A stretch of DNA of 64,000 nt from Vezdaea acicularis (lineage: Eukaryota), in assembly GCA_026025075.1 (NCBI GenBank), contig JAPEUI010000090.1, positions 1-64,000 on the forward strand. The letters run 5' to 3'. The notes under the pieces are model-generated. The model saw only the letters and a program-made list of their open reading frames with translations. It was not told where the DNA came from and did not search any database. Position 1 is the first letter of the stretch; every line of letters begins with the position of its first letter. The position numbers and the translations under genes are program-made. Of the stretch, positions 1 through 64,000 are shown in pieces.

Positions 1-1
1 C

Positions 2-208
2 ACCGCCGCCGCCGCTGCTACAGGCGCGACGGGCGTAGGTGGCGTTGCGGCCGCGAGACCCGCCGCCAGGCCAGCGGCTAAGCAGCGGAACAGCATGGCG
101 GGCTTGACGAACAGTCTGACGAAGCTGGCGGTCGGCGTGACGAAGGCGGTGCTGACTAGTGATGATAGTGGTGGGGGCGATAGCGGCAGTGGGTGGGATG
201 GCAGCTAA
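2..208 (+). CDS. Probable 3' end of a gene entering from the left edge (product unknown)
   Basis: Open frame from the window edge, TAAAAATGATGVGGVAAARPAARPAAKQRNSMAGLTNSLTKLAVGVTKAVLTSDDSGGGDSGSGWDGS, ending TAA at 206-208; GC-rich codon-like pattern; converges on DPH1. Confidence 0.5.
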   Translation, partial: TAAAAATGATGVGGVAAARPAARPAAKQRNSMAGLTNSLTKLAVGVTKAVLTSDDSGGGDSGSGWDGS

Positions 209-322
209 GGAGGTGGGCTCTCGGATTAGTAGGGGTGTAGAGGTTGGATATGCAAAGGGGCGTTTGGGACAATGTGGGGGTTTATCGCGTTGGGAAATTG
301 TGTTTTTATATCAAGGGAGATG

Positions 323-1786
323 TCACCGAACGGGCACGTCTTCCGCCCGAGTCCGCCCGAGCCCGTCTTTGCCGTAGAAGTCCATCGGATAAACACTCTT
401 TGCAGCCGCGCCATCACCAGCAGTAGCAGTGGCAGCACCGCCCTTCTCCCACCCATCTCTCACCCCGAGCACCACCAGGGCCTCATACGGCGTCAACAGC
501 GGCTTCTGAAATGCATACCCCCAGTCGATACTCAGCCTCGGACACGCAATCTGGACCCAGACGTCCACATCAGCCATGAGCTCCAACTTCGCGGGGAAGA
601 TTTCACTCAGCAGCAGTCGCACAAAGGGGGTGTCGCGCTCCCGCAGATGAGCCTCGATCAGCGCCATGGTGTGTGGGTTGCCCTGCCGGCCCAGCGAGCC
701 AAGTATAATGCCCCAGCGTTTGGCGGTGCGCGCGGTACGGATGGCGAGGGAGCGGTCGGAGAGCATCGTGTCGTGCGCGTAGACTTCGTGCGTCAGCCGC
801 CGCGAGTATGGGTCGTATCGGTAGGCGGGGAGGGATGGATTGTGGATCATTGCGCTCTCGAGGTGGAAGCGTCCGTCGCCGAGGTAGAGTATACAGTCCA
901 CGTCGTCCTTTTCGGTTAGTCGGGGACTGGTGCATCCCAGTATCTCCCCCTTACTGAGCGGCGCAATCTGGGGGATCAGCACCCCGTACCCCGCTGACTC
1001 GAGCGGGGCTTTGACCGCGTGCAGCGTCGCGTTGAACTGGATGGTACTCACTAGCGCGAGTCTCTTGCCCGTGGGGAAGTTGCGCTCGAGCGTTGCGAGG
1101 AGGTGAGCTGTGTCGATAGTGATGTCAACAAAGACGTAGAGTGTCGGGAGGGAGGTCGTCGTTGTTGGGATCAGACAGGAATGTGCGTAGTGTACGAGCA
1201 GGTCGCATCCCAGTGCTTTAGCAGTATAGTCGTCAATACAGCAGGCGCCATATGTCACATCACCCATTATGAGCGTGGAGGTGCCGGGGCAGAAGCGCGC
1301 TAAGATGTCAGAGATGAGAGGAGCGAAGAGAAGGAGACCCTCGGGAAATTGGAGCGCAACTTTCTGTGAGCCACTGCTGCGGATGCGGTGTATGGTTTTA
1401 GGGATTTCGAAGGCGTAGTTGGGGGGAAGGAGATCTATAGCGGCTATTATTTCAGGGTCGGACAGGATGGGTGCAGGGACTTGGTTGAGGGTGCGGGCGG
1501 TACGACGGGGACGGGATACTACACGAATTTAGCTTAAGGAATTCTAGAGATTTTAAACGAGCTAGAAGGCACCTTGTATAGCTCCGCTCTCTTCTATGCC
1601 GTTAGAGGAGGCAGCGCGGTTTGCTGCTTGCTCGTTCGCTGCTCGTCGACCAACGAACCGCCGCTTTGGCTCTTTTTTGGTAGCAGACACATCTTCCAGA
1701 GGTGCTGATGCCTCCACCTCATTTTCCGAACGGAGCTCGGCTTCAACAGCGATGCCGATGTCTGTAGCATCTCGGTCTTCCTCCAT
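323..1786 (-). CDS. DPH1: Diphthamide biosynthesis protein 1 (2 exons; intron 1519-1572)
   Basis: Motifs [56 protein letters not shown]; start MEEDRDATD at 1786; GT-AG intron joins IQ to VSRPRRTAR. Confidence 0.95.
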
Positions 1787-2010
1787 GGCAGTATGTTGAC
1801 GGTGATGATGCTTTGTAGAGAGTGGGATGGCGGGGTGTAGAAATTTCGGAACCTGAGCTTTCCTCGCGTGGAATGCTTTCCGCTCCGCTCCGCTCCAGAG
1901 AGCCAATGCAATCCATCCCCCGCCATAGAATCCGTCATTCTCCTCAACATATTCAAGATCAGCTTGATAAGCTTTCACCACTTAGTGAGGACAGATGTGG
2001 CCTCTGAGCC

Positions 2011-3199
2011 ATGATACTGACACGAACTCTGCTGCACCGGCCACAGCTTCTACCCATCAGACATGTTCCCCGCTATAGGACAATCGCTTCCTCCCAGCGT
2101 AGCGCTGCGCAAGCCAGAATCGTAGAAGTTGGGCCCCGCGATGGCCTTCAGAACGAGGAAACCATTGTTCCCTTAGCCACAAAGCTAGAGCTTATCAGAA
2201 AACTCTCAGAGACTGGACTGCGGGACATCGAGGTTGGGGCCTTTGTATCCCCGAAATGGGTACCGCAGGTGTGTCATGGTCTTTCAGAGCTTCGTCACGA
2301 CCATTAACAATGCCTTGATGTTACAGATGAAAAACTCTGCGGAGATTCTTGCATATCTATACTCTAATAGGCCGAAGTCACCAGAAGCTATTTCATATTC
2401 CTTTCTGGTGCCGAATATCAAAGGTCTTCAGAATGCTCTGGCTGTTTCAGCTACACGCCCGAACTTTTCTGAAGTTGCGAAGTCTAGTGCGACCATTACA
2501 CCCCCTCAGACTCCTCCAGCAGACGGAGATCTACATGGAAGTCATTTCACAGAAATACCAAAAGAACTTAAGCTGGATGAAATATCCGTCTTTGCCGCCG
2601 CAACTGAGACATTCTCACGGAAAAACCTCAATTGCAGCATTTCAGAATCACTGGAACGCTTCAAGCCCGTCATTGCACTCGCCACGTCAAAAGATATCAG
2701 GGTTAGGGCGTATATATCGGTCGTGCTTGGCTGTCCATATGAGGGGCAAAATGTGTCTTCTGGTCATGTGGTGGACCTATCCGCGGAGCTTCTGAGAATG
2801 GGTGCAGATGAAATATCCCTTGGCGATACTACGGGCATGGGAACTGCACCACGCACATCGGCTTTGTTGCGGATCTTGAAAAGAGTCGTGCCGATAGATA
2901 AGATTGCGATGCACTTCCACGATACTTACGGGCAAGCCCTAGTAAACACGGAGGTCGCAGTAACAGAGGGTATTAGGACATTCGACAGCAGTGTCAGTGG
3001 ATTGGGAGGCTGCCCATACGCGAAAGGAGCAACAGGTAATGTAGCTACGGAGGACTTAGTGTATTTCATGCATAGCATTGGCTTAGATACGGGCGTTGAT
3101 ATAGAAAGAATGGCCGATATTGGGAGTTGGATTTCGAAGGAGTTAGGCAGGGAAAACGGGAGCAGAGTTGGAAAGGCTTTGCTTGCAAAAAGGAGATAA
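2011..3199 (+). CDS. Hydroxymethylglutaryl-CoA lyase, probably mitochondrial (intron 2269-2326)
   Basis: [59 protein letters not shown]; Arg-rich, acid-free N-terminus. Confidence 0.95.
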
Positions 3200-3449
3200 T
3201 CGTACCGAGGTAGCATTCTGATAAGCCACTATGCTCAATATCGCGCGTGTGCGCGTAATTTAGAGTACTAACATATTCTACGGAACTGCTGAAGCTTGGC
3301 CAATCGTTTAGTGATAGGCGAAGCTCCAAGCTCCAAGCTTCAATCTTCAAAAGTACATAACCCCACTCGCCTTACAATCTTCCTCCTTCCGTACTTATTT
3401 GGGTATCAATTCCATCCTCCCACAATATCTCAGTCTTCATTACCGTAAG

Positions 3450-5333
3450 ATGGCGCCGGGTGCGGAAGATCCCCGTATGGCTCGAATTCAGCCAAGAATT
3501 CGGTACAATACCATTGGAGGTGTCAACGGGCCTCTCGTCATTCTAGAGAATGTGAGACGCTGAACTATAGATGCTCCAATGTCAGACACTGACTCAATTA
3601 TAGGTCAAATTTCCGAGATATAATGAGATTGTGTCTTTGACTCTACCAGATGGCACCGAGCGATCTGGGCAAGTGCTGGAAGCTCGAGGTTCGATTACGT
3701 ACCTTCATGATATAATGGGGAACTTCATGGCTAAAACATGTATAATGCAGGAAATCGCGCGGTTGTACAGGTACAGACGATTAGAAAATTGACCTTTCCA
3801 GCATATTGATCTTACAATACCTAGGTATTCGAAGGGACGTCTGGTATCGATGTGAAGAAGGTCTTTTTCTCACCATCCAGCTGAGCAATGGATGTGAAAG
3901 CTTATAGACGATAGACCAAAGTCGAATTTACCGGGCATAGTCTCAAAATCGGCGTGTCTGAGGACATGCTGGGTCGCATCTTTGATGGATCGGGTCGACC
4001 GATTGACAAGGGCCCAAAGGTGCTAGCAGAAGACTATCTCGACATCAACGGCAGTCCCATCAATCCGTATTCTCGGGTAAGATACTAGATAGTCGTCTAT
4101 CGAACCAATGCTAACCCTCATATTAGGTATACCCAGAAGAAATGATCTCGACAGGCATCTCAGCGATTGACACGATGAACTCCATTGCTCGTGGGCAGAA
4201 GATTCCCATCTTCTCAGCGGCCGGTTTACCACATAACGAAATTGCTGCGCAGATCTGCCGACAAGCCAGCTTGGTCAAGAAGCCCACGAAAGGTGTACAT
4301 GACGGACATGAGGAGAACTTCTCAATCGTATTCGCCGCTATGGGTGTAAATCGAGAAACGGCACGGTTCTTCACTCGAGACTTCGAAGAGAATGGCAGCT
4401 TGGAAAGAGTTACCCTATTCTTGAATCTTGCGAACGATCCTACGTAAGCCATTTAAAATCTTTACCTGAGATCACTTACCAATAGAGGATAGGATTGAAC
4501 GTATCATTACCCCCCGTCTTGCCCTTACCACAGCCGAGTACTATGCATACCAATTAGAGAAACACGTCTTGGTCATCCTTACAGATTTATCGGCGTACTG
4601 CGATGCTCTTCGAGAAGTATCAGCAGCTCGAGAAGAGGTGCCTGGTCGTCGCGGTTACCCAGGTTACATGTACACAGATCTATCGACCATCTATGAGCGC
4701 GCTGGACGAGTAGAAGGACGCAACGGCTCTATCACCCAAATACCTATCCTCTCTATGCCCAACGATGATATCACCCATCCCATCCCCGATTTAACAGGCT
4801 ACATCACTGAAGGCCAAATATTTGTCGACCGCCAACTGCACAACCGTGGCATCTATCCCCCAATTAATGTCCTCCCCTCCCTTTCCCGTCTCATGAAATC
4901 CGCCATTGGTGAAGGCTACACGCGCAAAGACCATGGCGACGTGTCCAATCAGCTTTACGCCAAATATGCCATTGGGCGCGACGCAGCCTCCATGAAAGCT
5001 GTCGTCGGTGAGGAAGCCCTTTCCTCCGAAGACAAACTTTCCCTCGAGTTCCTCGAGAAGTTCGAGCGGACGTTCATCTCACAGTCACCTTACGAAGCGA
5101 GGACGATCTTTGAGTCACTCGATCTCGCATGGGGCCTGCTAAGAATCTATCCGAAGGATCTGCTGAATCGCATCCCCGCCAAGATCATTCAAGAATACTA
5201 CGCTCGCTCGAAGGATATGAACAAGGGTAAGGGTAAGGAGAAGGATAATAGTGGGAACAAGGATACTAGAGATAATGGAGCGAAGACGGATGGCGAGCTC
5301 GCAGATGGAGGTGAGAACCTTATTGATGCGTAA
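3450..5333 (+). CDS. VMA2: V-type ATPase subunit B (7 exons incl. 20-nt and 36-nt micro-exons; introns ~3552-3603, 3689-3750, 3771-3824, 3861-3914, 4077-4126, 4444-4492)
   Basis: [82 protein letters not shown]; exons join in frame. Confidence 0.97.
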
Positions 5334-7084
5334 GTGGAGCGTTTGGTGGCTCTTGGGCGGAAGAAAGGCTTGTACATCTTTGCGTCTCGCGACTTCTTTC
5401 AGTTTGGTAGCATATGTCCTAGCTGTGTGCTCGGGCAAATGAATGTAAATAGGGTATGGAAGTTGTCACAAGTTTGCATTGATCATTCCGTTTTTGAATG
5501 TGCCCACCTTCAATCGAGGCGGCTAGATCTACATGTTCGCTTTGTGGCGTCCGCAGCGGCTCATACTGACGCATATGAGATATCTGCTCCATCGTAGGTA
5601 CCTTCTCCTCTCCACTTTCTCATACTCAGGCTACTGGTCTAGGGCCCTGTTCGGGACTTATTAGGAGCGTACTTCACTCCCTGTATACTTCAATGATATT
5701 CTCCATAGCCATTTCTCACGGATGAAGATCAGGAACGAAGATATAGCAATTGACGAGAACGACAATATTGTTTAATCTGCTTTATCGGCCATCTCGAGGT
5801 CTCAAGCTTCATGAGAACACCAGTAAATGCACTTCGCCCTAGAGATACGTTCCCCCTTGCTTCTAGTAAGACCTGCGATCCGAAATCCAGTGAAGAGGAA
5901 TTCAGGAATTGATCCACTCATGAAGGGATTGCAAGCGTATTGCTAGAGATCAAGTGAAATTTAGAAGGAACGTTATTTCATGACAAAGGAACAGGGTGCT
6001 GAAGAGCAGTGAAGAATAATATACAGCCAGCAAAAAAATAGACTTTAAAAGCCCTTAAGCCCACAAAGAAAGAGAGTTGTAATGCTATGGTGTAACGGCG
6101 GAGTGCTAGGACGGTAGACAACGCTCTGCTTAGCTATGCTGCAAGAGGGAGGGAGTGATGCAAGAGGCGCTCTGCAATGCTGTCCGCTCAGCCACGTCGC
6201 GCTTTTAGACAATTACTAAATCATAGGGTATAATGCTAAACGCCGAATTGATACCCGACAAAGGAGAGTAGTAGACGGCCAGGAATTTGGTGTGTGCGAC
6301 AATTAAGACGTTGATCGACGAGTGGTATAATGTGAGAAAAGGGAGAGGCGACGATGAACCAGGACATAGGGGTCAGCGATGAACCTGGACGTGCGACCTA
6401 ATGAAACTGTTGATCCCAAGTCATTGGCAATTAAGTCTCCAGTTGTGAAGTGGTGAAGGCATTAAGGACGAAGAAAAGCGGTGGAAAACCAGTGAGAAAA
6501 ACAGAAGGGAGCCAGTGAAGTATAAATGAAGGACATAGGGAGGATATCGCATACGAGGACTGCTCACGGCATCGCCGAGTTGTTGCCCAGCCAACATTCC
6601 TTCCGACATTTCACTTAAGAGCTGCTTATGTCGTCTGCTGGCGAACGTGCTTGGGGACATTCGCATCCTTCTCGGACTCTGAGGTTAGGGTCCTAGAGGA
6701 AGACCAGGGATATGCGAGAGATATCCCATTTCCTTTTTATATCAGCCAAAGAGAAAGCTTCAGCCTACTGCCCAGGGCAGAGAAGATCGTCCCACACTTT
6801 CTTGGCCCCAGATCCATGCATGACGAAGGGAACACTATGAACGGCCAGTGGGTCTCTAGAGTCCCCTCTAACGAGCGGCCTGGACAGATAGCCAACCCAA
6901 AGGAAGTAAGGAAGACTGCCTCCCATCCATGCATTTAAGCAAGAACATAATGCCAAAATACCGCGTAGCGCAAACAGGGATTTCCGAGGGTATACTTGGG
7001 TCCGTCCAATATGCAATGTTATTGCTCTGTGCGCTAGTCTGTCCGACCTCTCCGTACCTGAACGTAAAATTCTACAGTCAGCTC

Positions 7085-9667
7085 CTAACGGATGACTTCA
7101 TGGCCTTCTTTATCAAATCCCTCCAGAGCTTCGAGGATGTCGCTGCCGCCGAGAAGGCCTTTGCTGCCGCCGATTGACTTTCGGTGGTCCGCCCATACCT
7201 CGTGGAACTTGATGCTTTGGTCGCTTCCTGCAACAACGAGGCAGCCTTCCTCTGCGGTCCTGCTCAGCCATGGTCCACCCTCGCTTCGACTCTTCCGAGT
7301 CATGGTCTCGTTGGGTCCTCCGGGATAAGGGACTGCGTAAAGAGCTCTTAGAGAATTGGTCCAAGGGATAGCAACAACCTGCTGGCAATCTGGCCATGAA
7401 AAGACAGCAATGCGGAACCGGTGTTCCGGCTGTGCATAGCCAAAGGTAGCACAGATCTCTCGCCTCGTGGTGCTCCAAAGAAGACTAGTGACCTGAGCAC
7501 ATACAGTGATAGTCGCGAGACAAGCTCCCGAGTCTGTATGAAAGAAATGAATACAGCGATCATTAGATCCGCCACCAGTAGCAATGAGACCACGCTGCCA
7601 AGGGCAAAAGGCTATAGCCTTTACTGCAGCTCCATGAATCCATTTGTGTTTCTCTTGGCCCATAGTGATAGCGGCTATGCGGCCACGGCCGGGAACGAGG
7701 TAATGCCGGCGAAAGCCTTCTGGCCCGTTTCTATGAATTTCGTCTGGTCCGTATTCAGCACTAAGAGCCTCGAGTCGCCATATCTCAAGGGAAGATACTT
7801 CAAATAGACAACAGGCGTTATCATTGCCACCAGTGGCAAACAGGCTACCATCAGGAGACCAAGCAATACCGCATATTTGTTGAGAGTGAACGGAAATCCG
7901 GGCGAGCATCTTCATGGCACCGTGCCATTCCTCGTTCTCCCGGTCTTCCTCATCGGGCCATTCGACGACATAGTAGTAGACGTTTCCGACTTCATCGCCG
8001 ACTAGGAGTTCTTCCGTGGCAACCAATTTTGTGCTCGTCTCATTGCGCTGAGAGAGTCTGATAGTGGTAGTAGGCCTCCAAGCAAGGCATGCAATTGGAT
8101 GCGGCTGCTGTGCTTCAAAACGAGGCTCCGGCTCGAACATGCTCCATAATGTGACCTGCCCATCCCCTCGACCAGATGCTAAAATAGCTCTTCTGCCCTG
8201 GCTAGACGAGAAGGTGAGGGAAGTGAGATAAGCACTGCTGTTTGTAGCAGATGTCATCGGGCGAACTTCGTATGCTTCAGACCAGATGTACACCCTGTTG
8301 CCCAGGCCAACGGCTAGGGAATGGGTCATTGGACAATATGCTAGCAGTGAACAATAGAAGTCGTCTCGAAGCAAAGGAGCGTCAAGAACTGTAGTCATTG
8401 TGAGCTTGGGATCGTAGATGGGAGGAGTCCATATTTATCTGAAAGGCGTGGCAGGCACGTTCCGCTCTCTACGCTTGGGTACTGCTGTCATGTCCCCTAT
8501 TGGCATTGTCAGAATGAATTTCAATTTAGAGGATGCTTTGAGTTGTTTACTGGTAGGTGAATCTTCCTTCATCCATTCGCTATCCCGCCATACAGTCGGC
8601 TCGTAAGTTCTCTTATGTAGCCCCGCACCTTTTATAGGGACCCATTTCCTTCCGTTCATGCTAGATTCGGCCTGCTGGTTGCTCCTGAAATTGAGGACTT
8701 TGTTTGTTTGATCGAATTCGAACGCAACAGCAAGTCTCTGCTCGTGCTTTTGCAGATCTTCCAAAGATGTTTTACCTTCCAAGAAACGGGCATTGTACAT
8801 AGGGGCATTGGTGCCGCTATTCAGCATGCCTCCTTGACCGTTCGAAATGCCAGCAGGAGGTCCAGCATTAATGGCTCCGCCCACGTTCCAGACCGCACCA
8901 ACACTAGCCTGGCGATTGAGGTCTGCAGAATTATTTCTAATTCCTAGGACTCCGGTAGCAGTAGCCCCAGTACTCAAAACTTGTGGTCTCCTCGTTAATA
9001 CCGGTGATCGAGGGCGAGTCATCCCAGAAATGTAGGCTTGCTCTCGTTCTCTGCTAACATTTCGAGGAGTAGGCCCAAACGGATCGGGACCAGAATCTCG
9101 ATTTCTAGTGATTCGCTCGGAACTAGTAAGCTCATCCACCGGTGTGCTGACCTGAAAGGTCCCTATCGACGAGTTGGGCGAGCGTCGTTTAGGTATGAAA
9201 CGATCAAGTGAAGATGAGACGCGTGGCCGCTTCGAAAAAGCCCGACCCCGTAGCTTACTTGGAGATAAAGGAGCGTCTTTGTAAATTGTAAAAGGAGATA
9301 CTTTGACACCGGGAAATGCATTAATAGTAAGCTCAGTGGAGTCCACTACCACTTCACGTGGTGGGGAAGGGAGTCCTAAGGAGAATGGCCTCTTCAAGCT
9401 GACTTTTCGCGCACTTGGGAACTTCCCATTAATCTCACTCGATACAGGAGGAGCAAAGGAGTGGCTCCTCTTAGGCGGCATAGGGGATGACTCAGGTGAG
9501 GGAAGGTAAGAATCCTCGGAGAAGGACTTTTTGGCCATAGAACGGGGTCTTGAGCGATAGAGCTCCAGAGAAGGAGTAGAAGTATCCCCTGAGGTATCCT
9601 CTGTGGGCCTGGTATCTGTTGTGTATTGTGACATCTTGCAAATCGAGCTTGAACGCGGTAGAAGCAT
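7085..9667 (-). CDS. AMA1: Cdc20/Fizzy-family APC/C activator, Ama1-like (probable introns 8497-8550 GT-AG and 8391-8438 AT-AC)
   Basis: C-box DRFIPKR, VPATPFR|VLDAPLLRDDFY, WD40 repeats (HSQQICG, ATGGNDN, HGAAVKAIAFCPWQRGLIATGGGSNDR), C-terminal IR tail (EVIR*). Ama1 subfamily assignment is inferred from divergence and insertions. Confidence 0.85.
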
Positions 9668-10224
9668 GTAATCCTGTTCTTAAGCTCGAACGAGATATCC
9701 TGGCCCAGGAGTCTGAGTATCCAGCTAGACCTAAGTGACGATAGTCAAATGGAACTTCTGTTACAGCCTCGTACACATAGAGATGGAAAAAGCCCAAATT
9801 ACGGACACGGTTCAAGGTATCCAAGACTGAGCGCGATAATTGACGCCTGATGTACAGCTTCACCGATTGAAGGCCAAGAGCTATCTGATGTATTGAATAC
9901 ATAGCATAGCTACTTTAAGGGAAAGATATGATACCTTCACTTGATCATATGCACGAAAGATGATCATATCCCACCAGTCTAGGTTGTCTTGGAGTAGGGG
10001 CGTCTATCATATGAGAGGCGCAAAGAATATAAAAATGACTTAGAAGAGGTTACAGTGACCAAGCAAGATGATGTTAGGGAAGCTTGATGCCCTAAAAAAG
10101 AACCTTTGTGATAGGGGTGGGGAGCTCCCTCTAGATATAAAGTGGGCGAAGGCTTTGAAGGCAAGGGCCCACAAGTGAACATCAAACCCAGCCAAGGCAG
10201 AAAGTAGTACATCTTCCGCCGGAG

Positions 10225-11393
10225 ATGGCAAGCGTACGTTCATAACATCGTCAAATTAAGAAAGCGAAATGCTGCTAATGGAAGTTAGCATGGAGTATCA
10301 CGACCTGCCACCACTGAAAAGAGGACAGAGCAGGCTCGGCAGAAAGAGCTCTCGAAGATCGTAGAATATACGAACTTGGTCGACTCGGTTCAGGATAAGG
10401 TACTCTATAAGTTCCACCAATATTTCCAAGAATCGTAGCTGAAACCAATGAGCAAAGATCGCAGCGAAGGAGCTCACGGCCGAGACCTTTGCCTTAACCT
10501 CCAAGCTCCTCTCCCTCAATCCGGAGTTTTACACTATTTGGAACCATCGCCGCATAGTCCTACTCAACGCGCTGCTTCCTTCCGCCTCCAATCCCCTCTC
10601 CCTCCTCAGTTCCGACCTCCAATTCCTCATCCCGCTTCTCCGTCAGTTCCCAAAATGCTACTGGATCTGGAAGTACCGGCTCTGGCTGCTTCAGAGCAGT
10701 ACCCGCCTGCTACGTGCCACACAATCGCGTGAGCTATGGAAAGCCGAGCTCGCTTTATGCGGTCAGATGCTGGCGCGCGATAGTAGGAACTTCCACGGTT
10801 GGGGATACAGAAGGCATGTAGTACGGGCACTGGAGACCGAAGAGCTCGGGGGTAAGAGCATGGCTGAGGAAGAATTCGCGTACACGACGAAGATGACAGG
10901 GACGAATCTAAGCAACTTCTCGGCATGGCATGCAAGGGGAACTTTGCTACCTAGGGTTCTAAATGAGAGGGGAGCGACTTTACCAGAACGGATTGATTTC
11001 TACAGAACAGAGCAAGATAGACTGCATGACGCGCTGTTTACGGACCCGTACGATTCGAGCTTATGGGCATATCACGCGACACTTTTTGATTCATTAGACA
11101 ACATAATTGGTGACGTTAAGAAAAATATCTTGCATAACATCCGATGTGACATTCTAGAACAAGAGTTAGATTTTATCGTGGACTTATTGGAGGAGGCAAA
11201 TGATTGCAAGTGGATTTATGAAGCCGCCATACGGTTCTCACTAATACATAAGCGGGCTTTAGTGGACGGAGAGAAGAATAATTCAGAGCATGTGCCACAA
11301 TGGCTCTTGAAGCTACAGGAGCTTGATCGATTACGGGGTGACCGGTGGAAAGACTGGACCAAAGAGTTGAAGGACGAGGGACTTTTGCAATAG
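10225..11393 (+). CDS. BET4: Rab geranylgeranyltransferase (type II) alpha subunit (3 exons; 9-nt first coding exon)
   Basis: MAS|HGVSR start, NPEFYTIWNHRR, FPKCYWIW, DSRNFHGWGYRR, NLSNFSAWHAR, TDPYDSSLW (PPTA repeats). Confidence 0.9.
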
Positions 11394-11529
11394 CGTTTAC
11401 CTAATGCTGTACGCCTATGTCAAATAGCGAAGGCTATTCAATTGTTTCATATTAGCTTAACACGAAGCCATACGACTCAAGAGCCGTGGGTATCTCCTAA
11501 CCCCAAAAGCGCCGTCCGTGATAAAGCGC

Positions 11530-14500
11530 TTATATCGATGCAATGCCTACGCTATCCCTGAATTCTTCAAACGCCCCCGGACTCGCGATAATGATGTCCA
11601 TACCATGCGAGCCCTTGCCGCTAAGCTTCACATTGAACCTCGCAAGCTCTTGCTGTTTCTTCGGCTTCTTTACTGTCTCTCTTAAGCCATATACATCCTT
11701 CACTCTTGCAACAACGTCTCCTCTCCATTGCTTCCAGACCTCCCAGTTCTCCCTCTGGCGTTCGACCTTCCATCTGGCAGTCTCTTTCGCTGGTCGCCAC
11801 TTGTTCCTATCCTCACCTTCCTCCAACTTATGTAGTCGTGCGTTCTGAGCGAGATATAGTAACTCGTGCAGCACGTCTTTCCCTTCAGTCTTGAGAAGCT
11901 GTTCTTTCTCTCGCTTCCTTGATTTAGGATTCATGAGGGGCTCTTCTAGCCATGAGGGCGTCCTGCCCGTCTCAACTAGGCGTGCCCGCCTGTTGTCCTC
12001 ACGAAGATACCTTACAGCGGATTGAAGAGTCATGACTTCTGTCTGCAGTGCCTCCATTTCTCTTGCAGTGGCTACAGCGCGCTCAGTGCCACCTGTATCC
12101 ATCCCTGGAGAACCCTCACCAGAAATGCGTTTCTGCGAGGCTTCTCTCTTCAGCCGCTCCGTCGCAATCTCTGCAGCTCTTAATTGACGTTCTTGAGCAG
12201 CTATAGCTTCTTTGAGGTCTTTCTCCCGCTCTTTCGCATCATCGACGAATTTCTCAAGCTCCGAAATGCGCTCTCCCTTCTTTGTAGCGTCACGCATCCT
12301 GCTCTCCAACAGCTCAATCTTGACAGAGGATTCACCAAGGCTCTTTTCACAGATCTTGATTTGTGTGGAACGCTCGTGCACGTCTTCTTTGAGCCTACGA
12401 AGTTCATCCTCGACATCAACCGAAATGGTTTTGGTGCTCTTAAGTTCCTGGCTACGTAGAAGCCAAGGTGCAGGCGAACGCTCAAATTCAACAGTCATCT
12501 CCAGGTCAGAGGTCAGGCTACCAAGGTCGAGTAAAGAACTGATGAGTTTTCGGAGTTTGCTATTGAAGGTGGCGAATAGATCGGTTTCAGCAACACCAAA
12601 TAAAGATGAAGTTGTTTGATACATCTTTGTTTGAACTTCCGAGTTTGTAAATGGCTCCCTACGACCCTCTTCACTGAGGAACTGGAATAGATCGAGACCG
12701 ATAGTCCTTGCGTACATCGCAAGTTCCTCTGCGGCTTCTCCGCATTGAACAAAAGATTCGAGAGTTTCTACACCTAGCGAGAGCGACCTTGACTTTAATT
12801 CATCCAAAGCTCTTACAACTTTAGTCGTTATCACCTTAGCACTTCGTGTATGAGAGATAACAGATTCCATCTTTTGAAGTAGATGTTGCGCTTCCTCGTC
12901 ATCTTCCCCAGTCGATGGAACCTTTGCCAGAATCATAGATTTGGAGTGAGATATTGCCGATGCTGTACTCTCCAGATTGCTTTGCACTAAGAGAGCGCGC
13001 ATGTGAACATCCCCGGCATAACTTGCAACGGTGTCCGGAATATGGATCTCTGCAAGGTGTGACATGAGTGCTATTGTCCGGGACAGCTCCTCTGCACATT
13101 GCTTTTCCTTCAGTTCGTCTCGTCGCAACCCATCAATCCAGCTATTAAGTGCTCGCTCAACGGGCTCAAGCTCGTAAAGAGCTCCTTCGAATCTTGAGAA
13201 TTGATCTATCGTACATTCGCTGATAGTGTTTACGAAGCGATCGCACATTGTCTTGACCCAAGTGAGCTTGTCTAGAACATCGCAGGCTGCGAAAATGTCG
13301 TCTTCGTGACCAATAGGTGTATGCCCACCCACTCGCTCTTTAATGAATCCATGAAGTAGATTCGACTTGAACTCAACGCGTTTAAAGCGAAGCAGTGCTA
13401 ATACTGAGTCGCGCTCAGCGTGATAAGCTTCAGGAAGGAAAAGCTGTACGATTGCGAGGTGCTCAGCGGCTTCTTGGGCGTCCAGGCGTCGAAGTTCGAG
13501 GTCGATCGTCTTCAGTTGTGTCTTGGCTGCAGAGACTTGCAATTTCATGTTGAGGTCCATCATCGCTCTTGAGCGACTTGCAAGCTCCTCTGCTTCAGTC
13601 TCGGTCAATTGCTGGGACGACTTCATGTCTTCTAGATCGCTCTGCAAAGTTGTGACTAGCTCCCTAAAACGAGCGACTGTGTATTCGTAGTCTTCCATCA
13701 TCTCTTCCTGTTGTGCCGCTTTTCTCGCCGTCTCTGCTACCAGATTGTCCTTGTAGTCGATCTCTTGTTGCATCTGCTTCTCGGTTTCGATATGATTGAT
13801 CTCAAGCTCATCATTGAGCTCCTTAAGGCTTTCGAGGTCTTCTATAGTAACACGGAGATCTTCAATAACCTCACTTTGGTTCATGTTCTTCTCAGTCAAC
13901 TCCTCAATCATCTCCTCAGCACCAAGGGCAGTCTCAAGTTGTTGCCGAAGTTCATCAATGACAGCGTCAGACTGTTGAAGCTTCTCTTTCGTAGTCTCAT
14001 ATTGGTCCTTGACGCCAGACATCTCCCGCACATCCTCTTCTAGACTCTGAATTTGATCTCGGAGCTCTGATTCTGATTGTTGAGTCATGTCTCTTAAGCG
14101 CAAGAGTGCTTCCCGTAGCCTTTCGTTATTTCTCTCCATCTGTAGCCATCCCTGGCTAGTCTTCTCTTCCGGGGACATCTCCTTGCCAAGCTCTTCGTTC
14201 TCTTCCCGAAGAATCTCAACTTCCAATTCCAGCTCTTCGGCCTTAAGCTTGTAGGCCTCCATTTCTGTTTTGTATCCTTCCGCACTTTCTTCAGCCATTT
14301 CCCTGTCCAGTGTTGCCATCTCCAGTGCCATTTCATGTTCAGCATGCTGGGTCTCAACCTCTTCTATTCGAGCATCTGTCTCCTTGAGCTGTTTCCGAAG
14401 TTCTGCAATCTCCTGCTGCTGTGGCTGATACTTCTGCTGAAGCTTTTGGATGATAGCCTCAAATTTATCCCTTTCGCTTTGGACCCTCTCTAAGGATTTT

Positions 14501-15598
14501 AATTTCTCTCGGTCCTCCATCCTACGCTTCTCCATCAAACGAAGCTTCGTCTTCAGGTCCTCAACTTCTCTGCTGGCCACAGTAATGCTTGGTGCTGATC
14601 GTGAAGTGACTGGAGAAGATAGGCGTCCGGTGTTTGTGGCACCACTGAGCGCTGAAGTCCGAGTAAGGACGGGGCTCGCGCTCTTCCGTGCCATGCTTTC
14701 AGGAGTTTCGCTTTTAGGGGGAGATTTAGTGAGCGCGGACCGTTTGTCCTCTATAGTCTCTTGCTCGCTACCCTCGCTAGGCGGGCTAACCCCACTTGTT
14801 GTAGTCGGCCTCCTCGCTGAAAGACCCTGTCCTGGTCTCAATGACAGTCTATTCGACGATGGTCTTGTGGTTGGAGGGACGGCAGTTCCAGCTGATCTCG
14901 ATGCTGGCGGACCTGACATTGATTGTCTTGAGGGTCTATGTGAAAGAGTAGGAGCTGCAGGAGGCCCCATCGACGTCCGGTTGCTTAAACTTGGTCGAGC
15001 ACGGTTGTGCATGACAGGAGGGCGTCCTGCTGCACCAGGTGTGGTAGTACGGGGAGTTGAAGCCCCTGACGAAGCAGAGGATCCGACATGTTTGGTAGGA
15101 GACTTGGTAGGTGACTGTCAAGGTATTAGGGCCAAAATTCTTCAATACTCTTGATACACTTACACGGAGATCTCTTGATAGCCCAGCGCTTGTTTTCGCA
15201 GCAGATATTGGGCTTGCGCTGCCGTTTGCACTTTGCCTAGCAGACCCCCCCAAGGCACTTGTTCTCCTTCCAGCAACAGACGTTCCGCTCAATGGGCGCT
15301 TACTTTCTAGTACATCTCCATTCACCTTCAGCGAGGCTTTTCTAGGTGGCAGCGGCACAGGTTCTTCTAGGACGCTTACGATGGCCGCAGGTCTGCAGAA
15401 CATGCCGTGTGCAGCATCACAGTGGAAATATCGTTCCCCTTGGACAGAGCCATCGTTTTTGCCAGATGCGTCCCCAAGCTCGACACCAATCCAGGCTCCA
15501 GGCGAAAAGTGAGTCGTGCCGACAAACCTGATAGTTGCCCTCCGGCCGTCGGAAAGCTCCACTATCTGGCTGATCTTGAAGTTAGAGTTATCGCCCAT
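11530..15598 (-). CDS. Dynactin p150Glued subunit (NudM/Ro-3/Nip100 homolog; intron 15115-15163)
   Basis: N-terminal CAP-Gly motif GKNDGSVQGERYF, basic Ser/Pro linker, long coiled coil with EMATLDREMAEE, dynactin domain. Confidence 0.95.
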
Positions 15599-16134
15599 TA
15601 TGAAGGCTGATCAGAGGTGTCAGATGAAAGTTGCACAAAGCATTTCCATCCTTATCGACTCCCACACCAGATCGTCCTATAGCTTAGTCGGTGGAATCGG
15701 TAGAACATCTTGTGGGCGCATTGTGGATACGAATGCAAGCATTGAGAATCGTCATCCCTGAAACGTTGAAACGCAGAAACTCGGTAAAACGCGCCGCGCG
15801 ACATGGGCAAACAGACGCCAAGAAATGCCGAAAACATCATCAGCGAGAGCACAGTATTTTGATTTAAATGATGAGCTTGGATTTGGCAACTCTAGCCAAG
15901 TATTCAGAGCTTTCTATAATTAATAGAGAGCGGATATATTTTTAAATATACTTCCACGCTCGAGTTCTACTTAATTCTATTCCCCAGTTCGACGTTTCGA
16001 GTTACACCCGTGGTTCACCACACCCCCATTAATTATTTTCGTCTCAAACATCATGATCTCTGAGTACGGCGGTCTACCAAAGAGTTCCGAGTGTTGTTTA
16101 TTTGTTACACAATCCTGATGCTCCCAGTAACCCC

Positions 16135-16155
16135 ATGCTATGCTATGCTATGCTA
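16135..16155. repeat. (ATGCT)4 microsatellite just downstream of the PXA2 stop
   Basis: atgctatgctatgctatgcta read directly. Confidence 0.8.
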
Positions 16156-16178
16156 CAAGTATGATATTGGACAATATT

Positions 16179-18460
16179 TTACGCGGTAAGCTCGGCGATC
16201 CTCCTTTCTATCTCAGGAACAGCTCTAAGCTGCAGATCGATTTCTTCCTTTTCACTGTTCAAGATTAGCCAGCGCCTTATCGTGGAGAATAGAATCAGGC
16301 TTACTCCTCAAGCTCCAATCTGCGCTCAGCGTCTAATTTGGTAAAAACATAATTGCCTTGCCCGTCAAATTGGAGGATATTTTTATGATACTTCCAGAGA
16401 CTCCGGCGATGGCTGACTGTCATTAAGGTAATCCCAAGACTCTTGGCGGTCTCATACATGATCCTCTCAATCTCCAGTGTCACGCTGCTCGTGCACTCAT
16501 CGAGTATTGCGTACTTAGGGGCGTGATAGAACAGCCGAGCCATTGCAATGCGTTGCTGGAGGCCGCCTGAGAGCACGTCTCTCCACTCCTGCTCCGCGTC
16601 CCAGCCGCCCTCACGATCGACAATCTGGTCGATTTCTACAGTCGAAAGGATCTGCAGGAGATCATTATCAGTGACCCCTTTATCTCGCATCTCCCGGACC
16701 CCATCAGGGTATATGACCTGTTGACGAAGTGATCCTCGAGATAAGTAGGGTCTTTGTGGTAGAAGGAAAATATCCTGAAAGGGGGGCTTCCGAACGATAC
16801 CGCCATAAACTGGCCACAGACCACCTAGGATTCTGAACAGCGATGATTTGCCACAGCCATTCGGGCCTACTATCAAAAGATGCTCCCCTGGTCGGACAGA
16901 GAAGCTAAGTTGCCGGACTAAAACGTCACCGTTAGGCGAGACAATAGGTACATCCACAAACTCGATATCCTCGCCCTCAATGATTGTACCTCTACTGCCA
17001 AGGACAGCAGCATTCTCCTCGGTACTTGCAGAAGATACAAGCTTCTTCTCGAAATGGCCAGCCTGAATGTCGGCCATAACATCAAGCAGCGTTGATACTC
17101 TTGAAGTATATCCAGCTAGCTCAGTTATCTCCTTGTAGGAGAACATGACGCGGCCGAAGGCGTCCGAAGACGAGAGAAGCATACGCCGATTGGTGACGAA
17201 GCCTATAGTTGGTCAGCCAAGTAGGAAGTAGAAATGGGACGTGGGTTCGTACTCTCCGTTCGGTCGCCCATGCTATCTACAGTCACACCAGGAACTTTGA
17301 AGAATACCGGAACGCTGCAAAGTATGAGACCTAATGCGCCCCAAAAATACTTGATAACGAAGTCTTCCATGACGCCGTGATAGAATCTTCGTCTAAGGAT
17401 GCGGTTGACATGTTTTATTAAGGTAAAATAGCCCTTGTCGAGAGTGTCCTTTTCCGCTTCATGTCCATGATATAGTGCAACCTCTTCACTGTTGTCTATT
17501 AATCTAGAGTGCTGGAACCGAAACTCCCCTTCCAGGCGCGCCTCGTCTGCAACATATTTCCCGAAGGGTGGCGTAAGCACACGCATGACGTTCGCTGATA
17601 CTTGAACTAGAAGGCTCATAAAGAACAGCCCTTCACCGCCAACGCTTCTTGAGAGCGAGTAATTGTAGATGATCATATCAAGGGTTGGCTTTGCAAGGTT
17701 GGAGTAGAGCTCCGCAAGGCTATTTGAGAATTTTGAAACGTCGACTGTTATAAGTTGATCGGCATTCTTTATCCGGTCGTCTAGAGCGGATAGGGAGTAG
17801 AATGTCATCTTTGAAAGATATTTGTTATGAATATAATTCGTGAGCCTAGTCCGATATTGCAAGGATAGCTTGCACTGGTGGTACGAGAGCTATCTGAGGT
17901 CAGTCGCTATGAAATGTTCTTGAACAAGGCGCGTCACAAACCATGGAGTTTGTGAAAGTCGCAGGTACTGCGACAATCATCCACCATACAATTCCTATGA
18001 GAAACTCCTTCCCCTTTCCTCGGACCAGATTGCTAACGAGCTTGCCATCGAGCTCGGCCACATACAGACTTAGCAGTGTCCTGATGACAAGGAAGACGCT
18101 GTGGCTAATCAGGAGCCGGAGCTCTTTACTTTGCCATCCGGGTACTACAATCTTCAATAGTCTTAACAGATTTTTGAAGAACTCCCGATTGATCTCCACC
18201 TTCTTTCTTGATGTGGCCTCGCCTTCTGTTGTCCCTGTTCCCGGTCTTCTGCGTGCAGCCGCCTGTCGAAGCGCTGCAGCCTTCTGTTCTAAAATAGCAT
18301 TGCGTATTCTGTTAATTAGGGCGACGAATAGAGTAAGGTATACCGTGCGAGATATGTTAGTTCGGTGGCGGAGGTATATGGTCGTGAGTTCCGATACGAT
18401 GCGCTTTATAGATCGATCGGAGGTATATCCGGGAGGAAGTAACTTCGATTGCACTGCCAT
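16179..18460 (-). CDS. PXA2: Peroxisomal ABCD half-transporter for fatty acyl-CoA import (4 exons)
   Basis: EAA-like motif [23 protein letters not shown], Walker [34 protein letters not shown]; last exon ends ELTA* at 16179. Confidence 0.9.
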
Positions 18461-18956
18461 AATGGCACATTTGAATTATTCTCAGTCAACGTAGCTATCG
18501 TTGAAACTCTTGTTGCATTGTTTCGGCGTGAATGGCAGTGCAATATGTGCTCGAATGTCATCCTATAAATCTTGAGGTGCATGTGCTTGTGATCGCTTTA
18601 GATCCTTGCCATCACTTCGTCCCGCTGCCGAGGCATGCAACAGGGTTTCTCCCAGCCAATGAAAGGGTTCCGAAGCGCTATAACAAAAGATATTGCTCTG
18701 AGACGATATGCACAAACTCCAATTTATTATTCGCAATATGACTTATACAACCAAAAAAACCCTTACACGTGATTAGATTGATGGTGTTCATACCATGCGG
18801 AGAAATTGTGGCTAGCGAAGGATTGAGCTCAACTTTACGCTCTCATAACTGAACCTTGCCCAATTAAGACCCGAAGCAGACCCCAAAAATACTCAAGTTC
18901 AGGGCAAATATCGGTCATCAAAATTTGAACGCCTAAGGCTGCCTTACTCTCCTACC

Positions 18957-19322
18957 ATGGCTTCCCAGATAGATAACGCGCGGCGAACGGCCGAAGCCAA
19001 AGCTGCGATCACTGAATCCTTGGCCTCTGTCGGATCCGGAATGGATGCTTCTATGCAGACACGCGCGAGCACTATACATGCCAACTCCGCAGCGCTCAAT
19101 AAGCAGCAAGCCGATGTTGCAAAACAGACCAGCAAGCTAGAGAAGCAAAGCGATCAATGGCAGAAGATGGCTGATACGAGCCATGGACAGCTTAAAGAAA
19201 TTGGTGATATCCAGAATTGGGCTGAGAGGATTGAGAGGGACCTATTAGTGGTTGAGGAGACCTTGAGAATCGCCGAGGAGGAGGGGCAAAATGGGCACGC
19301 GAACGGCCACGCCCCAAAGTAG
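18957..19322 (+). CDS. BLOC-1 subunit 1 (GCN5L1/BLOS1 family)
   Basis: 121-aa coiled coil with LKEIGDIQNWAERIERDL signature. Confidence 0.85.
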   Translation: MASQIDNARRTAEAKAAITESLASVGSGMDASMQTRASTIHANSAALNKQQADVAKQTSKLEKQSDQWQKMADTSHGQLKEIGDIQNWAERIERDLLVVEETLRIAEEEGQNGHANGHAPK

Positions 19323-19690
19323 GGGTTGACTAGTGGCTTAAGGAGACCTTGACGAGACCGTCGTAATTCGCATTTGCTGCTATTGCCATCTCCCTTGGAG
19401 ACCTGCTAAATGCTACGATTAGCTTGAAACCTCAAGAGCCACGGGTAACATCTTGGATGAGAAACCCCTTATCAATCAGACAGCAGTTGGTACAAATTTC
19501 GCTTCCACAAGTGTTTTCAGAACAGGTCTGTGTGAATTGTGCCTCATCATTAAATTCAAAGAATTGAATTGAGGGAGTCTTGCTTGAAGAAAAAGGAATG
19601 CATACTCACTTAGTTCGAGGCCTTCTAGGGGGCTTCTCTTATACAAGGCAATATGAGTCCTGGCAAAAATAGGGCTCACCGGCTAAATGT

Positions 19691-20623
19691 TCATTCAACC
19701 TTTTGCCGTTTGGTGAAGAAAGATTCCATGGTCTTTTGCTTTTCATCATGTGCTGAGCTTCCAACGCCTCCGCGAGTACGCTTGACGCCTTGCAGATGAG
19801 CTCTGTTATCCACCGAACGAATCAGTATCATCCAACCCTTGAGCTTCTCGACCGCTTCGAAATCTTCAATTCCCTCCTTAACTACCTCTTCAATGCCAGA
19901 CTCGATAGTCGCATTTGATTCAAGGGGTAGGAATTGAAGCTCTAGGTATCCAGTGTTTGACCATCTCCTTGTCAATTCGAGGTTCATTGGTTTGCCTGGA
20001 GCTATTGCATTTGGTGCAAACTTGATCAGGTCTCCAGGGACTCGGACCTGTAGCCTTCGCCAAAGTCTGTTGAGCGTCATGCCATGCGAAACGACTGCTA
20101 TGTTCGTATCTACTTCCCCTTTCGACTTGATTATGGGCATGAGGTGCTCATTAAGAAAATTGTCGACTCGCGAAGTTAAAGACTCTTTCGACTCCACCGG
20201 CCGAAAGGATGGTGACTTTGCCTCTAGCTCTGCAAGGCCAGGTTCGCCACCTATTTTGAAGTCTCGCGGGCGTCTTTCATATGACTTGCCCTCCAAAGAT
20301 CCGAAATCTTGCTCCCTAAGTACTTCAAGCTTCGCGATCTGAAGGTTCTCTTGTCTGCCTTGCTTTGAGAGTATGGCATTTGCAGTGTTGAAGGCGCGCT
20401 GAAGGTCGGAAGAGAATATATGCGTAAATTGAACGCCTTTATGTGCGAAATGCGAAGCTAAATGATTTATCTGGAGGACTCCATGTGAAGTCAGGACCGA
20501 ATCTTTTGAACCGGCGCTACACAAGTCAATTTAAGACAAGTACCTTTAGGATCGCAAAAATTCTCACTAATTATGCGCGACGTTGTCGACAGTCTCGCCA
20601 TGGCGTATAAGATACAGCTTCAT
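19691..20623 (-). CDS. Histidine phosphatase / phosphoglycerate mutase family protein (1 intron)
   Basis: Exon 1 MKLYLIRHGETVDN (RHG motif), IFSSDLQRA, LREQDFGSLEG, VVSHG. Confidence 0.9.
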
Positions 20624-20870
20624 TGCAGCTCAAAGTCATTTGGGAAGCCGTGAAAGAGTCTAGGAGTGCAAATAGACGTCAAGGTTTAACTGGCTGGGGC
20701 TGCAGAAGTACCGCTTGGCGAAGAAAGGGAAATTTCGCGAGTAAAATCGCACATCCCACAATTTGGTTAGCTGCCCCGCGTCCGAGAAACACCCAAAAAC
20801 GCGGTGTAGGAAGCCATTCGGAGTGGGCATCCTGGCTTCAATACCTTTTCGCTTCAAGGCCGGTGGCAGT

Positions 20871-23397
20871 ATGGCGCCTATTACCGGTCCGCACCACCAT
20901 CGCAGCACGACGAAGTCAACGCAGAAGGCGTTTAAATCACGACATTCTACGAAGAGCGCCTCGAAAGAGCGGGCGAAAGGTTGTATGAGTTCCATACAAC
21001 ATTTTACCGACTTTCTAACAACCGATAGGAAAGATTGAGGATGGAGGGAAAGGTCATCGACGAACACCCCATCAACAGGTCATGTCGAAATTTGACCGAC
21101 GAAATCAGGCTCGCCAGAGACAGCACAACAAGCACCAAGAACATGCAAAGTCACTGAGTGTATTCTCCGGCCGCGATGGGGCACCGAGGATAGTTGCTTT
21201 GATACCTCTTTGCGTGGGAGGAGACTCTGAGAAAGCTATCCAAAGTCTAAATTCAAGCATCGACTTGAAGACGGGAGCTCCTGTGAACGGTCTTCTAAGA
21301 ACCAGGGTGGAGCGGTTCAAGCAGAACATCGAGTACGTAACAGTTTCAAGAGACCTAGTAGCTGCTTTGGACGTCTGCAGAGTTGCCGATTTTGTTGTGT
21401 TCTTATTCTCAGCGGATAAAGAGGTCGATGAACGGGGAGAGTCTTTGCTTAAGAGTATTGAGAGCCAAGGAGTGTCGAATGTGCTTACGGTGGTACAAGT
21501 AAGACAACATCGATGCATGGACGATTCTACAGCTGACAGAAGGCAGGGATTGGAGGGAACAGAACCACCGAAACGAAGGAAGGACGTGTCGTTATCTCTT
21601 AAGAACTACATCACTCATTTCTTCCCCGATCAGGAGAAAGTCTTTTCCCTAGACTCTGGACCAGACTGCTCTCATATCATACGTTCATTATGTGTAAGGA
21701 CTCCACAAGGTATTAGGTGGAGGGAAAATCGAAGCTGGATGCTAGTAGAAGAGGTCCAGTGGCCGGTTGATTCCGTGGACGAATTCGGGGATGTAGTTCT
21801 TACAGGTGTCATCAGAGGGAAAGGCCTCAAAGCTGATCGTTTGGTGGAGGTTGGAGATTGGGGAGAGTTCCAGATTTCGAAGGTGACAGCCGCATCTTTT
21901 CGCGTCCCCCCTAAGCTCAAAGGCGATGCCATGGCTATGGATGACCAAGTGGAGGAGAAAGTGCTAGAAGCGCCAACTACAGCACAGGATGATCTAGAAG
22001 AACTTGCACCGGAAGAAGCACTTATGAAAGATGCTCATGAGATGCTAAGCTCAGAGACAGGACAAGAAAGAAGAGGCGTTCTTCTTGACGACCATCATTA
22101 CTTCGAAGACGACGAAGTTCATGTAGCGCCGCCGCCAAGGCGACTACCTAAGGGCACTTCGGCATATCAATCAGCTTGGTATTTAGATGAAGTCTCTGAT
22201 TCCGGTTCTGACTTGGACGAAGACGTTGATATGGGCGATAATGGATCCGCGAACTTCCCAACCCTTCCTCAAGATGGCGGAGGAGGTCTTGCAGCTGCCG
22301 TTCCTCAGCCGACTGAGCTCACTCCTTCCGAGGCACCCCCTTCAGAAATGTTCCTTGATCCCTCGCCCGCCTCAGAAGCTGAGGCAAAACAGCTAGCAGA
22401 GTTCCGCTCAAGGCAGAAGGATGAAGATGAGGACCTTGAATTTCCCGACGAAATCGAACTTCATCCAAACGTGCTGGCGCGGGAACGTTTGGCCCGTTAT
22501 CGAGGCCTGAAAAGCCTTCGTACTAGCCACTGGGAGACGTCTGAGGACCAAGCTCATGAGCCATCCGAATGGGCACGCCTCCTTCAAGTCCCTAACTACC
22601 CTGCCTCACTTAGCGCTGCCACTCGCGAGGCTCTCGTGGGGGGCGCTGATGCCGGCACGCGGGTCCACGTATATCTTCGGAAGGTGCCACTTTCACTTTC
22701 CAAGACTCACGATCCAACAAGGCCTCTCGCGCTCTTCTCCCTCCTCAAGCATGAGCGCAAACACGCTGCACTGAACTTCAGCATCACCCTTTCTAGCACT
22801 GCCCCTTCACTTAAATCTAAAGAGGAGCTTATCCTTCAGTGTGGCTTCCGTCGCTTTGTCATCAACCCACTTTTCTCCCAACAAGGACACACGCCCAATG
22901 ACGTCCATAAATTCGACCGCTACCTTCATCCTGGCCGAAGCGGTATTGCTTCTGTCACCGGACCCTTAACATGGGGTGCCGTGCCCTGTCTTTACTTCAA
23001 GCGCTCTTCCGACAATGATGAGCTCACACTAATCGGCACGGGCACCTCCCTTCCGCCTTCCAACACGCGCGTGATAGCCAAGCGCGTCATCCTTACAGGT
23101 CACCCGTATAAGATTCACAAGAAGCTCGTCACTGTGCGATATATGTTCTTTAATAAAGAGGATGTGGCATGGTTCAAGGCATTACAGCTTTGGACAAGGA
23201 GAGGCAGGAGCGGAAATATTAAGGAGAGTCTGGGAACACATGGGTATTTTAAGGCGACGTTTGATGGGAAGGTAGGCCCACTGGATGCGGTCGCTGTGAG
23301 CTTGTATAAACGAATGTGGCCCAGGACAGTGAGGAGGTGGACAGAGACTGAGAAAACGGCTGAGCAGGGAAAAGAAAGGATGGTCCTAGAGACTTAG
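20871..23397 (+). CDS. TSR1: 40S ribosome biogenesis protein Tsr1 (introns ~20980-21027 and 21499-21546)
   Basis: FKSRHSTK, DLEFPDEIEL, ARERLARYRGLKSLRTS, KRVILTGHPYKIHK, IKESLGTHGYFKATFD. Confidence 0.95.
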
Positions 23398-23622
23398 GGA
23401 CTTAGGATCGTTGTTCCGTGTTGCTTTCGGGCTATATGAATCCAGAAAAGCCATCTGCAAGCTCGAACAGACCGCTGCGCATGTGATACACTCCGATTTA
23501 GTGCCCGAAAAACCGGACTCCAACATTCCCAACATCCTTGCCATCAAACTCCTTATACACACTCCTTGGCCAGAGCCCTATCGAACAAACCCCAGTCTTC
23601 TTCGCCTTACAACGCCACTGGC

Positions 23623-26052
23623 CTATACCTTTATACCCCTCGCCACCCTAGCTCCCACAAACCCCTTTCTATTCCTGCCGGTCCTCCCCCTCCCCAGCCA
23701 ATTCAATTTCAACACCTTCGCAAGGCCCTCCATCATCTGCTGCGGCTCGTCCCCACTCTGCACGCTCGCCAGCACAGCCACACACTGCAGCATCCTCCCC
23801 ACCGTCTCCGTGACCCTCGTACTGTCCAGTCCAATGTCCATATGGCCATTATGACTAGCCGCGGCGGCTGCAGCCGCAGATGAGAACGAGCCAGGCGTAA
23901 GCAGTGTATCCGCGTGCGACGAGGACGAGGTGTTGGATAAGCCGCGGCTGCGGGATCCAAGACTAGCGTTAGAGTCATTCAGGAGCGTGCTGGACTGGCT
24001 GTTATAACTCGCGCTATTCGGCTCTAACCCGCCCGCCGTACCTGGACGTGAGAGATCCGGGCTAGGCTGGCCGTCGCTTGGAGCGATACCGTTGATGCTC
24101 TCAAGGCTAAGGCGGCTAAAGATTGTCTTCAGCGTGTCGTAGCGCGGGAGGATGACCGAATCGCGGTAGCTCATCAAAACGATCCTGCGCACGTCCAGGA
24201 CTTGGCCAACACTACCACCGCCAGCGCTATTATCAGGGCTCTCGCCCCAGAAGTCAGCAGCTTGGGCGGCGCTCATGATGGGGCCGGTACCGCGAAACTC
24301 AAGGTCAAGCGGTAGGAAGACAGCTTGTACATAGGGCAGAATTTTCGTGAAAACGTGCAGCCACATGTCGACGAGGTTCGGGATTAGTTGCTCATCACGG
24401 ATGTTGCGGAGGGTTTGCCCAAGGGAGGAAAAGCCTGTTGCGAGGAGGTCGCGGAGGTCGTCGGGCAGGAGAGTGGGCGTGCGCGTCTGGACGCAGCGCT
24501 GGATATGGGCTGTCACAAGCCGGTTGAGATCTTCGACGGGGATGATGATGTCTTCGTTCTCAAAGATGACCAGGAGCTTGGCCTTCAGGTAGGGCCAGGC
24601 GTCGTCGAGAGTCATGCCTGCAAGACCGAATCCTTGTAGAGCGCCGTTGGTCGAAACGTCGCTATAAATGCTGGGGCCTATCGTATACGTGGACATAGCG
24701 CTTGACATAGAGGGGCCGTAAAGTGTGGGTGTCGTCTGACTAGAGAATCCGGGCCAATCACCTCCTATTGATGCTTCATATTCTCGTAGACTGGGATCCA
24801 GACCAGCTCCAGCACCGCCTGCAGCTGCTGCATTGGCTTTCTCTTCCTTTTTCTTCTCACGTAATGCCCGTCCCCCATGTCGAAGATCGAGCCCGCTCAT
24901 TGACTTTGCAAAAGAAGTTGAGGCTGGACTAGGAGTAGATGACGCGAATGAGTAGAGTGATTGAGGGGCATTGGGATCTATAGGTTTCGAGTTTGAGGCC
25001 GCAGACGAGAGTGGTAAGTTGTGATGGTCGTCTTTGTCTTTGAGCTTGTGCTTTTGTCTGGAAAGAAAGTGGTGCTTATGTTTCTCCTTTTCAGTAGCGC
25101 CAGCCTTTTCAGTAATAGGAGTGAGGGTCGCAGTTGAAGAGTTCGTACTCTGATACATTGATGAAGCCCCTGAAGCAACGCCATCCGCGAGGCTGAGGGT
25201 TGAAGCACTTGTTAATCGTGGCAGAGGACCTGTGCCAAACGAGCTCATCTTGCTTGGTGAATAAAGGGGCTTGTCTTTTCTATCTTGATCCTTATCTTTC
25301 GATATTCCAACATGCTTTGGCTTCGAGAACAGCTTCATCTTTGACTTTTCCGACTTCGGCTTCACCTCCTTCTCCGGCAACGGAGGAACCTGCTCGGAAG
25401 ATGACAAGCTTGGTGATCCCATACCGCTCCTTGGAAATGCGACATTTGCTGCCGTTGTAGCCGCACTGGTACTGCCCCCAGGCAAACCATTTTGATAGTG
25501 TAGAGCCCCATGCATACTCGCCGCACCCATCCCCGCATTCGCAGCCGGGCCTGCTGGAGACCCATTTCTTCTACGACCGGTCGGGTAGGTGCCCTCTACG
25601 GGGCTAGGAATCGTCTGTGACCGCTTCCGCGCATGTTGCTGAGACTGATGTTGCATCGCTGCCTGAGCTGCAATCTGAGACGCAGAAAGGTTCGCCATGT
25701 TGGACGCTGCTGCTGAAGGTAGAGACGGCTCGAAGAAGCCTTGTGAATGCTGAGGGGCCTGATGATGTGCACTTGGTGGTATAGGAGATCTCGATCGATT
25801 TGATAGGTCACCTTGTGATTGGTTTATTGTAGGCCTCGAGAAGTTCTGCAGGCTGATCTGTCCTGGCGCATTTGGGCTAGGCCGTAGACCCCGCACAGGT
25901 TGTTGCTCAGCATGTAGTGAGGATCGTTTGGTTGCTGTGAGCTGTGAGGAGTTCGACGAGTCGCTGGATGGTGAATTTGAGCGTTGTCGTGGTGTCTGAG
26001 ACGGTGGCAGTGGAGAACGCGCCTCAGTGGCGTGACCTGCCGGACGATTCAT
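23623..26052 (-). CDS. HbrB-domain protein (TORC2 Bit61/PRR5-like)
   Basis: Disordered Ser-rich N-terminus; DAWPYLKAKLLVIFENE, ILPYVQAVFLPLDLEF, RMLQCVAVLASVQS, LKLNWLGRGRTGRNRKGFVG. Confidence 0.8.
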   Translation of the reverse strand: MNRPAGHATEARSPLPPSQTPRQRSNSPSSDSSNSSQLTATKRSSLHAEQQPVRGLRPSPNAPGQISLQNFSRPTINQSQGDLSNRSRSPIPPSAHHQAPQHSQGFFEPSLPSAAASNMANLSASQIAAQAAMQHQSQQHARKRSQTIPSPVEGTYPTGRRRNGSPAGPAANAGMGAASMHGALHYQNGLPGGSTSAATTAANVAFPRSGMGSPSLSSSEQVPPLPEKEVKPKSEKSKMKLFSKPKHVGISKDKDQDRKDKPLYSPSKMSSFGTGPLPRLTSASTLSLADGVASGASSMYQSTNSSTATLTPITEKAGATEKEKHKHHFLSRQKHKLKDKDDHHNLPLSSAASNSKPIDPNAPQSLYSFASSTPSPASTSFAKSMSGLDLRHGGRALREKKKEEKANAAAAGGAGAGLDPSLREYEASIGGDWPGFSSQTTPTLYGPSMSSAMSTYTIGPSIYSDVSTNGALQGFGLAGMTLDDAWPYLKAKLLVIFENEDIIIPVEDLNRLVTAHIQRCVQTRTPTLLPDDLRDLLATGFSSLGQTLRNIRDEQLIPNLVDMWLHVFTKILPYVQAVFLPLDLEFRGTGPIMSAAQAADFWGESPDNSAGGGSVGQVLDVRRIVLMSYRDSVILPRYDTLKTIFSRLSLESINGIAPSDGQPSPDLSRPGTAGGLEPNSASYNSQSSTLLNDSNASLGSRSRGLSNTSSSSHADTLLTPGSFSSAAAAAAASHNGHMDIGLDSTRVTETVGRMLQCVAVLASVQSGDEPQQMMEGLAKVLKLNWLGRGRTGRNRKGFVGARVARGIKV

Positions 26053-26325
26053 GACTTAAGGATATTCCTTAGCAAACAGGATCAAATTTTCCAAGAGCTG
26101 AGGTCAAACATGCCGAATTAGGGGATCAACGGGATAGGGGCCGGCGCGAAAGACGGCCGTCTTTGGAAGTAGTAGGAGGAATACAAGATGTCACGGCTTT
26201 GGAAGGGTGCAGTCTAGAGCTTGACGTCGGCAATCGGCGCCGCCAAAAGCTTATTTCTACATTAACTGCAGCCCCACCCTCCACACCCCACCATCTACAG
26301 CTTCGAGAGTTTCTCCGCCTACGCA

Positions 26326-26637
26326 ATGGCGTCCCCAACGCCCAAGGACACACAAAAGTTTGAGGCTGTGTATATTTCACCGCAAGGGTCTCACAACTTC
26401 GCCTACCCATTACCTGCCTCTTCAGCTACAATGTCGACAGAAGAAAAGACGGCATATCTCTCGACGCTTCGGTCGACCGTAGTATTAATGCAAGATGATA
26501 TCAACCACGTTCTGACTAAGAAAATGGAGGAAGACAAGGCATCAGAAGCTGACGGAGCTAAGAACGCTAAAGCTAAAGTTGTGGATGAGGGGAAGGAAGA
26601 AGAGAACTACGGTGAAGAAGTCATAGACGAGGACTGA
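26326..26637 (+). CDS. GON7: EKC/KEOPS complex subunit Gon7
   Basis: 103 aa; AVYISP...KTAYLSTLR...QDDINHVLTKKMEEDK...EEENYGEE pattern of fungal Gon7. Confidence 0.8.
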   Translation: MASPTPKDTQKFEAVYISPQGSHNFAYPLPASSATMSTEEKTAYLSTLRSTVVLMQDDINHVLTKKMEEDKASEADGAKNAKAKVVDEGKEEENYGEEVIDED

Positions 26638-26813
26638 TTTTAGATTGTTTTCTAGTAAAGGACCTATCAATTACGTATTTAGCCTATGGTCTAAGCTATA
26701 ATCTAGATGGTATCACTGGAACTGGCTGCGCTTCATGACTCTTTTATGAAACGCTCAGAACGCCCCCAGTATGGCTTCGCAAAAGCATCATGTCTTGGAA
26801 CAGCCTCTGGCAC

Positions 26814-29800
26814 TTATCTCCGGCCAGCTACAGCGCTTGAAGCTTGTTGCTTTTTATTGGCACATCCATAATGAACAACCGAGTTGTCTGGAAAGACACT
26901 GATAACACTTCGACCAAGCCTCTTGTGGCAGACGCCGCAGACCCTTTCCTCACCCACCGTCACCTTGCGATTTCGCCCAGCGTTCAGGTCTGGTGTCCCA
27001 TCACCTAGCAGAAGAGCAGCTTGTGAGTCAAACAGCTCGGTCTTGCGAAGGCCTGCGACAATACGGCCTTCATTCACAATCGATGTGGCCGCTTTTATGC
27101 GGCCTCTGAAGTATGACTCGAGTTCTTGTACAGGAAGTGTCTCGGGAATTAGTTTTAGTGTAGAGAAGGCAGGGAGTCGAGATCCATGACGAGATAGTAG
27201 TGACAGAGCAGGTGGTAAGTTTGGCTTTCGTGGTAGCTGTGGAGCTAGATAGAGTGATAGCAATGTATGGTATATTGAGGGAGGAGAATCGTCCTCGTTG
27301 AACGTTGAGCCACGACGAGACTGCATGGGCGACGATATTGGAGATTCTTCACTTTTGTAGACCAAGTTGCAATACCTGCAAGAAACAGTTAGTACTTGGT
27401 TGGGAGAAAAGAACACTACAACATACTCTTCCGCCTTCTCATGATCCTCCATGTTGAAAACATAAATCTCTAATGCCTGCTTGTGCTGTCCCATCTTGCT
27501 CAGAACTATGGCTCGAGGTTCGTAAAACTCGGGGGCTAGATCAAAACTGTCAGCACTTCGACACTGCCTACTTGCTTCGGAGAATCTTACCATCTCTTGG
27601 GAGCTGCCCGAATGCTTTTGCAAGAGAGTATTGCCGACTAGACCTAAGGAATGAGAGTAGAGAGTCTCTATACACGTTCCTTTCAGCTGAATTCTTGAAG
27701 GCTTCTGGACCCAGTCCATTTTCGCCAGTGTTCCGTTTCAGTCTATCTAAATAAAGATTCACCAACATGTTGTGAAAGTCAGGGGTAAGATCATTGAGGT
27801 CTTGTATAATGTGTTCAAGATATTTGACTGCCAGATTCTTGTCAATCGCCTTTAAGAAGTTAATGACTTTGTCGCGTGGTAGTGTCTCGGAGTTCTCAGT
27901 GTCTGCAAGGAAGACCTCCATTCCCAGGTCGGGGTCTTGTCGCAATGGCCACTCCGCAAACTCAAGGATGATATCGATGAGCTCAGGCGGTAGGTTCTGC
28001 AGGTAGCCGACAGTCCTCTCAGGGCCGCGAAGGTTGGGTGCAGTGTCATCTTCCTCTTTTGCCTGCCCAAAGGTTCTCAGGAGCTCGAGTGCCTCCCGAT
28101 GTAGTTTCTTACCGTAAAAGAAATCGACGAGATCGTTGTAACGGGCTTTCTCTAGAAGCTTTTCGTTGACCACATCAGGGTCGCAGAAGTTGGAAATACG
28201 GAACAGAGAGCCCGCTAGGGACGGACTTGCTATCATGTAGCATCTGAAGAGAGTCGTATCAATTAAATTTGCCGTCTCCCGCAGCTTTTGCTCTCTATCA
28301 TCGTCTGCTGCGGATGTGGGAGCTACAAGGATATTCTCGAAAGCCGGCTTTGTAGATCCATTTTGGCCACGAGAGTCCGCTTGTTTCGCAGGTTTCAATG
28401 TCCCGTCTGGATTGAGGTATCTTTGCATCCTCGTTCGAGCATCAACGAGGAAGCCTCGCAGTTCGAGAATAGCGTTTTTGAGATCCTTTTCACTGAAGTG
28501 TTTGTCTCGCAGATTCTCAGTGTGTTTATGTGTTTCAGTGCCTTCATCATTGCCATCTCTTTTTGAGGACATGATCGAAACAGCGTCAGATAATGTCTTG
28601 TTATGCCTTGACTTGGGCTTTGATGGCGTTAGGGCCGGTCCCTTCTTTGGCGATTGAGGTGGGGATTTAGGTTCTTCGTTTTCCTTTGTGCTAGCAGTAT
28701 CCAAGCCATCATGGGTCCCTCTATCTCCATCCACTATTGATAAATCCCCAGCGACAGCCTTTGGGTATAGCTTGATGACTCGTTCAGGGGGGGCAGAAAC
28801 TTCCGTGAAGATGTCTAGGGCATCTCGGTACTTTCGCATATCAAACAGGTCCTGCGCTTTGAGCATCTTGACCTCTCGAAGCCTCTCTTCTTTGCCTTCC
28901 AGCAGGGTGTCTTCGATAAGACTAATTAAACTGATAGCTTCGTCAAGGTGCCCACTATCCACAAGGGCGTCTATCTGTGAATCATATTGGAGAGCGCCCA
29001 TTCGCCATATAACCCTGTCGCTGGCAACGAGGAAGCCCTTTCCTGCATGAGCAAGACTGACATTAGGCTGCGGAACATGCAATTGAATGGCGTTCGGCAG
29101 CGAGATAGTCTGTAGCAAAGACAAAGTCTCCGGATTTCGAACCTCCAAGGCCCCCTTTGCAGGATTCTGCAACGCGAGTAAGAATGGATAGGAGTAGCCA
29201 ATTGAGTCTGGCGCCGTCGCCCACGGGACTTGGCGTTTTTCTAGAGCCTTTCCATCCTGGTCAATGAAGAGCGTGTTGATATCCTTGGCGAGAAGTATTT
29301 CGCCCTCCGTAAGTCGTGTGGCTAAACCCTTTGGGACCCAATTTGACATGCCCATATAGGACATCCCAGCACTTCCAACGCCCCCGAACTTTCCCCCTTC
29401 CTGCCCGGAAGCGCCACCTATGCTTCCGGGACCTGTTATATCGGCAATTTCCTGGCTATCGACGTTGACCAGAACATACCCAGAGTTCATACCACATATG
29501 ATCTTCGTGTCCGTAGCCCATGTCAGTGTCCGTGCCGGGGTTGGTAGAGTAATCTCAACGGTCTCAGGAGACAGCTCTGAGTCTTGCCATGACCAAAGTA
29601 TTAAGCGGCGCTTCACAGATACAGCTAATCTTGATTGTATAGAAGGCACTCCAGTAATGGAATCTTTGATAATGTTGGAAGTCACAGCGAATACATTCGC
29701 CCCTTTCGTCTTGACTAGCTGTTCTTGTAACGCATAGCTTTGCAGGTCGTGTATCGAGACATAGCCGTCGGAGAGGGATACTAGCAGATTCGCCTCCTTC

Positions 29801-30081
29801 ACAATGGCGAGTTGCTCAATTGTCCTTCTTGAGAACTTCTCGAGTTCTCGGAGCAGATCGACGGGCTTGACCTTGGGTTGTGAGCTCGACCCCTCTTCCG
29901 TACCACCTGCGCCATCCTCTGCCCCAGTATCTTCGTGGTAGTCGTTGACCCGGTATATACGTAGACTTCCTGTATTCAGACCAACGAGGAGCCGATTCCC
30001 ATAAGCTAGAATTGATTCGATCTTGGATTTGTCACGCTGCTTGAGCTCGACTATGGGTCGAGCTTGGAATGCCGAAAGCAT
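26814..30081 (-). CDS. VPS39: HOPS subunit Vps39/Vam6 (3 exons)
   Basis: N-terminal CNH domain (LLVGLNTGSLRIY), IDTTLFRCY, LVDFFYGKKLHREALELL, C-terminal CGVCHKRLG...VHYGC. Confidence 0.95.
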
Positions 30082-30340
30082 GGTGCTCCCGCATGCATTG
30101 ATATTGGGCCCCTCAAGATCTTTTTACACGATATAAAAGTTGGTTTAAGGAGCCGCTAGGCTAGCTACGAGGATCCGCGACTGTAACCCGCATTGTGGAT
30201 TGATCTGAGGCGCGAATGCAGCTCCGCGCGAAACGGTATTGATTGAAGTTGGAGCTTAATGCGGGATGACAGCGGCCGAGGTCCACAAGCGAGACCCGGT
30301 ATAAAAATTTCCAACTACAGCTTTGCTACAACCCCGAACA

Positions 30341-32014
30341 ATGGCGGGCACCACCGACAAGGTTGTTCCTCTACGCCATGGCAAAGCCAAAAGCGAGATT
30401 AAGGATGGTCAACTTACATCCAGGAAAAAGCCCGAGCCTATCGACCCCGCAGCCCGCGCCCGCGCCCTTGAAGCGCATCGCCAATACGGCAACGGCAAGA
30501 AAATCCCCCTCAAATCCATAAAGGACAAGAAACTACGGCACAATCTGCGCGCGCTCGAGACCAAATACCAAGACGCGGCGTTGAAGGCCAAAGATGCCGA
30601 GATCCTGCTCGAGCACACACCTGGCTTTCTTGAGCCGGAGTCCGCCCTTGAAAAGACGTACAAGGTCCGCCAGGAAGAGATACGGAAGAGTGTGGGGATT
30701 GAGACGGCTAAGAAGGGGTTTGAACTGAAGCTTGAGGAGTTGGGACCATACAATGTGGATTATACGCGGAATGGAAGGCATCTGCTCCTTGCAGGGCGGA
30801 AGGGGCATGTCGCGACGATGGATTGGCGCTCTGGAAAGCTGGGGTGCGAACTCCAGCTCAGAGAGACGGTCCGCGATGCAACCTGGTTGCACAACGAGAT
30901 GTACTTTGCAGTTGCGCAGAAGAAGTACGTCTACATCTACGATCATGCAGGGGTGGAGCTGCATTGTCTCAAGAAGCATATCGAAGTCACGCACATGGAG
31001 TTCCTGCCACATCACTTTTTGCTAGGCACGGTGGGGAACGCTGGGTATCTGAAGTATACGGATACAAGTACTGGCTTGACTGTGGCGGAGATCCCGACGA
31101 AACTTGGCTCTCCGACGGCCTTGACACAGAATCCGTACAACGCTGCGCTACACGTAGGTCACCAGAACGGTACCGTCACGCTGTGGTCTCCCTCCTCTAC
31201 CACTCCACTTGTCAAGATCCAGACCCATCGCGGACCTGTCCGTTCGCTCGCCATTGACCGCTCAGGTCATTACATGGTGTCAACCGGACAGGACCTAAGG
31301 ATGGCCGTGTGGGACATCCGGACGTTCAGGGAGGTGAACAACTACTTTCTGCGGCAACCAGGGAGTACATTAGACGTGAGCGACACAAGACTTGTAGCCG
31401 TTGGATGGGGTACGCAAGTTAGTGTATGGAGGGGGCTTTTCGATATGGCAAGGGGCGAGGAGTTGCACGAGAAGGCACAGAGTCCATATCTCGGCTGGGG
31501 AGGGGAGGGAAAGAAGATTGAGCGGGCAAGGTGGTGCCCATTCGAAGACGTGCTTGGAATCGGGCATGATAGAGGCTTCTCGAGTATCCTCGTACCTGGG
31601 GCTGGCGAGAGCAACTATGACGCTCTGGAGGTGAACCCATATGAGACGGTCAAGCAGCGGCAGGAAGGCGAAGTACGTGCGCTACTCAACAAGCTGAAGC
31701 CTGAAATGATCAGCCTCGATCCGAACTTCGTGGGAAAGGTGGACCTGGCGAGCGCAGAGCAGAGGAAGCTGGAGAAGGACCTGGACAGCAAGCCGGAAGA
31801 CCCATTGGAGAAGCTGAAGAATAGGGGAAGGGGGAGAAATAGTGCGCTGAGAAAGTATCTGAGGAAGAAGGGCGGGAAGAATATCATTGATGAAAATAGG
31901 ATGAGGGTCGAGGAGATGAGGAGAGATAAAGCGGAGAAAGCGAAGGCGAAGCGAAAAGGTGCGCAGGAGACATTGGGTCCAGCGCTGGGGAGGTTCATGA
32001 GGAAGGGTGTCTAG
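30341..32014 (+). CDS. UTP7: U3 snoRNA-associated protein 7 (WD40 + BING4CT)
   Basis: YTRNGRHLLLAGRKGHVA, FAVAQKKYVYIYD, CPFEDVLGIGH, LVPGAGESNYDALEVNPYET. Confidence 0.95.
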   Translation: MAGTTDKVVPLRHGKAKSEIKDGQLTSRKKPEPIDPAARARALEAHRQYGNGKKIPLKSIKDKKLRHNLRALETKYQDAALKAKDAEILLEHTPGFLEPESALEKTYKVRQEEIRKSVGIETAKKGFELKLEELGPYNVDYTRNGRHLLLAGRKGHVATMDWRSGKLGCELQLRETVRDATWLHNEMYFAVAQKKYVYIYDHAGVELHCLKKHIEVTHMEFLPHHFLLGTVGNAGYLKYTDTSTGLTVAEIPTKLGSPTALTQNPYNAALHVGHQNGTVTLWSPSSTTPLVKIQTHRGPVRSLAIDRSGHYMVSTGQDLRMAVWDIRTFREVNNYFLRQPGSTLDVSDTRLVAVGWGTQVSVWRGLFDMARGEELHEKAQSPYLGWGGEGKKIERARWCPFEDVLGIGHDRGFSSILVPGAGESNYDALEVNPYETVKQRQEGEVRALLNKLKPEMISLDPNFVGKVDLASAEQRKLEKDLDSKPEDPLEKLKNRGRGRNSALRKYLRKKGGKNIIDENRMRVEEMRRDKAEKAKAKRKGAQETLGPALGRFMRKGV

Positions 32015-33038
32015 GCATAGCATTAAGGCATTAGAGGCGTTGGCTTGGCGCACATGCTACATCAGCCAAATGTTTTGATTGAAGGATAGAATAGTGAGCG
32101 GCATGTCCATGCTGGTCAAAGAGGATTGCTAAAGGACTATCGATCATGCTGTCATCATAATAATCCTAGATGACTCTGTAGAGATTCTACTCAGAACATG
32201 CACCAGATCCCCAGATTTCGAAGCTTCCTTCAACTGTCTCTCAAGCAATTATATGAAAGTGGGGATAGCCTGCAAGTCGAGCTTTCAAGACCTGCGTGAC
32301 TCCATGAATCAGCTTTGGCTCCTAAGTAGAAGCTCATATAATCGTGTGCAGGAGATGGTGAGGTGTCAAATCAGACATCCAAGGAAGAATAGCGCTCATG
32401 GTATGCCAAATGGGTTCGATGGCTCGCGTGGAAACTGCGAATGTGGAACGTTTTTCATCATATTGACGACGGAGCATTCGGTAGACATTGATGAGACAAA
32501 AGGGACTTACCTAGTGCAGTTCCTCCATTCCATCAACATTCCAATGGCTTCGGCCGGTTGGGAATGGTTAGCCAGAAATTACTTGTCGAGCGTTCCAAAC
32601 CAGTCAAGGAGACCTACGCAAACTTCTCGCTGTTAGCGGTGGAGCCTAAAGGAAACTCGAGCGGCACGATGAGGGATAAGTATGCTGGTCAGACAAAGTG
32701 TACTGGCAAGTAGCAGGCCCCCCAGCATGTGAGAGGCCCGAAAGAAAATTTCTTCAAGGTCGACTCAGTTGGGAAAAGAAGACTTTTTTATGATTGTCAT
32801 CATGCCAGAGGAGAAGGAAGGGTATTATAGGAGAGAAATCTATTCAAGAGGAGCTTACCAGATGACTATGAAGCTTCAGAGGCCAGTGCGGATTGCTATT
32901 GGAGCTCAAGGGCACGCACGGAACTGTGCCTGCTGCTTGTTGTTGTGGGATTTGATAAATCACAATGGAGCCGAGAAATTTATGTCGTCAAACTGCCATC
33001 GTGAAGCTCTCGCGTGCCGGACTGGGTCTTGTGAGTTA

Positions 33039-33047
33039 TCACGTGAA
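33039..33047. promoter_or_regulatory. ATCACGTGA E-box (bHLH, Cbf1/SREBP-type) upstream of the PtaB-like gene
   Basis: ttATCACGTGAat just before a pyrimidine-rich, leader-like stretch; function inferred. Confidence 0.3.
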
Positions 33048-34045
33048 TAGTTACGCTAAGCCCTTATAGGTGCTATTAGCCAGCCTTCTGCGTTAAGGTT
33101 TTGCCTCATCAGGAGCTATTTTCGGCGTCAGAGGGAGCGTGCATAGGCCAAACCTTCACAGGCGACCGTTCGCTCGCCGCCGCTCCCCCTTCCTCCTCCC
33201 CCCCCCAGCCGCTTTTCTCGCTTTCGTCTGTGGTAGAACTGGCCACCAGCAGTTCGCCATACTCCGTAGTGCAGACAGAGGACGACGAAAGATCGCCGAA
33301 CTTCCCCAAGCACGCCCTCAGATTCGACCTTAGCCCCGCTGCTTCTTTCCCTTTCTTTGAGATACCCCTTGGTACACTCTACAATGGTCTACTCTGGGAG
33401 CGGACCAGTCTAATGCCTTTTGACATTCCCCACATACGCTGTCGTTTGGTCACGCTCGTTTTACCCCATCGCCGTTTTGTCGCATTCGGACTACGACGAA
33501 GATTCTGCTCAGTATAGGAGACTGCCGCAGCCACCACCATTGTCCTCGTCTTTATACGTATGTTCACCTATCACTGGCATTGACTACATTCACACGGCCC
33601 TGTCGTACTTTCAGAGATCGAGCCGGAAGCCCGCCGGCGAATGTAAAGAGGGCTTTTCCGTCGCGAATCATCCCCCGGAAGATACCGAGTCGCGACGTCC
33701 GCGCCTCCGTTCCAAAGTCAAATTCTACCCCGAAACCTCGTCCTCCGCCTATCTTGTTGCCAATTCGAATCATCAAAAGGTCAATTGTGCTAGGAGAGGT
33801 GTCTTCGCAAGAGTAGGTCGCTGCGGGGCCGGTGGGTCAGAGCGCCCGTGCCTGGGATAGGCCCACTCCTCGTGAGTGACCCAAGCCCACGGCCTTAGGC
33901 CTTGTTATATAAACGACCAAGCAAAAGCACAAGACTTTATTCGCAATCGACTCCACCGCATCTTTTACCGAGCTACTTAAAAACCCTTTCGACAAACTAC
34001 TATACTATCAAACCTTGGAGCCCTAAGGAACGGGCTGCCGAAATA

Positions 34046-35164
34046 ATGAGTATGGCTCAATCAAGCTTCGCACACCCAGCAGGACTGCAGCACCCTGGCG
34101 TAATGCCTGGTCATCCTATGGGCCCTAGCCACCCTCAAGGTACTGGCCAACCGGGAGGTCAACAACAGATAGGGATGCCTCAACAAATGCACGCCGGAGT
34201 TTCAGGACCTGGAGGGCCTCAGGTCACCCAAGGAGGGGCGTCTATGGGTGGATTTCCACCTGGTTCTGGAGGGCCAGGCGGTCCGAGTGCTCATGCAATG
34301 CAACACCTTGGATCGGGCCAGGCTCAATTTCTGCATCATCAGCAGCAGCAAGCACAGCTGCAAGCCCAATGTGAGTGTAAATCTTATAGTCTGTGAGAAT
34401 AAGTTCCTGCCATCATTTCAAATTTGGGTCTCGCCAGACTTCTATATGCGCGATACTTCTAATTGTAGCTGGTCCCCTTGCTCCTTCCTTTATGACTCGC
34501 AAAGGTTATGTCTTTTCAGCCACTTGAATCAATGAATATTGCCCAGGCACCTGAGCTAAACCCGACGTTTCTTTATATTATGTTAAAGCCAAAGCAAATT
34601 CTTTGAGCTTATTGGCATTCCTTGCTTGCTATCAGATCTCCCATCAATTTGGTTAATGAAAGTTATGTGGCGATGGCGGGCCAGCATTTGCCGCAGCATA
34701 TAATCGCGAGTCTTGCTACTGGTCAATCTACTTTTACTGACGGTTGGCTTGTACACGTAGACGCCAACAACCCCCAACTTCTTCAGCAACATCAGCAGCA
34801 ACACTCACGGATGTTAAATCAGCAGCGACAGATAATGCAGCAACAACAAGCAGCACAGCAACAGGCAAATCAAGGTATGCCTGTTGGCACATTACCCAAT
34901 GGAGTAAATACCGGAATGAACCCTGGAATCAACCCCGCTCAAATTGCCGCATTGCAGAGTAGGATTGGTAGTATGGCCCCTGGTGTGACTCTCCCTCCCC
35001 ATCTGCAGCAGCAACAACAACAAATAGCGGCAGCGGCCCAAAACGCTCAGAATCAACAACAACAGCAGCAAGCTCAACAAGCTCAACAACAGCAACAGCA
35101 GGCTCAGCAGCAGCATCAGCAGCAGGCTCAGCAACAGCAGGCTCAACAGCATCAACAACAACAA

Positions 35165-35208
<44 letters not shown>

Positions 35209-36899
35209 GCAGCAGCAGCAACAAGCCCAACACCAGCAACAGCACCAACAGCAAGCGGCTCAACAACAACAGCAGCAGCAGCAGGCTCTAGTAGCTCAGC
35301 AACTTGCTGCTCAGCAAGCAAATCCCGGTCCCCAAGGAAATAGTCAAGGCCAGCAGGGTCAGCAAACACCAGCCTTTTCCCAGCAACAAATACCGACTGC
35401 TCAAGCGATAGCTGCCGCTCAACAACAGCAACAACAGCAGCAGGCCCACCAGCAGCAAGCAGCCCAACAACATCAACAAGCCCAACAGCATCAGCAACAG
35501 CAAGCGAACGCGGTGGCAATGATGCAACCGTCGAGGCCTCCAAATCTCGCTAGGGGTAACTGTATCCTGCAGCTTCTTCAGTTTAATAACCTTTTACAGC
35601 AGGCAGTTGTGAGTCAAGAACTATAGCTTCTGAAGGTGTATAGCTACTGATTTGCCTCTAGCTGCACCAGCGTGAAAAACAGATGGAATATTGGCAAGCT
35701 TTCGTCCAAAAGTTCTTCTCTGAGTCAGGGATTCTTCGGCAGACAGTACACTCGGCGGAGTATGATGATAAGACGTGGTTGATATCGTATCCAGCGCTAC
35801 CACGATACTATTGTACCCATTTTGAGAGTGGGGTGATCAGTCTACAAGTTCTCATTGGACATGCCCAGGAAAAAGAGCTCCCTAACAACTGCCACGTTGT
35901 CGAATGCCAGCGGACCACCTTCATGTACTGGTATGACAATGGCAATGTTGTAAGTACAGTGGCTTGAATCAAAATTACGAAGCTAATCCTTTATAGGTCA
36001 CTGCGTTGGGAACCCTACTAGTTCAGTTTGATCAAGACATGAAGATAAACATAATGAACTTCGCCACTCAAGAACATCAAGAGTTCATTCCGAAGACCAA
36101 GATCGAAGAGCTTTTTGCGTCTAAGGAATCGTCCGAGCAGAAACTTTCCCCCAAACAAACGAAATCCGGCAAGCAAAAAGCAGTCGCTCGCCAACAGGCC
36201 CAGCAACCCGCACTGGCGCTTCCTCCTTCGAAAGTTAACGAATACGGCGTTCCCCGTCCGGTCCATCAATTTTTTGAGGTACGCCCTTACCCCGTCCTGT
36301 CCCCCCCTACCCTGCCCTTGGTTCAATACTGACTCTCCCATAAGCTCAATGACACTATCTCCCGTATGGACGAACTTTTTCAATACTCCCAACAACACCC
36401 CGATCTCACCCCCGAACAAGCCCTCCACCAGCTCGTCATAACCTACCAACAAAACTCCGCAAACCCGATGGGCGTAAGTGGTGGCAATGGTAGCGGCATG
36501 CCCATGGGCTTCCCCGCCGGTCTCAACCCCTCACAAAATCCTGGCATAGGCCCTTCCGGCGGCGGCGTCCGCACTCCTTCCGGCATGGGCGCTGGCCAGT
36601 TCGCCTCGCCGCAAGCTGGCGCGCACCTCAATCTGCCTGGTAGCCCGCACATCAGCTTGGGCGCGCAGCATACGTCCAGTCCGGCACAGAATCACATCTC
36701 AGCGCCGGGGCTAGGCGTGCAGGGACAGGGAGCCGGCAGCCAGGGCACGAGTGCAACCACTAGCCCGAACCAGACGAACAAACGGCGGAGGGCTAGCATG
36801 GCCAAAGATGCTGAGGACGGGGAGCAAGTTAACGGGACAGGCAATGCAAAAGTGAAACAGAATTCTAGGGTTGGTGGGAAGAGGCAAAAAGCTGGGTAA
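34046..36899 (+). CDS. ptaB: LIM-domain-binding (LDB/SEUSS-like) transcriptional co-regulator, PtaB/Mfg1/Adn1 type (5 exons; first intron 34371-34760)
   Basis: Poly-Q N-terminus; EYWQAFVQKFFSESGILR, PALPRYYCTHFESGV, VNEYGVP, MDELFQYSQQHP; C-terminal TSPNQTNKRRRAS. Confidence 0.85.
35003..35503 (+). repeat. CAG/CAA poly-glutamine tracts inside the PtaB-like CDS
   Basis: Long mixed CAG/CAA runs, including more than 20 consecutive Gln codons at ~35152-35224. Confidence 0.95.
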
Positions 36900-37779
36900 T
36901 CAGCATATACTGGGGCTGGGGTTGGGCTGCACAAGGAAGGGGGGGAAGTTGCATAATAGGTTGGTGGTGGTATAAATCCTCTCAACGGTTCAGCGACGGC
37001 GTTCTGTCATCATCAAGATCATCGACCATTTGTCTTGTCACGAAATCTCTCCTTATCTCCCTGGTTCGGTCTTGTTTTTTCCTGGGCGCGAAATTTCCTG
37101 CTGTCGCGACTTTTTCGTCATCCATATCGCTGCAATTGGCGGCTGCGCATCTTCACGCATTACCCCTGGCCGCTTTCATACCTCCTCCGTATTTTCCTCA
37201 GCGTTTGTCTACAGTATCGCTGTATCATAGAGCTCTTCACGCTTCCTATTTCCACCAATCTTCCCTTCTTCCGCTCCTCTTTTTTTTCTCTCTTCTTCGG
37301 TTCTTATCTTTGGGGGTTCTTTTTATAGGGTGGCTCGGCTTTTGGGTACTGGCTAGGACAGATGTTCAGGCTGGAGGATTTTGGCTGGGTTGGGTACGGC
37401 TGGATGCTCGTGCCTTTCCTCTAAAGTGCGCGTGGCTTTGCATCATAGATGTTGCTAGGGCTGAGAATGCATATACTCCATCTGCTTGTTGTCCTGTTAT
37501 TGTGCCTGTGAGACGGGTGAATTAAGAGTTGAGTAAGCGGAAATGGACATAAACAAGTGCTTCTGCCGGAGAAAGGGTTGTTTCCCGCATTTTCCACCCC
37601 AGAGCTTGAGTTTTTGGGACATATTGTGAGCTTAGACAGGGAGGAGGGTGGGTAGGTCTGCTTTCAGAGGGTTTGAGAGGATAGTAAGCTTCTAAATACT
37701 AGAACAGGATTGTATTTACATGTGCGGGCTGCAGCTTGTCCTTCCCCTTCCCAATCCTAAACTAACCCCATATCATATA

Positions 37780-38577
37780 CTATATAAATACAGGCTCCCT
37801 TTTGTCCTTCTGCCCTTTTTCCTTCTCTTTGTCCTCTTCGGCAATATCTTCCCATACCTCCTCTTTATCACTCTTAGCAGCAGCCTCCTCGCTCTCAACA
37901 ACTCTCTCACTCTCCTCCAACATCTCGTCATACTGCTGAACCACACTTTCTGATCCCTCACCCGCCCCTGACATCTCGTCATACTGCTGAATCATGCTCC
38001 TCAGCCTCTCATCCACCTCCCGCGGCACAACCGTAATCTTCGGCTGCGTCATCTCCTGAACCCCAATAGCCCTCCTCTCCTCCTGCATTCTCTCCCTGCC
38101 CTTCGGCGAGCGCAGTACCCTCCACCTAAGTGCCCAGCCACCCCATCCCATCTCCTTAATCCTCGCCTTACTGCCACCAAGCAGATACTCATCCAGCCCT
38201 CCACATTTATCGATCGTCCTCAGTGCCCTGGCCGTGACTCGTATGCGCACGAAGCGGCCCAGTCCTTCGCTCCAGAGGCGCTTGTTGTGCACGTTCGGGT
38301 GCCATTTTCGGCGTGTCTTTATCTTCGTCCGCTCGGATACTATGTTGCCGAATTGGATGTGCGTCCCGCCATATAGGCCGAAGTTCGATTGCGTGTACGT
38401 GTGCTGAGGAGGGTAGGGGTAGGGTGGGATGGTCGCGTGGAGGGCAGAGAGACGTTTGAGAAGGGTTTTTTGGTTGGGGTGCATGCTTTGGGAGAAGGGC
38501 CGGTGAGGAGTGAGGTGGTAGACCTGGGGGAGGCGCTTGGGCCAAAGTGGGAGGAGGGTTTGGGCGCGGAACGCCAT
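37780..38577 (-). CDS. MRPL24: Mitochondrial ribosomal protein bL28m
   Basis: QSNFGLYGG, QFGNIVSE, KTRRKWHPNV, LRTIDKCGGLDEYLL; presequence-like N-terminus. Confidence 0.92.
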   Translation of the reverse strand: MAFRAQTLLPLWPKRLPQVYHLTPHRPFSQSMHPNQKTLLKRLSALHATIPPYPYPPQHTYTQSNFGLYGGTHIQFGNIVSERTKIKTRRKWHPNVHNKRLWSEGLGRFVRIRVTARALRTIDKCGGLDEYLLGGSKARIKEMGWGGWALRWRVLRSPKGRERMQEERRAIGVQEMTQPKITVVPREVDERLRSMIQQYDEMSGAGEGSESVVQQYDEMLEESERVVESEEAAAKSDKEEVWEDIAEEDKEKEKGQKDKREPVFI

Positions 38578-38872
38578 TGTGATGTTGAAGAATTGAAGTG
38601 ATTATCTAGGGTTCATTGTGCAGATGTTGGGTCTTGAGTTGACTCCGGATTGCCGTTAAGCGCGGTCTGGAGTGCTGTCGGCCATTGGTAGTGGGTGATA
38701 ATGATGGAAGGAGGTTGAGCAAGGATGTTCGAAAAATAGTTTCAAGTCGCTTGTAATGCTCCAGACTCTACATGCGAGTAAATTCATGGACAAGATGGCG
38801 TTAATCTACTGGGCAATATAATGAATGGATCATTTTCATACAGGATATCTCTTTTATTAGCAAAATTCCATT

Positions 38873-40037
38873 ATGCATCCCCCAATTGAAGCTTCTGTTC
38901 TGCGGAACAATCCTCAATTCGAGCAACTACATCGGCAGCTCACAAGCTCACTCCTAAACCCGGATGGTTCTACCAAAACGAAGGGTTCGCAGAAGGCGCA
39001 GGATGCATTTAAACAAGTATGGGGCTGAACAGACATGCAAATCATCATAGAAGCTGACGAGACCGGACAGTAGGAACTTAGAGTAGTCCGCGAGCAGCAT
39101 GCAAGAGCGCAAACCTTAAGACTCTCATTAGGTCACATTACAGCAAGGGCAAAGGAGATCCCGGTTGAGGTCTGCAGAGCTATTGCACTTTGACATGGTC
39201 TTGGCTAATATCGCTGGGAGCAGCTGCTAGAAGTCATTGATATTGTCGCCGCGCAATTGAGTGCTAGATTGACGGCGGAAGATAGGGAGCTTCTGCAGGA
39301 TGATGTGGATTATTTGATGGTGCATCTGGACAGAATACCCAGAAAGTGTAGCGTCAGTCAATTGACAAAGTTGCAGGACCATTTACGGCCGATTGGACAG
39401 CTTCTCTCATCATATTTGTCAGACATAGTCTCCACACTTACGCAGGTGGCATATCCAATTGAAGCAAAGTCGCCGTCAACTAGCACGTTGAGCGGCAAGC
39501 TTTCTCAGGAGGCACGGTCTCGTCGAGAAAAAATCCTAGAGACGCAAGAAAACCTCGCTACAGCACGTCTCCGTATGGCCGCGACCGCTAATGTGCTGCT
39601 GGCAACGCATACAGAAGTTCTCGAGAGGATCATTCGTATCCTTGAGCAGACCAAGCATGGAAGTCTTTCTCGGGGCTTGAAAGCCCATGCGGAACATCTT
39701 GCCATAGTAGCAGAGAATATGGAAGCAAAGCTACGGTATTGTGTTACTGTATCCTAGAGATAAACTAACTAAAGCTGACGAACATAGCATCATACATCAA
39801 GAAGCTCTAGCAGAAGTCTATTCACCTGACGCGCAGTCCGCCTTGGAGAATTATGACGAACATCTTCGGGATGCAGAAGTACGCCTAAAGCAAAGAGAAA
39901 AGGCTGCCCAGGAAGAATTAGCACGCTATGAAAGTGCAGGGCCAGATATGAGGGAGATCGTTTCAAGGTATGCTGGTATCATGAAGGAACTTGACACAGT
40001 GAGAATAGACATAAAGCGGCTAGGAGGTAACGAATGA
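38873..40037 (+). CDS. Probable augmin (HAUS) subunit 4 homolog (4 exons; introns 39017-39073, 39170-39223, ~39735-39787)
   Basis: Spliced N-terminus MHPPIEASVLRNNPQFEQLHRQLTSSLLNPDGST resembles the HAUS4 'PP..L..NP.F..LL' start; C-terminal VYSPDAQSALENYDEHL coiled coil ending DIKRL. Confidence 0.65.
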
Positions 40038-41778
40038 AAGGTATATGGCCACACCGTTTGCCAGTCGTTGCATCTCTGATTCGCCACGGTCGTGCTTCCT
40101 GTGTCCTCAAAACCCATGGAGCCTGGTTCAAATTTAAGAATGCTTTTGGGCGGAAAAGACCCAATTACGAGCTACCGGTATGCCTAACAATCTGAATTAG
40201 CCTGTGAGAGTCGTTTGGCGATGTCTACACGATGCTATGTAAAAGAATGAAGCGGTATATGAAGTGCAAGCTGCGGCCGACAAAGGATCAGAGGAAAATG
40301 TAAGGCCGAAGATTGGTCGCTCGATCAATTGCCATTCTGGAGATACTGCCACTTTCAATGCCTCGCATGAAGGCCAAGCACGCGTCCTAGCCCAGTATTC
40401 AAGAAGAAAGTCGAAAACAGCCGCGATTGACAGACGAACATTAAACAGCATGGCGACTGTTTGTAAGATTTAAGAATAAGAGTCACCGCTTCCCTTCTTA
40501 TCATCTTGCCAGATGGCTACCTTTGGGGTAATATATTCCTGTTCATTGCTCTATCTCACAGCCTGCCGCCAGGTCCGCCAACCCCTGAAGCATATCAATT
40601 TGGAGCGAGCTTAGAACATAAATTTCAGCTCGATCCCTAGGGGGAAATGAGATACTGATTGAGGGAAGTTATATTGCCGGTTGACAAAACTCTGCCACTA
40701 CCTTGTTATTCAGCCTGTCTAAGCGTATGTTTAGGGGGGGAAGCGCTCTCAGTTCTCATACGTCCGACAGCTAAAGAAAACTTAACAGAACATATTTTTG
40801 CCCGATGTCGACGTAATCAAGAACTTCCATACAAACGAAAGCAGCCAGACAGATACCTTACGACGTATGGGCCTTTTGCTGTTCTCCAGACGCTACCCAT
40901 GGAGACTGTAAAGGGAGATTGTCTTGTATATTCTCCCTCGGTAATGTTTATGTAAAAATAGTGACTGTGGCCTCCTTAGTACAAAGCCAATCTAACTGTG
41001 CTTGGAAACGGAATGACAAGATTGGCAATGATATGCTAGCCTATTGCAATATCTTGCGATGGGAGGCGTTCCCAAGAAGATAATAGGTCTACAAAGTCAT
41101 TTCATCGCCCATTTCCAAGACACTGCCATTGGCAATTCTTATATGGGCAAGTGACTACTACCTGGGTTTAATAGTTTGTACAGGTTCTGTCTCAATTGAA
41201 ATTGCTATTGGACTTGGGGAGTCCTGGTGGGCAGACACGCCATCTGAATATCGCGTACCATGCTCGGGAATTTTGGATCTGCTGAAGCTCAAACAGGTCC
41301 ACTTGATTTTTACTAATGATACAGCGAATCTTCAGTGATCGGTGTAGAAACAAAAAAACACTTTTAGAGTTCTGTTGTTATCTAGAGAAGGTCTTAAGAT
41401 GCAACCCCCTTGTAGTGATGACAAACGTTGAGCGGCTAGCGTGAATTCACATTAAGATAGGCGAAGATATTTCGCTACAAATCGAAGACCAACATTCATC
41501 CTGTTCCAAAGAGATATTGCAGATACCACACGGAGCCAAGTATCTGTAAATTCCTCATTGGCGTCAGACATTGGCTCAGAATATCGAGATATAGTACTGC
41601 CATTCAGGCGCCGCACATGACGGCACTTTCCTTTCCGTTTTTTGCTTTAGTCGACTTTGGAGACGGGTCTAACAACATAATTCGTTCCACAAAACGTCCA
41701 AGTCAAAAGATTTAAGTTTCAATCCCTTTAAGTGCAGCCTCTCTGGACTGAACAGATCGTTTCGCAATTTCGGAAAGT

Positions 41779-43554
41779 ATGGAGCAAGTCGAGACGCGAT
41801 CTAGCCAAGCCTCTGGATCCTCAAGTGATCCTACATCTTCCTTCACAAAAGTTATCTATAGACTATATATCTCTCACTTTTTGTCAGCCTGGAACTCTCG
41901 AACTTTCGAGTTTGGTGCAATTCTGTACCTTGCATCCGCCTTTCCAGAAACTTTACTATATGCATCTTTATATGCTTGCATTAGATCCCTTGCAGCATTT
42001 CTTTTTTCTTCATGGATTGGAGCCCTGGTCGATCGTTCCAATAGGTTAAGGGCTATACGCTACTCAATAGGTACAGCCTCTAATCTCAAGGTATGGGTCG
42101 AGTAGGCATAGAACCACTAACGACGAATGAAGTTTGGCAGAGACTCCCAGTCGCTCTTTCATGCATTGCGTTTTTAGCATTGGAAAGATTCAAGGACTCG
42201 CAGCCCACGGCTGGGCTCCTTTTTGTTGCAGTAGTGGCCTTGTCATGCCCCGAGAAGCTGGCATCAATCGCAAATACAGTAGCAATTGAACGGGATTGGG
42301 TGCGTTTTAATCTAGACCTTGCTTGATAATCCAATTCTAGACGGGGTAACAGTCAATATTGATAGCGAGGAATCTTAGGTTGTTACGATCACTCTAGACA
42401 ATGATGGCCAAAGGCAAAGCAAGTAGCGATTGCCTCGCAGGAGCTAAGCTAACATGTTGAGTTACAGCATTGAATGCCGCCATGCGGAGGATAGATCTCT
42501 GCTGCAAATTACTAGCACCTTTCTTTGTATCTTTTCTGCGTATGATCTCGACGGAAGTCGCTTTGTGGGCCCTCTTATGCCTGAATTGCTCATCCGTACT
42601 CATTGAGTACTTTGCTATCGCCCAGGTCTGAAGACCTCCCTCCTTCATACTTCAATGAAACTGAGCCCTTTAGGTTTACTACACTTTTCCGGAACTATCT
42701 CAAAAGCTGGATTTAAGGGAGTCCGTAACCTTTGAAGAAGAAGAATCGTTGTACCGAACGATTACCGAAGACTCGACGTCTCAAGAAATTGGTGATTTTA
42801 ATGGGAGCATGCCGCAAGTCCAAAAGTTTATCTTGCCATGGAGAGACTACTTTACCAGCTCCGTTTTCCTGCCTTCTTTGGCGCTTAGCATGTTGTATTT
42901 CACAGTCCTTTCGTTCGGAGCACAAATGATAACTTATCTACTTGCTACGGGCTTCTCCGAAGTCCAGATAAGTAGCATGAGAGTGTTATCAGTAATTTTC
43001 GAATTAGCAGCAACCTGGATTGCACCAATGCTTATGGCACGTATGGGCGCTGTACGATCAGGCCTGTGGTTTATCAATTGGCAACTCACTTGGGTCGCGG
43101 CTTCTATGGTTGTCTTCACTATACTGAACACAGATCCACGATTTGCCGCCCTAGGTCTCGTTGTAGGAGTAATACTGAGTCGTATGGGCCTTTGGGGGTT
43201 TGACTTATGTGTGCAATATATTATTCAGGAGGTAAGCTTGCTTCCCGTGCTTGAGAAGAGCGACCTTTTAATTTCCGCTTCGCATAGGGCATTCCTTCGA
43301 ACAATCGAGGGAGATATTCTTCAATGGAAGCAGCGCTCCAAAATCTCTTCGAACTACTCTCTTTTGCAACTACCATGGTATTTGCACGACCTGAACAGTT
43401 CAGGTATCCTGTTCTCGCGAGTGCTGGAGCCATCATGATTTCGAGCTTCTGCTTTACACTATTCGTGAAGAAGAACAGAGGGCACCTGCTCCATCAATCG
43501 AAATGTCTCACAAGAGAGAAATACGATCCGTTATCCCAAGCTGATTCGACCTGA
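41779..43554 (+). CDS. Ferroportin (SLC40/FPN1/IREG)-like metal exporter (6 exons, one GC-AG intron 42419-42467)
   Basis: LYISHFLSAWNSRTFEFG, ANTVAIERDWVV, LNAAMRRIDLCCKLLAP, LYFTVLSFG, SRMGLWGFDL. Confidence 0.9.
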
Positions 43555-44041
43555 AGGAAATACATTCTCGTCCCGAAGTGCGTGATATGAATGATATCAT
43601 CTCTTCCGAGAGTCGAGAGACCATCAGAGCAGTATGGCCTGCCGTTTCATGCCGTACCTTTGGTACTAGCGAACACGGATCGATCCTTTAATGCATGGTC
43701 CCGCACCCTTCCATTTCAGGAAAATAAGGTTGCTCAATTTCCACTTAAGGGATGGATCGAATGTCGGCTTTGTGGGGCGGCGCCCAGCAGCAATACGTCA
43801 TGGTCGCGCTAAACTTATGTCGCGTCTTGCCAGGTTTGAGTTCTGCACCCTTGCAAAATTATAGCTCCCTGGACACAACAGATGACGTTTGGTTTCCATA
43901 GCTCATCTAGTAATTTCTTAATCCCTTCAATTGAGCAGCTTCACAACCATCTCATTGAGTCAACCCGTTTTCAATGCTGCATCTTGCCAAACTGATCTCG
44001 AACTCTGGATTGACGTTGCTCGCTTAACTCAAGCCCGGATA

Positions 44042-47000
44042 ATGTCCAACCAGGATCAGAAAGTAGGGCCTGGGGGCCACTACTCTGGCAAAAACCGTAT
44101 TCCGAACATCAAGCAGTTTGTTGAGAGCTTGGATAGAGATAAAGCCGAGAGGGACAAACAAATCAGAGAACGGGAAAAAGCGAAAGAGGGCGATGGAATC
44201 AAACCTCATGTGTCCGAGACCAAAGGGGAAGCGGGCACTCAAAAAACCGTTACTGACCCGACAACAGGAAATGAGGTTGTCATTGAGAATGTTAACGAGG
44301 ATTTTATGAAAGCTGTTGAGAACCCTCAAATCACGGTGCCCAATGCAAACCTCGGCCAGCCTACGGTGAGTATCTCACGACAGTTTCTTTGAGTGACTAG
44401 TACTGACCGCTTAGACTGTCAAAACAGATGCTAGTCAATCAGAGGGAGAGTATAAACGGAATCAGGATATCACAGCTCCGCCAGACCCTTTGGCACAGGG
44501 GAGCACTTCTGACGTCCCAATCCATGGGGAAAAGACCAATGTACTTTTCCACCCTACACCTACTGTGAGCTATGAACGCGAATTTGCGAGCTTGGAGAAA
44601 AGAGCAGGGTTCTTGGGTGCTGGTTCGCTCATTGCCATCATAGTTGTGGGGAAATTATTTGGGGGCTCTCTTTGGGGCCTCATTCCCACGGCAATCTGCG
44701 TTTCCTCTGGTATCTGGTTATGGATGAAGGATGTTGTTCAGGCTGGCGAAGCCGTCGAATGGGATGCAGAGAAGAAAAGGGGCGAGATCGCCACAGCTAA
44801 CCTGCTCCCAGAGTCAGTCGAATGGATGAATACGCTCTTAGGCATTGTCTGGGGCCTAATAAACCCCGACATGTTCATCGGGGTCGCGGACACCTTAGAG
44901 GACGTCATGCAGGCCTCTGTCCCTGGTGTGATTGAGAACGTACGAGTCGCTGAAATCAACCAAGGAAGCAACCCCATTCGTATTCTTAGTCTTCGAGCAT
45001 TACCAGACAGTCATGTGAAGGACCTCAAGAAAAGTATTCATGACGACCTCAAGGACAAGAAAGATCCCGAAGAGCTCGCTGCAGATGAGGAAGGCGGCGA
45101 TTACTATAACATCGAATGCTCCTTCGCATATCATGCTGCCCCTAGCGGTCGGGGCGTTTCTTCGAAAGCAAAGAATATGCACATGCAGTTGGTCTTCTAT
45201 CTTGGTGTCAAAGGACTCTTTGGTGTACCTCTACCTATCTGGGTTGAGCTCCAAGGCCTCGTTGGTACTGTCCGTTTGCGGCTACAAATGAGCCCGGAGC
45301 CTCCTTTCCTGAAGGCTGTCACCTTCACTCTGATGGGCGTACCCAAGGTCCAGGCTGGATGCGTGCCAATGATTGAAGCAGGCGTCAATCTTCTGAACCT
45401 ACCATTGATCTCCAACTTCGTCAACTACGCCATCGGAGCTGCAGCCAACGAATACGTGGCACCCAAGTCGATGACTCTTGACCTCAGCAAAATGCTTGAA
45501 GGTGATGATGTCCAGAAGGATGTTGATGCTCTCGGTGTCTTATGGATCAGGATACACAAAGCATCTGGGCTGAGCAAGCAAGACCGACGAGGCAGTAAGA
45601 ATGGCGGAAGTGACCCTTATATCACAATAAGCTTTTCCAAATACGGAAAGCCTATGTACTGCACGCGAGTCATCGAGGACGATCTCAACCCTATCTTTGA
45701 GGAGACCACCGCTATCCTCGTTACTCCAGACCTTATCAAGGCAGACGAGCAGCTATCTATCGAATTATGGGACAGCGACCGAAGTACAGCCGATGACGTG
45801 GTTGGAAAGATTGAGCTCTCCATGCAGAAGATGATCCAGCATCCGAGAAAGATGTATCCGCATGTGTCAAAACTTCAAGGCATGGAGGCTGGCAGCGAAA
45901 TGCCTGGTGAACTCCATTGGGAAGTTGGTTTTTTCGGAAAGCCTGCATTCCGGCCCGCACTCAAGACACACGGCAAGGATGTCAATCTCCCTGATAGTCT
46001 AAAGGACCACCCAGACTTGCAAGATGACAAAGGTAGCGTTGACAATGCAAACGAAGAAGCCGTAACCCACACGCCGCCTGATCCGCTGTGGCCTACTGGC
46101 GTTTGTAGCATTGTAGTCCATCAGATCGTCAATCTTGAGTTCGAAAACTTGAAGGGTACTGAAGGTAAAAGGAAGGGAAGAGAATTCGAACCCGCTAAGG
46201 AGTATGGAGAACTCAAACAAGAAGAAGGCGGAAAACTACCAAGTGCTTACTGCACCATCCTTTTCAACGACCAACTCGTATATCGGACACGGACAAAAGT
46301 CGTCAGTAGCAAGCCAATCTACAATGCTGGCACAGAAAGGTTTCTAAGGGATTGGAGATCTGCAATCATTACAGTCACTGTTCGAGATCAGCGTCAAAGA
46401 CAGCATGATCCTATTCTAGGCGTCATCCCCTTAAAGCTTTCTGATGTCTTGCAGAGTAGTTCTCAAGTCACGAGATGGTATCCTTTAGATGGTGGTATTG
46501 TAAGTCTCCTCTGCCAAACCTGGGATTGTAGAAACTTACGGGGAAGAAAAAAAAAGATTAAGAACTAACGAGTGGTTGGTAATAGGGCCATGGTCGCATT
46601 CGTATATCGCTTCTTTTCCGAAGTGTCGAAACGAAACTACCGCCAAACATGCTGGGGTGGGATGTCGGTACATTTGAGTTCACCTCTGACAAAATCCTAG
46701 CCCTCAACTACAGCAGCCACGCAAAACTGAAGTTACGTACGGGTGGTAGCTCCGGGCAAATTCCTCGAACCCAGGCGAGAAAACTTCCTGAAGGTGATGG
46801 TATATTCTGGGACGTTGAAAAGAAGGATGGCAAGAACAATATACGACTACCTGTCAAGTACCGGTACCGCTCTCCTGTTATATTCGAATTCCATGTCTCC
46901 GGAAAACGAGGCGCGGACGCGTACGCCATCATCTGGCTTCACCATCTCACCGATAACCATGAGGTTGATATCAACATTCCAATATGGAAGACCAAGAATG

Positions 47001-47776
47001 GTGCTAGGCTTACTCAGAACTACGTTACTGAGGAGAACCTTAAAGGTCAAGTCGGTCTTGAAGATATTGAAGAAGTCGGGCGTCTTCAGTTCCGTTGCCA
47101 ATTCAAGGCTGGCACAGATGAGGAGCATGCGAAGTACGTCACGGACAACGACTCTCGCGAAACACAAGAGACCTGGGAAGCATGTCGTGCTGAGGGAGTG
47201 CGTGATCGTAAGGTGACCAAAGAAATGCCGGCAGCTGTACAAGAACTACACGATCGCTCTCTAACACAAGGCCGCGATGTCCTCAGTAATGCCCCTGAGG
47301 AAGAAAAGAAGAAGTGGCTTGCAAAGGACGGTAAAGACTGGAGCGGTGCTTTCGGTGAGGACCCTGCAAAACTCGTCGATAGGCGCGGAAGCCAGCAAGC
47401 AAATGGGCAAGCCAATGGGCAAGCAAAGCACTCCCCTGAAAATCCAAGCGACGACGATAACGGGTCCGCTGACGAGGACGACTCCGACACGGCCTCTGAT
47501 AGTGATCTAGGGATTCAAGATGGCGAGACGCAGCAGGATACCTATGCCGATGGGCCTGCCAATGGCGACAAGAAATTAAATCCCGTCAGCAGCTTCAAGT
47601 CCTACAAGGAAAATGAGAAGGGCATGCATCGCAAGCATCGTGGCTTGATGCAGTGGAAACCAGTGCGTAACATAGCCTTCGCGAAGGATGAAACAAAGTT
47701 CGCGGTCAAGAAATTGAAGCACAAGATGACTGGTGGTCTGGGCGGACGAGAGCCGGATGTGGAAACAGAGGTTTAA
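44042..47776 (+). CDS. SMP + C2 domain membrane protein (tricalbin-like, Mug190 type; 3 exons)
   Basis: Hydrophobic hairpin, PESVEWMN (SMP start), C2 motifs SDPYITISF...DDLNPIFEE, LWDSDRSTADD, second C2 VRDQRQRQHDPILG. Confidence 0.85.
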
Positions 47777-48344
47777 AGCGCTGTTGCTTGGAGCGCTAAA
47801 AGTAATTGCAATAAATTTGTATCCAAGGGAGGAGGGGGGTTAAACATTCTGAAGAGCACAGGCTTCAATGGCGTGGTAGTTTGACAACAATGCTTATTTG
47901 CATTCACAAAACTTTTCTCTGTCGGTGTCTACGTAGGACCATTTGGCCAACTTAAACTTGCTTGACGGTACTTACCTTCTTGTCTTATGCTGCTTTGATA
48001 TGTCAAAAGGGAATAACGACCAATATGCTATTCGGTGAGAGCGAGTAAAGATGTGAGACCGCGGAAATCCGGAAGCTAGTCAGACCCGAGCGCCCCGGCT
48101 CAGCAAGCAAGCCGCGGTGCTTTCTCCCATTGGACACTTATTTCTCCGGATATGGCAATAAGCTGGATCAAGCCACATGATTGTAGCATCGCCCGAATCG
48201 CCGACAAGCCCCTAAGCGAGCAATCTTAAAACGCCTGCACACGTACTCCTATGACATCGTGCAGGCGCTATGAAGCCTCCTTTCGTAAAAATTCTCAAAC
48301 CCAAGCCATCATCAAGTCTCGCTGGATATTAGATATTCGCTACG

Positions 48345-50209
48345 ATGATAGGGACTTCGATGACGGCTGTTGGTCTGCGGAACAGCTTTAATGCTCAACG
48401 AGCAAGCCCGAGAGGGCAGTTCCTGGCTCTCAACATTAATCTGTATGAATGCTTGTCCCAACATTATTTTTGCCTTGCTGATACGGCCACCCCGTAGAAT
48501 ACGCAATATAGTCTTTGTCTTCTTCATCCTTCGCTGGTCCCGCAAATCTTTCTTCAAGCTCCGTGGCCGAGGTATCTTTGGCACTGTTCAAGACGCCTAT
48601 CTCTCTGTTCGGCGGACACTCTATGGCTACTTCCTCAACGCTCCTGGGGTACGAGGCCAAGTAACAAAGCAGGTTACCGAAGCAATTACCGGCCTTGAGA
48701 AAAAACTTGTTCCATCGGGTCCTAATGTGGTGCGGCACCTTGCACTACCAAAGGAGGGATGGACGGACGAGCAAGTACGGGAGGAACTTGGAAATCTTGC
48801 GAATATGGAACACACGAAGTGGGAAGATGGCCTTGTGAGCGGAGCGGTCTACCATGGAGGTGATGAACTGTTAAAGCTACAGACAGAGGCGTTTGGGAAA
48901 TTCACCGTCGCGAATCCAATCCACCCTGACGTGTTCCCTGGCGTGAGGAAGATGGAGGCGGAGGTTGTTGCGATGGTAAGACTATTATCTCTGGCTTTCT
49001 AGTGCGCAGTACTTACTTGGACCTTGCATAGGTCCTTGCTATGTTTAATGCACCTAAAGATGCAGCGGGTGTTAGCACTAGTGGTGGCACCGAGTCTATT
49101 CTTATGGCCGTCCTCTCTGCTCGTCAGAAGGCTTTGAAAGAACGGGGCATCACGGAGCCAGAACTGTAGGGTTCACCTTCGCCCTCTGATGCCCCCTATA
49201 CTAACATCTTGCTAGGATCCTTCCCGAAACCGCTCACACCGCGTTCCGTAAAGCCTGCAACTACTTTGGAATAACTATGCATCTCGTTCCCTGCCCTGCT
49301 CCTAGTTACACTGTCTCCCTCCAAGCCGTCAAACGTCTAATCAACGGCAACACAATCCTTCTAGTAGGCTCAGCCCCTAACTTCCCCCACGGCCTCATCG
49401 ACGGCATATCCGGTCTCTCTGCTCTCGCTGTCCGCTATTCCCTCCCGCTTCACGTCGACTGCTGTCTCGGCTCTTTCCTTGTCCCTTTCCTCGCACGTGC
49501 GGGCTTCGAAACTACACCATTCGACTTCAGCCTTAAGGGCGTTACTAGTATCTCTTGCGATACACATAAATACGGTTTCGCGCCCAAGGGCAACAGCGTT
49601 GTCCTCTATCGTAGTAGGGCGCTCCGCGCATATCAATATTTCATCTCTCCCGACTGGTCCGGCGGCGTCTACGCTTCTCCTGGCATTGCTGGCTCTCGAC
49701 CTGGTGCTCTCATCGCAGGGTGCTGGGCGAGCATGATGCGCGTTGGTGAGGCTGGGTATATCTCATCATGCCATCGTATCGTTGGCGCTGCGAAGAGGCT
49801 CGAGGCTGCAATTAGGGAGGACCCCGTGCTTAACGAAGATCTGAGGGTCTTGGGTAAGCCGCTAGTTAGCGTTGTTGCTTTCACTAGCGATTCTCTCGAT
49901 GTCTATGATTTGGCGGATGGCATGAGCGCCCGCGGATGGCATTTGAATGCCCTACAGGATCCACCAGCGATACACGTAGCCGTTACACTACCGATTGTAG
50001 CAGCTCTGGACAAGCTCATTGCGGACCTGGTAGGCGCCGTAGAGGCAGAGAAAGAAAAAGAGAGAGTTCGAGTTGCGGAAGGCAAAGGCGCAAAAGGCGG
50101 CGCCAAAGGGGATACAGCCGCCTTATATGGCGTTGCTGGGAGCTTACCGAATAAGAGCGTTGTAGAGCAGTTGGCGGCTGGATTTCTCGATACTCTGTAT
50201 AAAGCCTGA
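48345..50209 (+). CDS. DPL1: Sphingosine-1-phosphate (sphinganine-1-phosphate) lyase (4 exons)
   Basis: VSGAVYHGG, NPIHPDVFPGVRKMEAEVV, TSGGTESIL, HVDCCLGSF, PLP-lysine SISCDTHKYGFAPKG, GSRPGALI; start codon inferred. Confidence 0.93.
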
Positions 50210-50661
50210 AATGATCACGGAAGGCTAGACATGGGTTGCATGGGATGGCGCAAGCTGGTAAATGCTTGATGTATTGTATTATTGCCCTGTACTTATAAGG
50301 AATAACAGTCTTTTGAACGAGTACCTCGCCTTTACTGAGACCTTGTAGTAATGTTATGTGGGAATGACCAATGAAAGCAGCGAGCGGTAGCAGTCTTGCT
50401 CAGCCGTAGGCTTATTGCCTTAGCATTCTGTTGCACGATGACTGGATCTACAGATTCTTGATCTCGTTGCATCCAGCTCCGCCTAAGCGTATGCCGCAGT
50501 CTGGCCCTCTGAAGGATTAGACTGATACAGTTCAATGAGCCTGGCATATGATACAACCACTCCCAAGATCCAACCAAGCTGCCAGTAGCACCGCTAGGTC
50601 TTTCTCTCATTTGTTCGATCATCGGTCCTCTCCCCTAGTCCCCCTTTTGCGACCCGCCCTC

Positions 50662-50922
50662 TCACCGTGGCATCGCGCTCTCAACATAATATCCCGGATC
50701 CGGCCTCCTCTGCTCCCTCTGCTCCTGCTTACTCAAAGCATGTTCCACCTCTTCTACATCGACCAACTCCTTCACTTTCATTATTTGCCCCGCGACGTCC
50801 GGCGTTACGGGGTGGTAGACGGTGCGCATTCGCTTTCTTAGGCCCAAGGCGGCGAGGACGCCGCGCGTGCGCATGGGAAGGCCGATCGCGCTGCGCATTA
50901 GGGTTATTCGAAAGTAGGCCAT
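50662..50922 (-). CDS. MRPL33: Mitochondrial ribosomal protein uL30m
   Basis: [16 protein letters not shown]...[13 protein letters not shown]...[11 protein letters not shown]. Confidence 0.93.
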
Positions 50923-51317
50923 TGTAGAAAAGGTATAGTGAGGGGTCGTGGGAGATGTGTGAGGTCGCGTCGAGGAATTGACATGTAGGGGGAGTATATG
51001 GGAAGAAACGAATTACGGGGATAACCTAGGAGGGAAAGTGAAGTTAGTATTGCTGCGCTGAAATCAGATCCACACGGGCATAGAGATGGGACCATTTCAC
51101 CTCAGTACATCTTCGCGGTGTGTTCCAAACTATGTAATAACTTCCGGCGGCGCTCGAGGTGAACTATAATGTTACCTCGTTGTCGGTATCTAAGTTCGAA
51201 ATTTTCGAATCAGACTGAAGCGACTGCTCGTTACTATCCTATCGATGAACGTCCTGCACAACACCTCACCCATGAACATGGCTTAAGGCCAGCGCGACAC
51301 CACGGCTCATAATTACT

Positions 51318-53591
51318 ATGAGTGATGCGCAAGCTATCACGGTGAAGCTCGCCGAGCTCCTCCGCCAGCCAGAAGACCTTGACAAAATCCCCGCCCTTAA
51401 GTCCGAGTTCCTACGGAAGAAGTCCGTCGTTGATGGGCAGCTCAAGCTCGGCCTCAAGGAGCAGCTCGAAGTCACACAAGATGGCATCACATCAATCACG
51501 GACGGGCAGAGGACCGTCAATCTTATCAAGGAGGAGATGATGAAGATCGACAAGCTCTGTGCTGAGGCGCAGATTCGCGATTTCCCCAATATCAACCTTG
51601 TCTCGCAGACACACCGGAATTTTGGGAATGTAGAACGTATGAAGGCGGACTTGGAGGCCTTCAATGATCAGCTTACGAGGGTGGATCGGCTGATTGAGGA
51701 AGACGAGTACGATATTCGACATCCGCAGGGGCAGGTGCGGATGCCGAACCTGATTCCAGCGCATTACGAATTGACTAAGTTGAGGAATATCCGGGATGAC
51801 GCAATAGATCAGATACGGAAGGCGGAGGATACGTCGCTACAAAGTACTTTGGAGGACTATTTCTCAAGATTGGATGTTACTATTGATCGCTTTGACAGCA
51901 ACATTGACTATATCTGCGAGAATATCATCGGTTTTGTCGCCAATGATGGCGGTGGCTTAGTGGTACGGATGGCGGTAGTAATCGAAGATGAGGAAAAGAA
52001 TGATCTCAGAGCGCAGCAATTACAGGATGCTCAGAGGGACTACAAGGAGCTGGCAGCACGCTTTAAGTCAATCACTACGGGCCATCGAGAACTGCGAAAT
52101 TACAAGCAACGGCTGCTTGACCATATCAGGAAGCACGCAGAAGTCCAATTGGAAGAAACAAAGTATGCTTTTGAGGGTGACACAAGTCAGCTCTCGAAAG
52201 CACTTAGATGGTTCTACCAGGAACTATTCACGGTACAGCAAGGGCTCGTCAAGCTGATGCCAAAGAAATGGAGGATCTTCAAGACCTATGTAGGGATCTA
52301 CCACAACCTAATGCACGACACTCTCCTACACTACGTCAATTCGGACGACGCAGGTGCAGATCAGCGCCTTGCAATCATCAACTATGTTCCAATATATTAC
52401 CAAAAGATGGATAAGCTCCAGGTGCCAATAGATTGGCTGGATCCACATGTCCTCGACAATCGTGAAGAGGAAGTTGAGCGCGACTGGCGCGACGAGATTA
52501 TTGGCAAGTGTGACTCTTATACAGCTACTATAATGAGATCAGACAAGAGCAAATTCCTTAGCCGCAATATCGAGGGCCTGCGCACAGATGATGCCGATCT
52601 ACCTCGGACACCTGGCAACTTCGATCTCTGGAAGCTCTTTCATTCACAACTCGATATTGCTGCAAGTGCTTCCCGCGACTCGATCTTGGAAGGCGTTGTC
52701 TCGAATATATTCCGGATCTTGCGGCTACGGCAAGAAACATGGTTGTCACTTGTTGACTCTGAAGTTAGCAAGATGACCAACAACCCCAATCAAGGTTCAA
52801 CAGAATGGCTGGAGGACCGTCACTCTCTCGAGTTCTGGCTCGTGGCTATCGCCAATGACCAAATTAATGCTATCGACGATGACCCTTCCACAGGACATGT
52901 TGGTTTCCTTTCGGCATTCCAAGCCGCATTAACACCTCTCTGCAACCCCAATTTTCTTGGTCATGCGAGTCAGCAGCTAGAAGCTATCCGCATCGCCTAC
53001 ATTGATGTTGCTACACGCTGTACAGAGGCGCTTGCAGCTCTGGCTCTGCTTGATGTACAACCTGCCGTGGTAAAGCTATTTACCCCCGCCTGGTACAACG
53101 AGCAGTTGATGAGCACTATTCTCTTGACGTGCACGGACGTCGTCCGCGAGTACAATGAAGGCCTGCTGCATGCCATCCTATACGACATCTTTGCGGAGAA
53201 TTTGCATGAGGCTGTGCTTGTGCAGTACCTCTCGGCGGTACGTAATAAGAATGCAAAGTTCAAGCGCTCAGACCGGTTCTTAGATCAGTTCCGTAGCGAC
53301 TTAGAGGAAGTCCTAGCGTTTCTAGATGGGTTTACAGATGCGGCGAGGCTAAAGGACGACTGGAGGGTTGTGGATCGGCTTACAAGAGTGCTTAGTTGTG
53401 AGAAGTTGAAGGTGCCGGATGAGGTTGAGGGCTTTAAGAGGGTGGCACCTGACTTGCAGGCCGGTTGGGTGGAAGCGGTGATCAGAGCGAGAGACGACTG
53501 GGACAGAGGCATGTTGAGATCAGCGAAGGCGAAGATGGTGGGAGTAGGGGTAAGGGGGGATGTGAAGAGTGTTATGAGTAAGGTAAAGTGA
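51318..53591 (+). CDS. SEC6: Exocyst subunit Sec6 (single exon)
   Basis: LAELLRQPEDLDKIPALKSEFLRKK, HYELTKLRNIRDDA, LMPKKWRIFKTY, WLVAIANDQI; 757 aa helical protein. Confidence 0.92.
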   Translation: MSDAQAITVKLAELLRQPEDLDKIPALKSEFLRKKSVVDGQLKLGLKEQLEVTQDGITSITDGQRTVNLIKEEMMKIDKLCAEAQIRDFPNINLVSQTHRNFGNVERMKADLEAFNDQLTRVDRLIEEDEYDIRHPQGQVRMPNLIPAHYELTKLRNIRDDAIDQIRKAEDTSLQSTLEDYFSRLDVTIDRFDSNIDYICENIIGFVANDGGGLVVRMAVVIEDEEKNDLRAQQLQDAQRDYKELAARFKSITTGHRELRNYKQRLLDHIRKHAEVQLEETKYAFEGDTSQLSKALRWFYQELFTVQQGLVKLMPKKWRIFKTYVGIYHNLMHDTLLHYVNSDDAGADQRLAIINYVPIYYQKMDKLQVPIDWLDPHVLDNREEEVERDWRDEIIGKCDSYTATIMRSDKSKFLSRNIEGLRTDDADLPRTPGNFDLWKLFHSQLDIAASASRDSILEGVVSNIFRILRLRQETWLSLVDSEVSKMTNNPNQGSTEWLEDRHSLEFWLVAIANDQINAIDDDPSTGHVGFLSAFQAALTPLCNPNFLGHASQQLEAIRIAYIDVATRCTEALAALALLDVQPAVVKLFTPAWYNEQLMSTILLTCTDVVREYNEGLLHAILYDIFAENLHEAVLVQYLSAVRNKNAKFKRSDRFLDQFRSDLEEVLAFLDGFTDAARLKDDWRVVDRLTRVLSCEKLKVPDEVEGFKRVAPDLQAGWVEAVIRARDDWDRGMLRSAKAKMVGVGVRGDVKSVMSKVK

Positions 53592-53896
53592 TGGCAGTAT
53601 ATCTAGGTAGGCGTTTGGCGCCGCGAACTTCTTGAGGGGGAGGAGCGATACTCCGCATTCAAATTAGAATGATGTACCATAGAATTATCTTACTCTTAAA
53701 TTACAAGAGATCCTTCCAGAGATTGCGGTAAATCTTTTGAATATATGAAAACCGCTCGCTAAAACCTTCACCCAATCGGCCCCAACTTCAAGAAGCGTGC
53801 TGGGAGGAGAACAGATTGACCTTACCTTCAGCCAGCCTAGGGCTCTAATTCTCAACATCTTGCCAGCTAGACCTTGGGCGCGCGTGGACTTCCGCC

Positions 53897-55044
53897 ATGC
53901 CTTCCCGGATTAATATTCCGCCCCTGACGCGGATACTGCTCCTCGTCCAATTCGCGCTCTCTTTGATCCATGGCATCGTCCGCCTAAACGGATCCCACCG
54001 ACCTCTGCTTCTCAACGGCATCAATGACCCCTCGTACCCGCTCCCCTTCCTGACGATCGTTCCGGCGCAATCTATATTGTATCCATGGGTGTTCTTGATA
54101 GCGAGTTTGGTGGAGTATAGTGTCTTGACCTACGCAATCTCGGCGGCGACCCTGTTCTATGGCGGGAAATACCTCGAGCGGGCGTGGAGCTCGACGGCCT
54201 TTGCGAAGTTCCTGCTCGTTGTGGCCTTGGTTCCGAATATCCTGACAACAGTGATGTTCGTGCTGGGATTTGCAATTTTAAGGGCCCCGGCGCCGCATTC
54301 GAGCATCAATGGAGGCGTTGCGATGCAGGCCGCTTTCTTAGTAGCTTTCAAGCAGCTGGTCCCGGAGCATACGGTTACAATCGCGAAGGGCATCATCAAG
54401 ATCCGGGTGAAGGTACGTCTTCTCAGTCCTTAAACTATGCGGGTGGTACTTACTGTCTCTAGCATTTCCCTGCCCTATTCCTTCTTTGGCACCTCGCCTG
54501 GGGCATTCTATACGGCACACGCGCCTCTATGAGCCTCGCATTCTTTGGTTTCTTGGCATCATGGGTCTACCTACGCTTCTACAAAGTCTCCTTCCCCGAT
54601 CTCGACGTCTCTCAACCCGCGTCTCTCCGAGGCGATGCATCTGAAACCTTTGCATTCGCCTACTTCTTCCCTGAACCGCTACAGACGCCTATCGCATCCG
54701 TGGCCGATCAAATCTACCATGTTCTGATAGCAACGAAAATCTGTACACCTTTCTCCGCTGCGGACGTAGACGCAAGCAATACACAGGCGGCACAAAGGGG
54801 CGAGGGCGGGTTGTCAAGTTTGATGAACAGGGGTGCACCAGCTCCTGGCAGTACCAGGGCAGAGGCAGAGAGGAGGAGAGCATTAGCTCTGAAAGCTTTG
54901 GATCAGAGACTCCATGCAGCAACTAGCAAGCCTGCGGCAGCAGCTGGGCCTTCAGCACCCTTAGGGGGATCCTCCATGCTGGGGGAGACAACCTATGCGC
55001 AAGAGGAACACGACGAGAGTGGGAAGAGGACAGGTGAGCCTTGA
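53897..55044 (+). CDS. DUF1751 / TMEM115-like rhomboid-fold Golgi membrane protein (intron ~54413-54462)
   Basis: GGKYLERAWS, AFLVAFKQLVPEHTV, SWVYLRFYK, RGDASETFAFAYFFP, AERRRALALKALDQRL. Confidence 0.88.
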
Positions 55045-55863
55045 TTGTGCTTTTCGCAGCAATAGACCAGGTGGTCTTGTATATGCTTACCATGTGATGA
55101 GAAATCTCGGCGTAAGGGTCTCTTTTTCTTTTCAGCTAAATCCATACCACAGAGTCTAGAGGTTGTGTTTGTACAAAATCTTGAAGTAAATATGAGCTCA
55201 CGCTTGTCGGTGCTGTACACCAAGCTGCAGCTGCAGTTTGAGGTTTCTTTGCTTTGCCTCTGCCTTTTTTCTACCAGTCTCCAGATCAGCGCACATGCAC
55301 TTTATCTGCAATTACAGAAAAGATGCGTCAAGTGGCTGCGGTGCGAACAATTGATGCTTTATATACTCTTCTTAGCTGTGAATCTCCGCCAATTGATGGG
55401 GGCAGAATGGTGCAGCGGTTAGATGCCTCACTAGAATGACGCCGTGAAACCAAAGGCCACGTTTCGTCGCGAGACTCGTCGCAATCCATTTGTTGAGATA
55501 GATACTGCGAGATGCTTCAAACCTCCCAGGGGTGAGATGGCGCCCCCCCACATCGGACAAGATTTTTGCTTTTGTGCTAATAGCTTCTAAAATCATGTAG
55601 ATTGAGTGAGAGTAATCTACCTCTGAGCTTCGAGTTGGCGTTTTGGTACGACTTTTAAGCACTTGGCTTGTCCTAGGGTAGACACCGGGGAACCAAGACG
55701 AATACTTATACTTTCCCGACTGCTGCGATATATTCCCCTGCATTGCAGGGATTAGCCTAGCGCGAGCCGATCCCGCGTATCGATAAACGGAAATTTTGAA
55801 CATTTCGGCACACCTTGGAAAAAGCTTCGCGAGGAATGCCAAAGCTTCAAAATGGTGCCCGCA

Positions 55864-58800
55864 ATGTCTCTGGAAGCTAAGCTTGATAAGATTCGATCTC
55901 CAAATCTCCAGAACCAGAAAGAAGTTAATTTAATGCCACCCTGGTGCTCGCTGCTGCTTTGCTAACCAACCTGCAGAACGCAGTGGTGCTCTCAGCGCTC
56001 GAGGCCACAATCAGAGAACAACATGCGCAGCCCACCCCGACGGCATACTTTGCCGCCTTACTCGCGCTTTTGGGGCAATCAATATCCCAGGAATCTGGCA
56101 TCGTCAATAAAGAGCTTGCTACTGCAGTGGTGTATCTACTCGACATTGTGATACCATTCACCCCACAACCACTCCTCCGCTCGAAGTTCTACCAGATCCT
56201 TATACATCTCGCAACACCCTTGACGCACAAAGAAGCCGAAGCGCCTCTACTTAAGCCGGCGATAGGATGTCTAGAGACTCTGCTTGTTGCGCAGGACTCT
56301 GCATCATGGAGCTTGCCACCATCGCAAGTTGGTCCAAGAGCAGCAATGGCGCTGCTATTAGAGCTGGCGGTGGACCCCAGACCCAAGGTCAGGAAACATG
56401 CACAAGATGCCCTCAAGAAAGTCTTACAGAGTCCGCCACCAAGTCCTGCTCTAGATCATCCCGCGGCAGACTTGTGTGCGCAAACGTCGCTAAGGAGATT
56501 GAGTGAGCTCGCGCTTGCCGCTGGAAAGACGAAGAAAAGCAGGGGACATGAGAACGCGGGGCAGCATGAGCCAGCTCTGATACATGCCTTGCAACTTATC
56601 AAGGCGGTTGCCGCGGCGGCCGGGGGATGGCCAAGTAAGAAGATAGAGCCCCTGTGTGAAGTGCTTCTCAATATCTCAAAGTCCACCAACGAGTACTTGA
56701 CCATGGCCACTTTTGAGGTGTTTGAGATCATTTTTACTGGAATGGCAGACGATTTCAACTCTTCCAAGCTACCCCGTTTACTTGACGCGATCTCTGAACT
56801 ACGACCGTCGCAGAATGACTCTCAACTGCTCCCGCCATGGATTGCGATCATGTCGAGAGGGTACGAGGTATGGGCACAGGTAGATTCTCAAGAGACATTC
56901 CAAAAGCTGCCTGAGATTTTTGACCTGGTCGCTGGGTTTCTGGCATCCTCTGCGCACAATATAAGGGTTTCGGCGTCCGAGTGTTTGGTTTCCTTGCTAG
57001 AGAATTGCATACCCAATTCCGCTCTTCTAAGCCCATCGATATACGACGAAAAGGTTCTGGAGAAATTAGCTCGATTAGCAATTGGGCTTCTCAGTGTGAA
57101 TTATCAGGCAGCTTGGGTGGAAGTGTTTACGGTCCTTGTATCTATGTTCAGCTCTCTAAGCTGGAAGGCGAACCCAATCATGTTCGATGTGGTAAAGACA
57201 GTCGGCGAGCTAAGAGGTAACGACTCGTTCGCTGGGAAGAAGGAAGCGGACGAAGTGCTCGGATCTGCAGTCCGAGTAATGGGTCCGGAGGCGATTCTTA
57301 AGCTCTTGCCTCTAAATCTCATGAAACCTAAAGCCGGTCAACCTGGTCGAGCTTGGCTTCTGCCAATTCTCCGAGATCACGTATGGGCAGCGAACCTGAT
57401 GCATTTTAGGAGCGAGTTTGTGCCCTTGAGCGAGGTTATGTTTCAGAGAGTGCTCGATCATGGAGAGGCAGAGAAAACGATGGAGATAAAGATTTATGAA
57501 ACCTTGGTGCAGCAGATTTGGGCACTCTTACCAGGATACTGCGAACTGACCCAAGACCTGCCACAGGTAAGTTATACCACAATCGCGATGCTTGGCACAG
57601 CGAGACTGATGCCGTCGTCCGGTAGGCGTTTGACCAAGGATTCGCTGAATTGATCTCGAATCTGCTCTATCAACAAGTGGGACTGCGGGTCGATATCTGC
57701 AGAGCGCTGCATAGCCTAGTCCAATCTAACCAATCGATTCTGCAGGTTCCAGAAGACGAAGAGTTGTTATTGCACATCATCTCCAAGGAGCGTGCTCAAA
57801 AAAGCCTAGACCACCTAGCAAGTCTTGCGGGGAACTTGCTTGCAGTGCTTTTCAATGTCTATAGCCAAACACTACCGCAGCACAGAGGCCATATCCTCAA
57901 ATGTATCGACGCGTACCTGGAAATTATCCCCCAGCAAGTAGGAGCCTCCTTCTGCTAGCTTGTGCGTCAAACACTAAATGGTTTATTAGGAGCTGATGGA
58001 AACCTTCACCCGAGTCACAACCGCTCTCGAAGGCTCTCTCGTAGAGGCTGGTCCGCAAACTCAAGCATCCAAACAGAAGCAACAAGGCCAACCCGCCGCC
58101 GACAAGATGCCACCCATGAGCCACACCCTTATGGACCTCGTCATTACTATCTCCGTGCATCTTCCCCGTGAGAGCTTCTCTACCCTCTTCCAAATCGCCT
58201 CGGTGATTATTACAAAGGACAACGACGCCCAGCTCCAGAAGAAGGCGTACAAGCTGATCCCTCGACTCGCCAGCACGCCCACCGGCAGCGAAGCGCTACA
58301 AACCCGCTCCGAAGAAGTGCAGCACCTCCTCCTTGCCAGCGCCTCAACCACCTGCATCCCTTCCCGCCGCGACCGCCTCCTCGCCCTCTCTACCGTCGTC
58401 TCCTCGCTCTCGCCCACCAGCCTCCACTTCATCCCCACCATCCTCTCCGAAGTCGTCATCGCCTGCAAGGAGACGAACGAGAAAGCGCGCACCGCCGCCT
58501 TCGAGCTACTGACCCTGATGGGCCGCCGCATGGCCGAAGGCGGACTCATCACCGCCGCCAAAGTCCCGCATCTAGGCCCCGATGCCGCAGACATCCCGGC
58601 GACCCTGGAAGAGTACTTTACGATGCTCGCGGCCGGCCTGGCAGGCGGTTCGCCGCACGTAGTCGCCGCCTCCGTCGCAGCCCTAGCGCGCTGCCTGTAC
58701 GAATTCGGCGACGAGCTCGCGGACGAGACCAAGTCCGAGCTCGTGCAGACGATGGACCTCTTCCTGACCTCGCCCAACCGCGAGATCGTCCGCGCCGTGC

Positions 58801-60038
58801 TGGGCTTCGTCAAAGTCGCCGTCATCGCCCTGCCCAAGGCGATGGTGCAGCCCCGCCTCGCCTCGCTGGTGCCGCATCTCCTGGCATGGGGCAAGGAGCA
58901 TAAGAACCAGTTCAAGGCAAAAGTCAAACATATCATGGAGCGCCTGATGCGCCGGTTTGGTACGGAGATTGTGGAGAAAGTCACGCCGGAGGAGGACTGG
59001 AAGTTAGTGAGGAATATCCGCAAGGCGAAAGATGCGCGGAAGCGCCGCAAGGACGCTGCGAAAGACGACGGCGAAGAGGAGGACGAAGAGGCGGGAAGCG
59101 ACGCGCCCAACGCCCCCCACTCTCGCCGCTCCCGCCAATTCGACAGCGCCTTCGACGAAGTGGCATACGGCTCCGACTCCGACGTCTCCGCCCTCTCCAA
59201 CCCCGCAGACTCGGACGACAACCCCACCCGTAAGCGCCACGGCAGGGGAAGTACCACCACCACCACCGCCGCCGCCGCTACGAAAAAGCGTGGTAGCAGG
59301 ACATACATCCACGAAGACCCGGACGAACCCCTCGACCTCCTCGGCACATCCGCACTCGCACACCTCTCCTCCACCAAACCGCCCAAACGCGGCGACGGTC
59401 TGGTCAGCACCAGGAAACGCGGCGTCCAGCTCGATGTTGACGGGAAATTGGTTTTTCGAGAAGGGGGTGCGGATGGGGAGGCTATGCTTCTTGAACCTGG
59501 TGCTGATGCTAACGGGAATGGAAACGGGGATAGGGATTTGGGGGTAAAAACGGGAACAGGAGCCTACCTCGAAGCCCTCAGCGGGAAACACGCCGTCCAG
59601 CGCGGGCGAGGCGGGAAATTGAAGTTTCGCGGGGCGGGCACGAGGCGCGATGGCCGTGGTCATCCTAATGCTGATCCCGATGCTGATGGCGATGCGGATG
59701 GTGATCAGATGGATCTCGATGTTGACCAGGATGCGACGGCGGCCAGACAAGGCCGGGATATGTCACTTAACGCTGGAAGAAGTGGCGCGGGGAGAGACTT
59801 TAGGGCGGGGAGGGGAGCCCTTGGTGGACGAGGACGAGACGGGGGAAGGAGTAGGGGCAGAGGGAGAGGAAATAGTGGGAGAGGCGGAGGCGGGGGTGAT
59901 CGTCCTGCACGCTTCGGGGGACGGGGAGGCGTTGTCAAAAGCACTCGAGGCGGTCGAGGCGGGAGGGGGAGTGCTGGGAGAGGGGGGAGTGGTGGGCATG
60001 GAGGTAGAGTAAGGGCAGGGAGGGCGCGGGGGGGATAA
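55864..60038 (+). CDS. RRP12: Ribosomal RNA processing protein 12 (NUC173/HEAT; 4 exons; alternative in-frame ATG at 55852)
   Basis: DPRPKVRK, RAWLLPILRDH, QIWALLPGYC, QLQKKAYKLI, REIVRAVLGFVKV, KVKHIMERLMRRFG; RGG-rich tail. Confidence 0.93.
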
Positions 60039-60532
60039 GTTGCTGTTTTCTCCTACTGTCCCTAGTCTGTCCGGCTCTTCTGTTCTGTTCTGTTGTAGTT
60101 GTTCGATAAGATGCTTGATACTACATCCCCTTTCCACATCTCTACTTTTGCTTTCCCATAGACGAGAGAGAGTCCACAAAAAATCAGCTAGGATGGCGGT
60201 GATACATCACGTCCCGCTAGTTACGTATATACGTGTATGTGTGAGAAAGAGGGGGGGGGGGGAGGAGACCTGATACACGAAAAGGCCAGACAACCCCCGA
60301 CATGACGAACGCGGACACTCTCGCCCATTCTAGGCGCGCAGGGCCATACACGTGCGGGGCATCCCGTTAAAAAAGGAGTATGTGAAAAAACGAGGAGAAG
60401 ATCCCCCAATCCCCCCGCTCCTCCCACAGAAAAATTCCCAAACAGATCAGCCCCTCCAATATTGTCCCCCCAAAACGCCGACAGATGCCGCCACTCGATA
60501 CGCCAAGGAAGACCCCACGTAAACCATCCAAC

Positions 60533-63215
60533 TCACGCAATCGTGCCCTCGACTTTCCGACCCCTCCACGCAGCGGGATCGCGGCCATTTCCAGCTCCAC
60601 CTCCACCGCCGAGATCAACGACACAGACTCTCCCGGCCGTGACGACGACAAGCCTCTTCCCATCGCCGTCCCAGCCGATACCGGCTTCGCCCTCCCCCTC
60701 ATCTTCGTCCGCAATCTCGCTACCGACGCCTTCGTCCTTCTCTCGATCTTTGAGGTCCTGTCCGACGCCGCCGACGTCGTCGTCGAGGAGGCCCTTGAGT
60801 GCGATATCGCGGCCGCGCCAGACGGCTTTGGGGAGACCGCCGTTAAGGGCGTCGAAGAACCAGACGGCACCGGGGGCGAGGAGGACGGCGACTTCGGCGC
60901 CGTTGGGGCTGAAGGCGAGGGCGAGGGCGGGGGGTTTGTCGGGGGGGGAGAGGGAGGGGGAGGGGGGGGAGGGGATGAGCACGTGGATGGTGTGGAAGGG
61001 CGAGTTGCCGTTGAGGAGGCGGACGGAGCCGTCGGTGCAGGTCGTGCCGATGAAGCGGGCGGAGCGCGGTTGGAGGAGGTGCGAGGAGCGGGGGGTGAGT
61101 GGTTGCCAGTTTATCGATGTGAGGGCCGCGGGGTGGGGGTGGGTGTGTAGGTGGGCGTGGGTTTGGGATGTGTAGACCTGAGACGCCAGTTTAGCTTTGG
61201 CGGGATATGGGAGAGGAGGAGGGGGGAGATTAAAAATGGGGGGTTTACGTCAACGGTGCCGTCACTGGCGGCGGTGCAGTAGTTCCCAAAGATGGTGTCG
61301 TAGCGGATGAAATTCAACTCGTAACCCTCCGTCGACGCGCCAAAGAGGTTCGTCCTCGACGTTGACCCAATCGGCGAGACCTGGTTGTGGACGATGCGGA
61401 AGAGACGAATCTGCGTGCCACAGCAGAGCGCAAACGAATCCTCGCCGAGCCAACAAGCATCGTTCGCGACGCCGGGAACGGGGATACTGCGAGGGCGCAT
61501 CCCAGTGGTCGTCCACACGAAGAGCTCACTCTCCTCGTTCGTCAGGTTGCCCGAAACGCCGAGCAGCATCGAGCCGGCCGAGTTCCAGCAGAGGCTGATG
61601 AGGCTGTCGCGGCCGACGGGGAAGGACTCGAGGAACCGGCCGGACAGGTTGAACAGGATGACTTCGCTGTCGACATCTTCACGCGGCGAGCGGGGCGCGA
61701 CGGCCAAAACGTTTCCCTCGGGATCCCACGCAATGGCGGTGATGTACAGCTGCTTGGTCCCATCGAGGTCCAAGTCCATGAACTGGATCTGCGAGGCCTT
61801 CGACGCGCCATTCTGATAGCTCGTGGTGTCGTTCCCCGCCGAGACATTCAAAGTGGCACCCTCGAAATTCCACAAGCGGCATAGCGCGTCGGTTCCTGCG
61901 GTGGCCAAGATCTTGGGATGGCGCGGGTTCCAGCGCGCGTGCATCACGCTTCGGCTGCTGCCACCAGCGTGATTCCCTCCAGCGGTCGCGCCCGGGAGCT
62001 GACTGGTCGGAGCGCCGTTGACCTTCACGCTCAGGTCGTGATTTGCGATCGGACCGGGCGCACCAATCGAGGTGTCGAGCACGCTGGTCGTTTCAGCGCC
62101 CAGTTCGGCCACCCTGTCGACTTGCATGTCGACTTGCACGCCCTGACTGGTGCCGTTCGTGACGATGCGAGTGGCCGTTGCGGTCGCCGTCGGCCATTGC
62201 CCGTCCGACGCGGCGGCATCTGCTGCAGCGGACGGCTCCCGCGGCGTCGACGAGGAGTGCGGGTAATTGCCAAAGCCGTTCTGCTGCTGCTGCTGCTGCT
62301 GCTGAAGCTGTTGGTGTTGCTGCTGTTGCGGTGTCGGCGAATCGACGTCCATCGCATCGCCGGTGGTTCCCTGCTCGACGCCATTGGATCGCCGCGATTT
62401 CTTCCGCTCGGGTGGCTGGGGTGGGGAGTCGAGGTTCATGTCCGTGCCGGGCCCGCTGTCTCGTGCGTGCTTGCGTGGGGATGGGGCGCGCCCCCCACCC
62501 GCTGCGACCGGCTCTGGAGGCGGCGGAAGTGCTGGAGGGAGGTGTGCTTCGACGTCCACGTCGGGCGCTGCGTTTGGCGAGGATCGAGATGGGGCAGTGG
62601 GTGCAGCAGCAGCAGCAGCAGCGGCGGCGGCGGCGGCGGCGCGACCCAAGTCAGGGCCAAAGAACGACGCCGACGTCCACTCGCCGGCGGCGATCGGGTT
62701 GCCGCGCTGTCATCAGCCGTTAACCCGTGGTCGAGAAATGCAGGAGGGAGATGAGATGGAAGACGAAGAGATAGACAGGAAAATCGCATACCTTGTCGAC
62801 GCTCTGCTCGACCTCGTAATACTGAAGACCCTTCTGCACGAGCGAGACTAGCGCGTGCGTCTTGATGAACTGCGCGAAGGGCAGGCCTTGCGGGTCCTGC
62901 TTCCATTCTTTCTGAAGCTTGACGGCCGTCTCGCCGTATCCTAGGAGACCTCGTCGTCAGCACATCCCACGAAGGTCGTTCGACCAGGAGGAATGATCCC
63001 ATACCTAATTCCTGTAGATATCTGCGTTGCGGCGGTGCAGCCCTCGTGTTAGCGAAGGTGGCCCTTGGTAACTCGTGCTTGTACCTGGCCCCGGGGGCCA
63101 AATCGGCCAGCCGCCCGGATCAGATGAAGGGGAGAATGAGCGACGGCGGACCAAAAAACACGTACCTCCAGACGAGATAGCTGACATGATCGGAATTCAA
63201 GGACGAGGAGGTCAT
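60533..63215 (-). CDS. LisH + WD40 protein, Sif2/TBL1-like HDAC complex subunit (several introns)
   Basis: Spliced N-terminus MTSSSLNSDHVSYLVWR|YLQELG, LPFAQFIKTHALVSLVQKGLQY; WD40 region HARWNPRHPKILATAGTDALCRLW; last exon ends at 60533; C-terminus divergent. Confidence 0.8.
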
Positions 63216-64000
63216 GGTGCGCGCGACCGCATGCGTTTGCGCGCAGCGACCGAGGGCGTGATCGTTCGGTCGAGTCCAGCTGGTGTCGAGGGCGGCCGTG
63301 TATCGTGAGGGACGAGCGGATGTGCAGGTCGCGGATGGCAGAGGTTGTCGAGTGGGTGTGACGAGAAGAGGAAATGAGGTTGTGGTTGTTGGAAAACTGG
63401 CGATGGAAGGTGGAAGGGCTGGATGGTGGATGGCCGGGTTCTTGACATTCAAAGATGTCTCGTCTGGTCTTCCTTCTGCCGGGCTAGGCTGCTTCCGTGG
63501 CTAGCGCACGAGGAATGGGGGGTGGGCGCCGTGAGAATCGGGGGCGACAGGCGAGTCCAAGCGGCTTTCGTGGAGGACGGGCCCTCGACTGGTCGCGCTC
63601 TATCGAAGGCGTTTTGAAGTGACCGATGTCGAGAGATGGTCGAGCGAGAGACGACGTGTGGAGAGGAAAAGAGTGGAGGCGAGAGCGAGCGAGCGACTGA
63701 AGAGCCTGACTGACTGCCACCGACGCGATGTCGCAGATTCGGCGTGGAGATACCGTGACCCGTTCACGGAAGGAAGAGAGAGGAGGGGAGGGAGGGAGGG
63801 AGGGGCGACCGACTGGAAAGGGAAAGAGACAGATCCGGGGGATTTCCGTCGACGAGACTACGGGAATGCGTTAAGGCGTTGACGCACCGGCGTGGCCTTT
63901 TTTCCTCTCGCGCCCTCCAGTGCCGTGCGGCTCGACCGGGCGGCTGTCTCTCGCCAAGCCCTCGCGCGGCTATGGGCCCCCGGCCACTGCACGTGTTGCC

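Follow-up and report, generated by a model that had tools for sequence, protein, structure and literature searches.

This study investigated a minus-strand gene in a 64,000-nucleotide stretch of Vezdaea acicularis DNA (contig JAPEUI010000090.1; hereafter, the window) and a short segment inside that gene with AT and AC ends. The predicted product carries features of the Cdc20/Cdh1/Ama1 family, namely a CDC20/Fizzy-type WD40 propeller, a C-box (DR[FY]IP), and a C-terminal IR. In a comparison based on identity and match names, its best matches (approximately 60-65% identity) bear the JGI name AMA1, and Bcama1 and proteins labeled 'related to ... AMA1' are among the related matches. The parts of the gene were assigned as follows.

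8551..9634, minus strand: exon 1 of the AMA1-like gene, the N-terminal low-complexity part, placed by the open frame 8435..9679 (minus), the exon lengths, and the frame check
9191..9205, minus strand: DRFIP, which we take to be the C-box, the APC/C-binding motif of Cdc20-family activators (regex match)
8497..8550, minus strand: intron 1, canonical GTAAAC...CAATAG, 54 nt, with a CTGAC branch-like site; the frame is open if it is retained
8439..8496, minus strand: mini-exon, 58 nt, coding for ..DMTAVPKRRERNVPATPF and the two first bases of the R codon; its ..R.VP..PF motif is kept in orthologues
8391..8438, minus strand: predicted AT-AC intron, 48 nt, phase 2, 5' ATAAAT...CTCAC (branch)...GACTAC 3', supported by AT-AC ends at the same site in orthologues
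8435..8437, minus strand: TAA, the sole in-frame stop of this intron, formed by donor positions +2 to +4
8400..8404, minus strand: probable branch site CTCAC, with CTRAY-like counterparts in orthologous introns
7085..8390, minus strand: exon 3, comprising the third base of the R codon, VLDAP, the WD40 propeller, and EVIR, with the stop codon at 7087-7085 (Pfam PF24807 and orthologue alignment)

The start codon at 9634-9632 was our choice, and an earlier in-frame ATG lies within the open frame, which extends to 9679. Exon 1 ends after a W..EW motif, as in the orthologue models, and the acceptor of intron 1 yields a 58-nt mini-exon that matches the orthologue series of 49, 52, 55, and 58 nt. The exon 3 product matched the Pfam family PF24807 (CDC20/Fizzy WD40) with an E-value of 2.1e-60 and 204.9 bits (cut-off, 200), and it was aligned with the orthologues over residues 1-434.

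Reading frame across the 48-nt segment

On the minus strand, the segment 8438->8391 (ATAAAT...GACTAC) is a multiple of three in length and lies in the context cct ttc ag|ATAAATATGG...CAATGACTAC|a gtt ctt gac gct cct. Two open reading frames of the same frame meet here, one at 8435..9679 ending in ...NVPATPFR and one at 7085..8434 starting with IWTPPIYDPKLTMTT-VLDAPLLRDDFY, and a single TAA (8437-8435) stands between them. The minus-strand letters and the list of open reading frames confirmed the original prediction that this TAA is the only in-frame stop in the segment. Excising 8438-8391 joins ...NVPATPF-R to VLDAPLLRDDFY. When the exons were joined by a script, with 8438-8391 and the canonical upstream intron 8550-8497 removed, the result was an open frame of 815 codons with the C-box DRFIP at residue 144, PFRVLDAP at residue 379, and the terminal IR (..EVIR). 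The claim that only removal of the 48-nt segment restores the family motif was likewise supported, as far as sequence comparison can decide, by the PFRVLDAP that appears after excision and by intronless orthologues, which show the same junction. The branch-like GCTCAC that had been noted near the end of the segment is present at 8405-8400, which would make the base at 8401, 10 nt short of the 3' end, the branch A.

Two other ways of cutting the segment were considered and rejected. A parse shifted by one base (TA...CA) would yield the identical mRNA; its ends were inconsistent across loci, and AT...AC was the sole parse with identical ends in all 29 distinct orthologous introns. Using the GT at +5/+6 as a donor together with an AG located 2 nt beyond the AC broke the frame, as judged by reading the orthologue sequences.

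The orthologous site in other fungi

The site was compared across 80 metagenomic orthologue loci and the window, 81 in total, of which 78 could be classified. Alignment of the junction revealed AT-AC ends at the same codon position in 43 of the 78 rows, GT-AG ends in 14 rows from sister lineages, AT-AG ends in two (L002 and L003), and AT-AA ends in one (L005); the remaining 18 rows were intronless with exactly the predicted junction (for example, ..AVPATPFR|VLDAP in L014 and L022). The full intron was available for 42 of the AT-AC rows, which represent 29 distinct sequences with the window included, and the contig of the other row (L004) holds the AC end only. The recurrence of AT-AC ends at one position in more than half of the classifiable rows indicates that the pattern is more than chance. 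The intron lies in phase 2, within the R/K codon of PF[RK]|VLDAP, behind a mini-exon of 49-58 nt.

The AT-AC form was found in clades containing Dothideomycetes, Lecanoromycetes, and Leotiomycetes, and the GT-AG form was found in Sordariomycetes, the labels of the metagenomic loci being derived only from the names of best matches and from a rapid tree that included 25 named proteins. On this alignment, the window intron is orthologous to the AT-AC introns of the three former clades. The well-supported branches force at least six separate changes at the site, and conversion to GT-AG occurred at least two times, in a gene that showed no decay. The original prediction held that the intron had evolved independently in this genome. 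That claim did not survive the comparison; the intron appears to be an old one common to these clades, and it was most likely inherited from their early ancestor rather than being a device that arose in this genome.

The same comparison bears on three explanations in which no AT-AC intron exists. An assembly or sequencing error that masks true GT and AG ends would need one error precisely at the first base of the segment and a second, separate one precisely at the last, and independent assemblies show the same two bases in 28 further distinct orthologous introns; we regarded such an error as having a negligible probability. A second explanation is that a canonical GT-AG intron, AAC|GTGCCT...CCCAAG|CTC, is used and the AT-AC parse is illusory.

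8405..8458, minus strand: rejected canonical alternative GTGCCT...CCCAAG, 54 nt, read from the sequence

This alternative has canonical ends and a length that is a multiple of three. However, its use would remove VPATPFR, a stretch that orthologues conserve right up to the junction, and would leave in the protein LTMTT, to which nothing corresponds in the orthologues examined. Its donor has no G at +5, its acceptor is not preceded by a CTRAY site, and a comparable in-frame canonical pair was found in none of the 29 orthologous AT-AC loci. We rejected 8458-8405 as an intron and consider its use very improbable.

The third explanation dispenses with an intron, and the TAA would then be a real premature stop that is either read through or repaired through A-to-I editing as in FgAMA1, or else the gene would be a pseudogene. 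PMC10776026 documents restorative editing of AMA1 stops in Sordariomycetes, and in-frame TAGs at W positions were found in several related loci of the Sordariomycetes clade (L073 and L019/L071); the window carries no such TAG. Nevertheless, the stop in the window is TAA, and restoring W from it would need two edits; the Fusarium study used TAA as the uneditable allele (PMC10776026). Retention would also insert 16 residues between PFR and VLDAP that have no counterpart in the orthologues examined, the segment bears a full set of intron signals, and the flanking frames are otherwise intact over the 815 codons. A gene without the intron is thus highly improbable, and the AT-AC segment is most likely an ordinary intron whose removal is required for the protein.

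Traces of the intron were also visible in published protein models. Among 315 cluster-representative proteins, 61 read ..T|VLDAP, an in-frame trace of the AC end. In a look for transcript-derived proteins spanning an AT-AC junction, the proteins with a contiguous PF[RK]VLDAP that were at least 85% identical to one of the loci all matched intronless loci, with P0052, which is 87% identical to L010, as the one ambiguous exception. The manually curated Bcama1 model of Botrytis cinerea B05.10 (P0266) reads ..SLPVAPFK|VLDAP, and the model of strain BcDW1 (P0270), with both flanks identical to those of Bcama1, reads ..CRTFQ-ISFTF..LIFST|VLDAP. In both frames the exon ends in ..TTTCAA and is followed by an I codon (ATH), V being preceded by a T codon (ACN). 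These features provide an independent check and point to a genomic AT...AC in Botrytis, a deduction from two protein models rather than from DNA, and the curated model splices the deduced segment at the predicted junction, PFK|VLDAP. Bcama1 is an orthologue approximately 60% identical to the relatives searched, and it has the same mini-exon and the same junction across the AT...AC segment; it differs in belonging to another species and in having a K codon where the window has R.

The mini-exon that precedes the intron, marked by the conserved ..R.VP..PF[RK], was missing in 25 of 42 NCBI-named gene models, as would be expected from the earlier claim that standard gene predictors mis-model this gene. 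Models forced to canonical sites drop the mini-exon, and the combination of an AT-AC intron and a 49-58-nt exon before it defeats standard predictors. With this motif missing from so many models, comparative studies of fungal APC/C activators use wrong proteins.

Splice signals and the spliceosome

The 29 distinct AT-AC introns shared signals at their ends. All of them had A or G at +3, T at +6, and YAC or AAC at the 3' end; G at +5 was found in 28; and a CTRAY-like branch site lay 10-11 nt from the 3' end in 26. The interiors were unconserved, with a median longest shared word of 4 nt, and conservation was confined to the ends and the branch site. The window donor, ATAAAT, fits the major-type ATRNGT at +2 (T), +3 (A), and +6 (T) and has A rather than G at +5. 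It is the weakest of the 29 donors because it is the only one without G at +5.

The signals of the minor spliceosome were absent from this set. None of the 29 introns started with ATATC, as the U12 donor ATATCCTT does, and none contained the TCCTTAAC-like U12 branch motif CCTT[AG]A[CT] (CCTTRAY). In PMC2846911, U12 splicing and its snRNAs (U11, U12, U4atac, and U6atac) are reported absent from Ascomycota. The reading of the donor as a U2-type donor with A at +1, and not a U12 ATATCC, therefore appears sound. The AMA1 intron shares the terminal dinucleotides with U12-type AT-AC introns and nothing of their donor or branch signals; that its ends descend from a U12-type intron, taken over by the major spliceosome upon loss of the minor one, is highly improbable. 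Taken together, these findings strongly suggest that 8438->8391 is a genuine spliceosomal intron of the gene for an AMA1-type activator, a sexual-stage APC/C activator of the Cdc20 family, and that it is removed with its AT-AC ends by the major U2-dependent spliceosome.

The established splicing mechanism suggests how such an intron would be processed. U1 and U6 would read the donor as an ordinary GTRNGT with A at +1, and U2 would pair at the CTRAY branch site, 10 nt short of the 3' end. At exon ligation, the first-base A would pair with the last-base C in place of the usual G-G contact. If only one end changed, the second step would be expected to suffer, which makes the AT-AC pair hard to leave; A-C pairing would thus keep both odd ends together. 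The AT-AG loci (L002 and L003) and the AT-AA locus (L005) count against strict A-C pairing. Either these fungi tolerate exceptions to the pairing rule, or the genes concerned are poorly spliced.

Natural AT-AC introns processed by the major spliceosome are rare. The AMA1 intron resembles the known cases, that of yeast RPL30 and the rare ones catalogued in animals and plants, in its AT and AC ends; apart from the A at +1 (followed by TRNGT), the donor is of the ordinary major type, and the branch site is likewise ordinary. The substitution of a first-base A and a last-base C for the G-G contact is covered by PMC11585973 and PMC1557818, the former of which describes the A-C contact of the RPL30 intron and cites Parker and Siliciano 1993. 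AT-AC is listed among the rare non-canonical splice sites of Fusarium graminearum in PMC3577648. The AMA1 intron differs from the known U2-type cases in lying in a meiosis-linked regulator, at one position across several fungal classes and behind a mini-exon, and in having relatives that include extant AT-AG, AT-AA, and GT-AG forms.

Retention of the intron and the sexual stage

The original prediction proposed that the stop built into the donor makes the intron a splicing switch. The TAA in the window was verified; its role as a conserved device was not borne out, the stop appearing to be a by-product of ATAA donor variants. The donors ATACGT, ATATGT, ATAGGT, and ATGAGT contain no stop. Retention would truncate the protein in 28 of the 29 distinct AT-AC introns, simply because an intron seldom stays open.

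In the proposed switch, the AT-AC intron persists owing to its poor splicing or to its need for a sexual-stage factor, and vegetative transcripts would end at the donor stop and yield no WD40 activator. AMA1 would thereby be confined to the sexual stage in a third, independent way, following the post-transcriptional gating of the gene in two other ascomycete lineages. In budding yeast, AMA1 depends on Mer1 for the splicing of a non-consensus intron, as described in PMC11585973. In Fusarium graminearum, FgAMA1 (PSC33) carries a premature TAG that requires obligatory A-to-I editing, and six independent origins of this stop in Sordariomycetes are reported (PMC10776026 and PMC10962958). The Sordariomycetes are also the clade with GT-AG in place of AT-AC, and three of its loci carry TAG where their relatives have W. 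The retention of AT-AC in at least three classes, the unusually weak donor in the window, and the truncation expected in nearly all of the introns are further points in favor of a switch.

Several findings oppose this interpretation. The introns' interiors have almost nothing in common, and the Mer1 enhancer AYACCCUY was found in none of the 45 distinct introns at the site; accordingly, no conserved regulator-binding site is visible. The intron is absent from 18 of the 78 rows, and the gene has not decayed despite the repeated changes at the site and the GT-AG conversions. Almost any intron truncates a protein when retained, and the cost of a single-end change accounts for both odd ends without any function. 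In Botrytis, moreover, the Bcama1 transcript level already rises in apothecial disks, according to the expression results in PMC5821092. On balance, a switch of this kind seems unlikely, and it is equally doubtful that the AT-AC ends were kept for hundreds of millions of years as a slow or factor-dependent step holding back the AMA1 protein outside the sexual stage.

The yeast AMA1 intron lies at a different position. The Mer1-activated splicing of SPO70/AMA1 in Saccharomyces cerevisiae resembles the present case in the gene family, in a non-consensus 5' splice site, and in an intron whose removal is needed for the protein, but the introns at the window's site differ in lacking the Mer1 enhancer. 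FgAMA1 editing concerns the same gene and a genomic in-frame stop that requires handling at the RNA level before a full-length activator is made; its stop is a TAG at a W codon of the coding sequence and is edited, whereas the stop in the window is an intronic TAA that would leave with the intron. The window stop lacks the hallmark of restorative editing, being TAA rather than TAG at W and lying in a segment absent from the orthologues examined.

Searching of the full-text literature found no description of an AT-AC intron in AMA1 or its orthologues; where AT-AC was matched together with Pezizomycotina or dermatophytes, the text mostly referred to domain strings of polyketide synthases (KS-AT-ACP). 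If the switch were nevertheless real, the same problem would have been solved three times: budding yeast would rely on splicing that depends on Mer1; Dothideomycetes, Lecanoromycetes, Leotiomycetes, and the lineage of the window would rely on an AT-AC intron; and Sordariomycetes would rely on an edited TAG, which would have let the intron relax to GT-AG. AMA1 is restrained at the RNA level in yeast by splicing and in Fusarium by editing, and the AT-AC intron may be another such brake. Fixed at a single position across several fungal classes, the AT-AC intron offers a natural experiment on how the first base of an intron pairs with its last. Its intermediates, AT-AG and AT-AA, are found in living relatives, and it was converted to GT-AG at least twice.

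Structure of the AMA1-like gene

The minus-strand DNA at the site reads ...gcc acg cct ttc ag/ATAAATATGGACTCCTCCCATCTACGATCCCAAGCTCACAATGACTAC/a gtt ctt gac gct cct..., with the 48-nt AT-AC segment between the slashes, which mark splice junctions throughout. In the ORF listing, an upstream stop-to-stop frame (8435..9679, minus strand; C-terminal end ...RRERNVPATPFR) and a downstream one (7085..8434, minus strand; start IWTPPIYDPKLTMTT-VLDAPLLRDDFY) lie in the same frame and are parted by a lone TAA (8437-8435).

8550->8497, minus strand: canonical intron GTAAAC...CAATAG, 54 nt, just 5' of the mini-exon
8496->8439, minus strand: mini-exon, 58 nt, left between the canonical and AT-AC introns
8438->8391, minus strand: AT-AC segment, 48 nt
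7085..8434, minus strand: frame with the CDC20/Fizzy WD40 propeller (PF24807, E 2.1e-60, 204.9 bits, cut-off 200)

The three exons were joined by script into an 815-codon open frame; the spliced protein has DRFIP, the C-box, at residue 144, reads PFRVLDAP at residue 379, and ends in IR. Every detail of the segment that the original prediction had read from the sequence proved correct in the DNA, the frames, and the joined-exon translation. The closest proteins, approximately 64-65% identical, belong to Thelocarpon, Trichoglossum, and Piccolia; AMA1 is the family name given by several sources among the protein matches. In the raw ORF calls of the protein search, T very often directly preceded VLDAP (MTT/, MST/, SNT/, PST/VLDAP), as expected when an intron with a 3'-terminal AC is read in frame into an exon whose first base is A or G.

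The upstream canonical intron is open in frame (SKQLKASSKLKFILTMPI), and its retention would add 18 residues without truncation. The adjoining ORF on the opposite strand (10455-11393, plus strand) contains four protein prenyltransferase alpha-subunit repeats (PF01239, E 1.4e-31). A collected Chaenotheca AMA1-like protein (P0007) is labelled "Rab geranylgeranyltransferase", a label that probably stems from an error of naming or fusion within this prenyltransferase-containing neighbourhood.

The splice site in orthologous loci

An alignment of 38 propeller sequences was used to scan a metagenome collection and gave 592 pattern matches, of which 288 encoded a relative. The best 80 of these 288, together with the window, formed a set of 81 rows; three loci (L028, L060, and L064) ended before the site, leaving 78 rows, whose states were assigned by reading the flanks and by regular expressions. 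The alignment of the junction across orthologues, which the original prediction had proposed as a check, supported the predicted AT-AC intron: AT-AC was the commonest state, and the intronless loci had the junction predicted by splicing at AT/AC. Every intron at the site lay in phase 2 of the R/K codon.

Table. State of the site in 78 classified rows
AT-AC: 43 (42 whole introns, 29 distinct sequences including the window; L004 has only the AC end on its contig)
GT-AG: 14 (13 distinct)
AT-AG: 2 (L002, L003)
AT-AA: 1 (L005)
No intron: 18 (PF[RK] directly joined to VL[DE]AP)

The 29 distinct AT-AC introns were 46-53 nt long. Their donors were ATATGT (12), ATAAGT (6), ATACGT (5), ATGAGT (3), ATAGGT (2), and ATAAAT (1, the window only), and their 3'-terminal triplets were CAC (20), TAC (8), and AAC (1). 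A CTRAY-like branch site lay 10-11 nt before the 3' end in 26 of the 29, whereas the interiors were unrelated (median longest shared word, 4 nt; longer only between near-identical contigs). Constant ends and branch spacing around freely varying interiors point to a working intron that uses its AT and AC ends; the comparison showed the position, ends, signals, and intronless junction of this predicted intron. By its sequence, it is a U2-type AT-AC intron, a known kind.

A U12-type identity was also considered and rejected. Neither the U12 donor ATATC nor the U12-like branch CCTTRAY occurred in any of the 29 distinct introns, in agreement with the original reading of the donor as U2 rather than U12, and Ascomycota are reported to be without U12 splicing in a passage of PMC2846911. 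From established mechanism, the major spliceosome would read the donor as GTRNGT bearing A at +1, and U2 would base-pair with the branch site. When the exons are ligated, the first-position A and last-position C would form the non-Watson-Crick contact usually made by G and G, a contact described in part of PMC11585973, which cites Parker and Siliciano 1993 and the yeast RPL30 AT-AC intron.

The same-site introns of L002, L003, and L005 lay directly 5' of VLDAP (match starts 303, 1230, and 2501), with ATAAGT donors and 3' ends CAG (L002, L003) or CAA (L005). These loci were closely akin to both GT-AG (L007, L009) and AT-AC loci (L004, L008, L010) and appear to be extant intermediates between GT-AG and AT-AC.

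Phylogenetic history and database gene models

A quick, unrooted maximum-likelihood tree of the propeller (81 rows, 67 different) was built, together with a second tree to which 25 named proteins were added; the quick tree and best-hit names supplied the taxon labels of the metagenomic loci. Taken together, the two trees put AT-AC introns on either side of the deepest well-supported split. They occurred in clades with Saccharata, Aplosporella, and Zopfia (Dothideomycetes; the top named matches of L038 were Pleosporales, among them Alternaria and Exserohilum), with Xylographa, Hypocenomyce, Letrouitia, and Caloplaca (Lecanoromycetes), and with Chlorociboria, Clarireedia, Cadophora, and powdery mildews (Leotiomycetes). 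The window was isolated, near Thelocarpon, Trichoglossum, and Piccolia. A single group of twelve GT-AG rows adjoined Leotiomycetes; since the named proteins closest to its member L061 were from Chaetomiaceae, then Xylariales and Hypocreales, this group was assigned to Sordariomycetes. The second GT-AG group, the pair L007 and L009, was nested within Leotiomycetes beside the AT-AG and AT-AA loci, of which L002 grouped with Stipitochalara.

The tree required at least 12 state changes, against a shuffled-label mean of 31.3 (0 of 200 shuffles as low); the intronless state required 8, at least 6 of them forced by starred branches. Sordariomycetes are the sister of Leotiomycetes. On the simplest reading that follows, the AT-AC state would be old, conversion to GT-AG would have occurred at least twice, once apparently through AT-AG, and the intron would have been lost many times. 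Loss in the Cadophora-like lineage (L006/L078) looks recent, because the collected protein P0025, which retains an AC-end trace (..MLLMPST/VLDAP), is 91% identical to intronless L078.

Table. Junction in database proteins
42 NCBI-named gene models from three protein searches
PF[RK]/VLDAP: 14
Without the mini-exon (W..EW exon joined to [FILMV]LDAP or to some other incorrect partner): 25
Starting further downstream: 3
All 315 collected proteins
..T/VLDAP: 61
..R/VLDAP without PF (AG-end trace): 21
Proper junction: 75
Wrong first residue: 29
Otherwise odd: 6
Uninformative: 123

The models without the mini-exon bear out the expectation that gene predictors would mis-model the intron. The usual error took as acceptor the AG 2 nt beyond the AC (..AC/AG TT..), which puts I, L, F, or M in place of V. 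As raw counts over related loci, 27 of the 29 distinct AT-AC loci, the window (8390-8389) included, had A as the first exon base after AC, versus 7 of 13 GT-AG introns; this A creates the canonical AG 2 nt downstream (..AC/AG T..), whose use by the spliceosome would shift the frame of the product.

The manually curated Botrytis cinerea B05.10 model Bcama1 reads ..EPRSLPVAPFK/VLDAP, and the BcDW1 model reads ..SSCRTFQISFTF..FLIFST/VLDAP, with both flanks identical; part of PMC5821092 mentions manually curated genome annotations for Botrytis. The two readings of the mini-exon give its last bases as ..TTTCAA, and the next codon, I (ATH), with T (ACN) before V, gives AT...AC in the genome. The curated model, with bases so deduced from two protein models, removes the AT...AC segment exactly at the proposed junction, which provides indirect, transcript-like support for AT-AC splicing.

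The AT-AC intron is already implicit in this curated reference annotation at least. A full-text literature search of incomplete coverage found no published description of it in AMA1 orthologues. Apparently new are how widely it is conserved, the arrangement with a mini-exon before it, the occurrence of natural AT-AG and AT-AA intermediates, and the extent of AMA1 mis-annotation.

The intron as a possible splicing switch

Stage-dependent removal of the intron would have precedents in AMA1 control: portions of PMC11585973 and PMC10776026 report that yeast AMA1 splicing needs Mer1 and that Fusarium FgAMA1 (PSC33) requires A-to-I editing of a premature TAG. The GT-AG clade is, strikingly, the clade that has this editing gate, and in its loci L073 and L019/L071 TAG replaces the second W of EWPERW. 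Nevertheless, no conserved intronic element was found among the introns at the site, and the Mer1 enhancer occurred in 0 of 45 distinct introns, so the AT-AC intron does not qualify as Mer1-type; nor does the window's gene qualify as an edited-stop gene. The built-in stop, put forward originally as a special feature, did not hold up as one: it is confined to ATAA donor variants, and retention would truncate the protein in 28 of 29 distinct AT-AC introns, as expected for any intron. The intron has also been repeatedly lost or normalised, and the Bcama1 transcript is already regulated, being raised in apothecial disks according to part of PMC5821092. Retention of both odd ends can be explained without function, because changing one end only should impair the second step, and the pair would persist as a trap. 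The sequence evidence thus does not favour a dedicated switch device, and we consider a switch role for the intron unlikely.

The in-frame TAGs at L073:2095-2097, L019:1160-1162, and L071:926-928 fit the restorative A-to-I editing site of FgAMA1/PSC33 orthologues reported in the relevant part of PMC10776026, which gives six independent origins of the premature TAG within Sordariomycetes, and are a candidate equivalent site. In-frame TAGs also stand at conserved positions in the Dothideomycete clade, at L064:1039-1041 (W343 in window protein numbering) and L069:2793-2795 and 2967-2969 (Q95 and W155); these may be stops that are edited in fungi other than Sordariomycetes, or may mark decaying genes.
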